Assembly (NCBI GenBank): GCA_000146465.1
Contig: CP001942.1
Direction: 5' to 3' (one strand)
DNA: 64,000 bases
Shown: in pieces, positions 1 to 64,000 of the stretch
How positions within the stretch are numbered: the stretch's first letter is position 1
How the letters are laid out: every line of letters starts with the position of its first letter
Position numbers and translations under genes: made by a program
Notes under the pieces: model-generated
Seen by the model: the letters and a program-made list of their open reading frames with translations, nothing else
What the model was told of the DNA's origin: nothing
The model's database searches: none

Positions 1-1
1 T

Positions 2-142
2 GACAAATTAGAAGACCACCTTAATGCGATAAAGAGTAGTGATAAGGTTGATGCCGAGAAGGTGCATGACCAAATTGAAGCTTATAAGAATTATTACTAC
101 TCTGATTACCTAGATATGTCGAACGAATCTGATGTTATTTAA
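2..142 (+). CDS. 3' end of a gene that starts upstream of the window (partial, C-terminal 46 codons, ...SNESDVI*)
   Basis: Open frame from base 2 to the TAA at 140-142. Acidic Tyr-rich composition. No homology assignable. Confidence 0.3.
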   Translation, partial: DKLEDHLNAIKSSDKVDAEKVHDQIEAYKNYYYSDYLDMSNESDVI

Positions 143-340
143 ATACCCAGGAAAACATGGAGATAGCCTGGGATCCTGGTATTTAATTCAGCTGTAGAAT
201 CCCCTCTTTAATCCATCCTTCGCTTGGAGGCGATTGGTATTTAATGTTTATTTGAGAGTGGTTTGGTCCAACCAAAACAAAAAGAACACCTTTCAAACCT
301 GAAAAAAGGAGCAGAGAAATATAAAAAAACCTGAGACCTT

Positions 341-1057
341 GTGCCCATGGACAAGGAGACGGTGAAAGACATTCAAAGATCGATCGCGATGAAGCTTAAC
401 AGAGTGGAGTATACCGAGGTTTCTTTGGTTGATGGGTATGAAGAAACAGAAGACTGCTACAAAAGATTTAGAGACGGTCTCAAGAAGGTTTCCGACAGTA
501 TAACGTGGCTGATGACCTACGAGCACGGGGGGAGTAAGATGAAGTCTTTTTATTCTAAGATGAATATGATAACTTCAACATCAAGGATTGGGCAGTTTAA
601 GAACTATGACATTTACGAAGCCAACGGGATTGTTGGGTTAGAGCTCTCAAGAATAGGACTAGCCTCGAATGTCAGTGATGCAGCAAAAAAGTATTCTAAG
701 GCATATATGAACGTTTCACGATACAAGCTCGAGATGAACAAGAAACTTGAGCAACAGATAAAGAAAATATCGAATTTAAGGGACCATTCCAATGCAATTG
801 ATAAGAAGAGGAAGAAAGTCTCGAACATGAGGTACGATCTGGAGATCGAAAAGAAATCCAAAGAACAAAAGACTCCCAATTCTGTATCCAAGGAAAATGA
901 GATGGAAAAGACATTCAAAGAGATGTCTAAAGAGACTCTTAAAGAGATGGAGCAATTTATTGGAAACGATGGAGTGTGCGGAGTGCTTCAGAATGTGGCA
1001 GAAGCACACCAAGAGTTCTTGGAGAAGAGCTCCAAGGCACTGGGAGAAGTCAAATAA
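341..1057 (+). CDS. Hypothetical Lys/Glu-rich coiled-coil protein
   Basis: 238-aa ORF with charged heptad-like composition (KKLEQQIKKISNL..., EIEKKSKEQK). No recognisable catalytic motif. Confidence 0.5.
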   Translation: MPMDKETVKDIQRSIAMKLNRVEYTEVSLVDGYEETEDCYKRFRDGLKKVSDSITWLMTYEHGGSKMKSFYSKMNMITSTSRIGQFKNYDIYEANGIVGLELSRIGLASNVSDAAKKYSKAYMNVSRYKLEMNKKLEQQIKKISNLRDHSNAIDKKRKKVSNMRYDLEIEKKSKEQKTPNSVSKENEMEKTFKEMSKETLKEMEQFIGNDGVCGVLQNVAEAHQEFLEKSSKALGEVK

Positions 1058-1140
1058 ATGTTTATTACATTCAAATTACTCTGCAATTTTTCTCAAGAAG
1101 ACCTCTCTCTGGAATGCTTATAGGATACTGGATGGTGAAC

Positions 1141-1671
1141 CTAGGAACTAGCCAGGTTCGAAGGCTTTTGGATGATGTCAGAGCGGGATATCTCACGCCC
1201 TGGATTGATGTTGAACTTGGGATGGCCATAGTCACAAGTTGGGCCCTTTGGACAAAATCCAAGAAAGTAGTTGTAGCATAGTTTCTTTCTTACATGCTTG
1301 TTTTTGCATGAAGCTCCATTTCTGCAGAACCCACGGTTGTACCATGGGCATTCCTTTGAAGAGCTGTTTGGATCTATGTGTATGTAGTTACACTCTGGAT
1401 TCATGCATTCTCCATAGCTACTGAAGAAATAACATTCTGGCATTCTAGAGAGATCATATTCATGCATGAACTCGCATTTGATTCCCTTCTTGCACAATCC
1501 ACGGAGCCAGTGCTTGCAGACCACCGCTGTGTTTAATTTGACATGCTGTTTGGAACAATTTGGGTCTTTGCACGAGTTTGTTTGGTATGGAATACAATAA
1601 ACCTCGTCCTCTTCGCGTAGTCCCAGCTTGTCTGAAACATACCCCTCAAAGCTGAATGTGGGATCTCCCAT
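1141..1671 (-). CDS. Cleavage and polyadenylation specificity factor 30 kDa subunit (CPSF30/Yth1), multi-CCCH zinc-finger protein
   Basis: Five tandem C-x8-C-x5-C-x3-H fingers. Near-identical core motif VCKHWLRGLCKKGIKCEFMHEYDLSRMPECYFF as in Yth1/CPSF4. Start placed at the internal MGDPTF. Confidence 0.85.
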   Translation of the reverse strand: MGDPTFSFEGYVSDKLGLREEDEVYCIPYQTNSCKDPNCSKQHVKLNTAVVCKHWLRGLCKKGIKCEFMHEYDLSRMPECYFFSSYGECMNPECNYIHIDPNSSSKECPWYNRGFCRNGASCKNKHVRKKLCYNYFLGFCPKGPTCDYGHPKFNINPGREISRSDIIQKPSNLASS

Positions 1672-1748
1672 GGTGAGGGAGTAGAAAAGAATTATATGCA
1701 TTGCACCGGAGATCGTTCAATTAAAAATAACAAAAAAATAGCCCCAAA

Positions 1749-2177
1749 ATGAGATTAGGTAGGGTAGTCGTATTGTGTTTTTCATTATCGGTAATATATG
1801 CCTCTGCAATTCCCCAGGATGTTGCTTCAAATGTGGAAACTGTGAGAAGTAAAGCTCATAAGTCGTATAAAAAGGTTATGGAGCAAGGAAAGACATGTCT
1901 GGGAAAGGTATGCGAGCTTTTTGGAAGGGGACGAGATATTCTTTGTACCAGAATCAAGAATGCTTTGTCTTCGATTAGAAGGAAAGGCGAAAAGGACGGT
2001 AAGACAGCTGGGTCTGGAGAAGGAGAGGGATCGGAAGAAGAGGCATTTGATCTTTCGCCTGAGGATATTGAGAAGCTAATTGAGGAGATCAAGAAAAAGC
2101 TATCGGGATATATGGATGTAACGGGAGAACAGCAGGAAGGAGAAGGAGAGAAAGAGGAAGAAAAAGAGGAGTTGTGA
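1749..2177 (+). CDS. Small secreted acidic protein (signal peptide, 4 Cys, Glu-rich tail ending KEEL)
   Basis: N-terminal hydrophobic signal MRLGRVVVLCFSLSVIYASA. Acidic EGEGEKEEEKEEL C-terminus resembles a KDEL-type ER-retrieval variant. Confidence 0.5.
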   Translation: MRLGRVVVLCFSLSVIYASAIPQDVASNVETVRSKAHKSYKKVMEQGKTCLGKVCELFGRGRDILCTRIKNALSSIRRKGEKDGKTAGSGEGEGSEEEAFDLSPEDIEKLIEEIKKKLSGYMDVTGEQQEGEGEKEEEKEEL

Positions 2178-2274
2178 AGGATCTCTGTTGTTTGTTTACG
2201 TCTGAGTAGTGAATAAACGTAAGATGTTTCTTGTTTACTTTGCATAGTTAAACGTATATCTTTTGCCCTAATGA

Positions 2275-3462
2275 ATGGAGTCTGACGATAGCTGGGAGGA
2301 GGCTGTTGAAGAGAGGCTAGAACTTATGCCGAAAAAGACCTCGATCCAAAGGGCTGTGGACATCAAAATTGTGATGATCCACAAGATCATATGGTTCCTT
2401 AGAAAGATGCAGATTCCGGTGGAAAAGCCAATGATAGAAGAGAAAGTTGACTTTCATATTGATGAGAGATTGAAAGAGTATGTGAATTCCTTGAAGGACA
2501 TTGAAGAGGTGGACAGAGTGGTTATGCTGTTTAAGCTCTTGATTTTGTTTGGGATACCCAGCCGAATATACATTGTTCTTGGGGAGGAACCCAAGTGCTT
2601 TATCGAGAGCAGGCTATTGGGAAGGATTAGAGAACACCATGGTAGATATGCAGGATGTGTCTTTTCGGTTGATTCCTGTCTAAGACTTAAAGACCAGTCG
2701 TACCATTTTTCAAAGTCTACGAAGCAATTCTCGGCAGCGAGGTATGTGGCTGAGGGGCTTTCTAAGTTTGGAATGGATAGGAAGGTGTCTGGAGGAGTGG
2801 ACCATTTCTTTGATGATCTTGATAAAGAAAGAATGAGAAAGATACCTTCATCCATTGAAAAGATGAAAAGACACCCAAAGTTTGTCGTTGAGTCCATGCT
2901 AAGGCGAGATCAATGTATCTATCCAAAGAGACCGACTTTCGGGCTTTTCCGAGGGGAAATCATATATTCACGAGAAAACATAGTAAAGCTAAGAACAAAG
3001 GAACAGTTTTACAAGATGGGAAAAGACATTGGTTCATCCAAGCCTTACAGAGTGGTAAAAAAAGATGAGCAGGAGACCCGTCTGTATGCGCCATGGCAAA
3101 CATGCGACCTGGTGGTGGAGGGGTTTGGGGAGTCTATGTACCAGGACTTCTTTCATCCAAACTTCATACCGCAAGGATGTGTATACATAAACAATAAAAG
3201 TGCAAGGGATGTTGCATATCTACTTGGATTTCCATACAGAATATGCTTTCAAGGGTTTTTAAAGGGAATGCCTATCAATCGAGGGATATTTTTAGAGAAA
3301 AGAAATCTTTATGTGTTTTCGAACTTTCTATTCCAATATTGCAGGTATCTGGAGATGAAGGAGAAAAACGAGCGTGGAGCATTGGGATTCAAGAAATGGA
3401 GGTTCTTGATCAGGAATGCGGCAAAGTACTTAAAGATCAGAAGAGGCTTGGGATTAAAATGA
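2275..3462 (+). CDS. RAD4: XPC/Rad4-family DNA damage recognition protein (nucleotide excision repair)
   Basis: C-terminal half aligns with the XPC/Rad4 beta-hairpin domains: HPKFVVESMLRRDQCIYPKRP; IYSRENIVKLRTKEQFYKMGK; LYAPWQTCDLVVE; GCVYINNKSARDVAYLLGFPYRICFQGF. These compare with XPC [39 protein letters not shown] and [28 protein letters not shown]. Confidence 0.65.
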   Translation: MESDDSWEEAVEERLELMPKKTSIQRAVDIKIVMIHKIIWFLRKMQIPVEKPMIEEKVDFHIDERLKEYVNSLKDIEEVDRVVMLFKLLILFGIPSRIYIVLGEEPKCFIESRLLGRIREHHGRYAGCVFSVDSCLRLKDQSYHFSKSTKQFSAARYVAEGLSKFGMDRKVSGGVDHFFDDLDKERMRKIPSSIEKMKRHPKFVVESMLRRDQCIYPKRPTFGLFRGEIIYSRENIVKLRTKEQFYKMGKDIGSSKPYRVVKKDEQETRLYAPWQTCDLVVEGFGESMYQDFFHPNFIPQGCVYINNKSARDVAYLLGFPYRICFQGFLKGMPINRGIFLEKRNLYVFSNFLFQYCRYLEMKEKNERGALGFKKWRFLIRNAAKYLKIRRGLGLK

Positions 3463-3674
3463 CATTTGGTATTGTTTTGAACTCTTCTTATCAACTTCGG
3501 ATAGCCAGGTTCTAAGAAGTTAGGGCAGGGGAAAGACCTGGATGTAATGGAATGTATTGAAAAGGGGGATTCTTCCAAAGAATGGATAAGACATCTCAAA
3601 AATTCGTTTGAATATAATGGTTGTCAAATTTTTCAACAACAAAACCTACATAAAGAAAAAAAAAATACCCCCTT

Positions 3675-4802
3675 ATGTCAGAAATAGTTCAGGCACTTGT
3701 TATTGATATTGGATCTGGAGTTGTGAAATCAGGATTTGCAGGAGACGATGCACCAAGAGCTGTATTCCCTAGTATAGTGGGATTTCCCAGGCACAAGGGA
3801 GTGATGGTTGGAATGGGGCAGAAGGATGCATATGTTGGAGATGAGGCACAAACAAAGAGAGGAATCCTGCACATAAAATACCCCATTGAACATGGAATTG
3901 TAAGCAATTGGGATGATATGGAGAAGATATGGCACCATACTTTCTACAATGAACTAAGGGTTGCACCTGAGGAACACCCTGTGCTTCTTACCGAGGCTCC
4001 TCTGAACCCAAAGGCCAACAGAGAAAAGATAACCCAAATTATGTTTGAAACCTTCAATGTACCATCCTTTTATATCTCTATCCAGGCTGTTCTGTCTCTT
4101 TATGCAAGCGGAAGGACAACGGGAATAGTGTTCGATTCAGGAGATGGAGTGTCTCATGTTGTGCCCATCTACGAGGGATATTCTCTTCCTTATGCAATCA
4201 ACAGGATTGATCTTGCAGGCCGAGATCTTACAGAATACTTGCAGGTGATCCTTACCGAAGGAGGAAATACTTTTACGACAACAGCCGAAAGAGAAATTGT
4301 TAGGGACATCAAGGAGAAGCTCTGCTATGTGTCATTGAATTACGAAGAGGACATGAGGAACACCGAACACCTTGCTTCAATCACAAAGACCTACGAACTT
4401 CCCGATGGACAGGTGATCTCTATAGGTAACGAGAGGTTCCGAGCACCCGAACTATTGTTCCAGCCTAAGCTCCGTGGTCTTGAGCTGAAGGGAGTCCACC
4501 AGAACATCTACGATTCCATCATGAAATGTGATGTCGACATCAGAAAGGAGCTCTATGGAAATATTGTTCTTTCCGGCGGTACTACCATGTATCCAGGACT
4601 TGCTGAGAGAATCCTTAACGAAATCAAGGCACTAGCACCTCCAGTAATTAAGATTGGGGTAGTAGCACCCCCAGAGAGGAAATATAGCGTATGGATTGGA
4701 GGATCTATCCTGGCATCTCTTTCAACCTTCCAACAGATGTGGGTTTCTAAGGCTGAGTACCAGGAGCATGGGCCATCCATCGTTCATAGGAAGTGCTTCT
4801 AA
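3675..4802 (+). CDS. ACT1: Actin
   Basis: 375-aa protein colinear with eukaryotic actins ([46 protein letters not shown]-like C-terminus [17 protein letters not shown]). Confidence 0.97.
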
Positions 4803-5005
4803 TAAGACGCTTGGCTCTATTGTCTGGCAAGAGAATGTTCCTTGCCTCATCCATTTCAAAGCGTTGTGGACCTACATTCTTAATGAATGATTTTATCGTG
4901 ATTGTTTTTAAATCTCTTTTATTATCCACGTAATCTATCCCCGTCACTCGGATGATAAATGAAATCAGCCAACTTCATTAAAACAAAACTTTTCCTTTTG
5001 TTTAT

Positions 5006-5659
5006 ATGCTTGGGAAGGAGAAGTGTGGAAATGATAAAAACGAAATCTCAAGGTGTAGAGACAATTCAAGAAAAGGCCTAGGTTATTCCTCGGAGTCGGA
5101 TATCCCCGAGCAGGGGAAAAGAGGAAGACGTCCAGGGATATCCTATGCAGATTTGATAACAGAGGCTATAGAAAGCAGCTCCGAAGGAATGCTAACACTT
5201 AAGGAAATATATTCCTACATCTCTTCAAAACACCCATACTTCTCTCTTAAGAAGACGGGGTGGCAGAACTCAATTAGACACAACCTGAGTTTGAATAAAT
5301 CTTTCTATAAGGTCCCCAGAACATCGGCAAACCCGGGAAAAGGTTCGTTCTGGAAGATAAACTATGAATTCCAGAACAGCAAGGGTTCACAAAAGACCTA
5401 CAGGTCTAGGAATAAATACTCATTCAATAGCAATCGTGATGCAGAAAAGAATGTCAACTCGATATCAGAGCTTCTTGGAGCACAGCAAGGCTTTTTCGAT
5501 AGTATCGGTGTTACAGAAGTTCCCTTCGAGCGCCACACAACAGTCTTTGATGGAAACTTGACAAGCCTCAGCGATTGTCTTGATCACAGTTACCAAAAGG
5601 AATATTTCGACCACAACGACGACCTCTCAAACACAAACTACATTTTCTCGTTCAGATGA
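5006..5659 (+). CDS. Forkhead (FOX) winged-helix transcription factor
   Basis: Canonical forkhead box: KPPYSYADLITEAI..., WQNSIRHNLSLNKSFYKVPR, GKGSFWKI. Confidence 0.85.
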   Translation: MLGKEKCGNDKNEISRCRDNSRKGLGYSSESDIPEQGKRGRRPGISYADLITEAIESSSEGMLTLKEIYSYISSKHPYFSLKKTGWQNSIRHNLSLNKSFYKVPRTSANPGKGSFWKINYEFQNSKGSQKTYRSRNKYSFNSNRDAEKNVNSISELLGAQQGFFDSIGVTEVPFERHTTVFDGNLTSLSDCLDHSYQKEYFDHNDDLSNTNYIFSFR

Positions 5660-5700
5660 TAGAGAATAAATTCAAATTAGATGTATGTTTTTTGTGTCTT

Positions 5701-5716
5701 CACTTCCCGGGAAGTG
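5701..5716. promoter_or_regulatory. Perfect 16-bp palindrome CACTTCCCGGGAAGTG, 34 bp upstream of the gene starting at 5750
   Basis: Read directly: cacttcccgggaagtg is its own reverse complement. It is followed by a CCCCC motif 7 nt before the ATG. Confidence 0.25.
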
Positions 5717-5749
5717 GTTCGAAACCAATTCCCAATCTATCCCCCGATA

Positions 5750-6292
5750 ATGAATGCCCCAATCACCGTCGTTTTAAAGGGCGTCAGGCCAACTTGCGAG
5801 AGCAACGAGGAGAATCCAGAGTTTGAGAGGTTTTACAGGGTTCTCAAGCTCTTGATGGACTCCCCTCTGAATAAGTCCAAGAAACTATGTGTCTACATAC
5901 ACACAACTAGGAATGTCCTTATAGAACTGAGCTATCTCCTCGAGGTTCCCGAAAATCCCATTGAACTCAGTGATGTTATGTCTTACCTATTGAAAAGACT
6001 GGTTGTTAAATCATCCGACGGAACTGTTTTAGCAAAGGTAATAAAGAATCCAATCAACAATCACTTGCCTCCGAATTCCACAAAGATCAGGCTTTCTCCA
6101 AGAGGATCTAGGGTGTCCCTAAAGGATTTGGAATCACACATTGAAAGGGGACTTGCTTTCTTCGTCGGTGTTGGAGCAGATGAAAAGAAGGAAGGAGAGT
6201 TCGATATGAAACTGTCGAACTTCAAGCTTTCCCCCGAAAACTGTTGTGCTAAGCTAACAAGCATTCTTGAAGAAATGCTAGGGATTTTTTGA
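5750..6292 (+). CDS. Hypothetical protein
   Basis: 181-aa ORF from MNAPITVV. CCCCC motif and a 16-bp palindrome lie just upstream. No recognisable domain. Confidence 0.45.
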   Translation: MNAPITVVLKGVRPTCESNEENPEFERFYRVLKLLMDSPLNKSKKLCVYIHTTRNVLIELSYLLEVPENPIELSDVMSYLLKRLVVKSSDGTVLAKVIKNPINNHLPPNSTKIRLSPRGSRVSLKDLESHIERGLAFFVGVGADEKKEGEFDMKLSNFKLSPENCCAKLTSILEEMLGIF

Positions 6293-6452
6293 TTTGGGGA
6301 ACAGCCTACACTACTACAAATTCTGAAGAAATAAAAACGTGATCGATTTGAAACATACTCTTCAGAGAAGCTCTATCCAAGCTTAAAACATCGGAGGATA
6401 AAACAATTGTTTCGCCGCGAATAGGTTTTATTCCAGATAGCTTCTGCATAGA

Positions 6453-7160
6453 ATGTTTCTGAGAGGAGTGGTATCCATTGTCTTAATTCTTGAGCTTATC
6501 AAAGGATCCGACCAGCAGACGAGAATGGCTCTGCCCAACCAAGAGATGATGCTAAAAAACACCATAAATCCCAAGCCACAATGCTATCAAATATACCAAG
6601 GTCCAATGCAAACACCTGTCTGTGCAACGTTTTCTCAACCAACGGTGACAACCGGCATGGTATATCAAAAGCCAGAACAGCCAAAGCTAAGCCCTGATCT
6701 CGTAAGACTGATTCAGTCGATTCCAGGTGCCTCGGAGAAGTTGACGAGCTTCTTGGAATATAAAGGAATAACCCAGCCATGGCCTGAAATATTTGACTTT
6801 GGGTCTGACAAGAGCTATGGTTTGCCAGCGCCAGAACCTATGTTTGCAAAAATTCAGTCTCTGCTAAATGTCCTCGAGGACATAAAAGAGCTTCTATCCA
6901 ACGAACTGTTCAAAGTAGAGACATACATTAGCAGAGGAAAAGGCCATCTCTGTGAAAGCATCAAGAAGCTTAGGAGATACGATGGAATATTGAAGAAATA
7001 TCTAAAAAAGATATCGTCTGCTAAAACTACAAAGTCCAAGCACAACTACGCTACCAAGTACACAAGCTTTAGTGAAAAGGCACATGAGGAGGCAAAGTCC
7101 TATTATGAAACAAAGAAGTGGTTACAGACGATAGTAGCACTGTTTAGGTCTCTTATCTAG
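6453..7160 (+). CDS. Hypothetical secreted protein (N-terminal signal peptide)
   Basis: Hydrophobic N-terminus MFLRGVVSIVLILELIKG. Pro/Gln-rich segment with 3 Cys, then a basic helical C-terminus. Confidence 0.5.
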   Translation: MFLRGVVSIVLILELIKGSDQQTRMALPNQEMMLKNTINPKPQCYQIYQGPMQTPVCATFSQPTVTTGMVYQKPEQPKLSPDLVRLIQSIPGASEKLTSFLEYKGITQPWPEIFDFGSDKSYGLPAPEPMFAKIQSLLNVLEDIKELLSNELFKVETYISRGKGHLCESIKKLRRYDGILKKYLKKISSAKTTKSKHNYATKYTSFSEKAHEEAKSYYETKKWLQTIVALFRSLI

Positions 7161-7263
7161 TAGTCTTATTCTTACACCCATGGATTCCTAAGAGGTGTAT
7201 ATGTATACAACCTAGGTTGTTTCCCAGCAGGGGATCCCAATTAAACACAACTTGATGCTATTT

Positions 7264-7836
7264 TCATGGCTCTATCTGCTCTTTTTTGAAGTCATTGAAA
7301 ATCTCCATCATGAAGCTTAGGTCCTTGCCCTCCTCCAGGTTTTTTCTAAGGTGTTTCCCTCGAGATGGATTGAATGGATTGAATCTCCTCTTTTCCATCA
7401 TCTTGTCGATAAACGAGTTCAACAGCCACATCGAGTCACTCATCCTACACCTGTAAATCGAGTAGTTTGTGGGTGCGGCATAGATGTGCCCATGGATTAT
7501 GTAGTACATCCCTAATGTCTCTGTGGTGTCTCCGTGGTTGTATGCTTTCCTGATCACAAACAGTGTTTTTTCATTGTTGCTACTTTCTGCTTCGTAGAAT
7601 ACTCCTATCATCGAGGATAGCTTAGATTTCTGGTCCAATCCTCGGAACTGGGTCTGCATCTTGAGTATTTCGTTATTGCAAGACTTATCATAGAAAGGAG
7701 AGCCCGAAAAGTACTCCAGGACATTCGCATCGTCGAGAGGTCTCGAACTAAGAAATCTTTGATCCACAAAACTTACATCCTCCTTCTCCTCCATTAAGGG
7801 AAGACATTTGTTGGCTTCTTTTACAGAAACTGCCAA
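7264..7836 (-). CDS. MED6: Mediator complex subunit 6 (MED6)
   Basis: NVLEYFSGSPFYDKSCNNEILKMQ matches the MED6 signature NVMDYFS..PFYDRTCNNE.VKMQ. LFVIRKAY...YYIIHGHIYAAP matches LFIIRKQ..YYIIAGVIYQAP. C-terminal NPSRGKH matches HPSKGYW. Confidence 0.6.
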   Translation of the reverse strand: MAVSVKEANKCLPLMEEKEDVSFVDQRFLSSRPLDDANVLEYFSGSPFYDKSCNNEILKMQTQFRGLDQKSKLSSMIGVFYEAESSNNEKTLFVIRKAYNHGDTTETLGMYYIIHGHIYAAPTNYSIYRCRMSDSMWLLNSFIDKMMEKRRFNPFNPSRGKHLRKNLEEGKDLSFMMEIFNDFKKEQIEP

Positions 7837-7911
7837 AATCCAGAAAACACCAATCCAAAAAAATACTCTTTATTCTAGATGCTTTATTATTGAGAAGTAG
7901 CCCAGTTCCAT

Positions 7912-8337
7912 CTATTTTGTGCCTGGTTTGTTCTTATCAAGGAAGTCCTTGATTGCCAACTTGATGGCATCTTCGGCCAGCATCGAACAGTGGAGCTTAA
8001 TGGGAGGCAAGGAGAGCTTTTTGGCTATGTCTCTATTGGATATCTTTAGTGATTCGTCTAGGGTCTTCTTCTTGATCCATTCTGTTGCCAAACTCGAAGA
8101 GGCTATTGCAGATCCACATCCAAAAGTTTTGAATTTTGCTTCTTCAATTACATTATCTTTCCCAACCTTGATCTGGAGTTTCATCACATCTCCACAGGCC
8201 GGTGCACCAACTATCCCCGTTCCAACCCGAGGATCCGATTTGTCAAGAGAGCCTACATTTCTTGGGTTTTCAAAGTGGTCTATAACGCTTGTGTCGTACT
8301 TTCTCGTTATTCCACTCAACTCTTGAAGTACTGACAT
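7912..8337 (-). CDS. ISU1: Iron-sulfur cluster scaffold protein ISCU (mitosomal Isu1)
   Basis: DHFENPRNVGS, GAPACGDVMKLQIKV and LPPIKLHCSMLAEDAIKAA-like motifs are diagnostic of IscU. Start placed at the internal MSVLQEL, 32 bp from the neighbouring gene. Confidence 0.9.
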   Translation of the reverse strand: MSVLQELSGITRKYDTSVIDHFENPRNVGSLDKSDPRVGTGIVGAPACGDVMKLQIKVGKDNVIEEAKFKTFGCGSAIASSSLATEWIKKKTLDESLKISNRDIAKKLSLPPIKLHCSMLAEDAIKLAIKDFLDKNKPGTK

Positions 8338-8368
8338 CCCAGGGTTGCAGTTCCTATTTTTAACTCTC

Positions 8369-9118
8369 TTATCCCTCAAAGCTTAAAACCTTTATGGAGT
8401 CTTCTGTAAGTAGAAACAGACTGTTCTCAAGTGCAACATACTGCCTTATTTCCCCCACAGGGAACACACTCTTGAAAGACCAGTCGTTACGCGACACCTC
8501 AACGCAGTTCTTCATCACCTTGATCTTTTGGGATTTGCATTCTATTGTGCTTTTTTCTTTCTTCCACAAAAAGTTTTCATCAACAAGCTGAAGCTTACTG
8601 TTGTAAACCCTTGACTCTCCGTTTCTGTATACACATGAAACCATACAATCCCCCATCCGTGCATCGACCATCCAATCTGCACACATGTAGCACATTATCT
8701 CCTTCAGCTTCATATCATATTTCTTTTCGTTGTTCTTGACAAGATGCAGCAGTATGTTGTAGAACAGTAACCTACACCTTCGGCTTATAGCTTTCTTCTT
8801 CACTAGAAATATCAAGAGATGGAAGTCCATGCTTTTTATTCTTGTGCATCTGAACTTCTCGTCATACTTGTATACTTTGATAGAATCCCCTCTGTGCAGC
8901 AAGAGATAACCTTCAATCGCGTAGAACTCGTTTCCCACAAGTTCTATAGAGAACACTCGGACTTTCTCTCCAGATAGATCGTATCGATTTAACGAAAAGA
9001 AAGGCTCTTGGGTTTTCAACCCTAGACTGTGTGTCTCCGACAGAAGATATTCTTTATATTCCTTGAAAACAGCTCTATCCACCAAATCCTCCATTGATTC
9101 TGCTACATGCTCCACCAA
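8369..9118 (-). CDS. Hypothetical protein
   Basis: 249-aa ORF with coding-like composition. No recognisable motif. Confidence 0.5.
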   Translation of the reverse strand: MVEHVAESMEDLVDRAVFKEYKEYLLSETHSLGLKTQEPFFSLNRYDLSGEKVRVFSIELVGNEFYAIEGYLLLHRGDSIKVYKYDEKFRCTRIKSMDFHLLIFLVKKKAISRRCRLLFYNILLHLVKNNEKKYDMKLKEIMCYMCADWMVDARMGDCMVSCVYRNGESRVYNSKLQLVDENFLWKKEKSTIECKSQKIKVMKNCVEVSRNDWSFKSVFPVGEIRQYVALENSLFLLTEDSIKVLSFEG

Positions 9119-9221
9119 ATATTAATGAAACAAGACAAAACCTCGTCAGAAGTCTAGGAAATCCTAGGTACTTATCAGAAAACAAATAGACCATTCACAT
9201 TTATTCATGGGCCAACCGGCC

Positions 9222-9491
9222 TTATCTCACAAATCTCCCCACATAGCCGTTGTCAGAATCGATCTTTCTGATGCTTGGATTTGCCACATCCCTATTTCGG
9301 ATGAGAAAGACTATCTCCTTGTCCTCTTCGCTCAAAAATTGTCTCTTTTCCTTGGGTTCCTTCTTTCCACTGCTTACTTCAAGCTTCTTGTTTCTTCTAT
9401 CTTTGGTATAATCCCTTGTGTCGTACATATTCTTGATTCCATCAAAGAATAAGTTAGAGTCTGAATACTTTGACTGGAATTCTTCCATCAA
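9222..9491 (-). CDS. Small basic hypothetical protein (89 aa)
   Basis: Charged coding-like ORF. The overlapping plus-strand ORF 9207..9452 looks less protein-like. Assignment uncertain. Confidence 0.3.
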   Translation of the reverse strand: MMEEFQSKYSDSNLFFDGIKNMYDTRDYTKDRRNKKLEVSSGKKEPKEKRQFLSEEDKEIVFLIRNRDVANPSIRKIDSDNGYVGRFVR

Positions 9492-9540
9492 GGGGTTGGA
9501 AATTCAGAATAAGACAGCGGGGTTATGTAGCATAGGAGAG

Positions 9541-11154
9541 TCACAAAATTGATCCAGGATCACTGTAGGGAGGGGATCCGACATTTGCAGATTCCCGGCT
9601 GTCTTCCTCGGAATATGGGCCATTGCTTTCTAGGCCCTCCATTACTCTGAACTGGTCCAAAGACGTATAGACCTTGTCTACTCTTGGATGACTGTTGAAT
9701 ACGTCAGGTGATATTTCACTAAACTCTTCTCTTTCCTCGTTGTCTTCCGCATCATAACTTGTCTCTAAATTTGAGACTCCCGATACCTCACTACCAAATA
9801 CCGTATGTTCTTCCTGATGGCATTCAAAACACAAGGGACATTTGTTGTCTCCTTCCTGAGACGATGATACCACAGTCTTTTGAGAACTGCCAGAATCATA
9901 TCCGTTGTCAGTCCCATAAAAAGAAAGACTCAGACTTGACAAGAAGTTTCTTGCATCAAACTCGTCTTTCTGGGAATCACCCTTCTCTATGGGAAGGAAA
10001 AAGGCCTCCGATACTTCATCATTTCTTTCCCCCTCTTGCGGCATGTTTTCCGCCCTTTCTTTAGGTTCTTCTCTCTTTCCAGCTTCTTCCTTCTCCCTTT
10101 CCTTTTTCCTAGCCCCATTACTCCTCACCAGGGAAAGACTACCTTCAAAGTCAAAATTATCGTCGTTCTCATGCTCGAGAATGCTTAAAATACTCTTGGA
10201 TTTCTTACTTTCTTCTTTGTCTACCCGTCTTTGTCTGTCTATAGGGACCTCATAGGTAAGGCTCTCAGGAAGTATCACAGGAATCTCATTCGCATCCTCC
10301 ATATCCAAGAAAGGAATATCCAAGGCCTGGGAATCTCTAACTATCCCCGAAGAGACCCTTTCCGAAAGTCCTTTCTTCTTGTCCGAACTCATGAAGTCAT
10401 ATGAAGGCGTTTTTTCTTGAGCATCCCAAACATAGGTGCTCGACACAGACTCAGAAAATATTTCGTTCCCACTAACAACATCTCTTAGCCTACTGCTGAT
10501 GATATCCTTTCCACGGAGCTTCCTTCTAAGCCTCTTAACATCATTCTTGGTTATTTCACTATTGAACTCAACCATGCTTCTCCTTGGATTGAAAGGCACC
10601 TTATACAGCTCTCCTATCCCCACCTGGCATCCCAATAATATGTCCATCCCTACCTGAAGATAAACTACTCTCACATATTCAAGGTCGTTATTGTAAACAA
10701 ACAATGGAACCGTTCGTCTTCTATTCAATTCAAGAAACCTCAGCAGGTCATCTTCATCCTTTGAATATATGTTTTCTATTCCGAGAATATAGTCTCCAAC
10801 CACCATCCCTGCTTTCTCTGCTGGAGAGCCTGAATTCACTCTCAAAACCTCCATGGAAAGAAGACTGGCAATATTCTGATGGAACTTCACGCTGATTCCA
10901 AGTCTTGTTTTATCCTTCTTCGGTATCTCAAGAACAGATGTCTCCATGGTTCTCATGTCTATCAACTCCAGCTGAAGAGCTTTGCGCTCCCACTCCTTGT
11001 TCATAATCAGTGCGTCGTCCTTGCTTTCAATTGCCTTTCCATTGAAGCCAACTATTGAGTGTATGAACGGAAGAATGCCATTCTTGTGCGATACACTGCC
11101 TTCCGAAACCTTTAGTATTTGCAGCGACTTAATTGTTGATAAACACGATCCCAT
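9541..11154 (-). CDS. Golgi reassembly-stacking protein (GRASP55/65 homologue) with N-myristoylation motif and long acidic Ser-rich C-terminal tail
   Basis: MGSCLST N-terminus (G2, S6). Two GRASP-type PDZ domains: LGISVKF, LRVNSGSPAEKAGMVVGDYILG, GCQVGIGELYKVP (compare GRASP65 [43 protein letters not shown]). Confidence 0.7.
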   Translation of the reverse strand: MGSCLSTIKSLQILKVSEGSVSHKNGILPFIHSIVGFNGKAIESKDDALIMNKEWERKALQLELIDMRTMETSVLEIPKKDKTRLGISVKFHQNIASLLSMEVLRVNSGSPAEKAGMVVGDYILGIENIYSKDEDDLLRFLELNRRRTVPLFVYNNDLEYVRVVYLQVGMDILLGCQVGIGELYKVPFNPRRSMVEFNSEITKNDVKRLRRKLRGKDIISSRLRDVVSGNEIFSESVSSTYVWDAQEKTPSYDFMSSDKKKGLSERVSSGIVRDSQALDIPFLDMEDANEIPVILPESLTYEVPIDRQRRVDKEESKKSKSILSILEHENDDNFDFEGSLSLVRSNGARKKEREKEEAGKREEPKERAENMPQEGERNDEVSEAFFLPIEKGDSQKDEFDARNFLSSLSLSFYGTDNGYDSGSSQKTVVSSSQEGDNKCPLCFECHQEEHTVFGSEVSGVSNLETSYDAEDNEEREEFSEISPDVFNSHPRVDKVYTSLDQFRVMEGLESNGPYSEEDSRESANVGSPPYSDPGSIL

Positions 11155-11368
11155 TTTCTTCGCAAATTACATTTTTTATTTATTCGTCTGTTGGAAAGAA
11201 GCCGCCAAATGATTGACCCCCTCTTCTCATTTGTCTACCATCCCCTGACAATGCTAGCTTGAAAAGCCAGAGAGTTTTCTGTTGAAACGGCTGGAAGGTG
11301 ATTCTAGAATGATGTAAATGTGATAATGTTTCTTACTTAATTTTTTTTCATACACACCCGTCTAACAA

Positions 11369-11674
11369 ATGGAGGAAGAAAGCGACATAGAAAGGTTTCA
11401 TCGCATGCAACAATCGTATCTAGGAAATCAGGAAAAAGCAGTTTCAAGTGTGTATGTCAAGAATCTAGACGCTTCTGTCTCCAACTCGGACATCGCTGCC
11501 CACTTCAGATCCTGTGGAAACATATCTGGAATAAATGTTATTAGCACAAAAAACTCTAAGAAGTACGCCATAATTGATTTCTCTTCCGAGAAATCTGTTG
11601 AAATGTCCCTGCTATTTAATGGATCTGTTCTGAAAGGAAAAAAGATAATTGTCCAAAGAAAGAGAGATCGATAA
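11369..11674 (+). CDS. Single-RRM RNA-binding protein, nuclear poly(A)-binding protein PABPN1/Pab2-like
   Basis: SVYVKNLDASVSNSDIAAHFRSCGNISGINVI...KKYAIIDFSSEKSVEMSLLFNGSVLKGKKIIVQRKR parallels PABPN1 [63 protein letters not shown]. Confidence 0.55.
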   Translation: MEEESDIERFHRMQQSYLGNQEKAVSSVYVKNLDASVSNSDIAAHFRSCGNISGINVISTKNSKKYAIIDFSSEKSVEMSLLFNGSVLKGKKIIVQRKRDR

Positions 11675-11696
11675 AAGAAATCTGTTTATTCGTTTT

Positions 11697-11996
11697 TTAC
11701 ATCTTTGTCTTTCTCCGCTTAATTCTTCCTTCTCCTTGCTCCTTGATTTTGTTTCTTGGCCTGTCATCAATGAGCAGCGGCTTGAAGTCAATGTCGTCTC
11801 TGAACATGATGTATCGGATAGAGCTCCCTCTTACAGTGTATGTGCTTACAGGTAGCTCATCAACTATAGCATCTACCATTTCCACATTCATTGTTTTATC
11901 TATAGAAACCATCTTGCCCTCTACCTTCCTACCTTCTTTTGTTTCAATTCTAACTTTCTCGTTTTTGCATTTCCTTAGAAACCGTATGAGCTTCAT
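11697..11996 (-). CDS. SMD1: Small nuclear ribonucleoprotein Sm D1
   Basis: MKLIRFLRKCKNEKVRIETKEG...IRYIMFRDDIDFKPLLID matches SmD1 [22 protein letters not shown]...IRYFILPDSLPLDTLLVD. Basic C-terminal tail. Confidence 0.8.
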   Translation of the reverse strand: MKLIRFLRKCKNEKVRIETKEGRKVEGKMVSIDKTMNVEMVDAIVDELPVSTYTVRGSSIRYIMFRDDIDFKPLLIDDRPRNKIKEQGEGRIKRRKTKM

Positions 11997-12097
11997 TTCG
12001 TGGGTAGTCTGCCATACCGAGTCATTACTCCCAAAACCCAGAAATCGATTAATGTTCTTTCAGTATCCGGATTAAATTTTTTAGCTTTCCACCCATA

Positions 12098-12952
12098 ATG
12101 AAGGAACTTATCGATGTTTTGTACTACGACCACATTCTGTACAAACTAGCGAACCTGTACACATTAGAAGACACTAGCAATGAAATAGCTCAGTACCAAA
12201 AGATTGCACAGAAGCTTCTGGTGAAGCTCCGCTCAGACAAGGTGGTTTTTGATGCTGAAATAGGACTGAAATTTGCATATATAAAGCTTTTCGATCTTCA
12301 CTTGTCCTTTCCAAAGTGCACAGGCAGACTCCATGTTTCTTGTTGCCAGAAGCACTACTGGCAATTTCTTAGTACCTCCTTCGACTACCTTACAAAAATA
12401 ATGGCAGAATATTCTTCTCTGAAGGAATGTAATACATTCAACCGCCTTCTCTACAGTGTAGTGGAAATGGCTTTTGCCAGCTCTCCTACGTTGGATCAGT
12501 TTGAAGCCCTAAATAGAGACGAGGGCTCTAGCCCGATGAAGCCGTATCTTACTCAGCGTGGAATTAAGGCCGAAACCGAGGAGGACTTTAGTTCCGAGAA
12601 GGAGAAGCTTCTTAAGACCCTTAAAATCAAGCCCAAGGACGAGAACGATCTTTTCAACAAGACATTTCAATGCATAATGGACGAGCTCAAGAAGACATTT
12701 CTGTCCTTCGATGTTCCCCTTCTCGAGTTCTTTGCCACTAGCGAAGTGATCCAACTAAAAGAGCTTTATCCCAATGCATTTGAAGGCTTCGAAGGTATCC
12801 CTGTATCGTCAAAGAGTTACAAGGAGGAAATATTGAAGGAGTACCTAGATTTAAGGAATTCTCTCAGCAAGACTAGAAGTGCATTCATAAATCCCAAAAA
12901 CAAAGGGGAAAAAGTAGTCTGGGGATCCGATGCAAATCCCTCCGAGAGGTAA
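12098..12952 (+). CDS. Hypothetical protein
   Basis: 284-aa ORF. No recognisable domain. Confidence 0.5.
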   Translation: MKELIDVLYYDHILYKLANLYTLEDTSNEIAQYQKIAQKLLVKLRSDKVVFDAEIGLKFAYIKLFDLHLSFPKCTGRLHVSCCQKHYWQFLSTSFDYLTKIMAEYSSLKECNTFNRLLYSVVEMAFASSPTLDQFEALNRDEGSSPMKPYLTQRGIKAETEEDFSSEKEKLLKTLKIKPKDENDLFNKTFQCIMDELKKTFLSFDVPLLEFFATSEVIQLKELYPNAFEGFEGIPVSSKSYKEEILKEYLDLRNSLSKTRSAFINPKNKGEKVVWGSDANPSER

Positions 12953-13266
12953 ACATCCATTCTCATTTATTGTAGAAAGAATGTGATTATTCCTAAAAGG
13001 AATTATTGTTTAAGTTATTCTCTAAAATTCATTAGTAAACCTGATACTATCTTTTTCCTTTGTATTTCCGTCTCAAACTTTCATTTCCTAATGACTGAAG
13101 ACATTTCAAATTAATGTCACTCACTTGTAACTCCCGAGCCCAGGCTTATTTCTCCATTTGTTTGTATTAGAAAGCTTTTTAATCTCCAGGCATGTCAATA
13201 AAATTAAATTAAGGATTTGTTTACATCAATCCAAAAGCTTAAATTCTTTCAGGAACTTACCCCTTA

Positions 13267-13488
13267 ATGAAAGGAATACAGAAAGTTTTCTCTCTCATGT
13301 TTTTGATCTTCGGTCTTGTGTACGCAGCAGAGGAAACCAACAAGTCGTCTAATAACGGAAATGGCGGTTCCTCTTCAGACTCTCAGAAAGAGGAGAGTAA
13401 GGAAAAGAGCACTGAAAGCTCATCCCTAAAGTTGGGAACAAGTCTGCTTGGACTTGCATCCATCCTTGCCATCTGCCTGGCCAAATAA
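13267..13488 (+). CDS. Candidate GPI-anchored Ser-rich surface peptide (73 aa)
   Basis: N-terminal signal MKGIQKVFSLMFLIFGLVYA. Central Ser/Asn/Gly-rich acidic spacer. C-terminal small-residue omega region (GTS) followed by the hydrophobic tail LLGLASILAICLAK. Confidence 0.45.
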   Translation: MKGIQKVFSLMFLIFGLVYAAEETNKSSNNGNGGSSSDSQKEESKEKSTESSSLKLGTSLLGLASILAICLAK

Positions 13489-13559
13489 ACCTTGCTTTTG
13501 GACGTGTAATTTATTTATTTTTTAAATATACAGAGCATATAAAAATACACCTTTATTTT

Positions 13560-15407
13560 TTAAAACCTTGCTCCTATCCTCATCTCCAGCTTGGATATTG
13601 CTTCATCCTTCCTTCTAAGTTTGTCGGCCATTGCTGAATAAAGGCTTTTTATTCTTTCTTCGTTCTTACGGCACTCGTTGAATCTTTTTTCCAGCATCAT
13701 GTTGCTTGCCTTAAGAGCCTTATTCTCCTTTCCTTTCTTCTCGAGGTATTCCTTGCAGACCTCTAGATCTTTTCTAGCAATGCTGAACTCCTTGGTGAAG
13801 TCTTCCAGGAACTTCATTGTTCTTCTGTGCATCACATCTTTGTTGTTCTCGGCAAAACCCATGGCCTCGTTGGTCTCCTTGTCCATCACACGGATCTTCC
13901 TAACCAGATCCTTGTATGAGATCTTGAACCTTCTTACCATCTCGTCAACCGGAACCACTGCGTTGATTCCAAGAGTTTTCAGAAACTTTCTACTGTCTTC
14001 TGTAACTGCAACAATCTTTCTATACTCCTCCTCTTTGCTTTTGAGCTCTTTGAGTTCAAGTCGTAATGTATTTATCTCTTCTTCTGCTTTGTCTTCTAGT
14101 CCTTTCTCTCCAAGAATCTTTCTTGCCAAGCTTATCTTGGAATCTATGCTACGAGCCATTCCTTCAATCTCACCCAATTTTTTGTCACATTCCCGCCCTT
14201 TTTCTTGCAAAAGGTCCTTCAGAAACATCTCAAGCTCTCGAGATCTCTCCAGATCCGAGGTAAAGCCCAAGCATCTTTTCCGAAGTTCCTCTACCTCCTC
14301 TAAGACCACTGCTTTTTCTTTTTTTTCTTTCTCCAGCTCTGCCTTAATCTTGTAGACTTCCAAGCCTCCATATCCATCCTGGGACACTTTATATGACAGC
14401 GCCCTTTTCTCATTCTCACAAACCTCAAGTCTTTTCTTTAGCTCTCCTCGAGTGGCTTTCAAGTTCTCAACTTCTCTTTTTAGTTCTTCGTTCTTTAGTG
14501 CTAATTCTTGTTTGTCTCTGGTTTCTCGCATATAGTTCTCTCCCATCTCCTTCAGGTACAATTCATTCGACTGTCTTTGCCTGTAAATTTCCTCATATTC
14601 CTTTTCCATACTTTTGTAGTGCTCTCGAATCTGGCTTATCTCTGCTTCTTTGAGATTCATCTTTTCTTCAAAAGACCTCACAATACTTTGAAGTTGAGAA
14701 ATCTTGTTGTTGTATTCATTTCTTTCTCGATCTCGTTCATACATTATCTGGTCTTTTTCTTTATTGCTATTCAGAAGAGCATTCTTGTAGGACATCAGTT
14801 CCTTTTCAATTTGGACCCTTTCTTCCTTTTCATATGCCATCTTTTCAATCAAGTTCTTCTGCTCATCAATCGCACTCTTACTTCTGTTGAAACACTCTCC
14901 CAGCATCCCATTCTCCTCTCTCAGCTTGGTATTGATTCCATTGACACTCTCTAGATGCTTGAGAAGCCTGTTGTTTTCCTCTTCAAGCATCGATATCCTA
15001 TTAAGATGTTCCTGCAAACCATTCTTCAGCCGGTCCTCCGCATCCTCTTTCTCCATCCTCATCTTCTTGATCATTTCGTCCATTCCCTCAATTCTTTTGC
15101 TGAGCTCCTCGTTCTCTCCCTCAAGAATGTCTATCGATCTCTTACTATCAAGAAGAAGCTTCTGAATGTCTTCCTGGATGTTGACCCCCGAACTTGCTTT
15201 ATAATGAGAAAGTTGATGCTTGATCTCAAAGTTTTCGTTTCGAAGCTCCTCGATCTCCCTCTCATAATCCTTAACTGTCTTAATCCTCTGCAAAGGATTG
15301 AACTGAAGCGAAAATGAGTGTTCTTCCATCACACAGTAAGGGTTACCACCCTCAACAAAAATCCTGGGAATTCCAAAAGAGGAGAGACCGTCCTTTACAA
15401 ATATCAC
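13560..15407 (-). CDS. Long coiled-coil protein (615 aa), function unknown
   Basis: Continuous heptad-rich E/K/L composition over about 500 residues. The many antisense ORFs in this interval are low-complexity artefacts of this gene. Confidence 0.6.
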   Translation of the reverse strand: MIFVKDGLSSFGIPRIFVEGGNPYCVMEEHSFSLQFNPLQRIKTVKDYEREIEELRNENFEIKHQLSHYKASSGVNIQEDIQKLLLDSKRSIDILEGENEELSKRIEGMDEMIKKMRMEKEDAEDRLKNGLQEHLNRISMLEEENNRLLKHLESVNGINTKLREENGMLGECFNRSKSAIDEQKNLIEKMAYEKEERVQIEKELMSYKNALLNSNKEKDQIMYERDRERNEYNNKISQLQSIVRSFEEKMNLKEAEISQIREHYKSMEKEYEEIYRQRQSNELYLKEMGENYMRETRDKQELALKNEELKREVENLKATRGELKKRLEVCENEKRALSYKVSQDGYGGLEVYKIKAELEKEKKEKAVVLEEVEELRKRCLGFTSDLERSRELEMFLKDLLQEKGRECDKKLGEIEGMARSIDSKISLARKILGEKGLEDKAEEEINTLRLELKELKSKEEEYRKIVAVTEDSRKFLKTLGINAVVPVDEMVRRFKISYKDLVRKIRVMDKETNEAMGFAENNKDVMHRRTMKFLEDFTKEFSIARKDLEVCKEYLEKKGKENKALKASNMMLEKRFNECRKNEERIKSLYSAMADKLRRKDEAISKLEMRIGARF

Positions 15408-15461
15408 TACCTAGTGGATTGGCTGTGATTTCAATTTCCTCCAAGTTACCCCACCATACTG

Positions 15462-16367
15462 ATGGGAAACCGCCATTCTCAGATAAAGAAATCTCCTTAC
15501 GAGATTTTGGATCTATCCCCAATATCCACAAAGAGAGAGATCAAGGACCGCTACAAAACCCTTATTCTCGAGGTTCATCCAGATGTGCAAAAGGTTCATT
15601 CTTCTCAAGCATCCAAGGAGGCGGTTGAAATAATGGAAGCATACAGATCTATTATGAAGTCCCCTCCGAGGTTTGAGTTCTACAATGAGGAACTTTTTAG
15701 GAAAGACCTCAGAAAATACGCCGAGGATTTCTTTGAAAGAGTGAGTGACTACTGTGGAATACCAAGTGCTCCGAAGTTCGGTGATCCAGACTTTGAAAGA
15801 TTCTACCAGGTATTTAGCAACTTTCGAACACAAAAAACATTTGAGACCGAAGAGGAGAAAAGCGAGTTCTGCAGAAATGTTAGGAGAATAGCGAGGGTCG
15901 TCAGGAGTCTGGATAAGAGAGCGAATGTCGAGAGTCTCTCTATTGAGGTCTATCAACCCTCTCCTAAAGCAAAGGAAAAGAAGATAAAGACCTATCCGTT
16001 CAGCTGTAGTCATTGTGATAAAGGATTCCATTCTCGGAACCAGGTTATAAACCATTTTCGAAGTAAAAAGCATTTTGAAAAGGTGAGCCTGGTTTCCGAA
16101 ACACCCAAGGAATATGTAGAAAATCAAATACAAGAAATTGCAGAGGAAGACTTCTCCGAACCAGTCTGTGAGCCCTGTGTAGACCAAATTCCAGAGAATG
16201 CCGAAAGACACTGCGCTGAGGAGCAGGAAACTCCCAAAAAGCCCACGGGAAGGCAAGAACCTGTTCCCTTTAGAACATGTGCAGAATGTAAAATTGTGTT
16301 CGGAGGGAGGGCCGAGTTGCTCATGCATCTAAAAACTGCACACAAGAATCCTGAGAATAGAATTTAA
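15462..16367 (+). CDS. J-domain protein with two C2H2 zinc fingers (Jjj1/DNAJC21-like), with N-myristoylation-type MGNRHS start
   Basis: J domain with HPD (YKTLILEVHPDV). Two fingers: FSCSHCDKGFHSRNQVINHFRSKKH and FRTCAECKIVFGGRAELLMHLKTAH. Confidence 0.65.
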   Translation: MGNRHSQIKKSPYEILDLSPISTKREIKDRYKTLILEVHPDVQKVHSSQASKEAVEIMEAYRSIMKSPPRFEFYNEELFRKDLRKYAEDFFERVSDYCGIPSAPKFGDPDFERFYQVFSNFRTQKTFETEEEKSEFCRNVRRIARVVRSLDKRANVESLSIEVYQPSPKAKEKKIKTYPFSCSHCDKGFHSRNQVINHFRSKKHFEKVSLVSETPKEYVENQIQEIAEEDFSEPVCEPCVDQIPENAERHCAEEQETPKKPTGRQEPVPFRTCAECKIVFGGRAELLMHLKTAHKNPENRI

Positions 16368-16393
16368 TATTAAAATAAATATGCTATGAAAAA

Positions 16394-17005
16394 CTAGTAG
16401 TCCCATCTGTAAAACAATCCATCTTTCATCTTTACAGCTCCTACAAACACCAAGCTCTTCAAGTGTCTATCGAAGTCTTCATTCAAAGCTTCCTCCGTAT
16501 CTGTCCCACGTCCTATTGCATCGGCAGCTAGTCTTTTCAGTTCTTCATAGTTGAATTTCTTGGTAAGCAGTTTGTAGATGATGGTGCTTGGATTTTCTTT
16601 GGATAAATACAACTCCGGGCTGAGTAAGGAAGATCTTATAGAAGCAAACACATCCGGCATAAATGAAAGCTCTACACCCCTGTTGCTGTATTCTCCCGCC
16701 AGCCTCCTCTCTATGTCTTTATAGTTCTCGATTCTTTCGCTCTTTTCTTCATCCGAACACATCACAAACTCAAATCTGTAGTGCTTGAACATTCTCATCT
16801 TGTAGAAGAAAAACTCAAAATTCACCACATAAAACAAGATCTCTTTTCCAAGTAGAAAAAGCTCTTTGAAGGCCTTCAGCGTAACATCTCCACTGGTAAA
16901 TTTCAAGACATACTTCTTTTCCGGACATATCACATAGGTTCTCTGCAGATCAGAAATAACCTCTGCATCGGGAACATTCACTGTTGAAACTATCTTTATG
17001 ATCAT
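16394..17005 (-). CDS. Hypothetical protein
   Basis: 203-aa ORF. No recognisable motif. Confidence 0.5.
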   Translation of the reverse strand: MIIKIVSTVNVPDAEVISDLQRTYVICPEKKYVLKFTSGDVTLKAFKELFLLGKEILFYVVNFEFFFYKMRMFKHYRFEFVMCSDEEKSERIENYKDIERRLAGEYSNRGVELSFMPDVFASIRSSLLSPELYLSKENPSTIIYKLLTKKFNYEELKRLAADAIGRGTDTEEALNEDFDRHLKSLVFVGAVKMKDGLFYRWDY

Positions 17006-17122
17006 CTGAAGGGATTATCAAAGTAAAGGATAAGATCCAGAAATATACACAAAGCTTGAAGCAAGCCGGAATTTATTCCATACCATATCTTTGGAGACAC
17101 ATAACCTGTAGAAAAAAGATTC

Positions 17123-17635
17123 CTACTCCTCTAGTCGATTACATATCCAATTTATTCCTTTGTGGACACCTAGGAATGACCTTGACTCCTCGTAAAGAAT
17201 AAACTCGATCTTTCCATGGCTTATCTCGTCGCAGGTCCTCTTAAGCTCTTGCACAGACTCGTTTCCATAGATGTTCGACTTGCATAGTACAACAATAACA
17301 TCTTTTGTCTTTGTGGCATCTTCTCCAATAAGCGTAATACACTTCTCGACAGAGGTTTTGTTGTCTGCATCCACAGCAAAGACGACTGCAGCAGAAAGGC
17401 CCATGTGGATCCCTCTTATCTCATAAAGGTCTGCATTGTCATCCAATGACTGGAAAATGAGCTCCATTCCATTTGCAATGCATGTGTCTTCTGAAAATGG
17501 CCGGAGAGATTTGTCTTCCTTGTAGTTCGAGACAGAGTGCTTCAGAACATGTCTCTGGTCTTCCTCCAGCCCCAGAAGAGCAACAACATACTTCTTTCTT
17601 GTGGCTCCACAGCATAGGGAAAGGACCCAATCCAT
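17123..17635 (-). CDS. ARF/ARL-fold protein with degenerate nucleotide-binding motifs (putative pseudo-GTPase)
   Basis: Colinear with Arf1. The P-loop position reads ALLGLEEDQRHVL instead of GLDAAGKTTIL. DVGGQ is replaced by DDNAD and NKQD by CKSN. VVFAVDADNKT (compare IFVVDSNDRER) and the C-terminal GINWICNRL (compare GLDWLSNQL) are retained. Confidence 0.5.
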   Translation of the reverse strand: MDWVLSLCCGATRKKYVVALLGLEEDQRHVLKHSVSNYKEDKSLRPFSEDTCIANGMELIFQSLDDNADLYEIRGIHMGLSAAVVFAVDADNKTSVEKCITLIGEDATKTKDVIVVLCKSNIYGNESVQELKRTCDEISHGKIEFILYEESRSFLGVHKGINWICNRLEE

Positions 17636-17705
17636 TATTTTATGGGCAAAAAATTGACAACAAATACCTTCTTACCTACCAAAACTCTCCATTTAATAAA
17701 AGTAT

Positions 17706-18623
17706 TTATTGCTCCAGAAGATAACCCACTTCCTCTTTCAGAGTTCTACTCTTTTCTATAAGTATGGAAACCGCCTTCCTTAACAGGTACAGGGGATCCA
17801 GAAATACGCTGTTGATTGTAAAAAGAAAATGGTCCGACTTTCTTCCAATGAATACCTTGTCCTTAAACTCCTCATGCCTGAGTGCTTCCCTGCTCATGGT
17901 GTCCAGACGGGGATTACTTACATAAGCCTTCATTCTCCCATCGCTTTGCTTTACTTCTATGACTCCTTCTGAAAAGCATTTTTGAATCCTAAAGGCATCC
18001 TCATCAAAGAAGTCTCCTATCTCAATCAGCGGGAGAAGTCTGTACGTTGCAGGGCATACAGGACTCCATTTTGCATGTGTTTTTCCTGTATTCTTGGTGC
18101 AGACAACCTCGGCACTTATTTTCTGCCCATGGGCTAGCTTGAACATGAGTACTCTGCTGCTGAACTTGGCATTCTTTATCATTTCCCTCTGATTTCCTAA
18201 TGGAATCCATTTGATATCATCAGAGTACACATTCAGAACATCCTTATTTTCATTCTTAACATCAAGAGAAAACTTGAGGGAGTTCCTCTCGTTCATCTCC
18301 CCCTCCACAAACTCAAACATCTCGGGATCCACTTCCAGTGGAATTAGCCCTAGTCTATGTGCTATGAATTCATCCGGAAATACACTCTCGTTTTCCTTCA
18401 GAAAGACATCCTTGATGGCCATAGTCGGAACATCGTTGCAGAGTATGCGTCGAAGTGCATTGGCAAAGGAGCAGTCGACATTAATAAGATCAAACTCTAG
18501 CTTCTCCTTAGAGTACTCTGTTATCCTCAGCTCAACCTCCTCCACCATCTGCTCAAACGACTTTGTCTCTCCGCAATATAAGTCTGTGATTGTCTCCCTT
18601 CCCAACTTGTATATCTTCGACAT
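17706..18623 (-). CDS. RPC40: DNA-directed RNA polymerase I/III subunit AC40 (Rpc40)
   Basis: RpoA/Rpb3-like N-terminal dimerisation domain FDLINVDCSFANALRRILCNDVPTMAI. HAKWSPV motif. No Rpb3-type Cys cluster, so AC40 rather than Rpb3. Confidence 0.75.
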   Translation of the reverse strand: MSKIYKLGRETITDLYCGETKSFEQMVEEVELRITEYSKEKLEFDLINVDCSFANALRRILCNDVPTMAIKDVFLKENESVFPDEFIAHRLGLIPLEVDPEMFEFVEGEMNERNSLKFSLDVKNENKDVLNVYSDDIKWIPLGNQREMIKNAKFSSRVLMFKLAHGQKISAEVVCTKNTGKTHAKWSPVCPATYRLLPLIEIGDFFDEDAFRIQKCFSEGVIEVKQSDGRMKAYVSNPRLDTMSREALRHEEFKDKVFIGRKSDHFLFTINSVFLDPLYLLRKAVSILIEKSRTLKEEVGYLLEQ

Positions 18624-18654
18624 CCTTGCAGGGCAAATTTTTCCAAATCGTTAT

Positions 18655-20619
18655 TCATGTTCTCTCCTCCATCGGTCCCATGGTAAACACCTTGACCATT
18701 CCGTCGGCTCCTCCAGTGGCATACTTACTTCCATCCTCATCAAAAGATATCCTATTGACCCGCTTACTATGCTCCTTACTTCTTGTCCTAATGGTAAACT
18801 CTCCTCCTTGGAGATCTGCAGTTAACACCTCCCCAGATTCAAGTCCTATCAGGAGAAGATACTTCTTAGGTGAAAAGCTTAAGGACGTCACCTCGTACTC
18901 AAATCTAGACTCCCATTTCATTCCAAATTCAGGACCTTCATATACAAATATACTTCTGTCTCGAGAACACGTGGCGAGATATTTTGAATCATGGCTGAAG
19001 CTACAATCCCACACAACTCTCTTATGGTCCCTTAGTCTTTGAAAGAACTTAATGCTTTTGCTAACATTATAGATTGACACACTCTTGTCTTTGGAGGCTG
19101 CTGCCAGGTACTTTCCATCCCGTGAAAATACCAACCTTTCGATCCCATAGTCGTGTACTTCTATGTAATCCATCAGCTCAAAGTTTCTGTTCCATACAAA
19201 AATCCCTGAGAATTTCTTCAGCGACGACTTGTTACAGGAAACAATGAAATCCTTAGACACGGCAACATCAGATACATCAAAGTAGTGTCCATAGACCTTT
19301 CTTATCTCGTTGAAGGTGGCCACAGACAATAGCTGCTCATTGAGTGATTCAAAAGTAAAGTCTTCCAGAACTACGTTTGTTAAAGACAGTTCGGCACAAA
19401 CAGCTGCAAACTTCAAACTGTCGATATCACAAAAGAAGTCGTGTATAGACCTTCTCTGCCGGGAAATACCCATTTCCTCCAATGACTTACTCACGTCTTT
19501 TTCCTTATTTTCCACACTCAAGCATGTCATATAAAACACCTGTGTAGGCTCATAGATTCTTAAAATTGTTTCCTGTGCAGAGCTTATGAATTGAAGGTTC
19601 TCGGTATTGAGAAACCTTGCCGAGGTTAGCCCATATCCATGCTTCTGTGGCCTACCTACCTCATGCCCCTTGTAGAATATCCGGGACGTCATATCAAGCG
19701 AGGCCGTTAGGAGAAACTCATCTCTCCAGTCGATAGACCTCACTTCGTCGATATGGCCCGAAATAAAATTCTCCAGAACATCTCCAAACTTGTAAAACCC
19801 TCCAGAATTCGATTGTCCTACAATATAGTCTCCAGTCATTAGAACGTTAAAGAAGGCTCCTTCTCCGCCCAGTCTCATCACATCTTCCCACCTTCCAGAC
19901 TTCTTCTTCCAGTGGATTATCGACCCATCTCCAGATGAGCTAAGTAGATCTCCCTCTCTTGTCCACCACAGTCCGTAAACCCAGTCTGTGTGCCCATTAA
20001 GGGTTTGAATATGCTCAATCCATCCTTCTCCTTCAATAACTCTCCATATCTTTATGGTTTCGTCCTGTGACGCCGTGGCAATGTAAGCCTCTCCATCAAT
20101 GGAAACAGACTTGATGTCTTGGATGCTGTCTCTGTGCCCTTCAACTTCATCCCACAAAACACAACTGCCTTTTCCCCATAGCACATAAACACTCCCCTTT
20201 CTGCTCCCAATAAATGTTCTGTCACAAATCGTTGTTAAACACGTAGGAATCCATGTATTTTCGACTTCTCCCGTAATCACATTTCTGTCCATGTCATATA
20301 CGAAGGTTCTATCCATCGTACAGAACGCAGCACATGATTCCCTCATAAAACCAACCGCTTCAATACATCCTTCAAAGTCATGCTTCCTAACATCTCCGTT
20401 TCTTATTATATATCCCCTCCCATTCACATCTCCTGCCACTATCGTTCCATGGCTACATTCGACCGCATTCACATCGCCGTCCATACAAACTACAGAAAGA
20501 ACCTTTCTTTCGTCAGTTATGACTACATTCGACCTAGACCCATAGGCCATTCCATTCCCAAATGCTGCAGAGACCTTTGGCTTTCGTGTGCAGCCGGCAG
20601 ATATGAAAACAGAGTCCAT
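18655..20619 (-). CDS. ELP2: Elongator complex subunit 2 (ELP2), WD40 protein
   Basis: Multiple WD repeats. TASLDMTSRIFY...GRPQKHGYGLTSARF...ETILRIYEP parallels yeast Elp2 ATSLDQTTRLFAPW...SRPQIHGYDMICVE...EKILRSFDLP. C-terminal LESGEVL and GGADGMVKVF also match. Confidence 0.7.
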   Translation of the reverse strand: MDSVFISAGCTRKPKVSAAFGNGMAYGSRSNVVITDERKVLSVVCMDGDVNAVECSHGTIVAGDVNGRGYIIRNGDVRKHDFEGCIEAVGFMRESCAAFCTMDRTFVYDMDRNVITGEVENTWIPTCLTTICDRTFIGSRKGSVYVLWGKGSCVLWDEVEGHRDSIQDIKSVSIDGEAYIATASQDETIKIWRVIEGEGWIEHIQTLNGHTDWVYGLWWTREGDLLSSSGDGSIIHWKKKSGRWEDVMRLGGEGAFFNVLMTGDYIVGQSNSGGFYKFGDVLENFISGHIDEVRSIDWRDEFLLTASLDMTSRIFYKGHEVGRPQKHGYGLTSARFLNTENLQFISSAQETILRIYEPTQVFYMTCLSVENKEKDVSKSLEEMGISRQRRSIHDFFCDIDSLKFAAVCAELSLTNVVLEDFTFESLNEQLLSVATFNEIRKVYGHYFDVSDVAVSKDFIVSCNKSSLKKFSGIFVWNRNFELMDYIEVHDYGIERLVFSRDGKYLAAASKDKSVSIYNVSKSIKFFQRLRDHKRVVWDCSFSHDSKYLATCSRDRSIFVYEGPEFGMKWESRFEYEVTSLSFSPKKYLLLIGLESGEVLTADLQGGEFTIRTRSKEHSKRVNRISFDEDGSKYATGGADGMVKVFTMGPMEERT

Positions 20620-20697
20620 AGATGCTAAAGGGATAAAAAATTGGTTCCAAAAACTTCTTCGATCTCTATTTATTCCAAAAACATCCAGTAGCTCGCT

Positions 20698-21264
20698 TCA
20701 GCTCTGCTTCGAACTCTCGCGGACCTTGGCTAGGGCATCTTCCAGTACGATAGACAGTTTGGATTTGTCATTGAACGACTTCTCAATGTTCCGTATTAGC
20801 TCGCCCAGGTTAATTCCATGACTCTCCATCACCATGACACTCCTTTGGATCCATACCTTCTCAAGCTCACAGTACTTCCTGTAAAGAGAAGGATTCTTCA
20901 TGGCCATCTTCTTTGTTTCTTCAAACACTTGGTTTACTGCCTTCTTAAGCAGAATCTTCAACTCGATGGAATCCGGGTCTACATCCCTCGTGGTCTGAAC
21001 CACTTCGTTTGCAAGATATAATAGATTCAGCCTATGGTATGTACTGGATCTGTTATAGACAAACATCCATCCGTCCACTATTTCCTTGTAATCTTTTTTG
21101 AAGGTCCTTATAAACAGTCCGGCAGTCTTCATCTGCTCCTCGGTTGGAAGTAGGTTTATCAGTGACTTCAGGAGATACTCCTTCGATAACGAAGCCATAT
21201 TCGAGGGGCTGTTCCTCTGGTATTTGTCAATGCCTCGATTGGGAGGAGTCGGAAACAAAGCCAA
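20698..21264 (-). CDS. CID (RPR) domain protein, Rtt103/RPRD1-like Pol II CTD-interacting factor
   Basis: CID signature HRLNLLYLANEVVQ. Short coiled-coil C-terminus. Confidence 0.55.
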   Translation of the reverse strand: MALFPTPPNRGIDKYQRNSPSNMASLSKEYLLKSLINLLPTEEQMKTAGLFIRTFKKDYKEIVDGWMFVYNRSSTYHRLNLLYLANEVVQTTRDVDPDSIELKILLKKAVNQVFEETKKMAMKNPSLYRKYCELEKVWIQRSVMVMESHGINLGELIRNIEKSFNDKSKLSIVLEDALAKVRESSKQS

Positions 21265-21287
21265 AATGAGAAAAATGGAATCCCCGC

Positions 21288-22706
21288 ATGTCTACCAAGG
21301 TCGAGCCATACATGGAGGTTGGAACAGTGATAGCCGATCCCGAGTACCACACAAGGTACATGTTGAAGAAGCTCCTTGGAAGAGGAGCATATGCACAATG
21401 CTATCTAGCAGAGATAGAAAATGGCGAACAGTATGCAATGAAGGTTGTTAGGTTAAAGGACATTAAGAGCCGGAAAGTCCATGAGAAGCTTGAGTCCGAG
21501 ATAGCAATACACTCGAGGCTGGACAATCCCAATATTGTCAAGATGTATAGGTCGTTTAGAAACGAAGAATATGTCTTTATGGTTCTCGAGCTCTGTGAGA
21601 GAGGGGCTTTGGATATACTCCTAAAGAGAAATGGAAAGCTGAAAGAAAGACATGTAGCGAAGTTTGTCAAGCAGACGGTCGAGGGACTTGTATATCTTCA
21701 CAACACCGTTAGTGTTGTGCACAGAGATCTGAAGCTTGGGAATCTGTTTCTAGATTCGAAGTTTAATGTGAAGATAGGAGACTTTGGCCTGAGTGCGGTG
21801 ATAAAAGACGGAGAAAAAAAGATCACCATGTGCGGAACACCGAACTATATAGCACCGGAGGTATTGTTTGGAAAGGCAAGTGGACACTCCTTTGAGGCAG
21901 ATGTATGGTCTCTTGGAGTGATCATCTACACATTGCTTGTTGGAGTTCCTCCGTTCCAGAAGAAGAATGTAGAAGATATATACAAGATGATAAAGCTTAA
22001 CAAATACATCTTTCCAGAGAACTGCGACCTTTCAAGCGAAGCCATTGATCTGATAACCCAGATTCTGAACACAAATCCTCTAGAAAGGCCGACGTTGGAA
22101 CATATTCTCAACCACAGGTTCTTGTCGAGAAAGGAGCATTTTCTGATGAGAATATACAAGAATCTGGTGGTCAACAGGACACAAGAGGGTGTTATCGACA
22201 CGGACTATGTTCTCTTCAGCATTCCTGTGACAAGGCTAAGGGGAATTGGATATGTGCTGAAGTCTGGGGTTTATGGAATATACTTCAGTGACCACAGAAA
22301 TCTAATGCTAAAGCCAAACAAGAAGAGCGTCATCTATCTGAATTCGACGATCGAGGGGGGAAAGAGGGTATTTTACAAGGAGGAGCATCTAGTTGAAAAA
22401 ATACCTGGGGAGATTCTTGAATCGTACAAGGCCCTGGAGTATTTTATCAGGACATTTGATAATGGATTTAGCTTTTTGGATGTTGAACCATGCTTTATTG
22501 TGAAGATAAGGAAGATAGAATGTGGATTTCTGTTTGTGATGGCCGATAGCACCATTGTGTTTGACTTTTCGGATGGATGGAGAGTGGTGGTGTCTAGGTA
22601 TGGAGAAAGAGTATCGTGCTACAATGGACTTGGGCTTGCCTCGTTTAACTCAGAGATAAGAAAGAAGTGCATAGAGATTTTGAAGAACTGTCTTGGGTGT
22701 GGATAA
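21288..22706 (+). CDS. Polo-like serine/threonine kinase
   Basis: Kinase motifs GRGAYAQCY, HRDLKLGNLFL, DFGLS and GTPNYIAPEV (PLK-type). C-terminal polo-box-like GYVLKSGVYGIYFSDHRNLMLKPN. Confidence 0.85.
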   Translation: MSTKVEPYMEVGTVIADPEYHTRYMLKKLLGRGAYAQCYLAEIENGEQYAMKVVRLKDIKSRKVHEKLESEIAIHSRLDNPNIVKMYRSFRNEEYVFMVLELCERGALDILLKRNGKLKERHVAKFVKQTVEGLVYLHNTVSVVHRDLKLGNLFLDSKFNVKIGDFGLSAVIKDGEKKITMCGTPNYIAPEVLFGKASGHSFEADVWSLGVIIYTLLVGVPPFQKKNVEDIYKMIKLNKYIFPENCDLSSEAIDLITQILNTNPLERPTLEHILNHRFLSRKEHFLMRIYKNLVVNRTQEGVIDTDYVLFSIPVTRLRGIGYVLKSGVYGIYFSDHRNLMLKPNKKSVIYLNSTIEGGKRVFYKEEHLVEKIPGEILESYKALEYFIRTFDNGFSFLDVEPCFIVKIRKIECGFLFVMADSTIVFDFSDGWRVVVSRYGERVSCYNGLGLASFNSEIRKKCIEILKNCLGCG

Positions 22707-22812
22707 GGTATCCTTGGATCCTTAATGATACAGAAGTTTTGAATGGGATGGGGAGAGTTGTTTTGGACTTGTGTCAAAACTAATCAATAAAAGGACATAG
22801 ACGCAAGCGTGG

Positions 22813-24186
22813 ATGGAAGATGTGGAGAACATAAGGACTTCATATAAAGTGCTGAAATGTAAGTGTGTCTACCTGAAAAGCTATCTGGAGCATATTGTTA
22901 CTGTGGCGAAAAGATCCTCCGACCTTCTTTTTCGCGCTCTTCAGATTCCAAGAGATATTGAATGGAACGACCTACTACTTACGCATTGCATAGAAATGAG
23001 CGAGAGGCAAAGGGCTGTGTTTGATGAGGCAGGGGTATTTTATGGAGAAACCTTGTTTAAGGAGCTTGATGGGCTGATTGCGACTATAGTCAATGATATG
23101 AAGATGATTGACGAGGAGGTAAAGGCCATTTCTGAGAGGCCAGCAGAAGGCCTGAAGGAACTGAGGATAGCCCGAAACAGACACATGGAGGCTTGGACAC
23201 ATGGAAAGCATGACCCGTGGTTGACAGAGCTCGGCCTGAAAAAGGCAGTTAAGAAGGTTCTCCTTATGGATGACGAGGCGAACAATGTGATGTATGGAAA
23301 GGTTGGGGGATTTAATATGTCCTTACAGAGTGCAGCAGACAGGTTTAAAGAAACCCTCCTGAGTCTTATGAGGATTCAGAAGCAGAAGTACCAAAAGCTT
23401 CGGGACTCTGTAGATATGGAAACCAAGAGATGTGAGGAGATGGATAGGTTTTTTGACACCATCTCCGAATCACCAAAAGAGGTTAGAGGGGAAGCAAAGA
23501 AGGACGAGAAACTCAAAGAGAAGGTTGATGCCTCGTTTGAGACATTTGTAGAGGAGATAAGCAAGGAGCTGTCAGGAAAGGGTATAACAGTTAGAAAGAA
23601 TCTGGAAATTGTAAAGTCCTCTATATGCAAAGTGAAAAAGGGATATACAGGGGATTGGATAGTGGCATATCTAGGGGTCACGTCCACGGGATATGCACAC
23701 TTCTTTGATGTCTCGGGGTTGTTGAACGAAGCAGAAGGTCTCAAGAACATCATTAATAATTTAAACAATAGCACGAGCAAAGGCTTTATATCCATGTTTG
23801 ATGGAAGCAAGCCCAGAAAGGAATCTGGGGAGGACAGAATGATTTTTGAGATAAATACCAGGATCGGCGAGACGGTCGAGACTCTTTCAAGTCCGGTGGT
23901 TTCGATTAATCTAAATGATAACACCTACGAGCTCGATAGAGAGAGAAAACAAATCTCGGTAAGTAGTAAGCACCAGAACGGGTTTGCAAGTTTCTTTGGG
24001 GTATGTGAGGTGAAGATCAAGCTCTTCTCTCTTTCAAATGCAATAGAGATATTCCATACACTCAAAAATAGGAACAAACTTGAGGAAAGTATAGACAACT
24101 TTGCCGAAGGTCCCAGGAAAGAAGTCAATGAAGGAGTTGGGCTTAAGGTTCTGCTACAAGAGGAGAATCCCTGGGTTGAAGGATGA
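22813..24186 (+). CDS. Hypothetical protein, possibly a helical (BAR-like) N-terminal domain plus a C-terminal PH-like domain
   Basis: N-terminal 250 aa predicted helical. C-terminal GDWIVAYLGV...FFDV...ELDRERKQISV...FGVCEVKIKLFS resembles a PH fold. Speculative. Confidence 0.45.
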   Translation: MEDVENIRTSYKVLKCKCVYLKSYLEHIVTVAKRSSDLLFRALQIPRDIEWNDLLLTHCIEMSERQRAVFDEAGVFYGETLFKELDGLIATIVNDMKMIDEEVKAISERPAEGLKELRIARNRHMEAWTHGKHDPWLTELGLKKAVKKVLLMDDEANNVMYGKVGGFNMSLQSAADRFKETLLSLMRIQKQKYQKLRDSVDMETKRCEEMDRFFDTISESPKEVRGEAKKDEKLKEKVDASFETFVEEISKELSGKGITVRKNLEIVKSSICKVKKGYTGDWIVAYLGVTSTGYAHFFDVSGLLNEAEGLKNIINNLNNSTSKGFISMFDGSKPRKESGEDRMIFEINTRIGETVETLSSPVVSINLNDNTYELDRERKQISVSSKHQNGFASFFGVCEVKIKLFSLSNAIEIFHTLKNRNKLEESIDNFAEGPRKEVNEGVGLKVLLQEENPWVEG

Positions 24187-24465
24187 CTTCCAAGCTTCAC
24201 TCTCTGGAGCTATGTCTAAGCCGATTAAAGATAATGATTTGTTTACGTTCTACTGCATTACATTTTATTTGAGTGTAGGATCTTGATGTGCTTTTTAAAA
24301 TCGAAAGTTGTAATTGGTTAGGAGACACTTCTGATTTGGCTTCCTCTGGGTTTAATAAAGGGATAGGTCAGACTGTCATTTTGGAAAACAATTGGACGAA
24401 TAGAATGGGACTAGAAATTAAAACAAATAAATAAAAGTGTTTACACATATCCTACACATATTCCG

Positions 24466-26058
24466 ATGGACAACGTTTTAATATCTGATGAGAACCTTAA
24501 AAAACCTTCAAAGCCTGCCTACTACGGAACAGCCGGATACAGATCAAAAACATCTGATCTAAACAATATCCTGTGCCGAGGATCCCTGATAGCCTACTTG
24601 CGATCGACAACGTTTGCAGGAAAGATCATTGGGGTGATGATTACAGCAAGCCACAACCCTGTGGAGTACAACGGGATCAAGATAATTGATCATAACGGAG
24701 ACATGCTTGACGAGACATGGGAAGAGTATAGCGATAGAATTGTGAATTGTGATGATGACAAACTTCCTCGCGAGATGAAAAGGATTCTAAGATCCTGCAG
24801 TAACCAAAGCGAGCTTGGGGAGGGGGTGCAGGGACATGTAGTTTTGGGCAGAGACACCAGAGACAGTGGGAAAAAACTATGCGATAACATAAGGTCTGTG
24901 CTAAGCAAACTGAATTGCACTGTGGACGATTATGGAGTAGTGACAACCCCTGAACTTCATTTTCTTGTAAGGAGGTGCAATGTAGAGAACAAAGTGGTTG
25001 ACAAGACAGAGTATCTAAAGAACATTGTCTCTAACTTCTCGAGGCTGTCTTCTTTGACAAAAGGGAACTTCAAGACAATGGTAGATACTGCAAATGGAGT
25101 GGCAGGAATGAAACTCAAGGAACTGGACGAAATGCTGGAGGGTAGGCTGAACTATGGGATTCTGAACGATCCAAAGGGAATTCTGAATCTGGACTGTGGA
25201 GCAGACTTTGTTAAAACAAAAAAGATGGCACCAAAGTTGGAGGTGTTTAATTCGAGCGAGTTCTCCCCACCATCAAATGGGATATGTGCCTCGTTTGATG
25301 GAGATGTGGATAGACTCATATTCTTCACAGGACCCAAGAACACAGAGATATTTGATGGGGACTCCCAGGCAGTCTTCTTAGCTCTTTACATAAGATCCCT
25401 TCTTGATAAGATCGGATCACGTCTTAGCATTGGAGTAGTGCTCTCCTACTACTCAAACAATGCGGCTGTTGATGCTCTTCCTCCGAAGTTGTTCAAGGTT
25501 GTGATGGCCCAAACAGGAGTCAAGAACTTTGTGAGTGCAGCAAGGAACTTCGACATTGGGGTGTATTTTGAGCCCAACGGGCACGGAAGTGTGTGCTTTT
25601 CGCAGGCCTGCATAGACGAAATAGAAAGGGGAAGCAGCAAACATCATACAATTCTCAAGTCCTTGGTGAATCTATTTGATCCATGCATTGGAGATGCACT
25701 GGGCAACTTTATGATATTCAAGGCGCTTATGGCTGATGCAGATGACCTTAGGAAGTTCCGGGAAAATCCCAGTAGACTCCTCACTGTTAAGATAGAGGAC
25801 AAGAACAGTATTAAGGTTGACCATAAGAATCAGGTTATTGAGCCGAAAGAACTCCAGGACAAGATTGACGAGGAAGCTTTGAGCCTTGGAGGGAGGTCGT
25901 TTGTCAGACCCTCGGGAACTGAAGATGTTGTAAGAGTATATGCCGAGTGCCCGACAGAGGCTGATGCAGATCTTCTTTGCCTAAAGGTTGCACAGCATGT
26001 CTATGATATGTGCAGAGGTGTTGGAGACCATCCAGAAATCGACTACACAAATAAATAA
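24466..26058 (+). CDS. AGM1: Phosphoacetylglucosamine mutase (AGM1/PGM3), UDP-GlcNAc/chitin precursor pathway
   Basis: GTAGYR and MITASHNPVEYNGIKI active-site loop. C-terminal FVRPSGTEDVVRVYAE phosphohexomutase motif. Confidence 0.85.
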   Translation: MDNVLISDENLKKPSKPAYYGTAGYRSKTSDLNNILCRGSLIAYLRSTTFAGKIIGVMITASHNPVEYNGIKIIDHNGDMLDETWEEYSDRIVNCDDDKLPREMKRILRSCSNQSELGEGVQGHVVLGRDTRDSGKKLCDNIRSVLSKLNCTVDDYGVVTTPELHFLVRRCNVENKVVDKTEYLKNIVSNFSRLSSLTKGNFKTMVDTANGVAGMKLKELDEMLEGRLNYGILNDPKGILNLDCGADFVKTKKMAPKLEVFNSSEFSPPSNGICASFDGDVDRLIFFTGPKNTEIFDGDSQAVFLALYIRSLLDKIGSRLSIGVVLSYYSNNAAVDALPPKLFKVVMAQTGVKNFVSAARNFDIGVYFEPNGHGSVCFSQACIDEIERGSSKHHTILKSLVNLFDPCIGDALGNFMIFKALMADADDLRKFRENPSRLLTVKIEDKNSIKVDHKNQVIEPKELQDKIDEEALSLGGRSFVRPSGTEDVVRVYAECPTEADADLLCLKVAQHVYDMCRGVGDHPEIDYTNK

Positions 26059-26128
26059 GGTCTCTGTTATGTTACTTGCATTAAAATATCATTGGTCACT
26101 TGCTTCTTACAACGAAAATCTATTTGGT

Positions 26129-26659
26129 TTAATCTATCTGGTCTTTATTCTGTAAAGAGGGAACATACATTTCTTCCAGTTTTTTTTTCCCGATTTCTTC
26201 ATGGTAGAATTCCCCATTGCGGAATCCAAGCCTTATAGTATGTACAAAGGTTTTCTTGGAGTAAACAGAATTCCGCAACAGTCTTACTGTTACAACGTCG
26301 TCATGTCTCTTTATCACTTTAGTTGCAATTGCCCTTGAGACCACACGTTTCTGGCCGTAGTAGAAGACAGGTGTCCCATCTGCCTGCTTGATGATGTTGT
26401 GGCCTTCATCTAGAAGAAAGTAGCCTTTGTAGTTGTTGGACAGCATTGACTTGTATTTACCATCAACAGTTAGAACTCTCTTTCCCAACTCATACTTTTT
26501 TTTATCCATGAGAAACACCTTCTTGAACTTCTGTCTTGCCCTCTTTCCCGGAAAATCCTTTCCATGGAACATCATGAAACTACAAGCAGCGATATCGATA
26601 TACTTTTGCTTGATCCGGTTCTTGGTATTTGGATTCGTTGTCTTTTTTTCGGAGCTCAT
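26129..26659 (-). CDS. Hypothetical basic protein
   Basis: Lys/Arg-rich 177-aa ORF from MSSEKK. The longer ORF start at 26761 would overlap the divergent TFB2 start. Confidence 0.45.
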   Translation of the reverse strand: MSSEKKTTNPNTKNRIKQKYIDIAACSFMMFHGKDFPGKRARQKFKKVFLMDKKKYELGKRVLTVDGKYKSMLSNNYKGYFLLDEGHNIIKQADGTPVFYYGQKRVVSRAIATKVIKRHDDVVTVRLLRNSVYSKKTFVHTIRLGFRNGEFYHEEIGKKKLEEMYVPSLQNKDQID

Positions 26660-26724
26660 GATTCTGCAGGCCAGGATAATGATGGGTTCCATAAAGAGCA
26701 TCAGTTTTAGACCCTTTAGAGACC

Positions 26725-27969
26725 ATGGAAAATGAAGTCTCACAAGCCTGGCCATATCCAATAGACATCATAGAGTATTTTGGTATGCTTCCCGAACACT
26801 CGAAGAAGCGGCTGTATAGGGCTCCTGTGTTTGCAGTATCTTTCCTGAAGATCTTTGACGAAAAGACCACACGATTTATCTTTGATCTATTGCTGAAATC
26901 CCACTCCATAAGTTCTCTGAGAGAGATCAAAGGGATTAAGGAAGTCCTGAAAACACTACTGAGGATCCAGATGATCGAGAAAAAAGGAGATAACATTTAC
27001 TTAGAGGAAGACTTCAGGAGATCGCTGATGGAAGGGTTTTGCATGCTTACGATAGAAAAGCACTATAGAAGTGCAGGAGAAGAGACGGAAACCGATGAAG
27101 AGGAGAGTAATAGAAGGTTTGAAACTATTCTAAGGTCGATTGTCAATAAGGAGAGCAAGATCAGGGAATTTGGAGTCAGGGAAGTCCTTATGTTTGGAGG
27201 GCTCCTTGGCAGGGATGAGAACATCACAAACAGAGGGTTTGAATTTCTTCTCAAAACAAAGAAAGAGCAACTGTGGTGTCTTGTGTTACTGTCCTTGAAG
27301 TATTTTCTCAAATCTGTGGAGGAAGAAGTTTCCACGTTGGAAGCTATATTTGAGCTGAGTACAAAGAATGTTGGAACAGTATACCGCCATTCCAGTTCAA
27401 TGGATAAAAGACTGCTCAAATATCTGGAGGTACTGGGGATCTTGAAGCTCTATGGAGAAAACCTTGCGATTAGGAGGTCCTTTGTACAGCTGTTTGAGGC
27501 GTCTGAACGCAACAGAAGAGAGTTTATAATTGTGGAAACAAACAACAAGATATATGCATACACAAATTCCGAGTATGAAAAGTCTGTGATACATCTGTTC
27601 TGCAACGTGTCTTTCAACCTTCCTAACCTTACAAAGGGAAGTATAACAGAGGAGAGTGTGAATGCTGCATTTGACAAAGGAATAACAGGAAGACAAATAA
27701 TACACTTTCTGGAGGCAAGTTCCAAACCCGGAAGCCTTCCTCCGGCGATCATCAACCAGATAATTATATGGGAGTCCAAGAGAAACAGGATCTTCATGGC
27801 TCCTGGATATCTTTACTCGAACTTCCTGAATTTGTCTGACTATCAGAAGGTACTGGAGTTCTGCAGCGAAAGAAACTATCTTATAGAATCCGACATCGAC
27901 AGGAGGATGATAGTTGTGAATCCAAAAGGTCATGTGTTTGTTAAGGAGTTCATAAAGACAATACTCTAA
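26725..27969 (+). CDS. TFB2: TFIIH subunit p52 (Tfb2)
   Basis: C-terminal Tfb2 signature QIIIWESKRNRIFMAPGYLYSNF...RRMIVVNPKGHVFVKEF. N-terminal LPEHSKKRLYRAPVFAVSFLKIF resembles the p52 N-region. Confidence 0.7.
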   Translation: MENEVSQAWPYPIDIIEYFGMLPEHSKKRLYRAPVFAVSFLKIFDEKTTRFIFDLLLKSHSISSLREIKGIKEVLKTLLRIQMIEKKGDNIYLEEDFRRSLMEGFCMLTIEKHYRSAGEETETDEEESNRRFETILRSIVNKESKIREFGVREVLMFGGLLGRDENITNRGFEFLLKTKKEQLWCLVLLSLKYFLKSVEEEVSTLEAIFELSTKNVGTVYRHSSSMDKRLLKYLEVLGILKLYGENLAIRRSFVQLFEASERNRREFIIVETNNKIYAYTNSEYEKSVIHLFCNVSFNLPNLTKGSITEESVNAAFDKGITGRQIIHFLEASSKPGSLPPAIINQIIIWESKRNRIFMAPGYLYSNFLNLSDYQKVLEFCSERNYLIESDIDRRMIVVNPKGHVFVKEFIKTIL

Positions 27970-28031
27970 AGTGGTCTTTAGAAGAAAGGAAAGATAGAAG
28001 ACAGATGTTTAATTAAAAGAATTGGATAACG

Positions 28032-28538
28032 TTATTTTATGGAATTTATGAACTCCTTTACATCGAATGATATCTTACACCCGGCACCTGCAAGGATTAT
28101 GGCTTCTCTGTAAGGTACCTTGTCGTTTACATAAAATACACCTCTGTTTCCTAGCAAGGGACGGTATCTTCCTTCCAAGGCCCTAGAGTCGATGACCAGA
28201 GATCTTGTCTTGTGCAGCCCAGCATTTGTTTTGATTGCAAAGTAATCATCTTCCCTCAATATTTCCACGACTTCCTCTTCCAGAACTTCAATTCCCATGT
28301 TTCTGGCCTGGCTCTCTACTAAAGAAATAAACTCCTTGGGTTCCTGGACGTCCTTAACGCCTACAACATTTTCTGCTCCAGAAAAGTCCATCTCCTCTTC
28401 CCCGGGCACTTTGAGTATAAGTGGAGACAGATTGGCTGTGTGGATATATATTCCACACATGTAGGTGCCTGGGCCTTGGCCTATGATAATGACACTCCTC
28501 ATTCCCAGGGGATTAAAAATTTTGTAAATCCCCTCCAA
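28032..28538 (-). CDS. Thioredoxin-reductase-like protein retaining only the FAD-binding domain (internally deleted, probably non-catalytic)
   Basis: VIIIGQGPGTYMCGIYIHTANLSPLIL matches the TrxR VTIIGSGPAAHTAAIYLARA N-terminus. The C-terminal RGVFYVNDKVPYREAIILAGAGCKISFDVKEFI matches [35 protein letters not shown]. The roughly 130-aa NADPH domain with the CAVC redox pair is absent, in the same frame. Confidence 0.55.
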   Translation of the reverse strand: MEGIYKIFNPLGMRSVIIIGQGPGTYMCGIYIHTANLSPLILKVPGEEEMDFSGAENVVGVKDVQEPKEFISLVESQARNMGIEVLEEEVVEILREDDYFAIKTNAGLHKTRSLVIDSRALEGRYRPLLGNRGVFYVNDKVPYREAIILAGAGCKISFDVKEFINSIK

Positions 28539-28648
28539 AAGTACCTAGCACAGGTAATATAGATTTCTTTTATTAAAGCTTTCGAATTTGGTGATATATT
28601 TGTTTTGATCACCAAATAGGGAAACTCTTAATACATAGATCTTGTTCC

Positions 28649-29092
28649 ATGGTAGGGAAAGCCCTAATGTTTACCAACACAGATGATATAAAGCTGTCTG
28701 ATATACTATTTGGGAGTGATGTCGAGACCATCCGTTGCGAAAAAGCCTCTGGAAGAAAGGAGGACGAGAAAAACATATGGAAGAGGAATGTCAAGCACTA
28801 CAAGATCCTCTCGATCGATCAAATATCTGCGCTAGAGGACTTCTTCATTAGTAGGCAGCAGCCTATAACAAAAACTAATATAAAACATGCATCAAAGATT
28901 CTAAGGATCCCCTACCAACGATCTGTAAACTATCTCTATAACAAATACAAGAGGGCCCAGGAGAGTGCCGATGATTTCTATCAAAAGTGCATTCACGAGT
29001 TTGGCTTGATAATGCAGAATATAGACAAGTCCTGGGACTCGTACCTCCGAGGATGCCGGGTGTACAACACACCTCGAGACAACAGGAATTAA
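28649..29092 (+). CDS. Hypothetical protein (weak homeodomain-like helix-turn-helix resemblance)
   Basis: 147-aa ORF. The segment LSIDQISALEDFF...IKHASKILRIPYQRSVNYLYNKYKR is loosely homeobox-like but lacks the W/F/N/R invariants. Confidence 0.4.
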   Translation: MVGKALMFTNTDDIKLSDILFGSDVETIRCEKASGRKEDEKNIWKRNVKHYKILSIDQISALEDFFISRQQPITKTNIKHASKILRIPYQRSVNYLYNKYKRAQESADDFYQKCIHEFGLIMQNIDKSWDSYLRGCRVYNTPRDNRN

Positions 29093-29187
29093 AGTAGAAG
29101 AGTATTTGTATGTGCCTTTGGAAGGAGAAGCAGGCCTTCTGGAAAATTTTTCTTGTGAAAGTAAGACAATTTTCGCCTCCCTAAAAG

Positions 29188-30492
29188 ATGAAGGATGTCT
29201 CTGAGATCATGAAGAAGCAGGCCACCCTCAATATCGGGACTATTGGGCATGTTGCACATGGCAAGTCCACTATTGTAAAGGCAATAAGCGGAATAAGCAC
29301 AATAAAGTTCAAGGCTGAACTTGAACGTAACATTACGATAAAGTTAGGGTATGCCAATGCCAAGATATACAAGTGTGACTCCAAATGCATCAGACCAAAC
29401 TGCTACCAGTCTTTTGGGAGTTCAAGCCCGGACCAGCTTCCTTGCAAGAAGTGTGGAGGCACCTTGAACCTGGTAAGGCATGTGTCTTTTGTGGACTGTC
29501 CTGGGCACGATGTTCTGATGGCCACGATGCTGAATGGAACAGCCATAATGGACTCAGTACTGCTTCTGATAGCAGCCAACGAACCCTGTCCACAGCCCCA
29601 GACCACTGAACATCTGTTTGCAGTGGAGATTATGAATCTCAAAAAGGTTCTTGTTGTACAGAATAAGATCGACCTTGTCTCGAGGGAGCAGGCACTGGAG
29701 CAGCATGATCAAATCCAGAAGTTCCTGAAGACTTCGAATGTTTCGGGGCCTGTAGTTCCAACGGCAGCCCAACTTGGAGTCAACATCCCAGCACTTCTGG
29801 ACTTCATTGTCAATTACATCCCAGAACCATCAAGGGACTCTGCAGCACATCCAAAGATGGTTGTCATCAGAAGTTTTGATGTCAACAGGCCTGGAACCAA
29901 GGTGAGTGATATGTCTGGAGGGGTGATTGGGGGAAGTCTTGTCACAGGAATGCTAAAGGTTGGAGACAAAATTGAGATAAGACCGGGACTGGTGACAAAG
30001 AAAAATAACAAGTTTGTATGCCGGCCTTTTGTCTCTGAGATTGTTTCTTTGAAAGCAGAAAACACAGATCTTGATGAAGCATATCCTGGAGGACTAATAG
30101 GTGTTGGAACAACAATGGATCCCTCGTTTTGTAAGGCAGACAAGCTGGTTGGGCAGGTGATGGGGAAGTTTGGGTTTCTCCCCTCAATATTCCACAGGAT
30201 AACTGTCGAGTACAGTCTTTTCCCAAAAACGACAGTCCAAGGGAACTTCAAGCTGAAGGAGGGAGAGCATGTGCTGTTGAACATAGGAAGCACAACAACA
30301 GGGAGTGTGATAGGGAAGATCGGAGAGACCATTGGGGAATTTGATCTTGTGAAGCCTGCATGCTGTGAGATTGGAGAAAGAATAGCGATATCAAGGAAGA
30401 TTAACAACCACTGGAGACTGATAGGCCACGGGGAGATCAAGAGTGGGATATGTGTTGAGCCGGAGTACAGTGTCGAAATAGATTCCAAGTAA
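29188..30492 (+). CDS. Translation initiation factor eIF2 gamma subunit
   Basis: GTP-binding GHVAHGKST, DCPGH and NKID. The eIF2-gamma zinc-ribbon cysteines are present (CDSKC...CKKCGG). The full length is colinear with eIF2-gamma. Confidence 0.95.
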   Translation: MKDVSEIMKKQATLNIGTIGHVAHGKSTIVKAISGISTIKFKAELERNITIKLGYANAKIYKCDSKCIRPNCYQSFGSSSPDQLPCKKCGGTLNLVRHVSFVDCPGHDVLMATMLNGTAIMDSVLLLIAANEPCPQPQTTEHLFAVEIMNLKKVLVVQNKIDLVSREQALEQHDQIQKFLKTSNVSGPVVPTAAQLGVNIPALLDFIVNYIPEPSRDSAAHPKMVVIRSFDVNRPGTKVSDMSGGVIGGSLVTGMLKVGDKIEIRPGLVTKKNNKFVCRPFVSEIVSLKAENTDLDEAYPGGLIGVGTTMDPSFCKADKLVGQVMGKFGFLPSIFHRITVEYSLFPKTTVQGNFKLKEGEHVLLNIGSTTTGSVIGKIGETIGEFDLVKPACCEIGERIAISRKINNHWRLIGHGEIKSGICVEPEYSVEIDSK

Positions 30493-30572
30493 CAATAAAA
30501 GGCTTGGGAAAGTACGAATAGCTATCGAAATAAAGATTATCTGTCCTTCAACATTTTAATCGGGTTCTTAAA

Positions 30573-31376
30573 TCACCTCTGAAGACATATCCGGTCCCCT
30601 GACCTGTCGAATACAATTATCCCCTTACTCAGAAGCCCATAAACTATTCTCAAGAGTGTTGCTCTGTCCATCCCCACCATCTTTCCTAGACGATCTAACT
30701 CAATGGATTCTTCAAGCACCAGATGCTTACAAATAATCTTGTTGTGAGAATCTGACAAATTCTCAATCTCCTCAATCACAAGCATCTTCTCGATGGTGCA
30801 AGAGTATTCTCTGCTTTCCTTAATATATGAAAGGGAACTGATGACATCCTCATCCGGAAGGCTTCCTTCCTCTAAAAACCTCCAAACCTTGGAAAGGAGG
30901 CTTGCATGCAGCTTCTCATATTCCATGTCATTAAACATCTTCCGAAGATCTTCAAGCCTGCTCTTCAGGTCTTCTATATCGTATTGGCTATATCTCTTCA
31001 TTTCCTCGTATTTCTGCTTCATGTTGGCTAGTTCCACTTCCAGGATGTCGCATTCCTTTTCATACTCATTGCAGAGAGATATCTTCTCTTGTTTTTTTCT
31101 CAGCTCCTCTAGCTCTGAGGAAATCTCCAATCCATATCTATCATACTCGATGCTCAGGTTGTTTAAAACATCTATCAAGGCCATGTGATCTTCAAGCATC
31201 CTTTCTTCAATTGTAGGAAACTCCATTTCTCTATACATTGTGTTTAGGTCGTCTAGTGATCTTATGGATGCTGTCCTGGGGATTTCCAGCCCCGATACTG
31301 TTTCCAGAGAAGGAAATCTCCTTGGCTCTGTGGTAGTTATTGAAGCCTCCCTTATTATGTCCTCTGGACTGCACAT
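30573..31376 (-). CDS. Hypothetical coiled-coil protein with possible C-terminal winged-helix
   Basis: 267-aa ORF with a central coiled coil. No assignable family. Confidence 0.5.
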   Translation of the reverse strand: MCSPEDIIREASITTTEPRRFPSLETVSGLEIPRTASIRSLDDLNTMYREMEFPTIEERMLEDHMALIDVLNNLSIEYDRYGLEISSELEELRKKQEKISLCNEYEKECDILEVELANMKQKYEEMKRYSQYDIEDLKSRLEDLRKMFNDMEYEKLHASLLSKVWRFLEEGSLPDEDVISSLSYIKESREYSCTIEKMLVIEEIENLSDSHNKIICKHLVLEESIELDRLGKMVGMDRATLLRIVYGLLSKGIIVFDRSGDRICLQR

Positions 31377-31433
31377 CTAGGGGATCGACCGTCTGTAAGT
31401 TCTATTGGCTTAAGCAAAAAATCTTAGAGTCCC

Positions 31434-31877
31434 ATGCCTTATGGCCAAGAAGACATTGGGATTCCAAGGGATGGCGAGGCTTTCATGAGATACCGAGAAA
31501 AAAGAATCCAAGAGCTAAGCGGAAATGTAGAGGACATCACATCCGAGAGGGAGTTGATAGAGAAGACCAAGTCACTGAAAATGATAGTCCATTTCTACAA
31601 GCCAGAGTTTGGCCGCTGCCAGACGATGGACAAGAGGGTAAGAGAGATAAAGAATTGCTTTCCAGAAATTAGATTCTATAGAGTAAATGCCGAGATATGT
31701 CCGGTTGTAACAAGAAAGCTTGAGATAAGAGTTTTGCCATTTCTGGGATTCTTCAAGGACGGATACTTTGTGGACCAGGTTGTTGGCTTTGAGAAGCTTG
31801 GAGATAATCTGGACCTGGAAGCTCTTAAGAAAAGGATTTCAGACAGCAACATATTTAAACCTATATCCAGCATATGA
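31434..31877 (+). CDS. Thioredoxin-fold phosducin-like protein (TXNDC9/Plp1 family)
   Basis: Thioredoxin-like fold without CxxC: HFYKPEFGRCQTMDKRV...FYRVNAEICPVVTRKLEIRVLPFLGFFKDGYFVDQVVGFEKLG matches the TXNDC9 pattern. Confidence 0.6.
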   Translation: MPYGQEDIGIPRDGEAFMRYREKRIQELSGNVEDITSERELIEKTKSLKMIVHFYKPEFGRCQTMDKRVREIKNCFPEIRFYRVNAEICPVVTRKLEIRVLPFLGFFKDGYFVDQVVGFEKLGDNLDLEALKKRISDSNIFKPISSI

Positions 31878-32860
31878 TTAAATGGAATTTCTCCGAGATT
31901 TTTCTACAAAAGGGCGATGGAAACTATCCCCATCCGATGACATCTGAGCGTTGCAATCAGGATGTGCAATGCGACAGTGATTCTAAAAGGATAGAAGGTA
32001 TACTGGAAAAGTGTTTTGAAGGGCCTTATGATCCGGAACGAAGATATATCATATGTATTCAAGGGCCCACCTCAAGTGGAAAAAGCACGTTTGCAAGGAG
32101 ACTTCATGGGCTACTAAATAGAAACGGGATCAACACATATTTGCTTGCGTTAGACTCCTATTACTTCAAACCTATAAACCCAGACCTTGATGAAGAAGAT
32201 TACGACTTTGACAATCCGGCTGCACTCGATTGGGAAAGCATCTTCTGTGTTCTGAAGAGACTAAGAGACAAAAGTCCGTTTCTTGAGCACAGAACATACT
32301 CTGGATCCACCTATGGGAAGGCCTTTGTTTGGAAGGAGAAAAATTCCATGCCTAATGTTGTAATAATAGAAGGAGTTCAGGGATTCAACACGGTTTGCGA
32401 TAAGATTTTCAACATCGAGATGTTTGATCCGTACCACAGTAGTAAGCCCATTGAAGACGAGTTTGTGGACAGATCCCTTGATCTGGGAGACTTCAAGATC
32501 CTTAAGATCTTCATGGCAAACTGTGCCTCTAAGGTCCTTTCAGTGAGGCTTAGAAGAGATGAAATGAGGGGAAGAAAGAGAGATGCAATAATTAGAAGGT
32601 TTTATTCGAAGACATTACCCAGCATGCTAAGATGGATATATTCCCCGATGTACACCGAGTTCATCAAGGTTATTCATGGAAACTTCAACAGCAAGAAGAT
32701 CGAATTGCTTATGAATGAGCTAAGCCTGTATTTCTTTGGAAAAGAGATACCTACAGAAGAGACCAAGGAAATGGACCTCTATCAGGAATTTGGAGTTGAA
32801 TGCACTGGGGAGTGCAGGTATGGAGAAGGGCCCTACATTTCTCTAGATGACAAGGTGTAA
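31874..32860 (+). CDS. Uridine-cytidine kinase / phosphoribulokinase-family nucleoside kinase
   Basis: Colinear with UCK2: the P-loop CIQGPTSSGKST, LALDSYYF (UCK ILSQDSFY), FDNPAALDW (FDHPDAFD) and VVIIEGVQGF (VVLFEGILAF). ATGA stop/start overlap with the upstream gene. True start may be a downstream Met. Confidence 0.6.
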   Translation: MIKWNFSEIFLQKGDGNYPHPMTSERCNQDVQCDSDSKRIEGILEKCFEGPYDPERRYIICIQGPTSSGKSTFARRLHGLLNRNGINTYLLALDSYYFKPINPDLDEEDYDFDNPAALDWESIFCVLKRLRDKSPFLEHRTYSGSTYGKAFVWKEKNSMPNVVIIEGVQGFNTVCDKIFNIEMFDPYHSSKPIEDEFVDRSLDLGDFKILKIFMANCASKVLSVRLRRDEMRGRKRDAIIRRFYSKTLPSMLRWIYSPMYTEFIKVIHGNFNSKKIELLMNELSLYFFGKEIPTEETKEMDLYQEFGVECTGECRYGEGPYISLDDKV

Positions 32861-32886
32861 GACTCGGCATCTGGAAGAGTCCCTGA

Positions 32887-33330
32887 TCACAGGAACAAGT
32901 CTTCGTAGAAGTAGAAGAGAAGAGAGATCCCACTTAGGAACAAATATGTTATGGACCAGAAGATGAAGTGGCTTTTTTTATGGACAGCCATGAAACTGAA
33001 CATGTAGAATGCATGGAATGCAACGAAGGTCAAATTTGCAAAACTCTTGATTTCGAACTCCATGTCGAACAACGGCTTCAGGCCGAGGATGATGCATGCC
33101 AAGCTCAAGCCGTAAAGTACAACTATCATTAAAATCTTTGTGAATCCCCAATGAACTCTTTCTTCGTGACTGCTGGCATAGTCTTCTGCTGGCATTTGTT
33201 TCCTGATTTGAAAGTGTTTTATAGTTTCTCGAGTTTGAAACAGAAGGTTGTTTCTGGAAATAGAGGAAATGTTTTGGTATAAAGTTAGTTTCTTTTTAAT
33301 TGAAGGATTTGGCGGTTTTTTAGACTTCAA
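32887..33330 (-). CDS. Hypothetical small polytopic membrane protein (3-4 TM)
   Basis: Three strongly hydrophobic segments (ILMIVVLYGLSLACIILGL, LTFVAFHAFYMFSFMAV, IFWSITYLFLSGISLLFYFY). The start is ambiguous (33330 or the internal Met at 33195). Confidence 0.45.
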   Translation of the reverse strand: MKSKKPPNPSIKKKLTLYQNISSISRNNLLFQTRETIKHFQIRKQMPAEDYASSHEERVHWGFTKILMIVVLYGLSLACIILGLKPLFDMEFEIKSFANLTFVAFHAFYMFSFMAVHKKSHFIFWSITYLFLSGISLLFYFYEDLFL

Positions 33331-33361
33331 AGTATAAAAGGCGGCTCAGCCCCTTGAGCAG

Positions 33362-34048
33362 ATGACAAGGGGAGTTCTGAGGTTTGTGACTTCTCCGATG
33401 AACTCTGGAAAGACAACTAGTATGCTGCTGAAGGCAAGGCATGCCTCCTCCCTAGGAAGAAAGGTGCTCCTTGTGAAACCCCAGACCGATACAAGATACA
33501 AAGGATCTGTGATAAAATCACGATGTGGGACCGAGATGGAATGCAACCTGTATGTTGACTCTAAGTTTAACTTCAAGAGGGATGTTTCTTACAAGGGCGT
33601 GGACATGGTGTTTATAGATGAGGCACAGTTTCTGAGCTCTAAACAAATAGAGGAACTGAGAGAGGTTGTGGATATCTATGGAGTTTCGGTGTGGTGCTAT
33701 GGGCTTCTTACAGATTTCAAGAAGAATCTTTTTGAAGGATCGAGACGACTGGTTGAACTGTGTGACAAGATGTCTGAGTTTGACATTCTGTGTTACTTCT
33801 GTATGGAGAGCGGGAGATTCCACTTGAAGTACATTGATGGAAAGGCGGATACTTCTGGACCCTCCATCGATGTCTGCGAGGAAGGAAATGAGAAGTTTGT
33901 TTCTGTATGCCATGTTTGTTGGGTGGAGAAGACGACATCTGAGGAAGCTCGGTTTTCGAAACTCTACAATAGAAGTATTTCCGTGGACAAACAATGTGTT
34001 TCATACTCTGGACCCTCTATGAATGAATTTACAAACATGGTACCCTGA
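33362..34048 (+). CDS. Thymidine kinase (TK1-type)
   Basis: The P-loop SPMNSGKTT (TK1 GPMFSGKST), IDEAQF, and a C-terminal zinc-ribbon CxxC...CxxC (CYFC...CHVC). Confidence 0.85.
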   Translation: MTRGVLRFVTSPMNSGKTTSMLLKARHASSLGRKVLLVKPQTDTRYKGSVIKSRCGTEMECNLYVDSKFNFKRDVSYKGVDMVFIDEAQFLSSKQIEELREVVDIYGVSVWCYGLLTDFKKNLFEGSRRLVELCDKMSEFDILCYFCMESGRFHLKYIDGKADTSGPSIDVCEEGNEKFVSVCHVCWVEKTTSEEARFSKLYNRSISVDKQCVSYSGPSMNEFTNMVP

Positions 34049-34051
34049 ACA

Positions 34052-35059
34052 ATGAAGAAGATCGTTGCTTATGGGGCCACACATTTCATCCTACTTGCTA
34101 TATACACTATGAAGGTAACTCATGGGAGCTGGACTATGTACAATATCCTTACGACTACAACACGCAACAGCACAGTGCACATCCTCCACGCCACATTTCT
34201 GATTTTCCTGATGTGTTCCTTGGCAGGCTTGGTAATAGATAGAGTGTTCAAAAGCCTCCGGCCCGAGGAGATAAGCAACTTCAACGAGTCTCTGCTCTAT
34301 TTCTTGACCGACTTTCTTCTTGTTGTATCTACGTTTGACAGCGATGTCAGTTTCAGGAATGGTCTTCTCTTTGTTATGCTCCTCTGTGTGAAGTCTCTGA
34401 ACTGGCTGCTGGTCTCAAGGATCAAAAGGAATGTCTATCCCTCCTTGTATGGGCTTGCATATGGGATATCCCTATTCTCTGGGCTTATGGTGGTTTTGTT
34501 CACCCTTTCTTGCATTTCTTCCATCACTGGCCAGATCCTCTTTCTTTTCGAATACACTCTTCTTGTGATTGCCTCTATAAAGAACATATGTGTCATGAAC
34601 TTGATTCAGTCTGATGACGATGGTAAGAGATCTCTGTACAACTTCTATATTGACATAGCCTACATGAGTATCATGCTTCTTGTTTATGCTCTATTCATAG
34701 GAATCACCTCCATCAACTACAGGCTTCCCCTGAATCTCTTCCGGTCTGCATTGACGATATTGGATGCCTTGATTTCGAAGGTTAAGATGTTTCTCAGCTA
34801 TCTCAGACTATGCAAGGAGCTTGAGAAGTGTGTAGAAGGGTCGGGAGATGGCTTCTGTGCAATCTGCAGAGATGATATGGAGGTCGGGAAAAAGCTGGCC
34901 TGTGGGCACTGCTTCCACATCGAATGCCTGAAGATGTGGTGTGAGCAGCAGCAGACATGTCCAATATGCAAGTCCAAGCTTGCCTTCGATGTCAAAAAGG
35001 AGAGTTTTGTTGTGGGAAATGAATACATCTCGGGAATTCCTGTGACAATCGACGGCTAA
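34052..35059 (+). CDS. HRD1: ERAD E3 ubiquitin ligase Hrd1 (synoviolin-type, polytopic membrane + RING-H2)
   Basis: About 6 TM segments, then the RING-H2 CAICRDDMEVGKKLACGHCFHIECLKMWCEQQQTCPICK. Only 3 nt separate it from the upstream stop codon. Confidence 0.65.
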   Translation: MKKIVAYGATHFILLAIYTMKVTHGSWTMYNILTTTTRNSTVHILHATFLIFLMCSLAGLVIDRVFKSLRPEEISNFNESLLYFLTDFLLVVSTFDSDVSFRNGLLFVMLLCVKSLNWLLVSRIKRNVYPSLYGLAYGISLFSGLMVVLFTLSCISSITGQILFLFEYTLLVIASIKNICVMNLIQSDDDGKRSLYNFYIDIAYMSIMLLVYALFIGITSINYRLPLNLFRSALTILDALISKVKMFLSYLRLCKELEKCVEGSGDGFCAICRDDMEVGKKLACGHCFHIECLKMWCEQQQTCPICKSKLAFDVKKESFVVGNEYISGIPVTIDG

Positions 35060-35077
35060 AAATAACAATAAAGGATT

Positions 35078-35794
35078 TTATTCTTTGGAATCTAAGGTCT
35101 TTGGCAAATTCTTTATCTCCTTGACTTTTTCTATGGTTTCACTGCCTATCTTGACCAGATGGACTCCAGAGCGTGAATCTTGAGACTTAGTCACATGATA
35201 CTTGTGCCGAACTACAACTCCGTTTCTTTCTCCCTGTATGTTAATCACTGCCTCCTTCATTCCAGAGGACAGCCTGTATAACCCAGCCTTCTTTGCTGCA
35301 GAATAGGGGAATTTGGAGGGATACACACGCCTCTCTCCAAATTCATTTGAAATCTCTTCTCCTTCGTCATTGACTTCGATGAAGTTTATCTTTGTGGTGT
35401 AGTAGTAGGACGCCTTTTTGCTCATCACTCGGAACTTATCACTCAAGTCGATGTGCTTCCTGTCCTCTTTGAACACATCCTTGTACTTCTCCAGAATCTC
35501 TTTCCATTTCCCATGCCCAAACTCCTTGATTCCTTTGATCAGTGCTTCCGACTCCTCGGGTGTCCAAGGTTTAGGTTTTCTCCTTGGATTTTTAGTATAG
35601 GTCCTTACAAAAAGGTTTTCACTAACATGCTTTTTTCTTGGAACTTTGCTGTAAATGTGCAGTTTGATTTTCGAAGATGGTCTACTGCATTCTCCGCCCT
35701 CCATTATGAGGGGCTGCAGTTCTCGGCAAATTCCATATGGATTTCGCCTGCTTAATTGCTTTACTGCTATTCTGTGGAGAATGGCTCTTTTCAT
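35078..35794 (-). CDS. Myb/SANT-domain DNA-binding protein (TRF/Tbf1-like single Myb)
   Basis: WTPEESEALIKGIKEFGHGKWKEILEKY...R...DLSDKFR is a Myb-like repeat. Confidence 0.55.
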   Translation of the reverse strand: MKRAILHRIAVKQLSRRNPYGICRELQPLIMEGGECSRPSSKIKLHIYSKVPRKKHVSENLFVRTYTKNPRRKPKPWTPEESEALIKGIKEFGHGKWKEILEKYKDVFKEDRKHIDLSDKFRVMSKKASYYYTTKINFIEVNDEGEEISNEFGERRVYPSKFPYSAAKKAGLYRLSSGMKEAVINIQGERNGVVVRHKYHVTKSQDSRSGVHLVKIGSETIEKVKEIKNLPKTLDSKE

Positions 35795-35797
35795 GCC

Positions 35798-36370
35798 CTA
35801 TGGATCCATGCAGATTTCGTACGGATGCTTTCTTAGATGGTTTTTTATGGCATGTTTCCACTCATACTCCAGCACCTTATCTTCCATGTAGACTGTCGAG
35901 ATAGGATTCACTTCCACAAGCCCATCATCCAGAGAGACCTTGTACTGGTGCATCTTACTAACAGAATCGAAATGTGTGCCCACAAAGATGTCTTCCCTCT
36001 CCAGATACTCTTTTCTATTCTTCTCAACCATCCTTTTCAGCATCGGGAGAGGATCAACACAAAAGAAGTATACAATCCTTCCATTTCTGTAGATTGGCAT
36101 TCCATACATGTTGACCACAATTGCATGCTTCATATCAAACTCCCTTAAACACCTATCCTGAATGTTTTCGTAGTACTGTCTTTTTATCTCTCGTTCGTCC
36201 TTATCCGATCCAAGATATCTTCCATACTTCTCTAGTATCATAGCCCAGTTTGTGCCAAAGCAGAGTATACCGGTGTCCAGGGCGTCCAACTCGGAGTCTT
36301 TCCACTGTGGAAGAACTTTTTTTTTTGGAATGGTGTGGAAATGAGCATTCCTTTTGGAACTGTTTTCCAT
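35798..36370 (-). CDS. Myb/SANT-domain protein (tandem neighbour of the previous gene)
   Basis: WKDSELDALDTGILCFGTNWAMILEKYGRYLGSDKDEREIKRQY is a Myb-like repeat. Start set at MENSSK, because the longer ORF (to 36520) would run through the tRNA gene. Confidence 0.5.
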   Translation of the reverse strand: MENSSKRNAHFHTIPKKKVLPQWKDSELDALDTGILCFGTNWAMILEKYGRYLGSDKDEREIKRQYYENIQDRCLREFDMKHAIVVNMYGMPIYRNGRIVYFFCVDPLPMLKRMVEKNRKEYLEREDIFVGTHFDSVSKMHQYKVSLDDGLVEVNPISTVYMEDKVLEYEWKHAIKNHLRKHPYEICMDP

Positions 36371-36443
36371 GTATGCTGGGTGAAGAAGGATTTTAAAGTC
36401 TTGAAGTGATGTGGTACCTTGCTTGTGTGCAAAGGACACTTTA

Positions 36444-36525
36444 GAAGGTGTGGCCGAGTGGTTATGGCGTTGGTCTAGAAAACCAATGGGCACCGCCCTC
36501 ACAGGTTCGAATCCTGTCACCTTCG
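36444..36525 (+). tRNA. tRNA-Ser (anticodon AGA)
   Basis: Cloverleaf readable by eye. Acceptor GAAGGTG/CACCTTC. D-arm GCCGAGTGGTTATGGC. Anticodon stem TTGGT/ACCAA with loop CTAGAAA. Long variable arm GGGCACCGCCCTC. T-arm ACAGG-TTCGAAT-CCTGT. Discriminator G. Confidence 0.8.
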
Positions 36526-36526
36526 C

Positions 36527-36532
36527 TTTTTT
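36527..36532 (+). terminator. RNA polymerase III T6 terminator of the tRNA-Ser gene
   Basis: TTTTTT run starts 2 nt after the discriminator base and lies 14 nt before the next ATG. Confidence 0.5.
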
Positions 36533-36545
36533 GTTGCAAATCCCT

Positions 36546-37862
36546 ATGAAATCCCAGTGTCTTCAGCCCATGAACTGCCAAATATGCACAGGAGCCATGG
36601 ACATCTTTGCAACATACACCTGTGGCCACCAGCTATGCATGACATGCTCTGCAAGACTTGTGTTTCTATATATGCAACCAAACTGTCCTTTGTGCAGAAG
36701 GCCTTCCAAGTCTGTTGTTTTTTCATCACTCCTAACAACTGGAAAGTCTTCCAAACGGCCATGGAAGGGCAGGAAGGTTCCGGTAGATGTCTTCTACGAA
36801 GGAGACTATGCGAGAGAGAAGATGGAGGACCTTCTGTCCAACAAGTGCCAAAAGTGCTACGCCAAGCTTGGAACTTTGATGGAGCTCAAGAAACACTACA
36901 CACAGCATGGACTTGTTCTTTGCTTTGAATGCATCAAAAACAGAAAGGACTTCTGGAATGAAATCAAACTCTATAGAAGTGACACAATCCGAGACCACAA
37001 GAATGGAAGTCTTCGGGAAGAAGGATTTGAAGGACATGTGTTCTGCATTCATTGTAAAATCTATCTATTTGATTCCGACGACGCAAAGAGACACTGTAAC
37101 CTCAAGCACGAGCTGTGCCATGTTTGTGACATGACAGGAACAAAATATCAGTACTATAATGGCTTTAAGGACTTGGAAACACACTACAAAAGTGCCCATT
37201 ACTGCTGCAGCTTCCAGACATGCCAGACAAACAAGTGCTATGTATTTCCCTATCAAACAGAGCTTTTCGAGCATCTCACCAGGTTCCATGGAGTGGATAT
37301 CAGACTGCTGGAGATTCCAATGGCTGGGAAATGCAATGTTCCTGTGATGAACCCGTTCAAGAGGAGACGGCAACTTCCCCAGGTGAGTGTGGTAGATCCA
37401 AGTGGAAGAGAAGTCCGATCTCAGCTCCCTCCAGGCCCCAATGTATCTCAAAGGATGGATACTTCCAATACTGGGTCTGGGCTTCCTGGATACTTGGATA
37501 GAGCCATTTTAGAGGAAGAAAGAAGAAAACAGCAGAGGCGTAGAATGGCTATAGACCGCATATGCAAGGGGGCTGCGGATGAGGTAGAGGAAATTGTAAA
37601 CGGGTTTCTAGAGGGCTCCATGGATGTCAAGGAAGCATTCAACAAAGTGTCGGGAACAGTTGGTGATGCATTAGCACTTAAACTATTTGAGTCGGGGCAC
37701 TTTGGGCCTAAACAGAGTGTGGTAGAGGGTAGCATAAAGGCCTTGAGGAAGGAAGTCATGTTTCCAAAGTTCACCTCGGAGGAGCCTACAAGATATAAAG
37801 AGCCCGAGAAGAAAAAGAACCCTGGATTCAGAGTCATAGATCTACACCAAAGAAAGCAATAA
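36546..37862 (+). CDS. RING-type E3 ligase with multiple C2H2 fingers, Hel2/ZNF598-like (ribosome quality control)
   Basis: N-terminal RING CQICTGAMDIFATYTCGHQLCMTCSARLVFLYMQPNCPLCR followed by several C2H2/CxxC-HxxxH repeats. Start placed after the tRNA. Confidence 0.55.
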   Translation: MKSQCLQPMNCQICTGAMDIFATYTCGHQLCMTCSARLVFLYMQPNCPLCRRPSKSVVFSSLLTTGKSSKRPWKGRKVPVDVFYEGDYAREKMEDLLSNKCQKCYAKLGTLMELKKHYTQHGLVLCFECIKNRKDFWNEIKLYRSDTIRDHKNGSLREEGFEGHVFCIHCKIYLFDSDDAKRHCNLKHELCHVCDMTGTKYQYYNGFKDLETHYKSAHYCCSFQTCQTNKCYVFPYQTELFEHLTRFHGVDIRLLEIPMAGKCNVPVMNPFKRRRQLPQVSVVDPSGREVRSQLPPGPNVSQRMDTSNTGSGLPGYLDRAILEEERRKQQRRRMAIDRICKGAADEVEEIVNGFLEGSMDVKEAFNKVSGTVGDALALKLFESGHFGPKQSVVEGSIKALRKEVMFPKFTSEEPTRYKEPEKKKNPGFRVIDLHQRKQ

Positions 37863-37880
37863 AACAAGCTAAAAACATCT

Positions 37881-48135: not shown

Positions 48136-48471
48136 CTATGCCAAGAAATCCCTGAGAATTTCTTGATGGCACTCGCTTGCCTTGAATGTCTTCCTGAATG
48201 TCCTCACCCTGCTGATCCATCCGGTCTTGGACACAAAGAGCCGCTTGCTTCCTTGGAACAGAGACGTGTATCCTCCAGATAAGTATATTACATCTCCTGG
48301 ATTTAACGAACAGTTCCATATTCCAAACTCCATTGTCCCTGTCTCGTCTCCAACCAGCCACACGTCAATTTTGTCGTTGTCTTTGGTTTTGTTTGTCTCT
48401 AGATACTTGATCAGAATAAACTCCAACGAGATGTTCTTCTGGTAGTCGCTTATTTCGGCTATGCTATTCAT
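48136..48471 (-). CDS. OB-fold single-stranded DNA-binding protein, SOSS-B/NABP (hSSB)-like
   Basis: VWLVGDETGTMEFGIWN...PGDVIYLSGGYTSLFQGSKRLFVSKTGWI parallels hSSB1 CKVADKTGNIAVTLWG...[27 protein letters not shown]. Confidence 0.55.
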   Translation of the reverse strand: MNSIAEISDYQKNISLEFILIKYLETNKTKDNDKIDVWLVGDETGTMEFGIWNCSLNPGDVIYLSGGYTSLFQGSKRLFVSKTGWISRVRTFRKTFKASECHQEILRDFLA

Positions 48472-48561
48472 TACCCGGGGTCCAGCCGTTCTCAAGTATA
48501 CCGGTATCAACACCAATACATAAATCAAAGCTTAAATATCACTTCCTAATCTCTTTTAATT

Positions 48562-49137
48562 TCATGGATTTGGCCCATCTTCTTTAAACTTCATCACACT
48601 CACAAACTCATTTGCATCGTGTTCGTTCTTGAAAACAACACAATAAGGCTGCTCAGTGCACTTTCCTTCAGACATCTCTCTGACTCCAATACATACCCCC
48701 AACCTCTTCTTCGTAGGTCTGGTGTCATATGTCACAAGGAAGTCAAATGCACTCATCATCACCCCGTCTCGGATGAAAAAGCATCTCTTCTCCTTATTCT
48801 TCGTCACATATACAGACCCTGGCCCTATGTTCTCCCATTCCCCTGCAAACTTGTGTAGATTTGCCGTTGCCTTGAATACCACTCCAGGAATCTCACTCTT
48901 CATGGCTGATTGGGCCTTGGCCACAGGCTTCTTCAGAAATTCGGACTCTTTTGCCTGCTTTTTCTCTCCTCCAAGGTCTTCGAAGATGGTTCTGTTACTC
49001 TTGAGGCCTTCCAAGTTCACAGGCTTAAATATGCTGCTGGCTGCATCTTTGGCGTCACAACCATCAGAGGAGTAAACAGTTTCATGATTGCTATGGGTGC
49101 TTTCCCTGCTGTCGTCCCCAGCTCCCTTGAGGCTCAT
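48562..49137 (-). CDS. Ran-binding-domain protein (RanBP1/Yrb1-like)
   Basis: KATANLHKFAGEWENIGPGSVYV...KRCFFIRDGVMMSAFDFLV compares with the RanBD [25 protein letters not shown]...VRILMRRDKTLKICANHII. Confidence 0.55.
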   Translation of the reverse strand: MSLKGAGDDSRESTHSNHETVYSSDGCDAKDAASSIFKPVNLEGLKSNRTIFEDLGGEKKQAKESEFLKKPVAKAQSAMKSEIPGVVFKATANLHKFAGEWENIGPGSVYVTKNKEKRCFFIRDGVMMSAFDFLVTYDTRPTKKRLGVCIGVREMSEGKCTEQPYCVVFKNEHDANEFVSVMKFKEDGPNP

Positions 49138-49227
49138 CTCTCTATGGGTCTGTCTGAAAATATTTTACAGGCTGTCTGATCGCCCGAGATAGAACATACC
49201 TGTGTCTTGCATATTTGTTTATTATTT

Positions 49228-49683
49228 TTACTCCTTTCCACTACTCATCATCTCTTCGATGATGTCTGGAGTGTTAATCAGCTTGACAAGAACAAGTCGA
49301 GATAGTTTGCTGTAAAACTCTAAGTCTTTTTTTGTTATGGTTGCAAATATACTAACAAAGAGATCTCCAACCAACCGGACAGGCTCCGACAATCCTTCTC
49401 TGCTTTTCTTTATTAGCTCTACGGTAACGTTGATTTCGTCGATATTGTCGGAAATGGTGTCGGTTGTTCTACATATCCATTCCAGGAACTCTTTGAGTTG
49501 ATCATCACTAAAGTAATAGTTAATTAGTTTTGGTGATGGAGACACTTCGCAGATACTATTGAAAATCTCTTCCTTCTTGGACTTGCTAGTTGCTGCTATA
49601 TTTAGCATCCAAATGGCAAAGACAAGCTTTGAAATCAATCCTACTCCAAGAGTTCGCATGATATCTCCTGCTCTTTTTGACAA
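49228..49683 (-). CDS. Hypothetical protein
   Basis: 151-aa ORF. No recognisable motif. Confidence 0.45.
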   Translation of the reverse strand: MSKRAGDIMRTLGVGLISKLVFAIWMLNIAATSKSKKEEIFNSICEVSPSPKLINYYFSDDQLKEFLEWICRTTDTISDNIDEINVTVELIKKSREGLSEPVRLVGDLFVSIFATITKKDLEFYSKLSRLVLVKLINTPDIIEEMMSSGKE

Positions 49684-49838
49684 TTTAAGTGTTCTGGTGC
49701 ATATTTGCCTTATAAGAAAAAGGAGCTCCCCAGGGTCCTGACCATTCTCTTTTCACTACGGCTCATAAGCGCCTCTTCTCTTCTCCAAACAAAACACAGT
49801 AAAATTGGTATACACTAAGGTCAAGAAAGCTTGTAAAT

Positions 49839-50321
49839 TTATTTTCTAGGAAGGCGCTTGAGTATTATGTTAGCCACCGACCTGATAATCTTTAAGTCTT
49901 CAGACTCTTTCTGGGCTCCTGTCTCCAAAAACATCAACATCATCTTGATAAATTTCCTGGTCCTCTCGCTTAATTGGCTGTTGTTTTCGTACTCTTTCAG
50001 GAGCTGTAAAATATCCGAGTATGCTTCTCTTGCATTGTTAATATCCTCAAGAATTACATCGAACATTCTTTGTACATGTTTTGCATCCATGGAAAGAATA
50101 CTCATTCTTCCTCCACTAGAGCTTGAGCTGTTTCCACCTCTTCTCATCGAAATCTTAAACATGCCTTCTGCCTTTGGCTCGCCAGCTCCAGGATCCTTTC
50201 TACCAAGGTATTTGTAGATGAATGTAAGTCCTGCTCCCATGATAAAAAAGAATATCACCACAATCATCCCCAGCTTCTTCAGCGACATGGAAGATCCGGA
50301 TCTCCTATCAGATGACTCCAT
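49839..50321 (-). CDS. Hypothetical N-terminally membrane-anchored protein
   Basis: Single hydrophobic segment LGMIVVIFFFIMGAGLTFIY near the N-terminus, followed by a helical soluble region. Confidence 0.45.
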   Translation of the reverse strand: MESSDRRSGSSMSLKKLGMIVVIFFFIMGAGLTFIYKYLGRKDPGAGEPKAEGMFKISMRRGGNSSSSSGGRMSILSMDAKHVQRMFDVILEDINNAREAYSDILQLLKEYENNSQLSERTRKFIKMMLMFLETGAQKESEDLKIIRSVANIILKRLPRK

Positions 50322-50464
50322 ATTTCCGATCCATTTACAAGATTTTCTATACCATTCAATACCCCTATATCTCCCTTTAGACCCTTAAAGAGCTCCAATC
50401 AATAACTCCAGGCTCGGAGAGGAAGAAACGTTATTTAAACAAAAAGAAATAAATAGAGCGTTTA

Positions 50465-50866
50465 TTAGGAAGAAACCCCCTTTAGTAAAGCAGCTTGAAC
50501 AAACCCAGCTTCAGATGTCTGCTCGCAGTAGTCCTGGATTCCTGCAACACAACATCCTTTGGTCTTTACTTTTCCACTGGAGTTGGCATTCTCTACTCCA
50601 ACAATCTTTCCAAGTTCAAGGCGGGTTTCAATCGAGATAATTGGAATCTCCTTTTTCTTTGCCAGAAGTGTAACAAGCTTTGCAATTCTTGGCTCGGCAT
50701 CCTCTGCAAGCATCACAAAGTTCATTTTACCTGCAAGCATTTTCTTTGTTGTTTCCCGAGCCCCTCTGCTTAGCTTACAATATGTCCTAGACACCTTGCA
50801 CACCTTCGAAAGTGCATCCTGGAGGGTCATCTCCGGCTCCATCATCGGTTCTTGCATTTCGCTCAT
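50465..50866 (-). CDS. RPS12: 40S ribosomal protein eS12
   Basis: LQDALSKV...KKMLAGKMNFVMLAEDAEPRIAKLVTLLAKKKEIPIISIE...GKVKTKGCCVAGIQDY parallels eS12 LQEVLKTA...[33 protein letters not shown]...RKVVGCSCVVVKDY. Confidence 0.75.
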   Translation of the reverse strand: MSEMQEPMMEPEMTLQDALSKVCKVSRTYCKLSRGARETTKKMLAGKMNFVMLAEDAEPRIAKLVTLLAKKKEIPIISIETRLELGKIVGVENANSSGKVKTKGCCVAGIQDYCEQTSEAGFVQAALLKGVSS

Positions 50867-51035
50867 TGGAGGGTAAATTTTTTCTTTCGTTAACATTCCT
50901 ACAAACCAAAGATGCCGAGGCCATAGAAACACCATAGCACCCTGTTGTTGCGGGACTTTGCTCTAAAAGTCTTCATATTACTTTTCCAGAAAACATTCTG
51001 GAATGCATTTTATTGGTAAACAAAACAACCCCAAG

Positions 51036-51434
51036 ATGCCAATTGTTGTACGCGACTGCAGTGGGATGAGCACCGGCGAGATTAGTGCAAAGGTAAGAGA
51101 GATAGGAAAGCCGGTTCTTCTGAAATTCTCTTCAGAGGGATGTGCTCCGTGCGAAGACCTAAAGGAGAAGCTTGGGCAGTACCAAACAGACCTGGAGGTC
51201 AATGTTTTGGAACTTCGAAGAACAAGAACATCCTCCTACGCGGATCTCTGGGACAAGTTTGACATCACAGCATTTCCAACAATTGTGCTTGTAGATAAAG
51301 ATTTGGAGGAGATAAGGAGCACCGATGAAATAAACGGCAAAACTCTAAGCAGGATCATTGGCTCAAACATCAAGAAATTTGAAGAGCTCATCAATGGACA
51401 CAGGAATTTGTTTAAGCAGGGCTGTTCTCAATAA
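51036..51434 (+). CDS. Thioredoxin
   Basis: Active site CAPC (EGCAPCE). Thioredoxin-fold length. cis-Pro region FPTIVLV. Confidence 0.75.
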   Translation: MPIVVRDCSGMSTGEISAKVREIGKPVLLKFSSEGCAPCEDLKEKLGQYQTDLEVNVLELRRTRTSSYADLWDKFDITAFPTIVLVDKDLEEIRSTDEINGKTLSRIIGSNIKKFEELINGHRNLFKQGCSQ

Positions 51435-51438
51435 ACTT

Positions 51439-51918
51439 TTATAGTCCCTTCCATTCTGGTCTGCTGTGATATTTCCTGATGTTCTCTTTTACATTCTCTA
51501 TATATCTTTGTGGGTCTTTTTTGAAACATGCACTAGCATCTGTGTTTGCAGGGCTGCGTGTGTTAGGACTTCCAAGCAGCTGCTGAATTCCGCACAAGAC
51601 ATTCATCACATTCAAACTGGGCTTCCATCTGTCTCCAATAATATCGAGGCATACCTGGTTTGTAGGATATACATTCGGATGGTACACAGGATGCTTGAAC
51701 ATAACCTGTGGAGGGCTGAATGGATAGTCATCTGGGAAGTCCACGTAAAGTGTGTAATAAGATCCTTCGTATACACTGTCTTGGGGCCCAGGAATTCCAC
51801 ATTCCCATCTTGTTATACCTCTTCTCGGCTTCTTAGGTACCGGAACTGCATAAAACTTGTACTTTCTGTTTTTAGTTAAGTTCTCCTGCTCTGCTAAAAG
51901 CCTTTCCAGATTTGCCAT
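51439..51918 (-). CDS. UBC9: SUMO-conjugating enzyme UBC9
   Basis: WECGIPGPQDSVYEGSYYTLYVDFPDDYPFSPPQVMFKHPVYHPNVYPTNQVCLDII matches Ubc9 [57 protein letters not shown] almost position for position. Confidence 0.85.
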   Translation of the reverse strand: MANLERLLAEQENLTKNRKYKFYAVPVPKKPRRGITRWECGIPGPQDSVYEGSYYTLYVDFPDDYPFSPPQVMFKHPVYHPNVYPTNQVCLDIIGDRWKPSLNVMNVLCGIQQLLGSPNTRSPANTDASACFKKDPQRYIENVKENIRKYHSRPEWKGL

Positions 51919-51989
51919 TAAAGGGATGTGCCAGAGGCCAAAAGAAACTACAGCCAAATGACCAGAAAAGGCCTCGTTTTGCAGCCCTA

Positions 51990-52478
51990 ATGGAAAGAGA
52001 AGCGTTTACCGAGTCTGACGAGGAAAACATCCAAGTGATTCTAAACCCATATCCTTTGGCTACCGAAAACGCCCTAAACGGAATAGACGCATCCAGTGAT
52101 CCAGAAGAAAGAAATAAGTTTGTCCAGGATCTCTCCATCATTCTGTCAAACTATGCTGCTGTTTTGAATCCAAAGGTCCAGGAAAAGTTCCCAGCACTCG
52201 TCCGCCTACTGAAGAGCAAGGACATATACAATTCCAGTGCCCTGATGCTGTCGGATGCATGTCGGCATATAGTCGGCATCCAAAATGCATTCAAAGCCCT
52301 TGGTGTCTTCGAGAATCTGGATTTCACCCCAGACCATTACAAGGCATCTGTATCTCTGGTATACTCCCTGTGCATGGAGAACAAGACCAATACAACGTAC
52401 TTCATCGAAAAATACTATAATGAGGAGCGGGATAAAGACAATCCTCTTTTACAAAGCATCAGAAACCAGTCGTTTTGA
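51990..52478 (+). CDS. Hypothetical protein
   Basis: ORF 51912..52478 trimmed to the first Met (MEREAF) that does not overlap UBC9. No recognisable motif. Confidence 0.4.
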   Translation: MEREAFTESDEENIQVILNPYPLATENALNGIDASSDPEERNKFVQDLSIILSNYAAVLNPKVQEKFPALVRLLKSKDIYNSSALMLSDACRHIVGIQNAFKALGVFENLDFTPDHYKASVSLVYSLCMENKTNTTYFIEKYYNEERDKDNPLLQSIRNQSF

Positions 52479-52520
52479 GCCCATCTCTTAAACACCTACA
52501 ATAAAAGCAAATTTCCTTTA

Positions 52521-52898
52521 TTATTTCCAATTGATTTTGAACTCAAGGATACTTTCAAGCTCCTGTGCAATCTTTTCATTGTAGACCGCTTCACCTCTTT
52601 CCCAACTATCGATCACAGATACATTTTTTTTCATCTTTTGAGCCAGATCTTTTCTTGACATTCCCTTCCGAGTCCTTGCATTTGCTATGGAATCCCCAGC
52701 CTCCTTGCTCACCATCTTAAGTTCGGAGTCTTCTAAGGCCGCTGTCTTCGGCTTGTTTTGGTCTTCGGGCTTCTTCTTCGTTAGAATTATCGGCTTGTTG
52801 TTTCTCATAAGGGATATCTTTACACTTCTAAAATATTGCCGTTTAATGATATGAAAAACCTGCTCCTGGGAATCAGACCTCAATCCCAATTTCTTCAT
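52521..52898 (-). CDS. MBF1: Multiprotein-bridging factor 1 (MBF1), HTH transcriptional coactivator
   Basis: ARTRKGMSRKDLAQKMKKNVSVIDSWERGEAVYNEKIAQELESIL compares with the MBF1 HTH [45 protein letters not shown]. The ORF start overlaps the HOP2 3' end by 26 nt; the internal Met at 52808 is an alternative. Confidence 0.65.
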   Translation of the reverse strand: MKKLGLRSDSQEQVFHIIKRQYFRSVKISLMRNNKPIILTKKKPEDQNKPKTAALEDSELKMVSKEAGDSIANARTRKGMSRKDLAQKMKKNVSVIDSWERGEAVYNEKIAQELESILEFKINWK

Positions 52899-53466
52899 AT
52901 ACCTCGGACTTCTTCATATCCATCCCCTCGGAAAGCCTTTCAACAACTTCATTGAATATCCTTCTGATCTTCTTGAGCCCGGACTGTGCTTTTTCATAAC
53001 TCTTTCGGGCGCTTTCCATATCTTTCTTGGATACCTTCCTCTCTCCGTTTCTGAAGTTCTCAAGTCTTTCAGAGTTGTCTCCAACTGCCCTATCCAGAAG
53101 CCCGATACTTTCCTCCAGCTGTTCAATGGACAGCATCTTATCAAGCATCCGGATCTCCATATTGATCGCATTGGTTTCGTCTTCAAGCAACTTTTTTTTC
53201 TCTTCATATTCTTGGAGCTCGGCACTTAATTTAACATCCTCTTCATTCTGAAATAGATCTTGGTTGACAAGATATATTTTTGACTTTCCATAAGTCTTTG
53301 TTACCAGTCTTCCCTCCTGCTCCAGATCGTCTAGGATTTCCTGTATTCCTGTTCCTCCTATCTCTCCCTTGAAGTATGCCACCACCTCAGACTTGGATGT
53401 GGGTCTGTTACACTTGTACATCATTTGAAATACTCTTTCCCCATCATCCTCATAATTTTCCTTCAT
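52873..53466 (-). CDS. HOP2: Homologous-pairing protein 2 (Hop2/TBPIP), meiotic recombination factor
   Basis: Winged-helix N-terminus: VFQMMYKCNRPTSKSEVVAYF...TYGKSKIYLVNQDLF compares with Hop2 LLRYLQEQNRPYSSQDVFGNL...MYGKQKIYFADQDQF. Coiled coil. C-terminal EVYEEIGIEV compares with FEEVGIETDEDY. Confidence 0.75.
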   Translation of the reverse strand: MKENYEDDGERVFQMMYKCNRPTSKSEVVAYFKGEIGGTGIQEILDDLEQEGRLVTKTYGKSKIYLVNQDLFQNEEDVKLSAELQEYEEKKKLLEDETNAINMEIRMLDKMLSIEQLEESIGLLDRAVGDNSERLENFRNGERKVSKKDMESARKSYEKAQSGLKKIRRIFNEVVERLSEGMDMKKSEVYEEIGIEV

Positions 53467-53549
53467 TATAGGGTGATTTCAACCTATCAAATCTATTCTA
53501 TGTTTGGAAATCTGTCAAGCATAAATCTCCAGGTTCCGAAAGCCCTAGA

Positions 53550-54455
53550 ATGATCTGCAAAACTCAGAAGCTTAACAACGGAAACGAGATGCCCACTGTG
53601 GGTCTTGGAACATGGGGGCTGGAGGACGAGGAAGTTCTTGAATGCTCAATAAGAAACGCGCTCGATATGGGATATAGGCACATAGACACTGCATTTATAT
53701 ACGGTAATGAAAAGATTATAGGAAACATTCTAAGGAAACTGTTTAAAGAAGGTGTAGTGCAAAGAAAAGATCTGTTCATAACCTCGAAGCTTTGGAATAC
53801 TTTCCACGGATGCCCTGAGGATGCGTTGAGAAATACATTGAATGACCTTCAGACAGACTACGTGGACTTGTATCTTATCCATTGGCCTGTAGCACTCGAT
53901 CCGGCACCCGACGGTACTGTAGAGTCTTTCGGAAAAAAATACAGTGTTGGGAAGTTTAACCCGGTCTCTCTGTGGAAGAAGATGGAGAAACTTGTTGACC
54001 TTGGCCTAGCAAAGTCGATTGGGATATCGAATTTCGGCAAAGACAACACAGAGAAGATTCTCCAGGAATGCAGAATCCTCCCGGCAGTGGCTCAAATTGA
54101 ACTACATCCATACTTGAACCAGAAGGAACTTGTGGAATTCATGAAGTCCAAGAATATCCAAGTTGTAAGCTATTCGTCCCTTGGATCGGCATCGGACTCA
54201 CCCCTGAAGGTTCGAGATGACGAGACCATCAAGAGCATAGCCAGGAAATACGAATGCACTCCGTCCCAAGTAATACTCAGTTACATTACTTCCCAGGGGA
54301 TTTGTGTGATTCCAAGGAGTAAGTCTAAGGAACATCTGAAAGAAAACATCGACCTGAAAGAGTTGTCGAAGGAAGATATCTCTGCCATTGATGCCCTCGA
54401 CAGAGGACACAGGTATATCGATCCTACCAGATTTGGGCCTGACAGATTCCTATAA
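53550..54455 (+). CDS. Aldo-keto reductase (aldose reductase/GCY1-like)
   Basis: LGTWG, GYRHIDTAFIYGNE, DLYLIHWP and the C-terminal IPRSKSKEHLKENI are the AKR catalytic tetrad context and signature motifs. Confidence 0.9.
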   Translation: MICKTQKLNNGNEMPTVGLGTWGLEDEEVLECSIRNALDMGYRHIDTAFIYGNEKIIGNILRKLFKEGVVQRKDLFITSKLWNTFHGCPEDALRNTLNDLQTDYVDLYLIHWPVALDPAPDGTVESFGKKYSVGKFNPVSLWKKMEKLVDLGLAKSIGISNFGKDNTEKILQECRILPAVAQIELHPYLNQKELVEFMKSKNIQVVSYSSLGSASDSPLKVRDDETIKSIARKYECTPSQVILSYITSQGICVIPRSKSKEHLKENIDLKELSKEDISAIDALDRGHRYIDPTRFGPDRFL

Positions 54456-54497
54456 AGGATCTGATTTGATTTTCTTGATATTTTGCAATGAAGCCCA

Positions 54498-54761
54498 ATG
54501 GACTGGGGGAATCTCAAGGACATGAAGAGAGAAACAATTTATCTAATAGTGGGAGATGACATTGCTTATCTCGACAAAGAGAGTGTACAAAAGAAAAGAG
54601 TCCATTCAGTCGACTACTTCACAGTAGGAGGAGCGTGTGTGATAAAGGGAAGAACTAAGTATTTATGCTCTTGTGGTTATGAGATATGCTGGCATTCCAT
54701 AAGGGTTTCTACTTTCGTTGAGACAACGGCAGAGGAGTGGAGGGACAGATCTCCAGGCTAA
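54498..54761 (+). CDS. Small hypothetical protein (87 aa) with a Cys/His cluster
   Basis: ORF fills the gap between AKR and the TBL1-like gene. CSCGYEICWH could be a small metal-binding site. Uncertain. Confidence 0.3.
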   Translation: MDWGNLKDMKRETIYLIVGDDIAYLDKESVQKKRVHSVDYFTVGGACVIKGRTKYLCSCGYEICWHSIRVSTFVETTAEEWRDRSPG

Positions 54762-54763
54762 TG

Positions 54764-56038
54764 CTAAAGATGCTTAAGACTTATCAACTTCGGTGAGCTA
54801 CCAGATATACAGATGCACAAGTATGACCCACTTGTAGAAAATAAAAGTTTGAAGACACTTCCGTCCACCTTGTATCTGTAAACTTCTCTGCATCTGGAAT
54901 CACTAAGTATTACCTCTCCGTCCAAAGAGCCACTTGCAATCAGATATGAGGAGCAGTCAACTGCTAAAACTTTGTCTTTGTGTTCTAACCTGCAGACAGG
55001 TGTTGACTTCTCAATGTCCCACAACTTGACAAGCCTATCAGATCCACATGTCACAATCTTGTCATTTGTCCATTTATGGTCATTGACACCACCCTCGTGG
55101 GCATTTATCTTACTTCCCTCCATAGACCCGACATCCCACACCCCAAAGGTACCGTCATGGGATGATGTTGATAGCATCGACTCATTATACTCCATTCCAC
55201 TGATTTGGCCTTTGTGGGTGCCAATTCGAGACACCTTCGACTCGCTAACATCCACAAAAGAAACAGAAAAGTCACTTAGGCTGCATCCAACTTCATTTTC
55301 CCCCATCCATACAACATCCTCTACCTCACATTCTGAGACATTCACCTCTGTAATTCCATTGTTCATCATAACAATGCGTCCATCTCTTCCAGAAGAAAGA
55401 ATTCCTCTTCCTCGTTGCCTTACTCTTGTGACGCTCTTGCTATGGCACGCATAGCTTCTTGTCCTTCCGCTTGACACATTAACAGTTATTACTTCTCCAC
55501 CTTCGTTCCCAACAACTAGCTCATCGTCGTTCCAGGATAGCGATGTCAGATTCTTCATCTCTCTTTTCCATCGAAGACCTTCACTCCCAATCCCAAGAAC
55601 TTCCCCAGCTGCAGTGTAAATCCCCAGGGAGTCTCTATTCCAGCAGGAAAGGAGCCCAACCCCCATCCTGTCAAGACTTATTTCTTCGACATCAACCGAC
55701 ATGGTTCCCTTTTCTTCAGAGATATGATCTTCTCTGGAACTTGGAGGTTCTTTCTTCAGAAAGCCACATACATGCTCCTCCGATAGACAGAATCTGGTTT
55801 CACAGGCAACCACTGAATTTCCTTGAAGATGCTTAGTTCCATACAGATACTGCAGTCCTTTTCCAACAAGAGATATCAGACTATGGGGTAAAGGTTTGTC
55901 GCTGGGGGCTGCCTCGTTCTTAAATGTGAAAAGAGTGTATATGTATCCTTCATCCTCAAGATACTTGTAAACTAGCTGGTTTATCTCGTCCCTCGACATT
56001 TCGATCATTGTTCTTAAACTTCTATGGGCTGGCATCAA
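54764..56038 (-). CDS. LisH + WD40 protein of the TBL1/Sif2/Ebi family (co-repressor complex subunit)
   Basis: N-terminal LisH EINQLVYKYLEDEGYIYTLFTFKNEA...LISLVGKGLQYL compares with TBL1 [26 protein letters not shown]...LISIIQKGLQYV. It is followed by about 7 WD repeats. Confidence 0.65.
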   Translation of the reverse strand: MMPAHRSLRTMIEMSRDEINQLVYKYLEDEGYIYTLFTFKNEAAPSDKPLPHSLISLVGKGLQYLYGTKHLQGNSVVACETRFCLSEEHVCGFLKKEPPSSREDHISEEKGTMSVDVEEISLDRMGVGLLSCWNRDSLGIYTAAGEVLGIGSEGLRWKREMKNLTSLSWNDDELVVGNEGGEVITVNVSSGRTRSYACHSKSVTRVRQRGRGILSSGRDGRIVMMNNGITEVNVSECEVEDVVWMGENEVGCSLSDFSVSFVDVSESKVSRIGTHKGQISGMEYNESMLSTSSHDGTFGVWDVGSMEGSKINAHEGGVNDHKWTNDKIVTCGSDRLVKLWDIEKSTPVCRLEHKDKVLAVDCSSYLIASGSLDGEVILSDSRCREVYRYKVDGSVFKLLFSTSGSYLCICISGSSPKLISLKHL

Positions 56039-59000
56039 GTGTTATCATTTAAGCGTTGTAATGGACTCAAATGGTTACCCCGGAGAATGCTGATAGGCAA
56101 GTTGGAGGAGTTTCCATCGCTCAAAAACCCTTCTGGACAGGAAGGAAATCCACTCAGACGCAAGAAGAGGAAGCTTATTCTGTATTCCCTGTACATCTTC
56201 TCTGTAATTGCAATGTGCCGTCTGACCAAGACATTCTATTGGCTTTACACTTTAGACCTTAGTAAGTTGCAACTCAACAAAGTGGTTTATGACACAAAGA
56301 CATGGAAGAAAATAGAGGTGGGAATTTCGCTTGAGAACTCGGAGTCCCCGATTCATGTGAAGTTTACAGATGTATATGCCAATCTATTCAGTATATCACC
56401 AGATGGAAGCGAGAATCCTTTACTTTCACTGAGGATTCCAATGGCAAACATTGCAAAGCACAAGAATATCCTGTTTAATGGAGACATATACATAGAAAAC
56501 TTCAATAGGAGGAATGTGATTGAATCAAGATTTTCGGTTCACTTTGGAATCAGAATGGATGCACGGATGTACCCCCGGTTGTGCTTTATAAGATTTCCTT
56601 TTCGTAACTCGCAATCCTTCTCCCTGGGGAGCTCTGTCTCAAGTCCTGGGAAAGAGGTTGTGCTTAAACAGGTGTATGCAGAATCGAGAGATGGAATGCT
56701 TCTGCTAGAGTGTGAGATAGACAACAAAAAATTCAATGTCCCGAAGTTTGTTGCGATCCGGAGCCGTGGGGTTGTGATTAACTTTGGAGGGAAGGGCAAC
56801 CCAAGGATTGTAAACGTCGGACCTGTGGAGGTGGATGGATCCATATTCCTGACTCCCTTGATTATAAGGATCAGCATCACCCCTGAATGGGGAGAAGAGC
56901 TTAAGGAAAATCTCATCAAGGGACTTAATGGAGAAGAGGTAAGCATCAAGGTGAAGGGCTTCTACTTTAAGGGAGACGACGAAAACCCGTCGGAAAAATG
57001 GATTGGCCTCGGACTTAGTATTGGGTTCAATACCAGAAGCTTTCGAAGCCATGACATAGCGTTTAAGAACAGGAAGAAGAAATGCCCTATTCTTAAGAAG
57101 CCATTGGTAATTCTAAAGAACGGCATATTGGAAGACCTTCCAGGGTTCCGTGCATTTATTCGAAAGGAAATCTTTCCGTTCATCGAGAGCCACAGCATCC
57201 TAGTGATGCGCTCGAACATGTTCTTCGGGGACATCTATTTCAACAAATTCCTGATTGGAAGGATCAAAATCTTCATTGATAACGGAGACGAGTATTTTGT
57301 GGTGACATGCATGCTTTCTGAATTTGATTCTGAGGAGCTTCTGAAGGCCTTCAGATCGTCGAATGAAAAGGAAGTGAAGATTGTCTTTGGTTCTTCCAAC
57401 GGCCTGATGGTTCTTGTAAATGACATTGAGCTTGTGTGGAATCTATCTAAAGGACTGTTGTATCTTTTTTACAAGAACCACGAGTACAACATTTTGTCCT
57501 CCCAAAAGGATTTGAATGTAATTGATGTCTTACATACTGTTTCAAGTGGTTTATCATCCCTCCGGATCGATACCCTGGCCAGGTTTTCTCCAGGGAGGAA
57601 GAGCTCCTTTACAACCTTCCAACTGAAGCTTGTTGGATTCGACTTTTCCTTTTCCAATGCGGGAATAAATGCGAAATTCTCTGTGGAGGACACCAACATA
57701 ATATACCAGAACAGTGAAGAGCCGTTGAACAGAAGGATCTTTGGGGAGTTTTTGATGCATACAAACATCAGCGACTCACTGAAAAGCATACTTGAGAAGT
57801 TAGAACACAACGGAGACTCTTCGGAGAAGGAAGAGAAGGAGGATGGCAGAAGACTCCTCCTCAAATACAACAAGGACAAGCCTTGCAAAATAAGAAAGCA
57901 TTTTTTCTCTGTGCATCTCCTGGAGGATGAAACACCCCAGTACTCTGGAGTAGTCATACGAAATGTTATTAGAATACCATGCGACACAAGGTTCAATCTG
58001 ACAGCCTACACAAAGAACCTAAACCTGAAGAGGGCCAAGCCAGTTGTTGTAAACTTTGGGTATACCAAGATCTGCTATTTGTTGATGAAAGGTGGATCAC
58101 GGATAGAGCTTGGGAATGGGATAGACTTTTCGGTGTCTTTTTCGAACCTACATGACCTCGTAGCGTTAGGAGCGAATAATGTAGCTGTTGTTTGTGATGA
58201 GGGGGATTATGTAGCAAGAGCAATCAAGGACATACTTGCTTGGATCACAAGAAGAGACGATGAGGATGGTGTTAAAAAGCAGATATGTCCTAAAGACATG
58301 GTGTTTAAGTCTAAGTTAAAGAGGTTGAAGGACTGGGCTCTGAGCACCGGGCGTGTATATGAAGGAATCACAGAGATATCCATTCCCATTGAGATGTTCA
58401 ATTCTACAAACATTGAATTCGATATTCCAAACGTTGGATTTATGGTCTTGGAAGAGGAGAACAAGAGCACACCCTATAGGGGGTTTGGGTCCATAGAAAT
58501 CTTGCCCAGCATCCAATACATGTTTGAGGGCCATATATACAAATCTTTTGGAGTGCTATACAGATTTTCCGAGATTTCCTCAAACAATACTTTGTTAAAC
58601 ATGCATCTTATTGTCGAGGATAAGATATACGAATCGGAGATAATAAATTACGACTCATACAGAAGAGTGATGGGGGATGTAAGGGATGAGATGTTCAAAA
58701 AGGATGACAAGAAGGAAAAGAAGGGAATGTCTGTTGAGATCTCCAGCTCAACCAACTTTAGGATACAGAGGATTGGGAAGACTATCTCTTCCGAGGGAGA
58801 CACCTGGTTTGTGAAGATTGTTAACAATAATCTGAGAGACTTCTTGTTTTTGGGGATTCCTAATCTTCTTTTGAAGTCTTTCTATGGGGTTATACCGTCA
58901 GGAATAAGGTTTGAGATTGACATGGACAAAAATGCCATGGGGCTTTACATAGGGTCACGAGAAACAAATCCTTGGGAAATCCAAGGAGAGAGGAAGGAAG

Positions 59001-64000: not shown

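Follow-up and report, generated by a model that had tools for sequence, protein, structure and literature searches.

Gene identity and flanking regions

Does a frame of 73 codons encode a surface peptide held by a GPI anchor, another kind of small membrane protein, or no protein at all? The question is raised by positions 13267-13488 (+) of the window, by which we denote the whole 64-kb stretch of DNA that was analysed. The frame opens with ATG at 13267 and closes with TAA at 13486-13488, and checking the translation returned the 73-aa product MKGIQKVFSLMFLIFGLVYAAEETNKSSNNGNGGSSSDSQKEESKEKSTESSSLKLGTSLLGLASILAICLAK exactly as originally predicted. The product matches the NCBI protein Eint_010435 (Encephalitozoon intestinalis ATCC 50506) at 100% identity, which bears out the microsporidian setting supposed beforehand. 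The expectation that automated annotation would easily miss such a gene does not hold: in E. intestinalis it is already annotated, under the name "uncharacterized protein". The coding sequence is supported by the identity with the NCBI protein, by syntenic orthologues, by dN/dS and by the FPKM values of the E. cuniculi orthologue ECU01_0555. Eint_010435 is a real gene.

The upstream gene stops at 12952, leaving 314 bp to the start codon of Eint_010435, and a convergent downstream neighbour is reached at 13560 after a gap of 71 bp. Both spacers had been called unusually long. At a median intergenic distance of 81.5 bp in the window (n = 66) this is true for the upstream spacer, which is among the four longest, and not for the downstream one, which is ordinary. 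No minus-strand ORF of at least 40 aa is found between 13000 and 13560. The antisense ORFs of E. cuniculi, E. romaleae, L006 and Ordospora have no counterpart in the E. intestinalis window and were therefore rejected as non-conserved. An Rfam scan of the whole window yields no RNA family near Eint_010435, the only match being a tRNA at 36444-36525.

ECU01_0555 probably entered the annotation of E. cuniculi with the re-annotation by Peyretaillade and colleagues in 2012 (Nat Commun). Full-text literature searches for the locus tags of the gene returned no mention, and neither proteomic nor immunolocalisation data placing the protein in exospore or endospore came to light. In Belkorchia et al. 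2015, ECU01_0555 is found only in S1 Table as an added annotation and is absent from the 32 RACE-validated small CDSs.

Orthologues and chance expectation

Intact syntenic orthologues are present in 10 further genomes or assemblies of Encephalitozoon, Ordospora and other relatives, with E. hellem, E. cuniculi, E. romaleae and two Ordospora species as named carriers. The concern that the ORF might lack conservation in close relatives, which came with the original prediction, is dispelled by these intact frames at the same position across the Encephalitozoon/Ordospora clade. In the more distant relative L014, where the neighbouring gene is 43% identical, the syntenic position is held by a different gene and no ORF with the three-part architecture described below is found.

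Word-indexed searches, run with the sequence alone and with a profile of 9 sequences, retrieved only orthologues, and an exhaustive HMMER profile search of 1.84 billion representatives returned 8 proteins, all belonging to the same small family. Neither a Pfam scan of Eint_010435 nor one of nine orthologues, in which E values up to 1 were admitted, gave a significant family. Sub-threshold matches (YxzE, Mucin, ETRAMP, frog-skin peptide precursors) were rejected as reflecting signal peptide and composition, not homology. The gene is uncharacterised and specific to the clade of Encephalitozoon/Ordospora and relatives, and it belongs to a known kind of protein.

The length of the ORF is weak evidence on its own, since 4.4% of the shuffles of the 607-bp spacer contain an ATG-ORF of at least 73 aa. 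The three-part architecture was assessed separately. Of the window's 201 ATG-ORFs with 45-150 aa, Eint_010435 alone shows it. Shuffling never produced it: neither the 2,380 ORFs obtained from shuffled windows nor 5,000 shuffles of the spacer contain a single case. Applied to 13 syntenic loci of other genomes, the same filter retains exactly one ORF at each, namely the orthologue.

Expression and transcription signals

In published RNA-seq data ECU01_0555 reaches 4,299, 6,168 and 6,038 FPKM at 24, 48 and 72 h after infection, with its neighbours at about 145-230 FPKM. The values for E. cuniculi actin at the same time points are 6,265, 4,570 and 4,479 FPKM, those for EF-1alpha 7,209, 4,412 and 4,411 FPKM. 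Since EF-1alpha and actin have been named among the 20 most expressed E. cuniculi genes, ECU01_0555 at this level ranks in the top 20 as well. A lack of transcription, considered as an objection in the original prediction, is thus not what is observed for the E. cuniculi orthologue, which is very highly transcribed; from these data Eint_010435 is probably very highly expressed too. The ECU01_0555 mRNA is already high by 24 h, the earliest sample, and is induced only about 1.4-fold afterwards, compared with about 2.7-fold for SWP1, EnP1 and EnP2 and about 4-fold for PTP1 and PTP2. A Logan contig (L011) encoding the identical protein was not counted as transcript evidence because it covers genes of both strands.

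The upstream region was aligned for five Encephalitozoon intergenic sequences (alignment A4). The first ~150 bp past the upstream gene are poorly conserved. A distal conserved block, GACATTTCAAATTAA, is located at 13100-13114 (+) and carries a first AAATT motif. Near-invariant columns at 13164-13213 (+) form a further block ending in AAAATTAAATTAA (13200-13212), a second AAATT-type motif, to which TATTAAATTATAA in both Ordospora species is related. It is followed by a proximal promoter-like block at 13224-13246 (+), identical in five Encephalitozoon and two Ordospora sequences, with GCTTAAATT at 13237-13245, about 22-30 nt before the ATG. GCTTAAATT occurs once in the window; L012, L013 and L015 have TATAAATA instead at the same distance. 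An AAATTT-like signal, the counterpart of this block, has been tied to highly expressed genes (PMC2803860).

Just before the start codon (13260-13263, +) a CCC-like motif is found. CCC lies at most 10 nt from the ATG in 7 of 7 named species, and a CCC-like motif precedes 40 of the 67 ORFs in the window. CCC is described as a general start-proximal signal of Encephalitozoon, with 5' UTRs under 7 nt (PMC2803860). At the 3' end an AATAAA poly(A) signal (13484-13489) overlaps the stop codon and, together with conserved downstream bases, spans 13484-13503 (+), where TAAACCTTGCTTTTG is conserved in A4. All orthologous loci with the 3' end present have AATAAA at or directly after the stop codon, and AAUAAA is the documented polyadenylation signal of E. 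cuniculi. Taken together, the AAATT-type box, the CCC motif and AATAAA match published Encephalitozoon transcription signals.

Architecture of the protein

The layout proposed for the protein, a signal peptide, a spacer and a small-residue region followed by a hydrophobic tail, is indeed found, and both terminal parts are conserved. Residues 1-20 (13267-13326, +) represent the predicted signal peptide. It begins with MKGIQK, continues as an apolar core of 12-14 residues and ends in VYA, with predicted cleavage after Ala20. The n-region is basic (K2, K6), V-Y-A occupies -3 to -1, and the junction between VYA and AEE satisfies the -3/-1 rule; Ala20 is invariant across 9 orthologues. By these rule-based criteria the claimed N-terminal signal peptide stands, and it is of the cleavable type in all orthologues.

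The predicted mature peptide, residues 21-51 (13327-13419, +), is a charged, low-complexity and disordered spacer (pLDDT <50 at residues 30-53). AlphaFold2, run on the family alignment, places helices at 3-27 and 53-71 with a disordered middle between them (mean pLDDT 62), and by this model there is no folded domain in the protein. The middle part, residues 21-57, contains 13 Ser/Thr, 4 Asn and 4 Gly at a net charge of -2, which agrees with the acidic Ser/Asn/Gly-rich composition first described for E. intestinalis. Length and sequence of the spacer differ between species, with a net charge of -1 to -3 throughout, and the spacers of E. hellem and E. cuniculi are Lys/Asp/Glu/Asn/Gly-rich with just 4-6 Ser/Thr. 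The richness in Ser is specific to E. intestinalis; hence heavy O-glycosylation is no conserved property, and the same goes for the probably O-glycosylated spacer of the original prediction.

Residues 52-73 (13420-13485, +) form the putative C-terminal signal or anchor. It comprises the spacer LKLGT(S) and the apolar tail SLLGLASILAICLA, after which a Lys closes the protein. In Eint_010435 the uncharged run of the tail is 17 residues long and one residue follows. The apolar run of the family members varies from 15 to 24 residues; 0-1 residue follows in 10 of 11 and three (SRF) in P0022. Ser51-Ser52-Ser53 (13417-13425, +) is the candidate GPI attachment (omega) triplet. Such a triplet of small residues is located 20-23 residues from the C-terminus in 9 of the 11 members, with SSS, SSA, SAS, GSS, NGA, STA and GTG as variants.

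Selection on the three parts

Purifying selection acts on both ends of the protein, and the spacer changes fast, even within species. Between species the whole-gene dN/dS is 0.13-0.53, that of the signal peptide 0.16-0.55 and that of the tail 0.04-0.26 where computable. The tail differs between E. hellem and E. cuniculi by 15 synonymous and 4 non-synonymous changes, and in five Encephalitozoon species TSLLGLxAILAICLAK hardly varies although synonymous change is saturated. The tail shows no amino-acid change either within E. hellem or from one Ordospora species to the other.

Two E. hellem strains differ at 8 of 72 residues (11%) versus 2.3% in eight neighbouring genes (Fisher p = 4e-4), and their ratio of non-synonymous to synonymous changes is 9.5:1.5 versus 54:79 in the neighbours (p about 0.001-0.009). 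Amino-acid differences within species fall mostly in the spacer. The product appears exposed and fast-evolving.

GPI anchor or retained helix

Judged from the sequence, the C-terminal layout fits a GPI-attachment signal: after a short polar spacer the tail reaches the C-terminus without a cytosolic domain, as expected for a GPI precursor, and S51-S52-S53 provides small residues at omega and omega+2. We give an even chance to a secretory precursor with targeting signals at both ends, the product of which would be a GPI-anchored surface peptide of ~31 residues. The N-terminal 20 residues would bring the precursor into the ER and be cut off after Ala20. The last ~22 residues, in which the triplet SSS leads over a short spacer into 14-17 apolar residues with no cytosolic extension, would serve as GPI-attachment signal, and the tail would be swapped for a glycolipid at about Ser51. 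The lipid-anchored mature peptide would be charged and intrinsically disordered and would face outward from the plasma membrane of the parasite, at the surface of meronts or sporonts, and possibly be located later in the inner spore wall. Its sequence would be weakly constrained or subject to diversifying pressure. What we infer for this product is that the signal peptide is cleaved, that a GPI is attached and that the peptide sits at the surface, along with any function in a coat.

The GPI anchor has a serious competitor in a transmembrane helix that is retained. The protein would then be a type I single-pass micro-protein with cleaved signal peptide, retained C-terminal helix and essentially no cytosolic tail, an arrangement we consider possible and rather doubtful. 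The same holds for the role that would come with it, in which the function lies in the conserved helix, e.g. through packing on a membrane-protein partner, and the charged ectodomain is an add-on under loose constraint. The strong protein-level purifying selection on the tail favours this topology. The tail is conserved far beyond the needs of hydrophobicity, with the Thr-x3-Gly spacing kept even in Ordospora, and for this a retained, interacting membrane helix is the more natural explanation. Moreover the small-x3-small spacing (Thr58, Gly62; Ala64, Ala68, Ala72) is typical of helix packing, and the uncharged run extends over 22-24 residues in E. cuniculi and P0023. The terminal Lys of the five Encephalitozoon proteins is unusual in GPI signals and could represent a minimal stop-transfer charge. 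Also in favour of the helix, neither of the two Ordospora orthologues has a canonical omega triplet at the expected distance, and EnP2/SWP3, the classic 'GPI-predicted' protein of Encephalitozoon, is given as 'Transmembrane' in a review.

Several features are however difficult to reconcile with a retained helix. The uncharged run of most members spans only 15-18 residues rich in Gly/Ser/Ala/Thr, which is short and marginally hydrophobic for a stable span, and 6 of the 11 members have no residue past it. In Ordospora the Lys-Lys would be luminal with nothing cytosolic, contradicting the positive-inside rule. A plain anchor further offers no reason why the triplet is kept at its fixed distance from the end in 9 of 11 members.

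The GPI pathway bears on both readings. GPI10 is reported as lost in all Microsporidia but Edhazardia and Nematocida (Desjardins et al.), which speaks for the retained helix and makes a standard GPI in Encephalitozoon uncertain. On the other hand the same report, without itemising, implies that the GPI pathway is mostly present in Encephalitozoon. A literature search for Encephalitozoon listings of GPI8, GAA1 or PIG-A gave nothing usable. Among the about 66 ORFs of the window there is no GPI-pathway Pfam family; the window holds precursor-supply enzymes only, a phosphoacetylglucosamine mutase (24466-26058) and a CDP-alcohol phosphatidyltransferase (59881-60450).

Quite improbable, in our view, is a two-helix hairpin with an uncleaved N-terminal signal anchor, a C-terminal helix and the charged loop on the luminal or exterior side, acting as a small structural or regulatory subunit of an ER, Golgi or plasma-membrane complex. 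Conserved hydrophobic ends around a variable loop, and the two AlphaFold2 helices with their disordered linker, would agree with it. The N-terminal core is however just 12-14 residues long, with basic residues before it, an invariant Ala after it and, at -3, a residue that is small or aliphatic; this is how cleaved signal peptides look, as opposed to ~20-residue signal anchors. Both segments are too short for a comfortable membrane span, and no Pfam family of known small membrane proteins matches.

Finally, a fortuitous ORF, with the RNA-seq signal stemming from a non-coding or regulatory RNA or from neighbour read-through, could invoke the shortness of the frame, the absence of proteomic support for the peptide and the transcription overrun documented in E. 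cuniculi, yet it has next to no probability left: the frame has stayed open in all genomes examined although indels are many, each a multiple of three, the architecture is not reached by the shuffled ORFs and is the sole match at each of the syntenic loci, neither an antisense ORF of at least 40 aa nor an Rfam match is available, read-through cannot account for the signal since the neighbours' FPKM are 20-40 times lower, and the excess of synonymous over non-synonymous changes at both ends effectively refutes it.

Comparison with known systems

Among microsporidian proteins, EnP2/SWP3 (ECU01_1270, 221 aa, E. cuniculi endospore), AlocSWP2 and NcSWP8 resemble Eint_010435 in combining a signal peptide with a C-terminal hydrophobic segment or predicted GPI site. 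The EnP2/SWP3 gene is located on the same E. cuniculi chromosome as ECU01_0555. Its very abundant mRNA climbs from 5,148 to about 14,500 FPKM after 24 h, that of ECU01_0555 from 4,299 to about 6,100. Eint_010435 differs from EnP2/SWP3 in being three times smaller, in lacking a heparin-binding motif and in having no cysteine except within its hydrophobic ends. Neither profile HMM nor word-indexed searches detect homology to the characterised spore-wall proteins EnP2/SWP3, EnP1 and SWP1.

The mucin-like glycoproteins of Trypanosoma cruzi (PF01456) and the procyclins of T. brucei are small, GPI-anchored, very abundant and surface-exposed coat proteins. Like Eint_010435, they have a conserved signal peptide and C-terminal signal around a variable, low-complexity hydrophilic centre. 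They differ in forming a large multigene family, whereas Eint_010435 is single-copy, and their centre is uniformly Thr- or Glu-Pro-rich, whereas that of the Eint_010435 family is Lys/Asp/Glu/Asn-rich. PF01456 does not match the E. intestinalis protein, and 2 of 9 orthologues give matches at E = 0.04, which are below the Pfam gathering score.

Precursors of less than 100 aa made up nearly entirely of signal peptide, short hydrophilic peptide and GPI signal are known from Saccharomyces cerevisiae (Cwp2, 92 aa, and Ccw12), and Microsporidia are related to fungi. Mammalian CD52 and CD24 are of the same build. Yeast proteins of the Cwp2/Ccw12 type are cross-linked to beta-1,6-glucan; Microsporidia are not known to synthesise this glucan. 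CD52 and CD24 are N- and O-glycosylated, whereas the Eint_010435 family has no evident conserved glycosylation sites. Word-indexed, HMMER and Pfam searches detected no sequence similarity to Cwp2, Ccw12, CD52 or CD24.

The ETRAMPs of Plasmodium (PF09716), charged and abundant membrane proteins found where parasite and vacuole meet, are likewise small and highly expressed in intracellular stages. They too join a signal peptide to a charged low-complexity stretch and a single hydrophobic anchor. Their transmembrane domain lies internally, with a charged domain C-terminal to it, in contrast to the apolar segment at the extreme C-terminus of Eint_010435. PF09716 has no match in the E. intestinalis protein and sub-threshold matches in 2 of 9 orthologues (E = 0.06).

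A bolder and, we think, unlikely extension would make the peptide the main surface coat of intracellular Encephalitozoon stages, the counterpart of trypanosome procyclins and mucins. A charged, fast-diversifying peptide of ~30 residues, made from a top-twenty mRNA, would cover the meront/sporont plasma membrane and mediate or shield its tight contact with the membrane of the parasitophorous vacuole, held by a GPI made without GPI10. Because GPI10 would be missing from the pathway, the structure of such an anchor might be non-canonical.

Implications for Encephalitozoon

Encephalitozoon species are opportunistic human pathogens. Their characterised surface proteins are components of spore wall and polar tube, and the surface molecules of the intracellular stages are almost unknown. 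Here a gene with actin-level mRNA in E. cuniculi shows the hallmarks of a membrane-anchored, externally exposed peptide. Such a peptide would be easily overlooked in proteomics because it is short, Lys/Glu-rich and, if so anchored, lipid-modified. It could serve as an antigen or strain marker. Even as a simple small membrane protein, Eint_010435 would remain a lineage-specific gene that is uncharacterised and among the top expressed. Moreover it provides a concrete substrate for asking whether highly reduced parasites reportedly without GPI10 make GPI anchors.

The ORF and its setting

Translation of the window reproduced exactly the open reading frame and the 73-residue sequence of the original prediction. 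The frame runs on the plus strand from an ATG at 13267 to a TAA at 13486-13488, and its product is 100% identical to the NCBI protein Eint_010435. The gene sits on chromosome I of Encephalitozoon intestinalis and is annotated without function; its E. cuniculi orthologue is ECU01_0555. Hence the expectation that automated annotation would easily miss it does not apply here, but it does hold for one E. cuniculi and one O. colligata assembly, where the gene is uncalled.

A gene of 284 aa (12098-12952, plus strand) ends 314 bp before Eint_010435, and 71 bp separate Eint_010435 from the stop codon of a coiled-coil gene in convergent orientation (13560-15329, minus strand). Both flanking spacers had been considered unusually long. 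With a median intergenic distance of 81.5 bp in the window (n=66), this is true of the upstream spacer, which is among the four longest of 66, but the downstream one is ordinary. The coiled-coil gene taken as a mechanical ORF (13560-15407) encodes 615 aa from a GTG, as does one Logan gene call, while NCBI assemblies start it at the ATG at 15329 (589 aa). Opposite Eint_010435 the window sequence holds no antisense ORF of at least 40 aa, and an Rfam scan gave no match at the locus.

ORF length by itself is weak evidence because an ATG-ORF of 73 aa or more appears in 4.4% of spacer shuffles. The three-part architecture is not weak evidence. A filter requiring a basic N-terminus, a hydrophobic core, a middle without hydrophobic window and apolar last 18 residues with at most one charge was passed by Eint_010435 only, among 201 window ATG-ORFs of 45-150 aa. 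The filter let through none of 2,380 ORFs from shuffled windows and none from 5,000 shuffles of the spacer. We regard a chance ORF as effectively excluded.

Other genes in the window

An ORF of 348 aa (40790-41836, minus strand) has no Pfam match; its N-terminal segment is signal-like, and it contains 25 cysteines and clusters of basic residues. The published length of EnP1, the spore-wall adhesin of E. intestinalis (EF539266; E. cuniculi ECU01_0820), is also 348 aa, and agreement in length and chromosome position fits a candidate EnP1. Another ORF without Pfam match (1749-2177, plus strand, 142 aa) combines a signal-peptide-like N-terminus with a very acidic C-terminus ending EGEGEKEEEKEEL; the terminal KEEL resembles ER-retention signals of the KDEL/HDEL type. 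A 457-aa protein (22813-24186, plus strand) matches Pfam DUF5098 over its full length (E = 7.6e-150), and the longest ORF of the window (56024-59794, plus strand, 1,256 aa) matches no Pfam family at E <= 1e-4. Two trehalose-pathway genes lie less than 6 kb apart at 38624-40003 (minus strand) and 45941-48097 (plus strand), a glycosyltransferase family 20 protein of trehalose-6-phosphate synthase type and a GT20/trehalose-phosphatase fusion. The sole Rfam match in the window is a tRNA (36444-36525, plus strand, 62 bits). As the first ATG of a RING/ZNF598-like ORF (36486-37862) falls within it, translation of that gene probably begins at an ATG further downstream.

Conservation of the small ORF

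Syntenic loci were fetched using the 284-aa upstream neighbour as handle. The ORF is conserved in related microsporidia, as the prediction required, with intact syntenic orthologues in Encephalitozoon and Ordospora. Between the same two neighbours an intact three-part ORF was found in E. hellem (two strains, 72 aa), E. cuniculi (71-72 aa), E. romaleae (66 aa), an Encephalitozoon-like lineage (81 aa), Ordospora pajunii (82 aa) and O. colligata (88 aa). Three further relatives have the small ORF (86 aa, 99 aa, one cut by the contig end) immediately after the same upstream neighbour, the downstream genes being different or outside coverage. Applied to 13 complete syntenic loci, the architecture filter selected the orthologue and no other ORF every time. 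When 1.84 billion representative proteins were searched exhaustively with a profile, only the family itself matched, with two additional members of 83 and 90 aa. The E. intestinalis protein shares 49-61% identity with its orthologues in the genus and 21-27% with those of Ordospora; for the neighbouring gene the values are 78-81% and 54-56%.

The 6.5-kb locus of the most distant relative recovered (L014, a JGI metagenome contig) holds no ORF with three-part architecture. At 3001-4846 its copy of the neighbour gene (278 aa, 43% identical) is followed by a gene for a 303-aa PRK-family protein instead of the small ORF, and synteny breaks there. Perhaps the family is confined to the Encephalitozoon/Ordospora clade; relocation of the gene is another possibility. 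The public runs SRR21633403 (locus L006), SRR21023579 (L012), SRR29713749 (L013) and DRR353006 (L015) contain at least four Encephalitozoon/Ordospora-like lineages. They share the gene order upstream through the small ORF, with a neighbour protein 50-73% identical to that of E. intestinalis.

Anatomy and constraint

Residues 1-20 form a predicted signal peptide of the cleaved type (MKGIQK, an apolar core of 12-14 residues, V-Y-A), with Ala20 invariant in 9/9 aligned orthologues. The spacer, residues 21 to ~51, is hydrophilic with a slight negative charge (net -1 to -3 in all species), and AlphaFold2 models it as disordered, with pLDDT <50 across residues 30-53. It had been described as serine-rich and probably O-glycosylated. 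Serine-rich it is in E. intestinalis (13 Ser/Thr in 37 residues), but not in E. hellem (4) or E. cuniculi (6), whose spacers are Lys/Asp/Glu/Asn/Gly-rich. Since Ser richness is confined to E. intestinalis, dense O-glycosylation is, judging from sequence, not a conserved property; charge and predicted disorder are.

At the C-terminus, 15-24 uncharged residues run up to the last position or the one before it, except in the family protein P0022, which ends SRF. The single residue after the run is Lys in Encephalitozoon and is missing in Ordospora, L012, L013 and the family protein P0023. Nine of the 11 members checked carry a small-residue triplet (SSS, SSA, SAS, GSS, NGA, STA or GTG) at 20-23 residues from the C-terminus; the two Ordospora proteins do not.

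Whole-gene dN/dS is 0.13-0.53 (Nei-Gojobori counts, five Encephalitozoon species) and that of the signal peptide 0.16-0.55. Constraint is strongest in the last 20 codons, with 15 synonymous and 4 non-synonymous differences between E. hellem and E. cuniculi, and 4 and 0 between the two Ordospora species. Because synonymous changes are many there, nucleotide-level constraint (e.g. an overlapping RNA element) is ruled out as cause of tail conservation.

Two E. hellem strains differ at 8 of 72 residues (11%), versus 1.0-4.4% in eight neighbouring genes (pooled 2.3%; Fisher p = 4e-4). The ratio of non-synonymous to synonymous changes is 9.5:1.5 versus 54:79 in the neighbours (p about 0.001-0.009 by rounding). 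The tail is free of amino-acid differences; six fall in the spacer and the other two in the signal peptide. In E. cuniculi strains differences are confined to the spacer (one substitution, one single-residue indel). As pN/pS of the E. hellem spacer is about 0.85, with small counts, relaxed constraint fits the variation as well as diversifying selection.

Expression signals and transcript level

Conservation is far higher in the 140 bp upstream of the ATG than in the first ~150 bp of the intergenic spacer. The conserved stretch carries three AAATT-type motifs, the proximal of which, GCTTAAATT (13237-13245, plus strand), is identical in 7/7 named species; L012, L013 and L015 have TATAAATA at equal distance in its place. 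A CCC motif stands immediately 5' of the ATG. These motifs match the AAATTT-like and CCC-like signals of E. cuniculi, the former tied to highly expressed genes (Peyretaillade et al. 2009, PMC2803860). Only 12 of 67 window ORFs have both. Wherever the 3' end of an orthologue is present, an AATAAA overlaps its stop codon or comes directly after it.

In L013 (Logan SRR29713749) a second small ORF of 90 aa (4376-4648, plus strand) begins 86 bp past the orthologue. Its N-terminus is signal-like and its body acidic and Ser/Asp-rich. It comes with a TATAAATA box and CCC motif of its own but lacks the apolar tail, and could be either a secreted paralogue or an unrelated small gene.

The strongest evidence of transcription comes from the E. 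cuniculi orthologue rather than E. intestinalis itself. At 24, 48 and 72 h after infection ECU01_0555 reached 4,298.59, 6,167.52 and 6,037.58 FPKM (Additional file 1, Grisdale et al. 2013), its neighbours ECU01_0550 and ECU01_0560 about 190-230 and 137-149. In the same data actin gave 6,265, 4,570 and 4,479 and EF-1alpha 7,209, 4,412 and 4,411 FPKM. Values were 8,505, 22,259 and 22,703 for SWP1, 9,119, 24,265 and 23,714 for EnP1, 5,148, 14,157 and 14,515 for EnP2/SWP3, and about 650, 2,500-2,700 and 2,700-2,900 for PTP1 and PTP2. The 20 most expressed genes include EF-1alpha, actin and ten hypothetical genes (Grisdale et al. 2013). ECU01_0555 must be one of these ten, as its mean of 5,501 FPKM exceeds those of actin and EF-1alpha. 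Its level is high by 24 h and then increases just ~1.4-fold, versus 2.6-4-fold for spore-wall and polar-tube genes, which suggests expression not only in sporogony but also in proliferative stages. A full-text locus-tag search found no mention of proteomic or localisation data on the gene, and neither a functional interpretation nor any comment on its very high expression turned up in the literature searched.

A putative surface peptide and its proposed anchor

The best-supported mechanism, to which we give about an even chance, is a secretory precursor whose conserved ends would be targeting signals and whose variable middle the product. This would be a ~31-residue peptide tethered to the outside of the parasite membrane through a GPI anchor at about Ser51. 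A variable centre between conserved ends is a known signature of GPI-anchored parasite coat proteins, e.g. T. cruzi mucins; two orthologues gave sub-threshold matches to the T. cruzi mucin Pfam family. Within the window, to which the search was confined, GPI-related genes are precursor-supply enzymes only, a phosphoacetylglucosamine mutase (24466-26058) and a CDP-alcohol phosphatidyltransferase (59881-60450).

The tail might instead be kept as a short transmembrane helix. Its near-invariance and small-x3-small spacing exceed the need of hydrophobicity alone, the Ordospora proteins have no omega site, and GPI10 is reported missing from almost all Microsporidia (Desjardins et al. 2015). Nevertheless, we consider this main rival less likely: most tails are short for a retained helix, and the cytosolic extension would be 0 or 1 residue in nearly all members (three in P0022). 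In Ordospora a Lys-Lys pair would lie on the luminal side, and in the members that have it the small triplet keeps a fixed distance from the C-terminal end. A two-helix hairpin membrane protein is very improbable given the short N-terminal core and the invariant Ala at -1.

The closest characterised microsporidian proteins are EnP2/SWP3, AlocSWP2 and NcSWP8, spore-wall proteins with predicted C-terminal anchors. The Eint_010435 protein is much smaller and expressed earlier, and the exhaustive profile search found no sequence relationship to them. In function a GPI-anchored product would resemble small GPI-anchored coat peptides of other parasites and tiny GPI peptides of fungi and mammals (Cwp2, CD52, CD24). 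The gene model is already public; its reading as the putative precursor of a small surface peptide has no counterpart in the literature searched.

Follow-up and report, generated by a model that had tools for sequence, protein, structure and literature searches.

Within the window analysed here, that is, the whole stretch of 64,000 nucleotides, an uninterrupted open reading frame (ORF) of 170 codons is located on the minus strand at positions 17123..17635. At 100% identity, its product is Eint_010470 of Encephalitozoon intestinalis ATCC 50506, labelled in the databases as an 'uncharacterized protein'; the window is thus part of a microsporidian chromosome I. The same-strand neighbours of the gene encode a 203-aa protein, an Rpb3/AC40-like RNA polymerase subunit and a double WD40 protein, and a DnaJ/zinc-finger protein is encoded nearby on the opposite strand. 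The genes on the minus strand are arranged as follows.

16394-17005, minus strand: ORF for a 203-aa protein without a Pfam family, directly downstream of Eint_010470.
17123..17635, minus strand: complete coding sequence of Eint_010470, 170 codons plus a stop codon at 17123-17125; very probably an Arf-like pseudoGTPase of the ArlEM family (see below).
17706-18623, minus strand: Rpb3/AC40-like RNA polymerase subunit, directly upstream of Eint_010470.
18655-20619, minus strand: WD40 protein of 654 aa, upstream of Eint_010470.

The intergenic gaps around the WD40 and AC40-like genes measure only 31–117 bp, which is typical of gene packing in Encephalitozoon. A long coiled-coil ORF (13560-15407, minus strand) has a listed length of 615 aa, counted from a GTG start; since its orthologues were called at 588–600 aa, the true start is probably a downstream ATG. 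The Ordospora orthologue of this ORF displays a weak match to Cnn_1N (centrosomin motif). The sole tRNA gene found by ARAGORN in the 64-kb window is that for tRNA-Ser (anticodon AGA; 36444-36526, plus strand), and a scan of the same window for further Arf-like ORFs identified none.

In the ORF list, every frame is opened at the earliest start codon that follows a stop codon, and no in-frame start codon is present upstream of the one assigned to Eint_010470. A longer N-terminus is therefore excluded and the protein begins with M-D-W, in agreement with the original prediction that the Gly2 myristoylation site is absent. Full-length orthologues of 170 aa are encoded by E. cuniculi (ECU01_0590), E. 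romaleae, E. hellem and Ordospora (59–87% identity), and remoter ones (23–38% identity) by Nosema, Vairimorpha and further assemblies. Database labels already attached to orthologues include 'ADP-ribosylation factor-like' (V. necatrix) and 'ADP-ribosylation factor 6' (E. hellem, UniRef). In E. cuniculi, E. romaleae and Ordospora, the genes follow one another in an identical order (CID protein, WD40, AC40, Eint_010470 orthologue, 202–204-aa protein, DnaJ), the 202–204-aa gene (also without a Pfam family) occupying the position syntenic to that of the 203-aa ORF.

Comparison of the orthologues among Encephalitozoon species yielded dN of 0.07–0.10 and dS of 1.4–1.9, and thus a dN/dS ratio of about 0.05, which is approximate because dS is near saturation. 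The dN of the adjacent AC40 gene (0.10–0.12) is higher than that of Eint_010470. Eint_010470 is a real gene under strong purifying selection.

When searched alone, Eint_010470 matched zero Pfam families even at E ≤ 10, phmmer searches against the PDB returned nothing usable, and a Pfam scan of ten further orthologues produced zero Arf matches. The relationship, to which Pfam is blind at the level of the single protein, becomes apparent with profile methods, and the family that these methods give is Arf. A profile of 15 microsporidian sequences was compared by hhalign with a small Arf profile of three proteins, P. falciparum Arf1, yeast Arl1 and mouse Arl3. The two aligned over 167 columns with a probability of 86%, an E-value of 4.7e-6 and a score of 42.0. 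In controls, 100 column shuffles scored 12.4 ± 2.1 (maximum 22.2) and the reversed alignment scored 12.9; the observed score lies about 14 SD above the column shuffles. The microsporidian profile used in this comparison did not include P0012, a metagenome protein found in the following search.

Searching 1.84 billion representative proteins with an 8-sequence profile of the Encephalitozoon and Ordospora proteins retrieved a bridging sequence, which was matched over its full length with an E-value of 9e-7:

1491-2021 of contig Ga0466727_247496 (JGI metagenome 3300042655): P0012, 176 aa; Pfam Arf match with an E-value of 1e-21.

P0012 scores 77.6 bits against Pfam Arf and only 19.7 and 20.5 bits against Ras and SRPRB, respectively. 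The family profile is therefore linked to the Arf family transitively, through P0012. Every named match among the 1.84 and 5.8 billion proteins searched was microsporidian; P0009, P0012 and P0014 came from metagenome or SRA contigs. Searches against the PDB followed the composition of the query. The Encephalitozoon/Ordospora-only profile gave a non-significant Arf match (E 0.75), and the family profile without P0012 was enriched in Arf-family chains, again non-significantly (best E 0.11). Once P0012 had been included, in what is a partly circular search, the matches were exclusively to Arf, Arl and Sar1 proteins (best E 2e-6). Arf1, Arl1, Arl3, Arl6 and Sar1 score about equally against the family, and no single Arf paralogue can be assigned.

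The structure of Eint_010470 was modelled with AlphaFold2 from the 8-sequence alignment. Confidence in the model is moderate overall (mean pLDDT 71.7, pTM 0.76) and low at residues 1–13 and 45–50, the pLDDT falling to 48–60 across the equivalents of switch I, the interswitch and switch II. Its topology, b1-a1-b2-b3-a2-b4-a3-b5-a4-b6-a5, a six-stranded sheet with five helices, follows the order of the Ras-superfamily G domain. Fold searches with the model returned small GTPases, and ranks 1 to 17 of the Foldseek results were all Arf1, Arl1, Arl6, Sar1, Cin4, Arl3 or Asgard Arf (E about 1e-6, TM 0.5–0.7). Affiliation of Eint_010470 with the Arf family is thus supported by the fold searches, the profile–profile comparison and the transitive link. 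The hhalign alignment, the predicted topology and the fold searches also confirm the earlier proposal that the protein is colinear with Arf1 over its whole length.

The hhalign alignment of the microsporidian and Arf profiles defines the register in which the nucleotide-binding motifs of Arf proteins can be located on Eint_010470. The corresponding segments, together with those of the N-terminal region, are listed below.

17591..17635, minus strand: N-terminal extension, residues 1–15 (MDWVLSLCCGATRKK), without Gly2 and ending in a basic patch, R13-K14-K15.
17609..17614, minus strand: Cys8-Cys9 (TGC TGT), candidate S-palmitoylation site and putative membrane anchor, proposed from sequence conservation.
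17549..17572, minus strand: equivalent of the G1 P-loop, G22-L-E-E-D-Q-R-H29 in place of GLDAAGKT; an acidic loop with invariant G22 and D26.
17504..17506, minus strand: position of the G2 (switch I) Thr, occupied by Leu44; IPT-IGF of Arf1 aligns with K-S-L-R-P-F.
17396..17449, minus strand: equivalent of G3 and switch II/alpha-2, residues 63–80, with S63-L-D-D-N67 in place of D-V-G-G-Q.
17270..17284, minus strand: equivalent of G4, C118-K-S-N-I122 in place of (A)N-K-Q-D, NKQD corresponding to K119-S-N-I122; Cys118 is invariant in the family.
17180..17191, minus strand: equivalent of G5, E149-E-S-R152 in place of (T)C-A-T, CAT corresponding to E150-S-R152.
17132..17158, minus strand: Arf-type C-terminal helix, G160-I-N-W163-I-C-N166-R-L168, aligned with Arf1.

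The P-loop replacement had been placed exactly in the original prediction. For G3 and G4, the loss of DVGGQ and NKQD stands, but the segments named as their substitutes, DDNAD and CKSN, are two residues and one residue off, respectively, from those aligned by hhalign. In either register all of G1–G5 are replaced. The C-terminal helix, in turn, is of the Arf type as claimed, G160-x-x-W163-x-x-N166-x-L168 being aligned with G-F-D-W-L-T-T-H-L of Arf1 and, via P0012, with G-M-N-W-V-C-K-N of Arl3; its residues G160, W163, C165, N166, R167 and L168 do not vary within the Encephalitozoon/Ordospora set.

All orthologues share the replacement motifs, which are conserved in Nosema and Vairimorpha as well as in Encephalitozoon and Ordospora. 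Since the orthologues share them, the loss of the canonical motifs in Eint_010470 is not a sequencing error. Nor do the replacements reflect random decay: seven residues (G22, D26, L31, E49, S95, C118 and H140) are invariant in 15/15 microsporidian sequences, and the best-conserved segment of the family is the acidic P-loop equivalent itself, G-L-E-[ED]-D. It reads GLEEDQ[RK]H in most Encephalitozoon and Ordospora members, GLE[ED]D[IV][KQ]x in Nosema and Vairimorpha, GLESDQEY in P0009 and GIDEENKR in P0012. A basic residue, R28 (K in orthologues), is kept at the position of the P-loop lysine and may allow a ligand to bind in a non-canonical way. Describing the motifs as 'eroded' is therefore misleading, although the canonical boxes are indeed lost: the replacement P-loop is the most conserved part of the family. 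In Encephalitozoon and Ordospora, conservation is also among the highest in b3 and in the helix equivalent to switch II; the segment of residues 63–80 is strongly conserved, with L64, D65, D66, D69, L70, E72, I73, R74, I76 and H77 invariant in the 8-sequence set.

The N-terminal region, which is of low pLDDT in the model, follows the pattern M-x-W-x-x-S-L-C-C in Encephalitozoon and Ordospora. C8 is invariant in 15/15 family members and C9 in the Encephalitozoon/Ordospora set. The Nosema and Vairimorpha orthologues begin with MG-x-x-C-S-C, that is, with Gly2 plus Cys. From this pattern of conservation, Cys8, which had been overlooked in the original prediction, is likely to be an S-palmitoylation anchor replacing the lost Gly2, and the N-termini point to lipid anchoring by palmitoyl alone in Encephalitozoon and by myristoyl plus palmitoyl in Nosema and Vairimorpha.

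The features described above closely match those of a protein family reported by Vargova, Majnusova and Elias (BMC Biol 2026; PMC13393502) as ArlEM ('Arl specific for Eumicrosporea'), a 'conserved putative pseudoGTPase'. According to that report, ArlEM is universal among the Eumicrosporea and missing from their relatives. Its G1–G5 motifs are disrupted in most members, and S-palmitoylation is predicted for one to three N-terminal cysteines. Myristoylation of Gly2 is predicted for the proteins of Nematocida, Anncaliia, Vairimorpha and Nosema; for Encephalitozoon, Gly2 is not reported. The same source states that AlphaFold 3 does not succeed in placing GTP in the pocket of an ArlEM, that secondary-structure elements have been lost from some ArlEM proteins, and that the protein has no assignment to a pan-eukaryotic Arf paralogue, Arl13 having been considered and HHsearch having given no support for it. 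In S. lophii, ArlEM is described as the second most abundant protein-coding transcript. The authors assigned ArlEM to the class-i pseudoGTPases, which bind no nucleotide and include CENP-M and the pG domains of p190RhoGAP (Stiegler and Boggon 2020, cited in PMC13393502).

The family of Eint_010470 shares with ArlEM the microsporidian Arf-family G domain, the N-terminal Cys, the disrupted G1–G5 and the lack of an assignable Arf paralogue, and the Gly2 pattern is equal, with Gly2 present in Nosema and Vairimorpha and absent from Encephalitozoon. Zero substantive differences emerged from this comparison, in which the match is one of descriptors, not of accessions. We thus consider it very probable that Eint_010470 is the ArlEM orthologue of E. 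intestinalis: an apparently microsporidia-specific, single-domain Arf-family protein that has kept the G-domain fold, has had its five nucleotide-binding motifs replaced and is, by prediction, a class-i pseudoGTPase. The observation behind the original prediction is confirmed and its pseudo-GTPase interpretation supported, and both are already known, the same conclusion having been published for ArlEM (PMC13393502); a literature search on the locus tags found nothing besides that paper. Relative to the published section on ArlEM, the present analysis adds selection figures and synteny for E. intestinalis, the conservation of the acidic P-loop and, from a metagenome, a less-derived relative.

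Compared to canonical Arf and Arl proteins (Arf1, Arl1, Arl3; PF00025), Eint_010470 has the same fold and order of secondary-structure elements, ∼167 colinear residues and the C-terminal G-x-x-W-x-x-N-x-L motif. It differs from them in lacking GxxxxGK[ST], the G2 Thr, DxxGQ, NKxD, G5 and Gly2 and in lying below Pfam detection and, as predicted from its sequence, would not cycle between GTP and GDP. CENP-M and the p190RhoGAP pG domains differ from Eint_010470 in other respects: the latter is of Arf ancestry and forms a stand-alone domain with a predicted lipid anchor, instead of being embedded in a larger protein or a kinetochore complex.

One alternative concerns ancestry only and is compatible with the assignment of Eint_010470 to ArlEM. 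ArlEM might be a relic of the ciliary Arl13, kept after loss of the flagellum and put to another use, an origin that we regard as unlikely. ARL13B, a palmitoylated Arf-like GTPase of cilia, carries near its N-terminus a cysteine pair followed by basic residues. Both Eint_010470 and ARL13B have N-terminal Cys and lack the catalytic Gln in switch II, the position of which is occupied by Gly in P0012 (NVSGG) and in Arl13B (DLGGG). However, Arl13 proteins have an intact P-loop and NKxD, bind GTP, are ciliary and possess a long C-terminal extension with a coiled coil and a proline-rich part, whereas Eint_010470 ends at alpha-5 without any extension beyond the G domain and the organisms encoding it have no cilium. 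Chlamydomonas Arl13B was the top PDB match of the profile without P0012 (the non-significant E of 0.11 given above), but P0012 itself is closer to Arl3, Arf1, Arf6, Arl6, Arl2 and Arl8, Arl13B not being among its best 60 PDB matches, and pairwise scores to Arl13 over the N-terminal half were mixed and at noise level. N-terminal cysteines with predicted palmitoylation are, according to PMC13393502, typical of Arl13 and Arl16 and present in the rozellid Arl13, although Arl13 was not among the three best matches in the HHsearch of the same authors.

It is improbable that Eint_010470 still works as a nucleotide switch through non-canonical motifs, which would make it a class ii/iii pseudoGTPase or an atypical GTPase. 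The R or K that most orthologues retain in place of the P-loop lysine and the very conservation of the P-loop equivalent speak for such a protein, but the remainder of the pocket argues against it. The second Gly of the P-loop is replaced by Gln, Ile or Val, the Mg-binding Ser/Thr by His, Asn or Ile, and the loop is taken up by three acidic residues; the G2 Thr, the DxxG of G3, the NKxD of G4 and G5 are all absent. The AlphaFold 3 result for an ArlEM in PMC13393502 (no GTP placed in the pocket) points in the same direction.

The original prediction had left the ancestor of the protein as an ARF, ARL or SR-beta GTPase, and the Arf part of that proposal is upheld by the profile and fold comparisons. 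The β subunit of the SRP receptor (SR-beta) of Eumicrosporea is, as stated in PMC13393502, itself related to Arf, very hard to detect and devoid of G1–G5, these motifs being lost in most Microsporidia, and P0012 does give a weak Pfam SRPRB match (E 3e-4), albeit under the family cutoff and far below its score for Arf. That Eint_010470 might be an extremely divergent microsporidian SR-beta is nevertheless very improbable. According to the same paper, the identified eumicrosporean SR-beta proteins always have an N-terminal transmembrane (TM) region, whereas no TM segment was detected in Eint_010470 by hydropathy: the maximum 19-residue Kyte–Doolittle mean is 1.33 and lies inside the core, and the N-terminal 19 residues average 0.57. 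SR-beta was dropped for this reason. In addition, orthologues begin with MG-x-x-C-S-C, which also speaks against SR-beta. Finally, the possibility that the resemblance to Arf is convergent or misassigned, the protein belonging to another small-GTPase family (Rab/Ras/Rho) or to an unrelated flavodoxin-like fold, can hardly be entertained given the uniformly Arf-family top 17 of Foldseek, the exclusively Arf, Arl and Sar1 matches of the profile including P0012, colinearity over 167 hhalign columns up to the Arf-type C-terminal motif, and the far higher score of P0012 on Arf than on Ras.

For Eint_010470, taken as an ArlEM protein, we infer palmitoylation, a membrane location, an adaptor role and an absence of nucleotide binding. 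S-palmitoylation of Cys8/Cys9, next to the basic patch, would hold the protein on a membrane, the palmitoyl anchor taking the place of the GTP-controlled myristoyl switch of true Arfs. The acidic P-loop G-L-E-E-D may occupy or block the former phosphate site and thereby keep the domain in one fixed conformation. Fixed in this way, Eint_010470 could serve as a constitutive, nucleotide-independent membrane adaptor, presenting the conserved beta-3/switch-II-equivalent surface to a partner. A bolder scheme, to which we give little weight, is that the nucleotide pocket has been rebuilt, with G-L-E-[ED]-D, possibly together with R/K28, acting as a phosphate mimic that locks the effector-binding conformation and with control moved to a palmitoylation cycle at Cys8/9; or that the protein is the last remnant of the ciliary Arl13, reused without cilia.

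ArlEM probably does something essential, because it is reported from all Eumicrosporea and as highly expressed in S. lophii, and because its rate of evolution here is below that of the adjacent RNA polymerase subunit. The organisms that carry it are medically and agriculturally important parasites, and a counterpart is absent from their hosts. Eint_010470, and ArlEM in general, also illustrates clearly how a pseudoGTPase with an Arf fold can occur in nature as a stand-alone protein.

Details of two of the relatives from metagenome and SRA contigs follow. P0012 displays several ArlEM-like marks, namely Gly2 plus Cys8, the P-loop GIDEENKR and a Cys at the G4 position. It reads NVSGG for DVGGQ and CNSD for NKQD, and its C-terminus contains G-I-N-W-M-C-E-R-I. 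P0012 may represent an unsampled lineage in which ArlEM is less derived, and it could help to trace the origin of the family. Its contig, of 2.3 kb, carries no other clear genes, and the large homologue search with P0012 as the query retrieved P0012 itself only. The second relative is located as follows.

3124-3555 of a Logan contig of SRR32665172: P0014, 143 aa, a C-terminally shortened relative with the N-terminus MGIFNCCGCG.

A 170-aa gene in the P0014 locus is not a paralogue, and no relatedness was detectable between the 203-aa neighbour of Eint_010470 and a 202-aa gene near P0014. P0014 adjoins AC40-like and CID genes, the same as in the Encephalitozoon neighbourhood, and its shortness fits the remark in PMC13393502 on the loss of secondary-structure elements in ArlEM.
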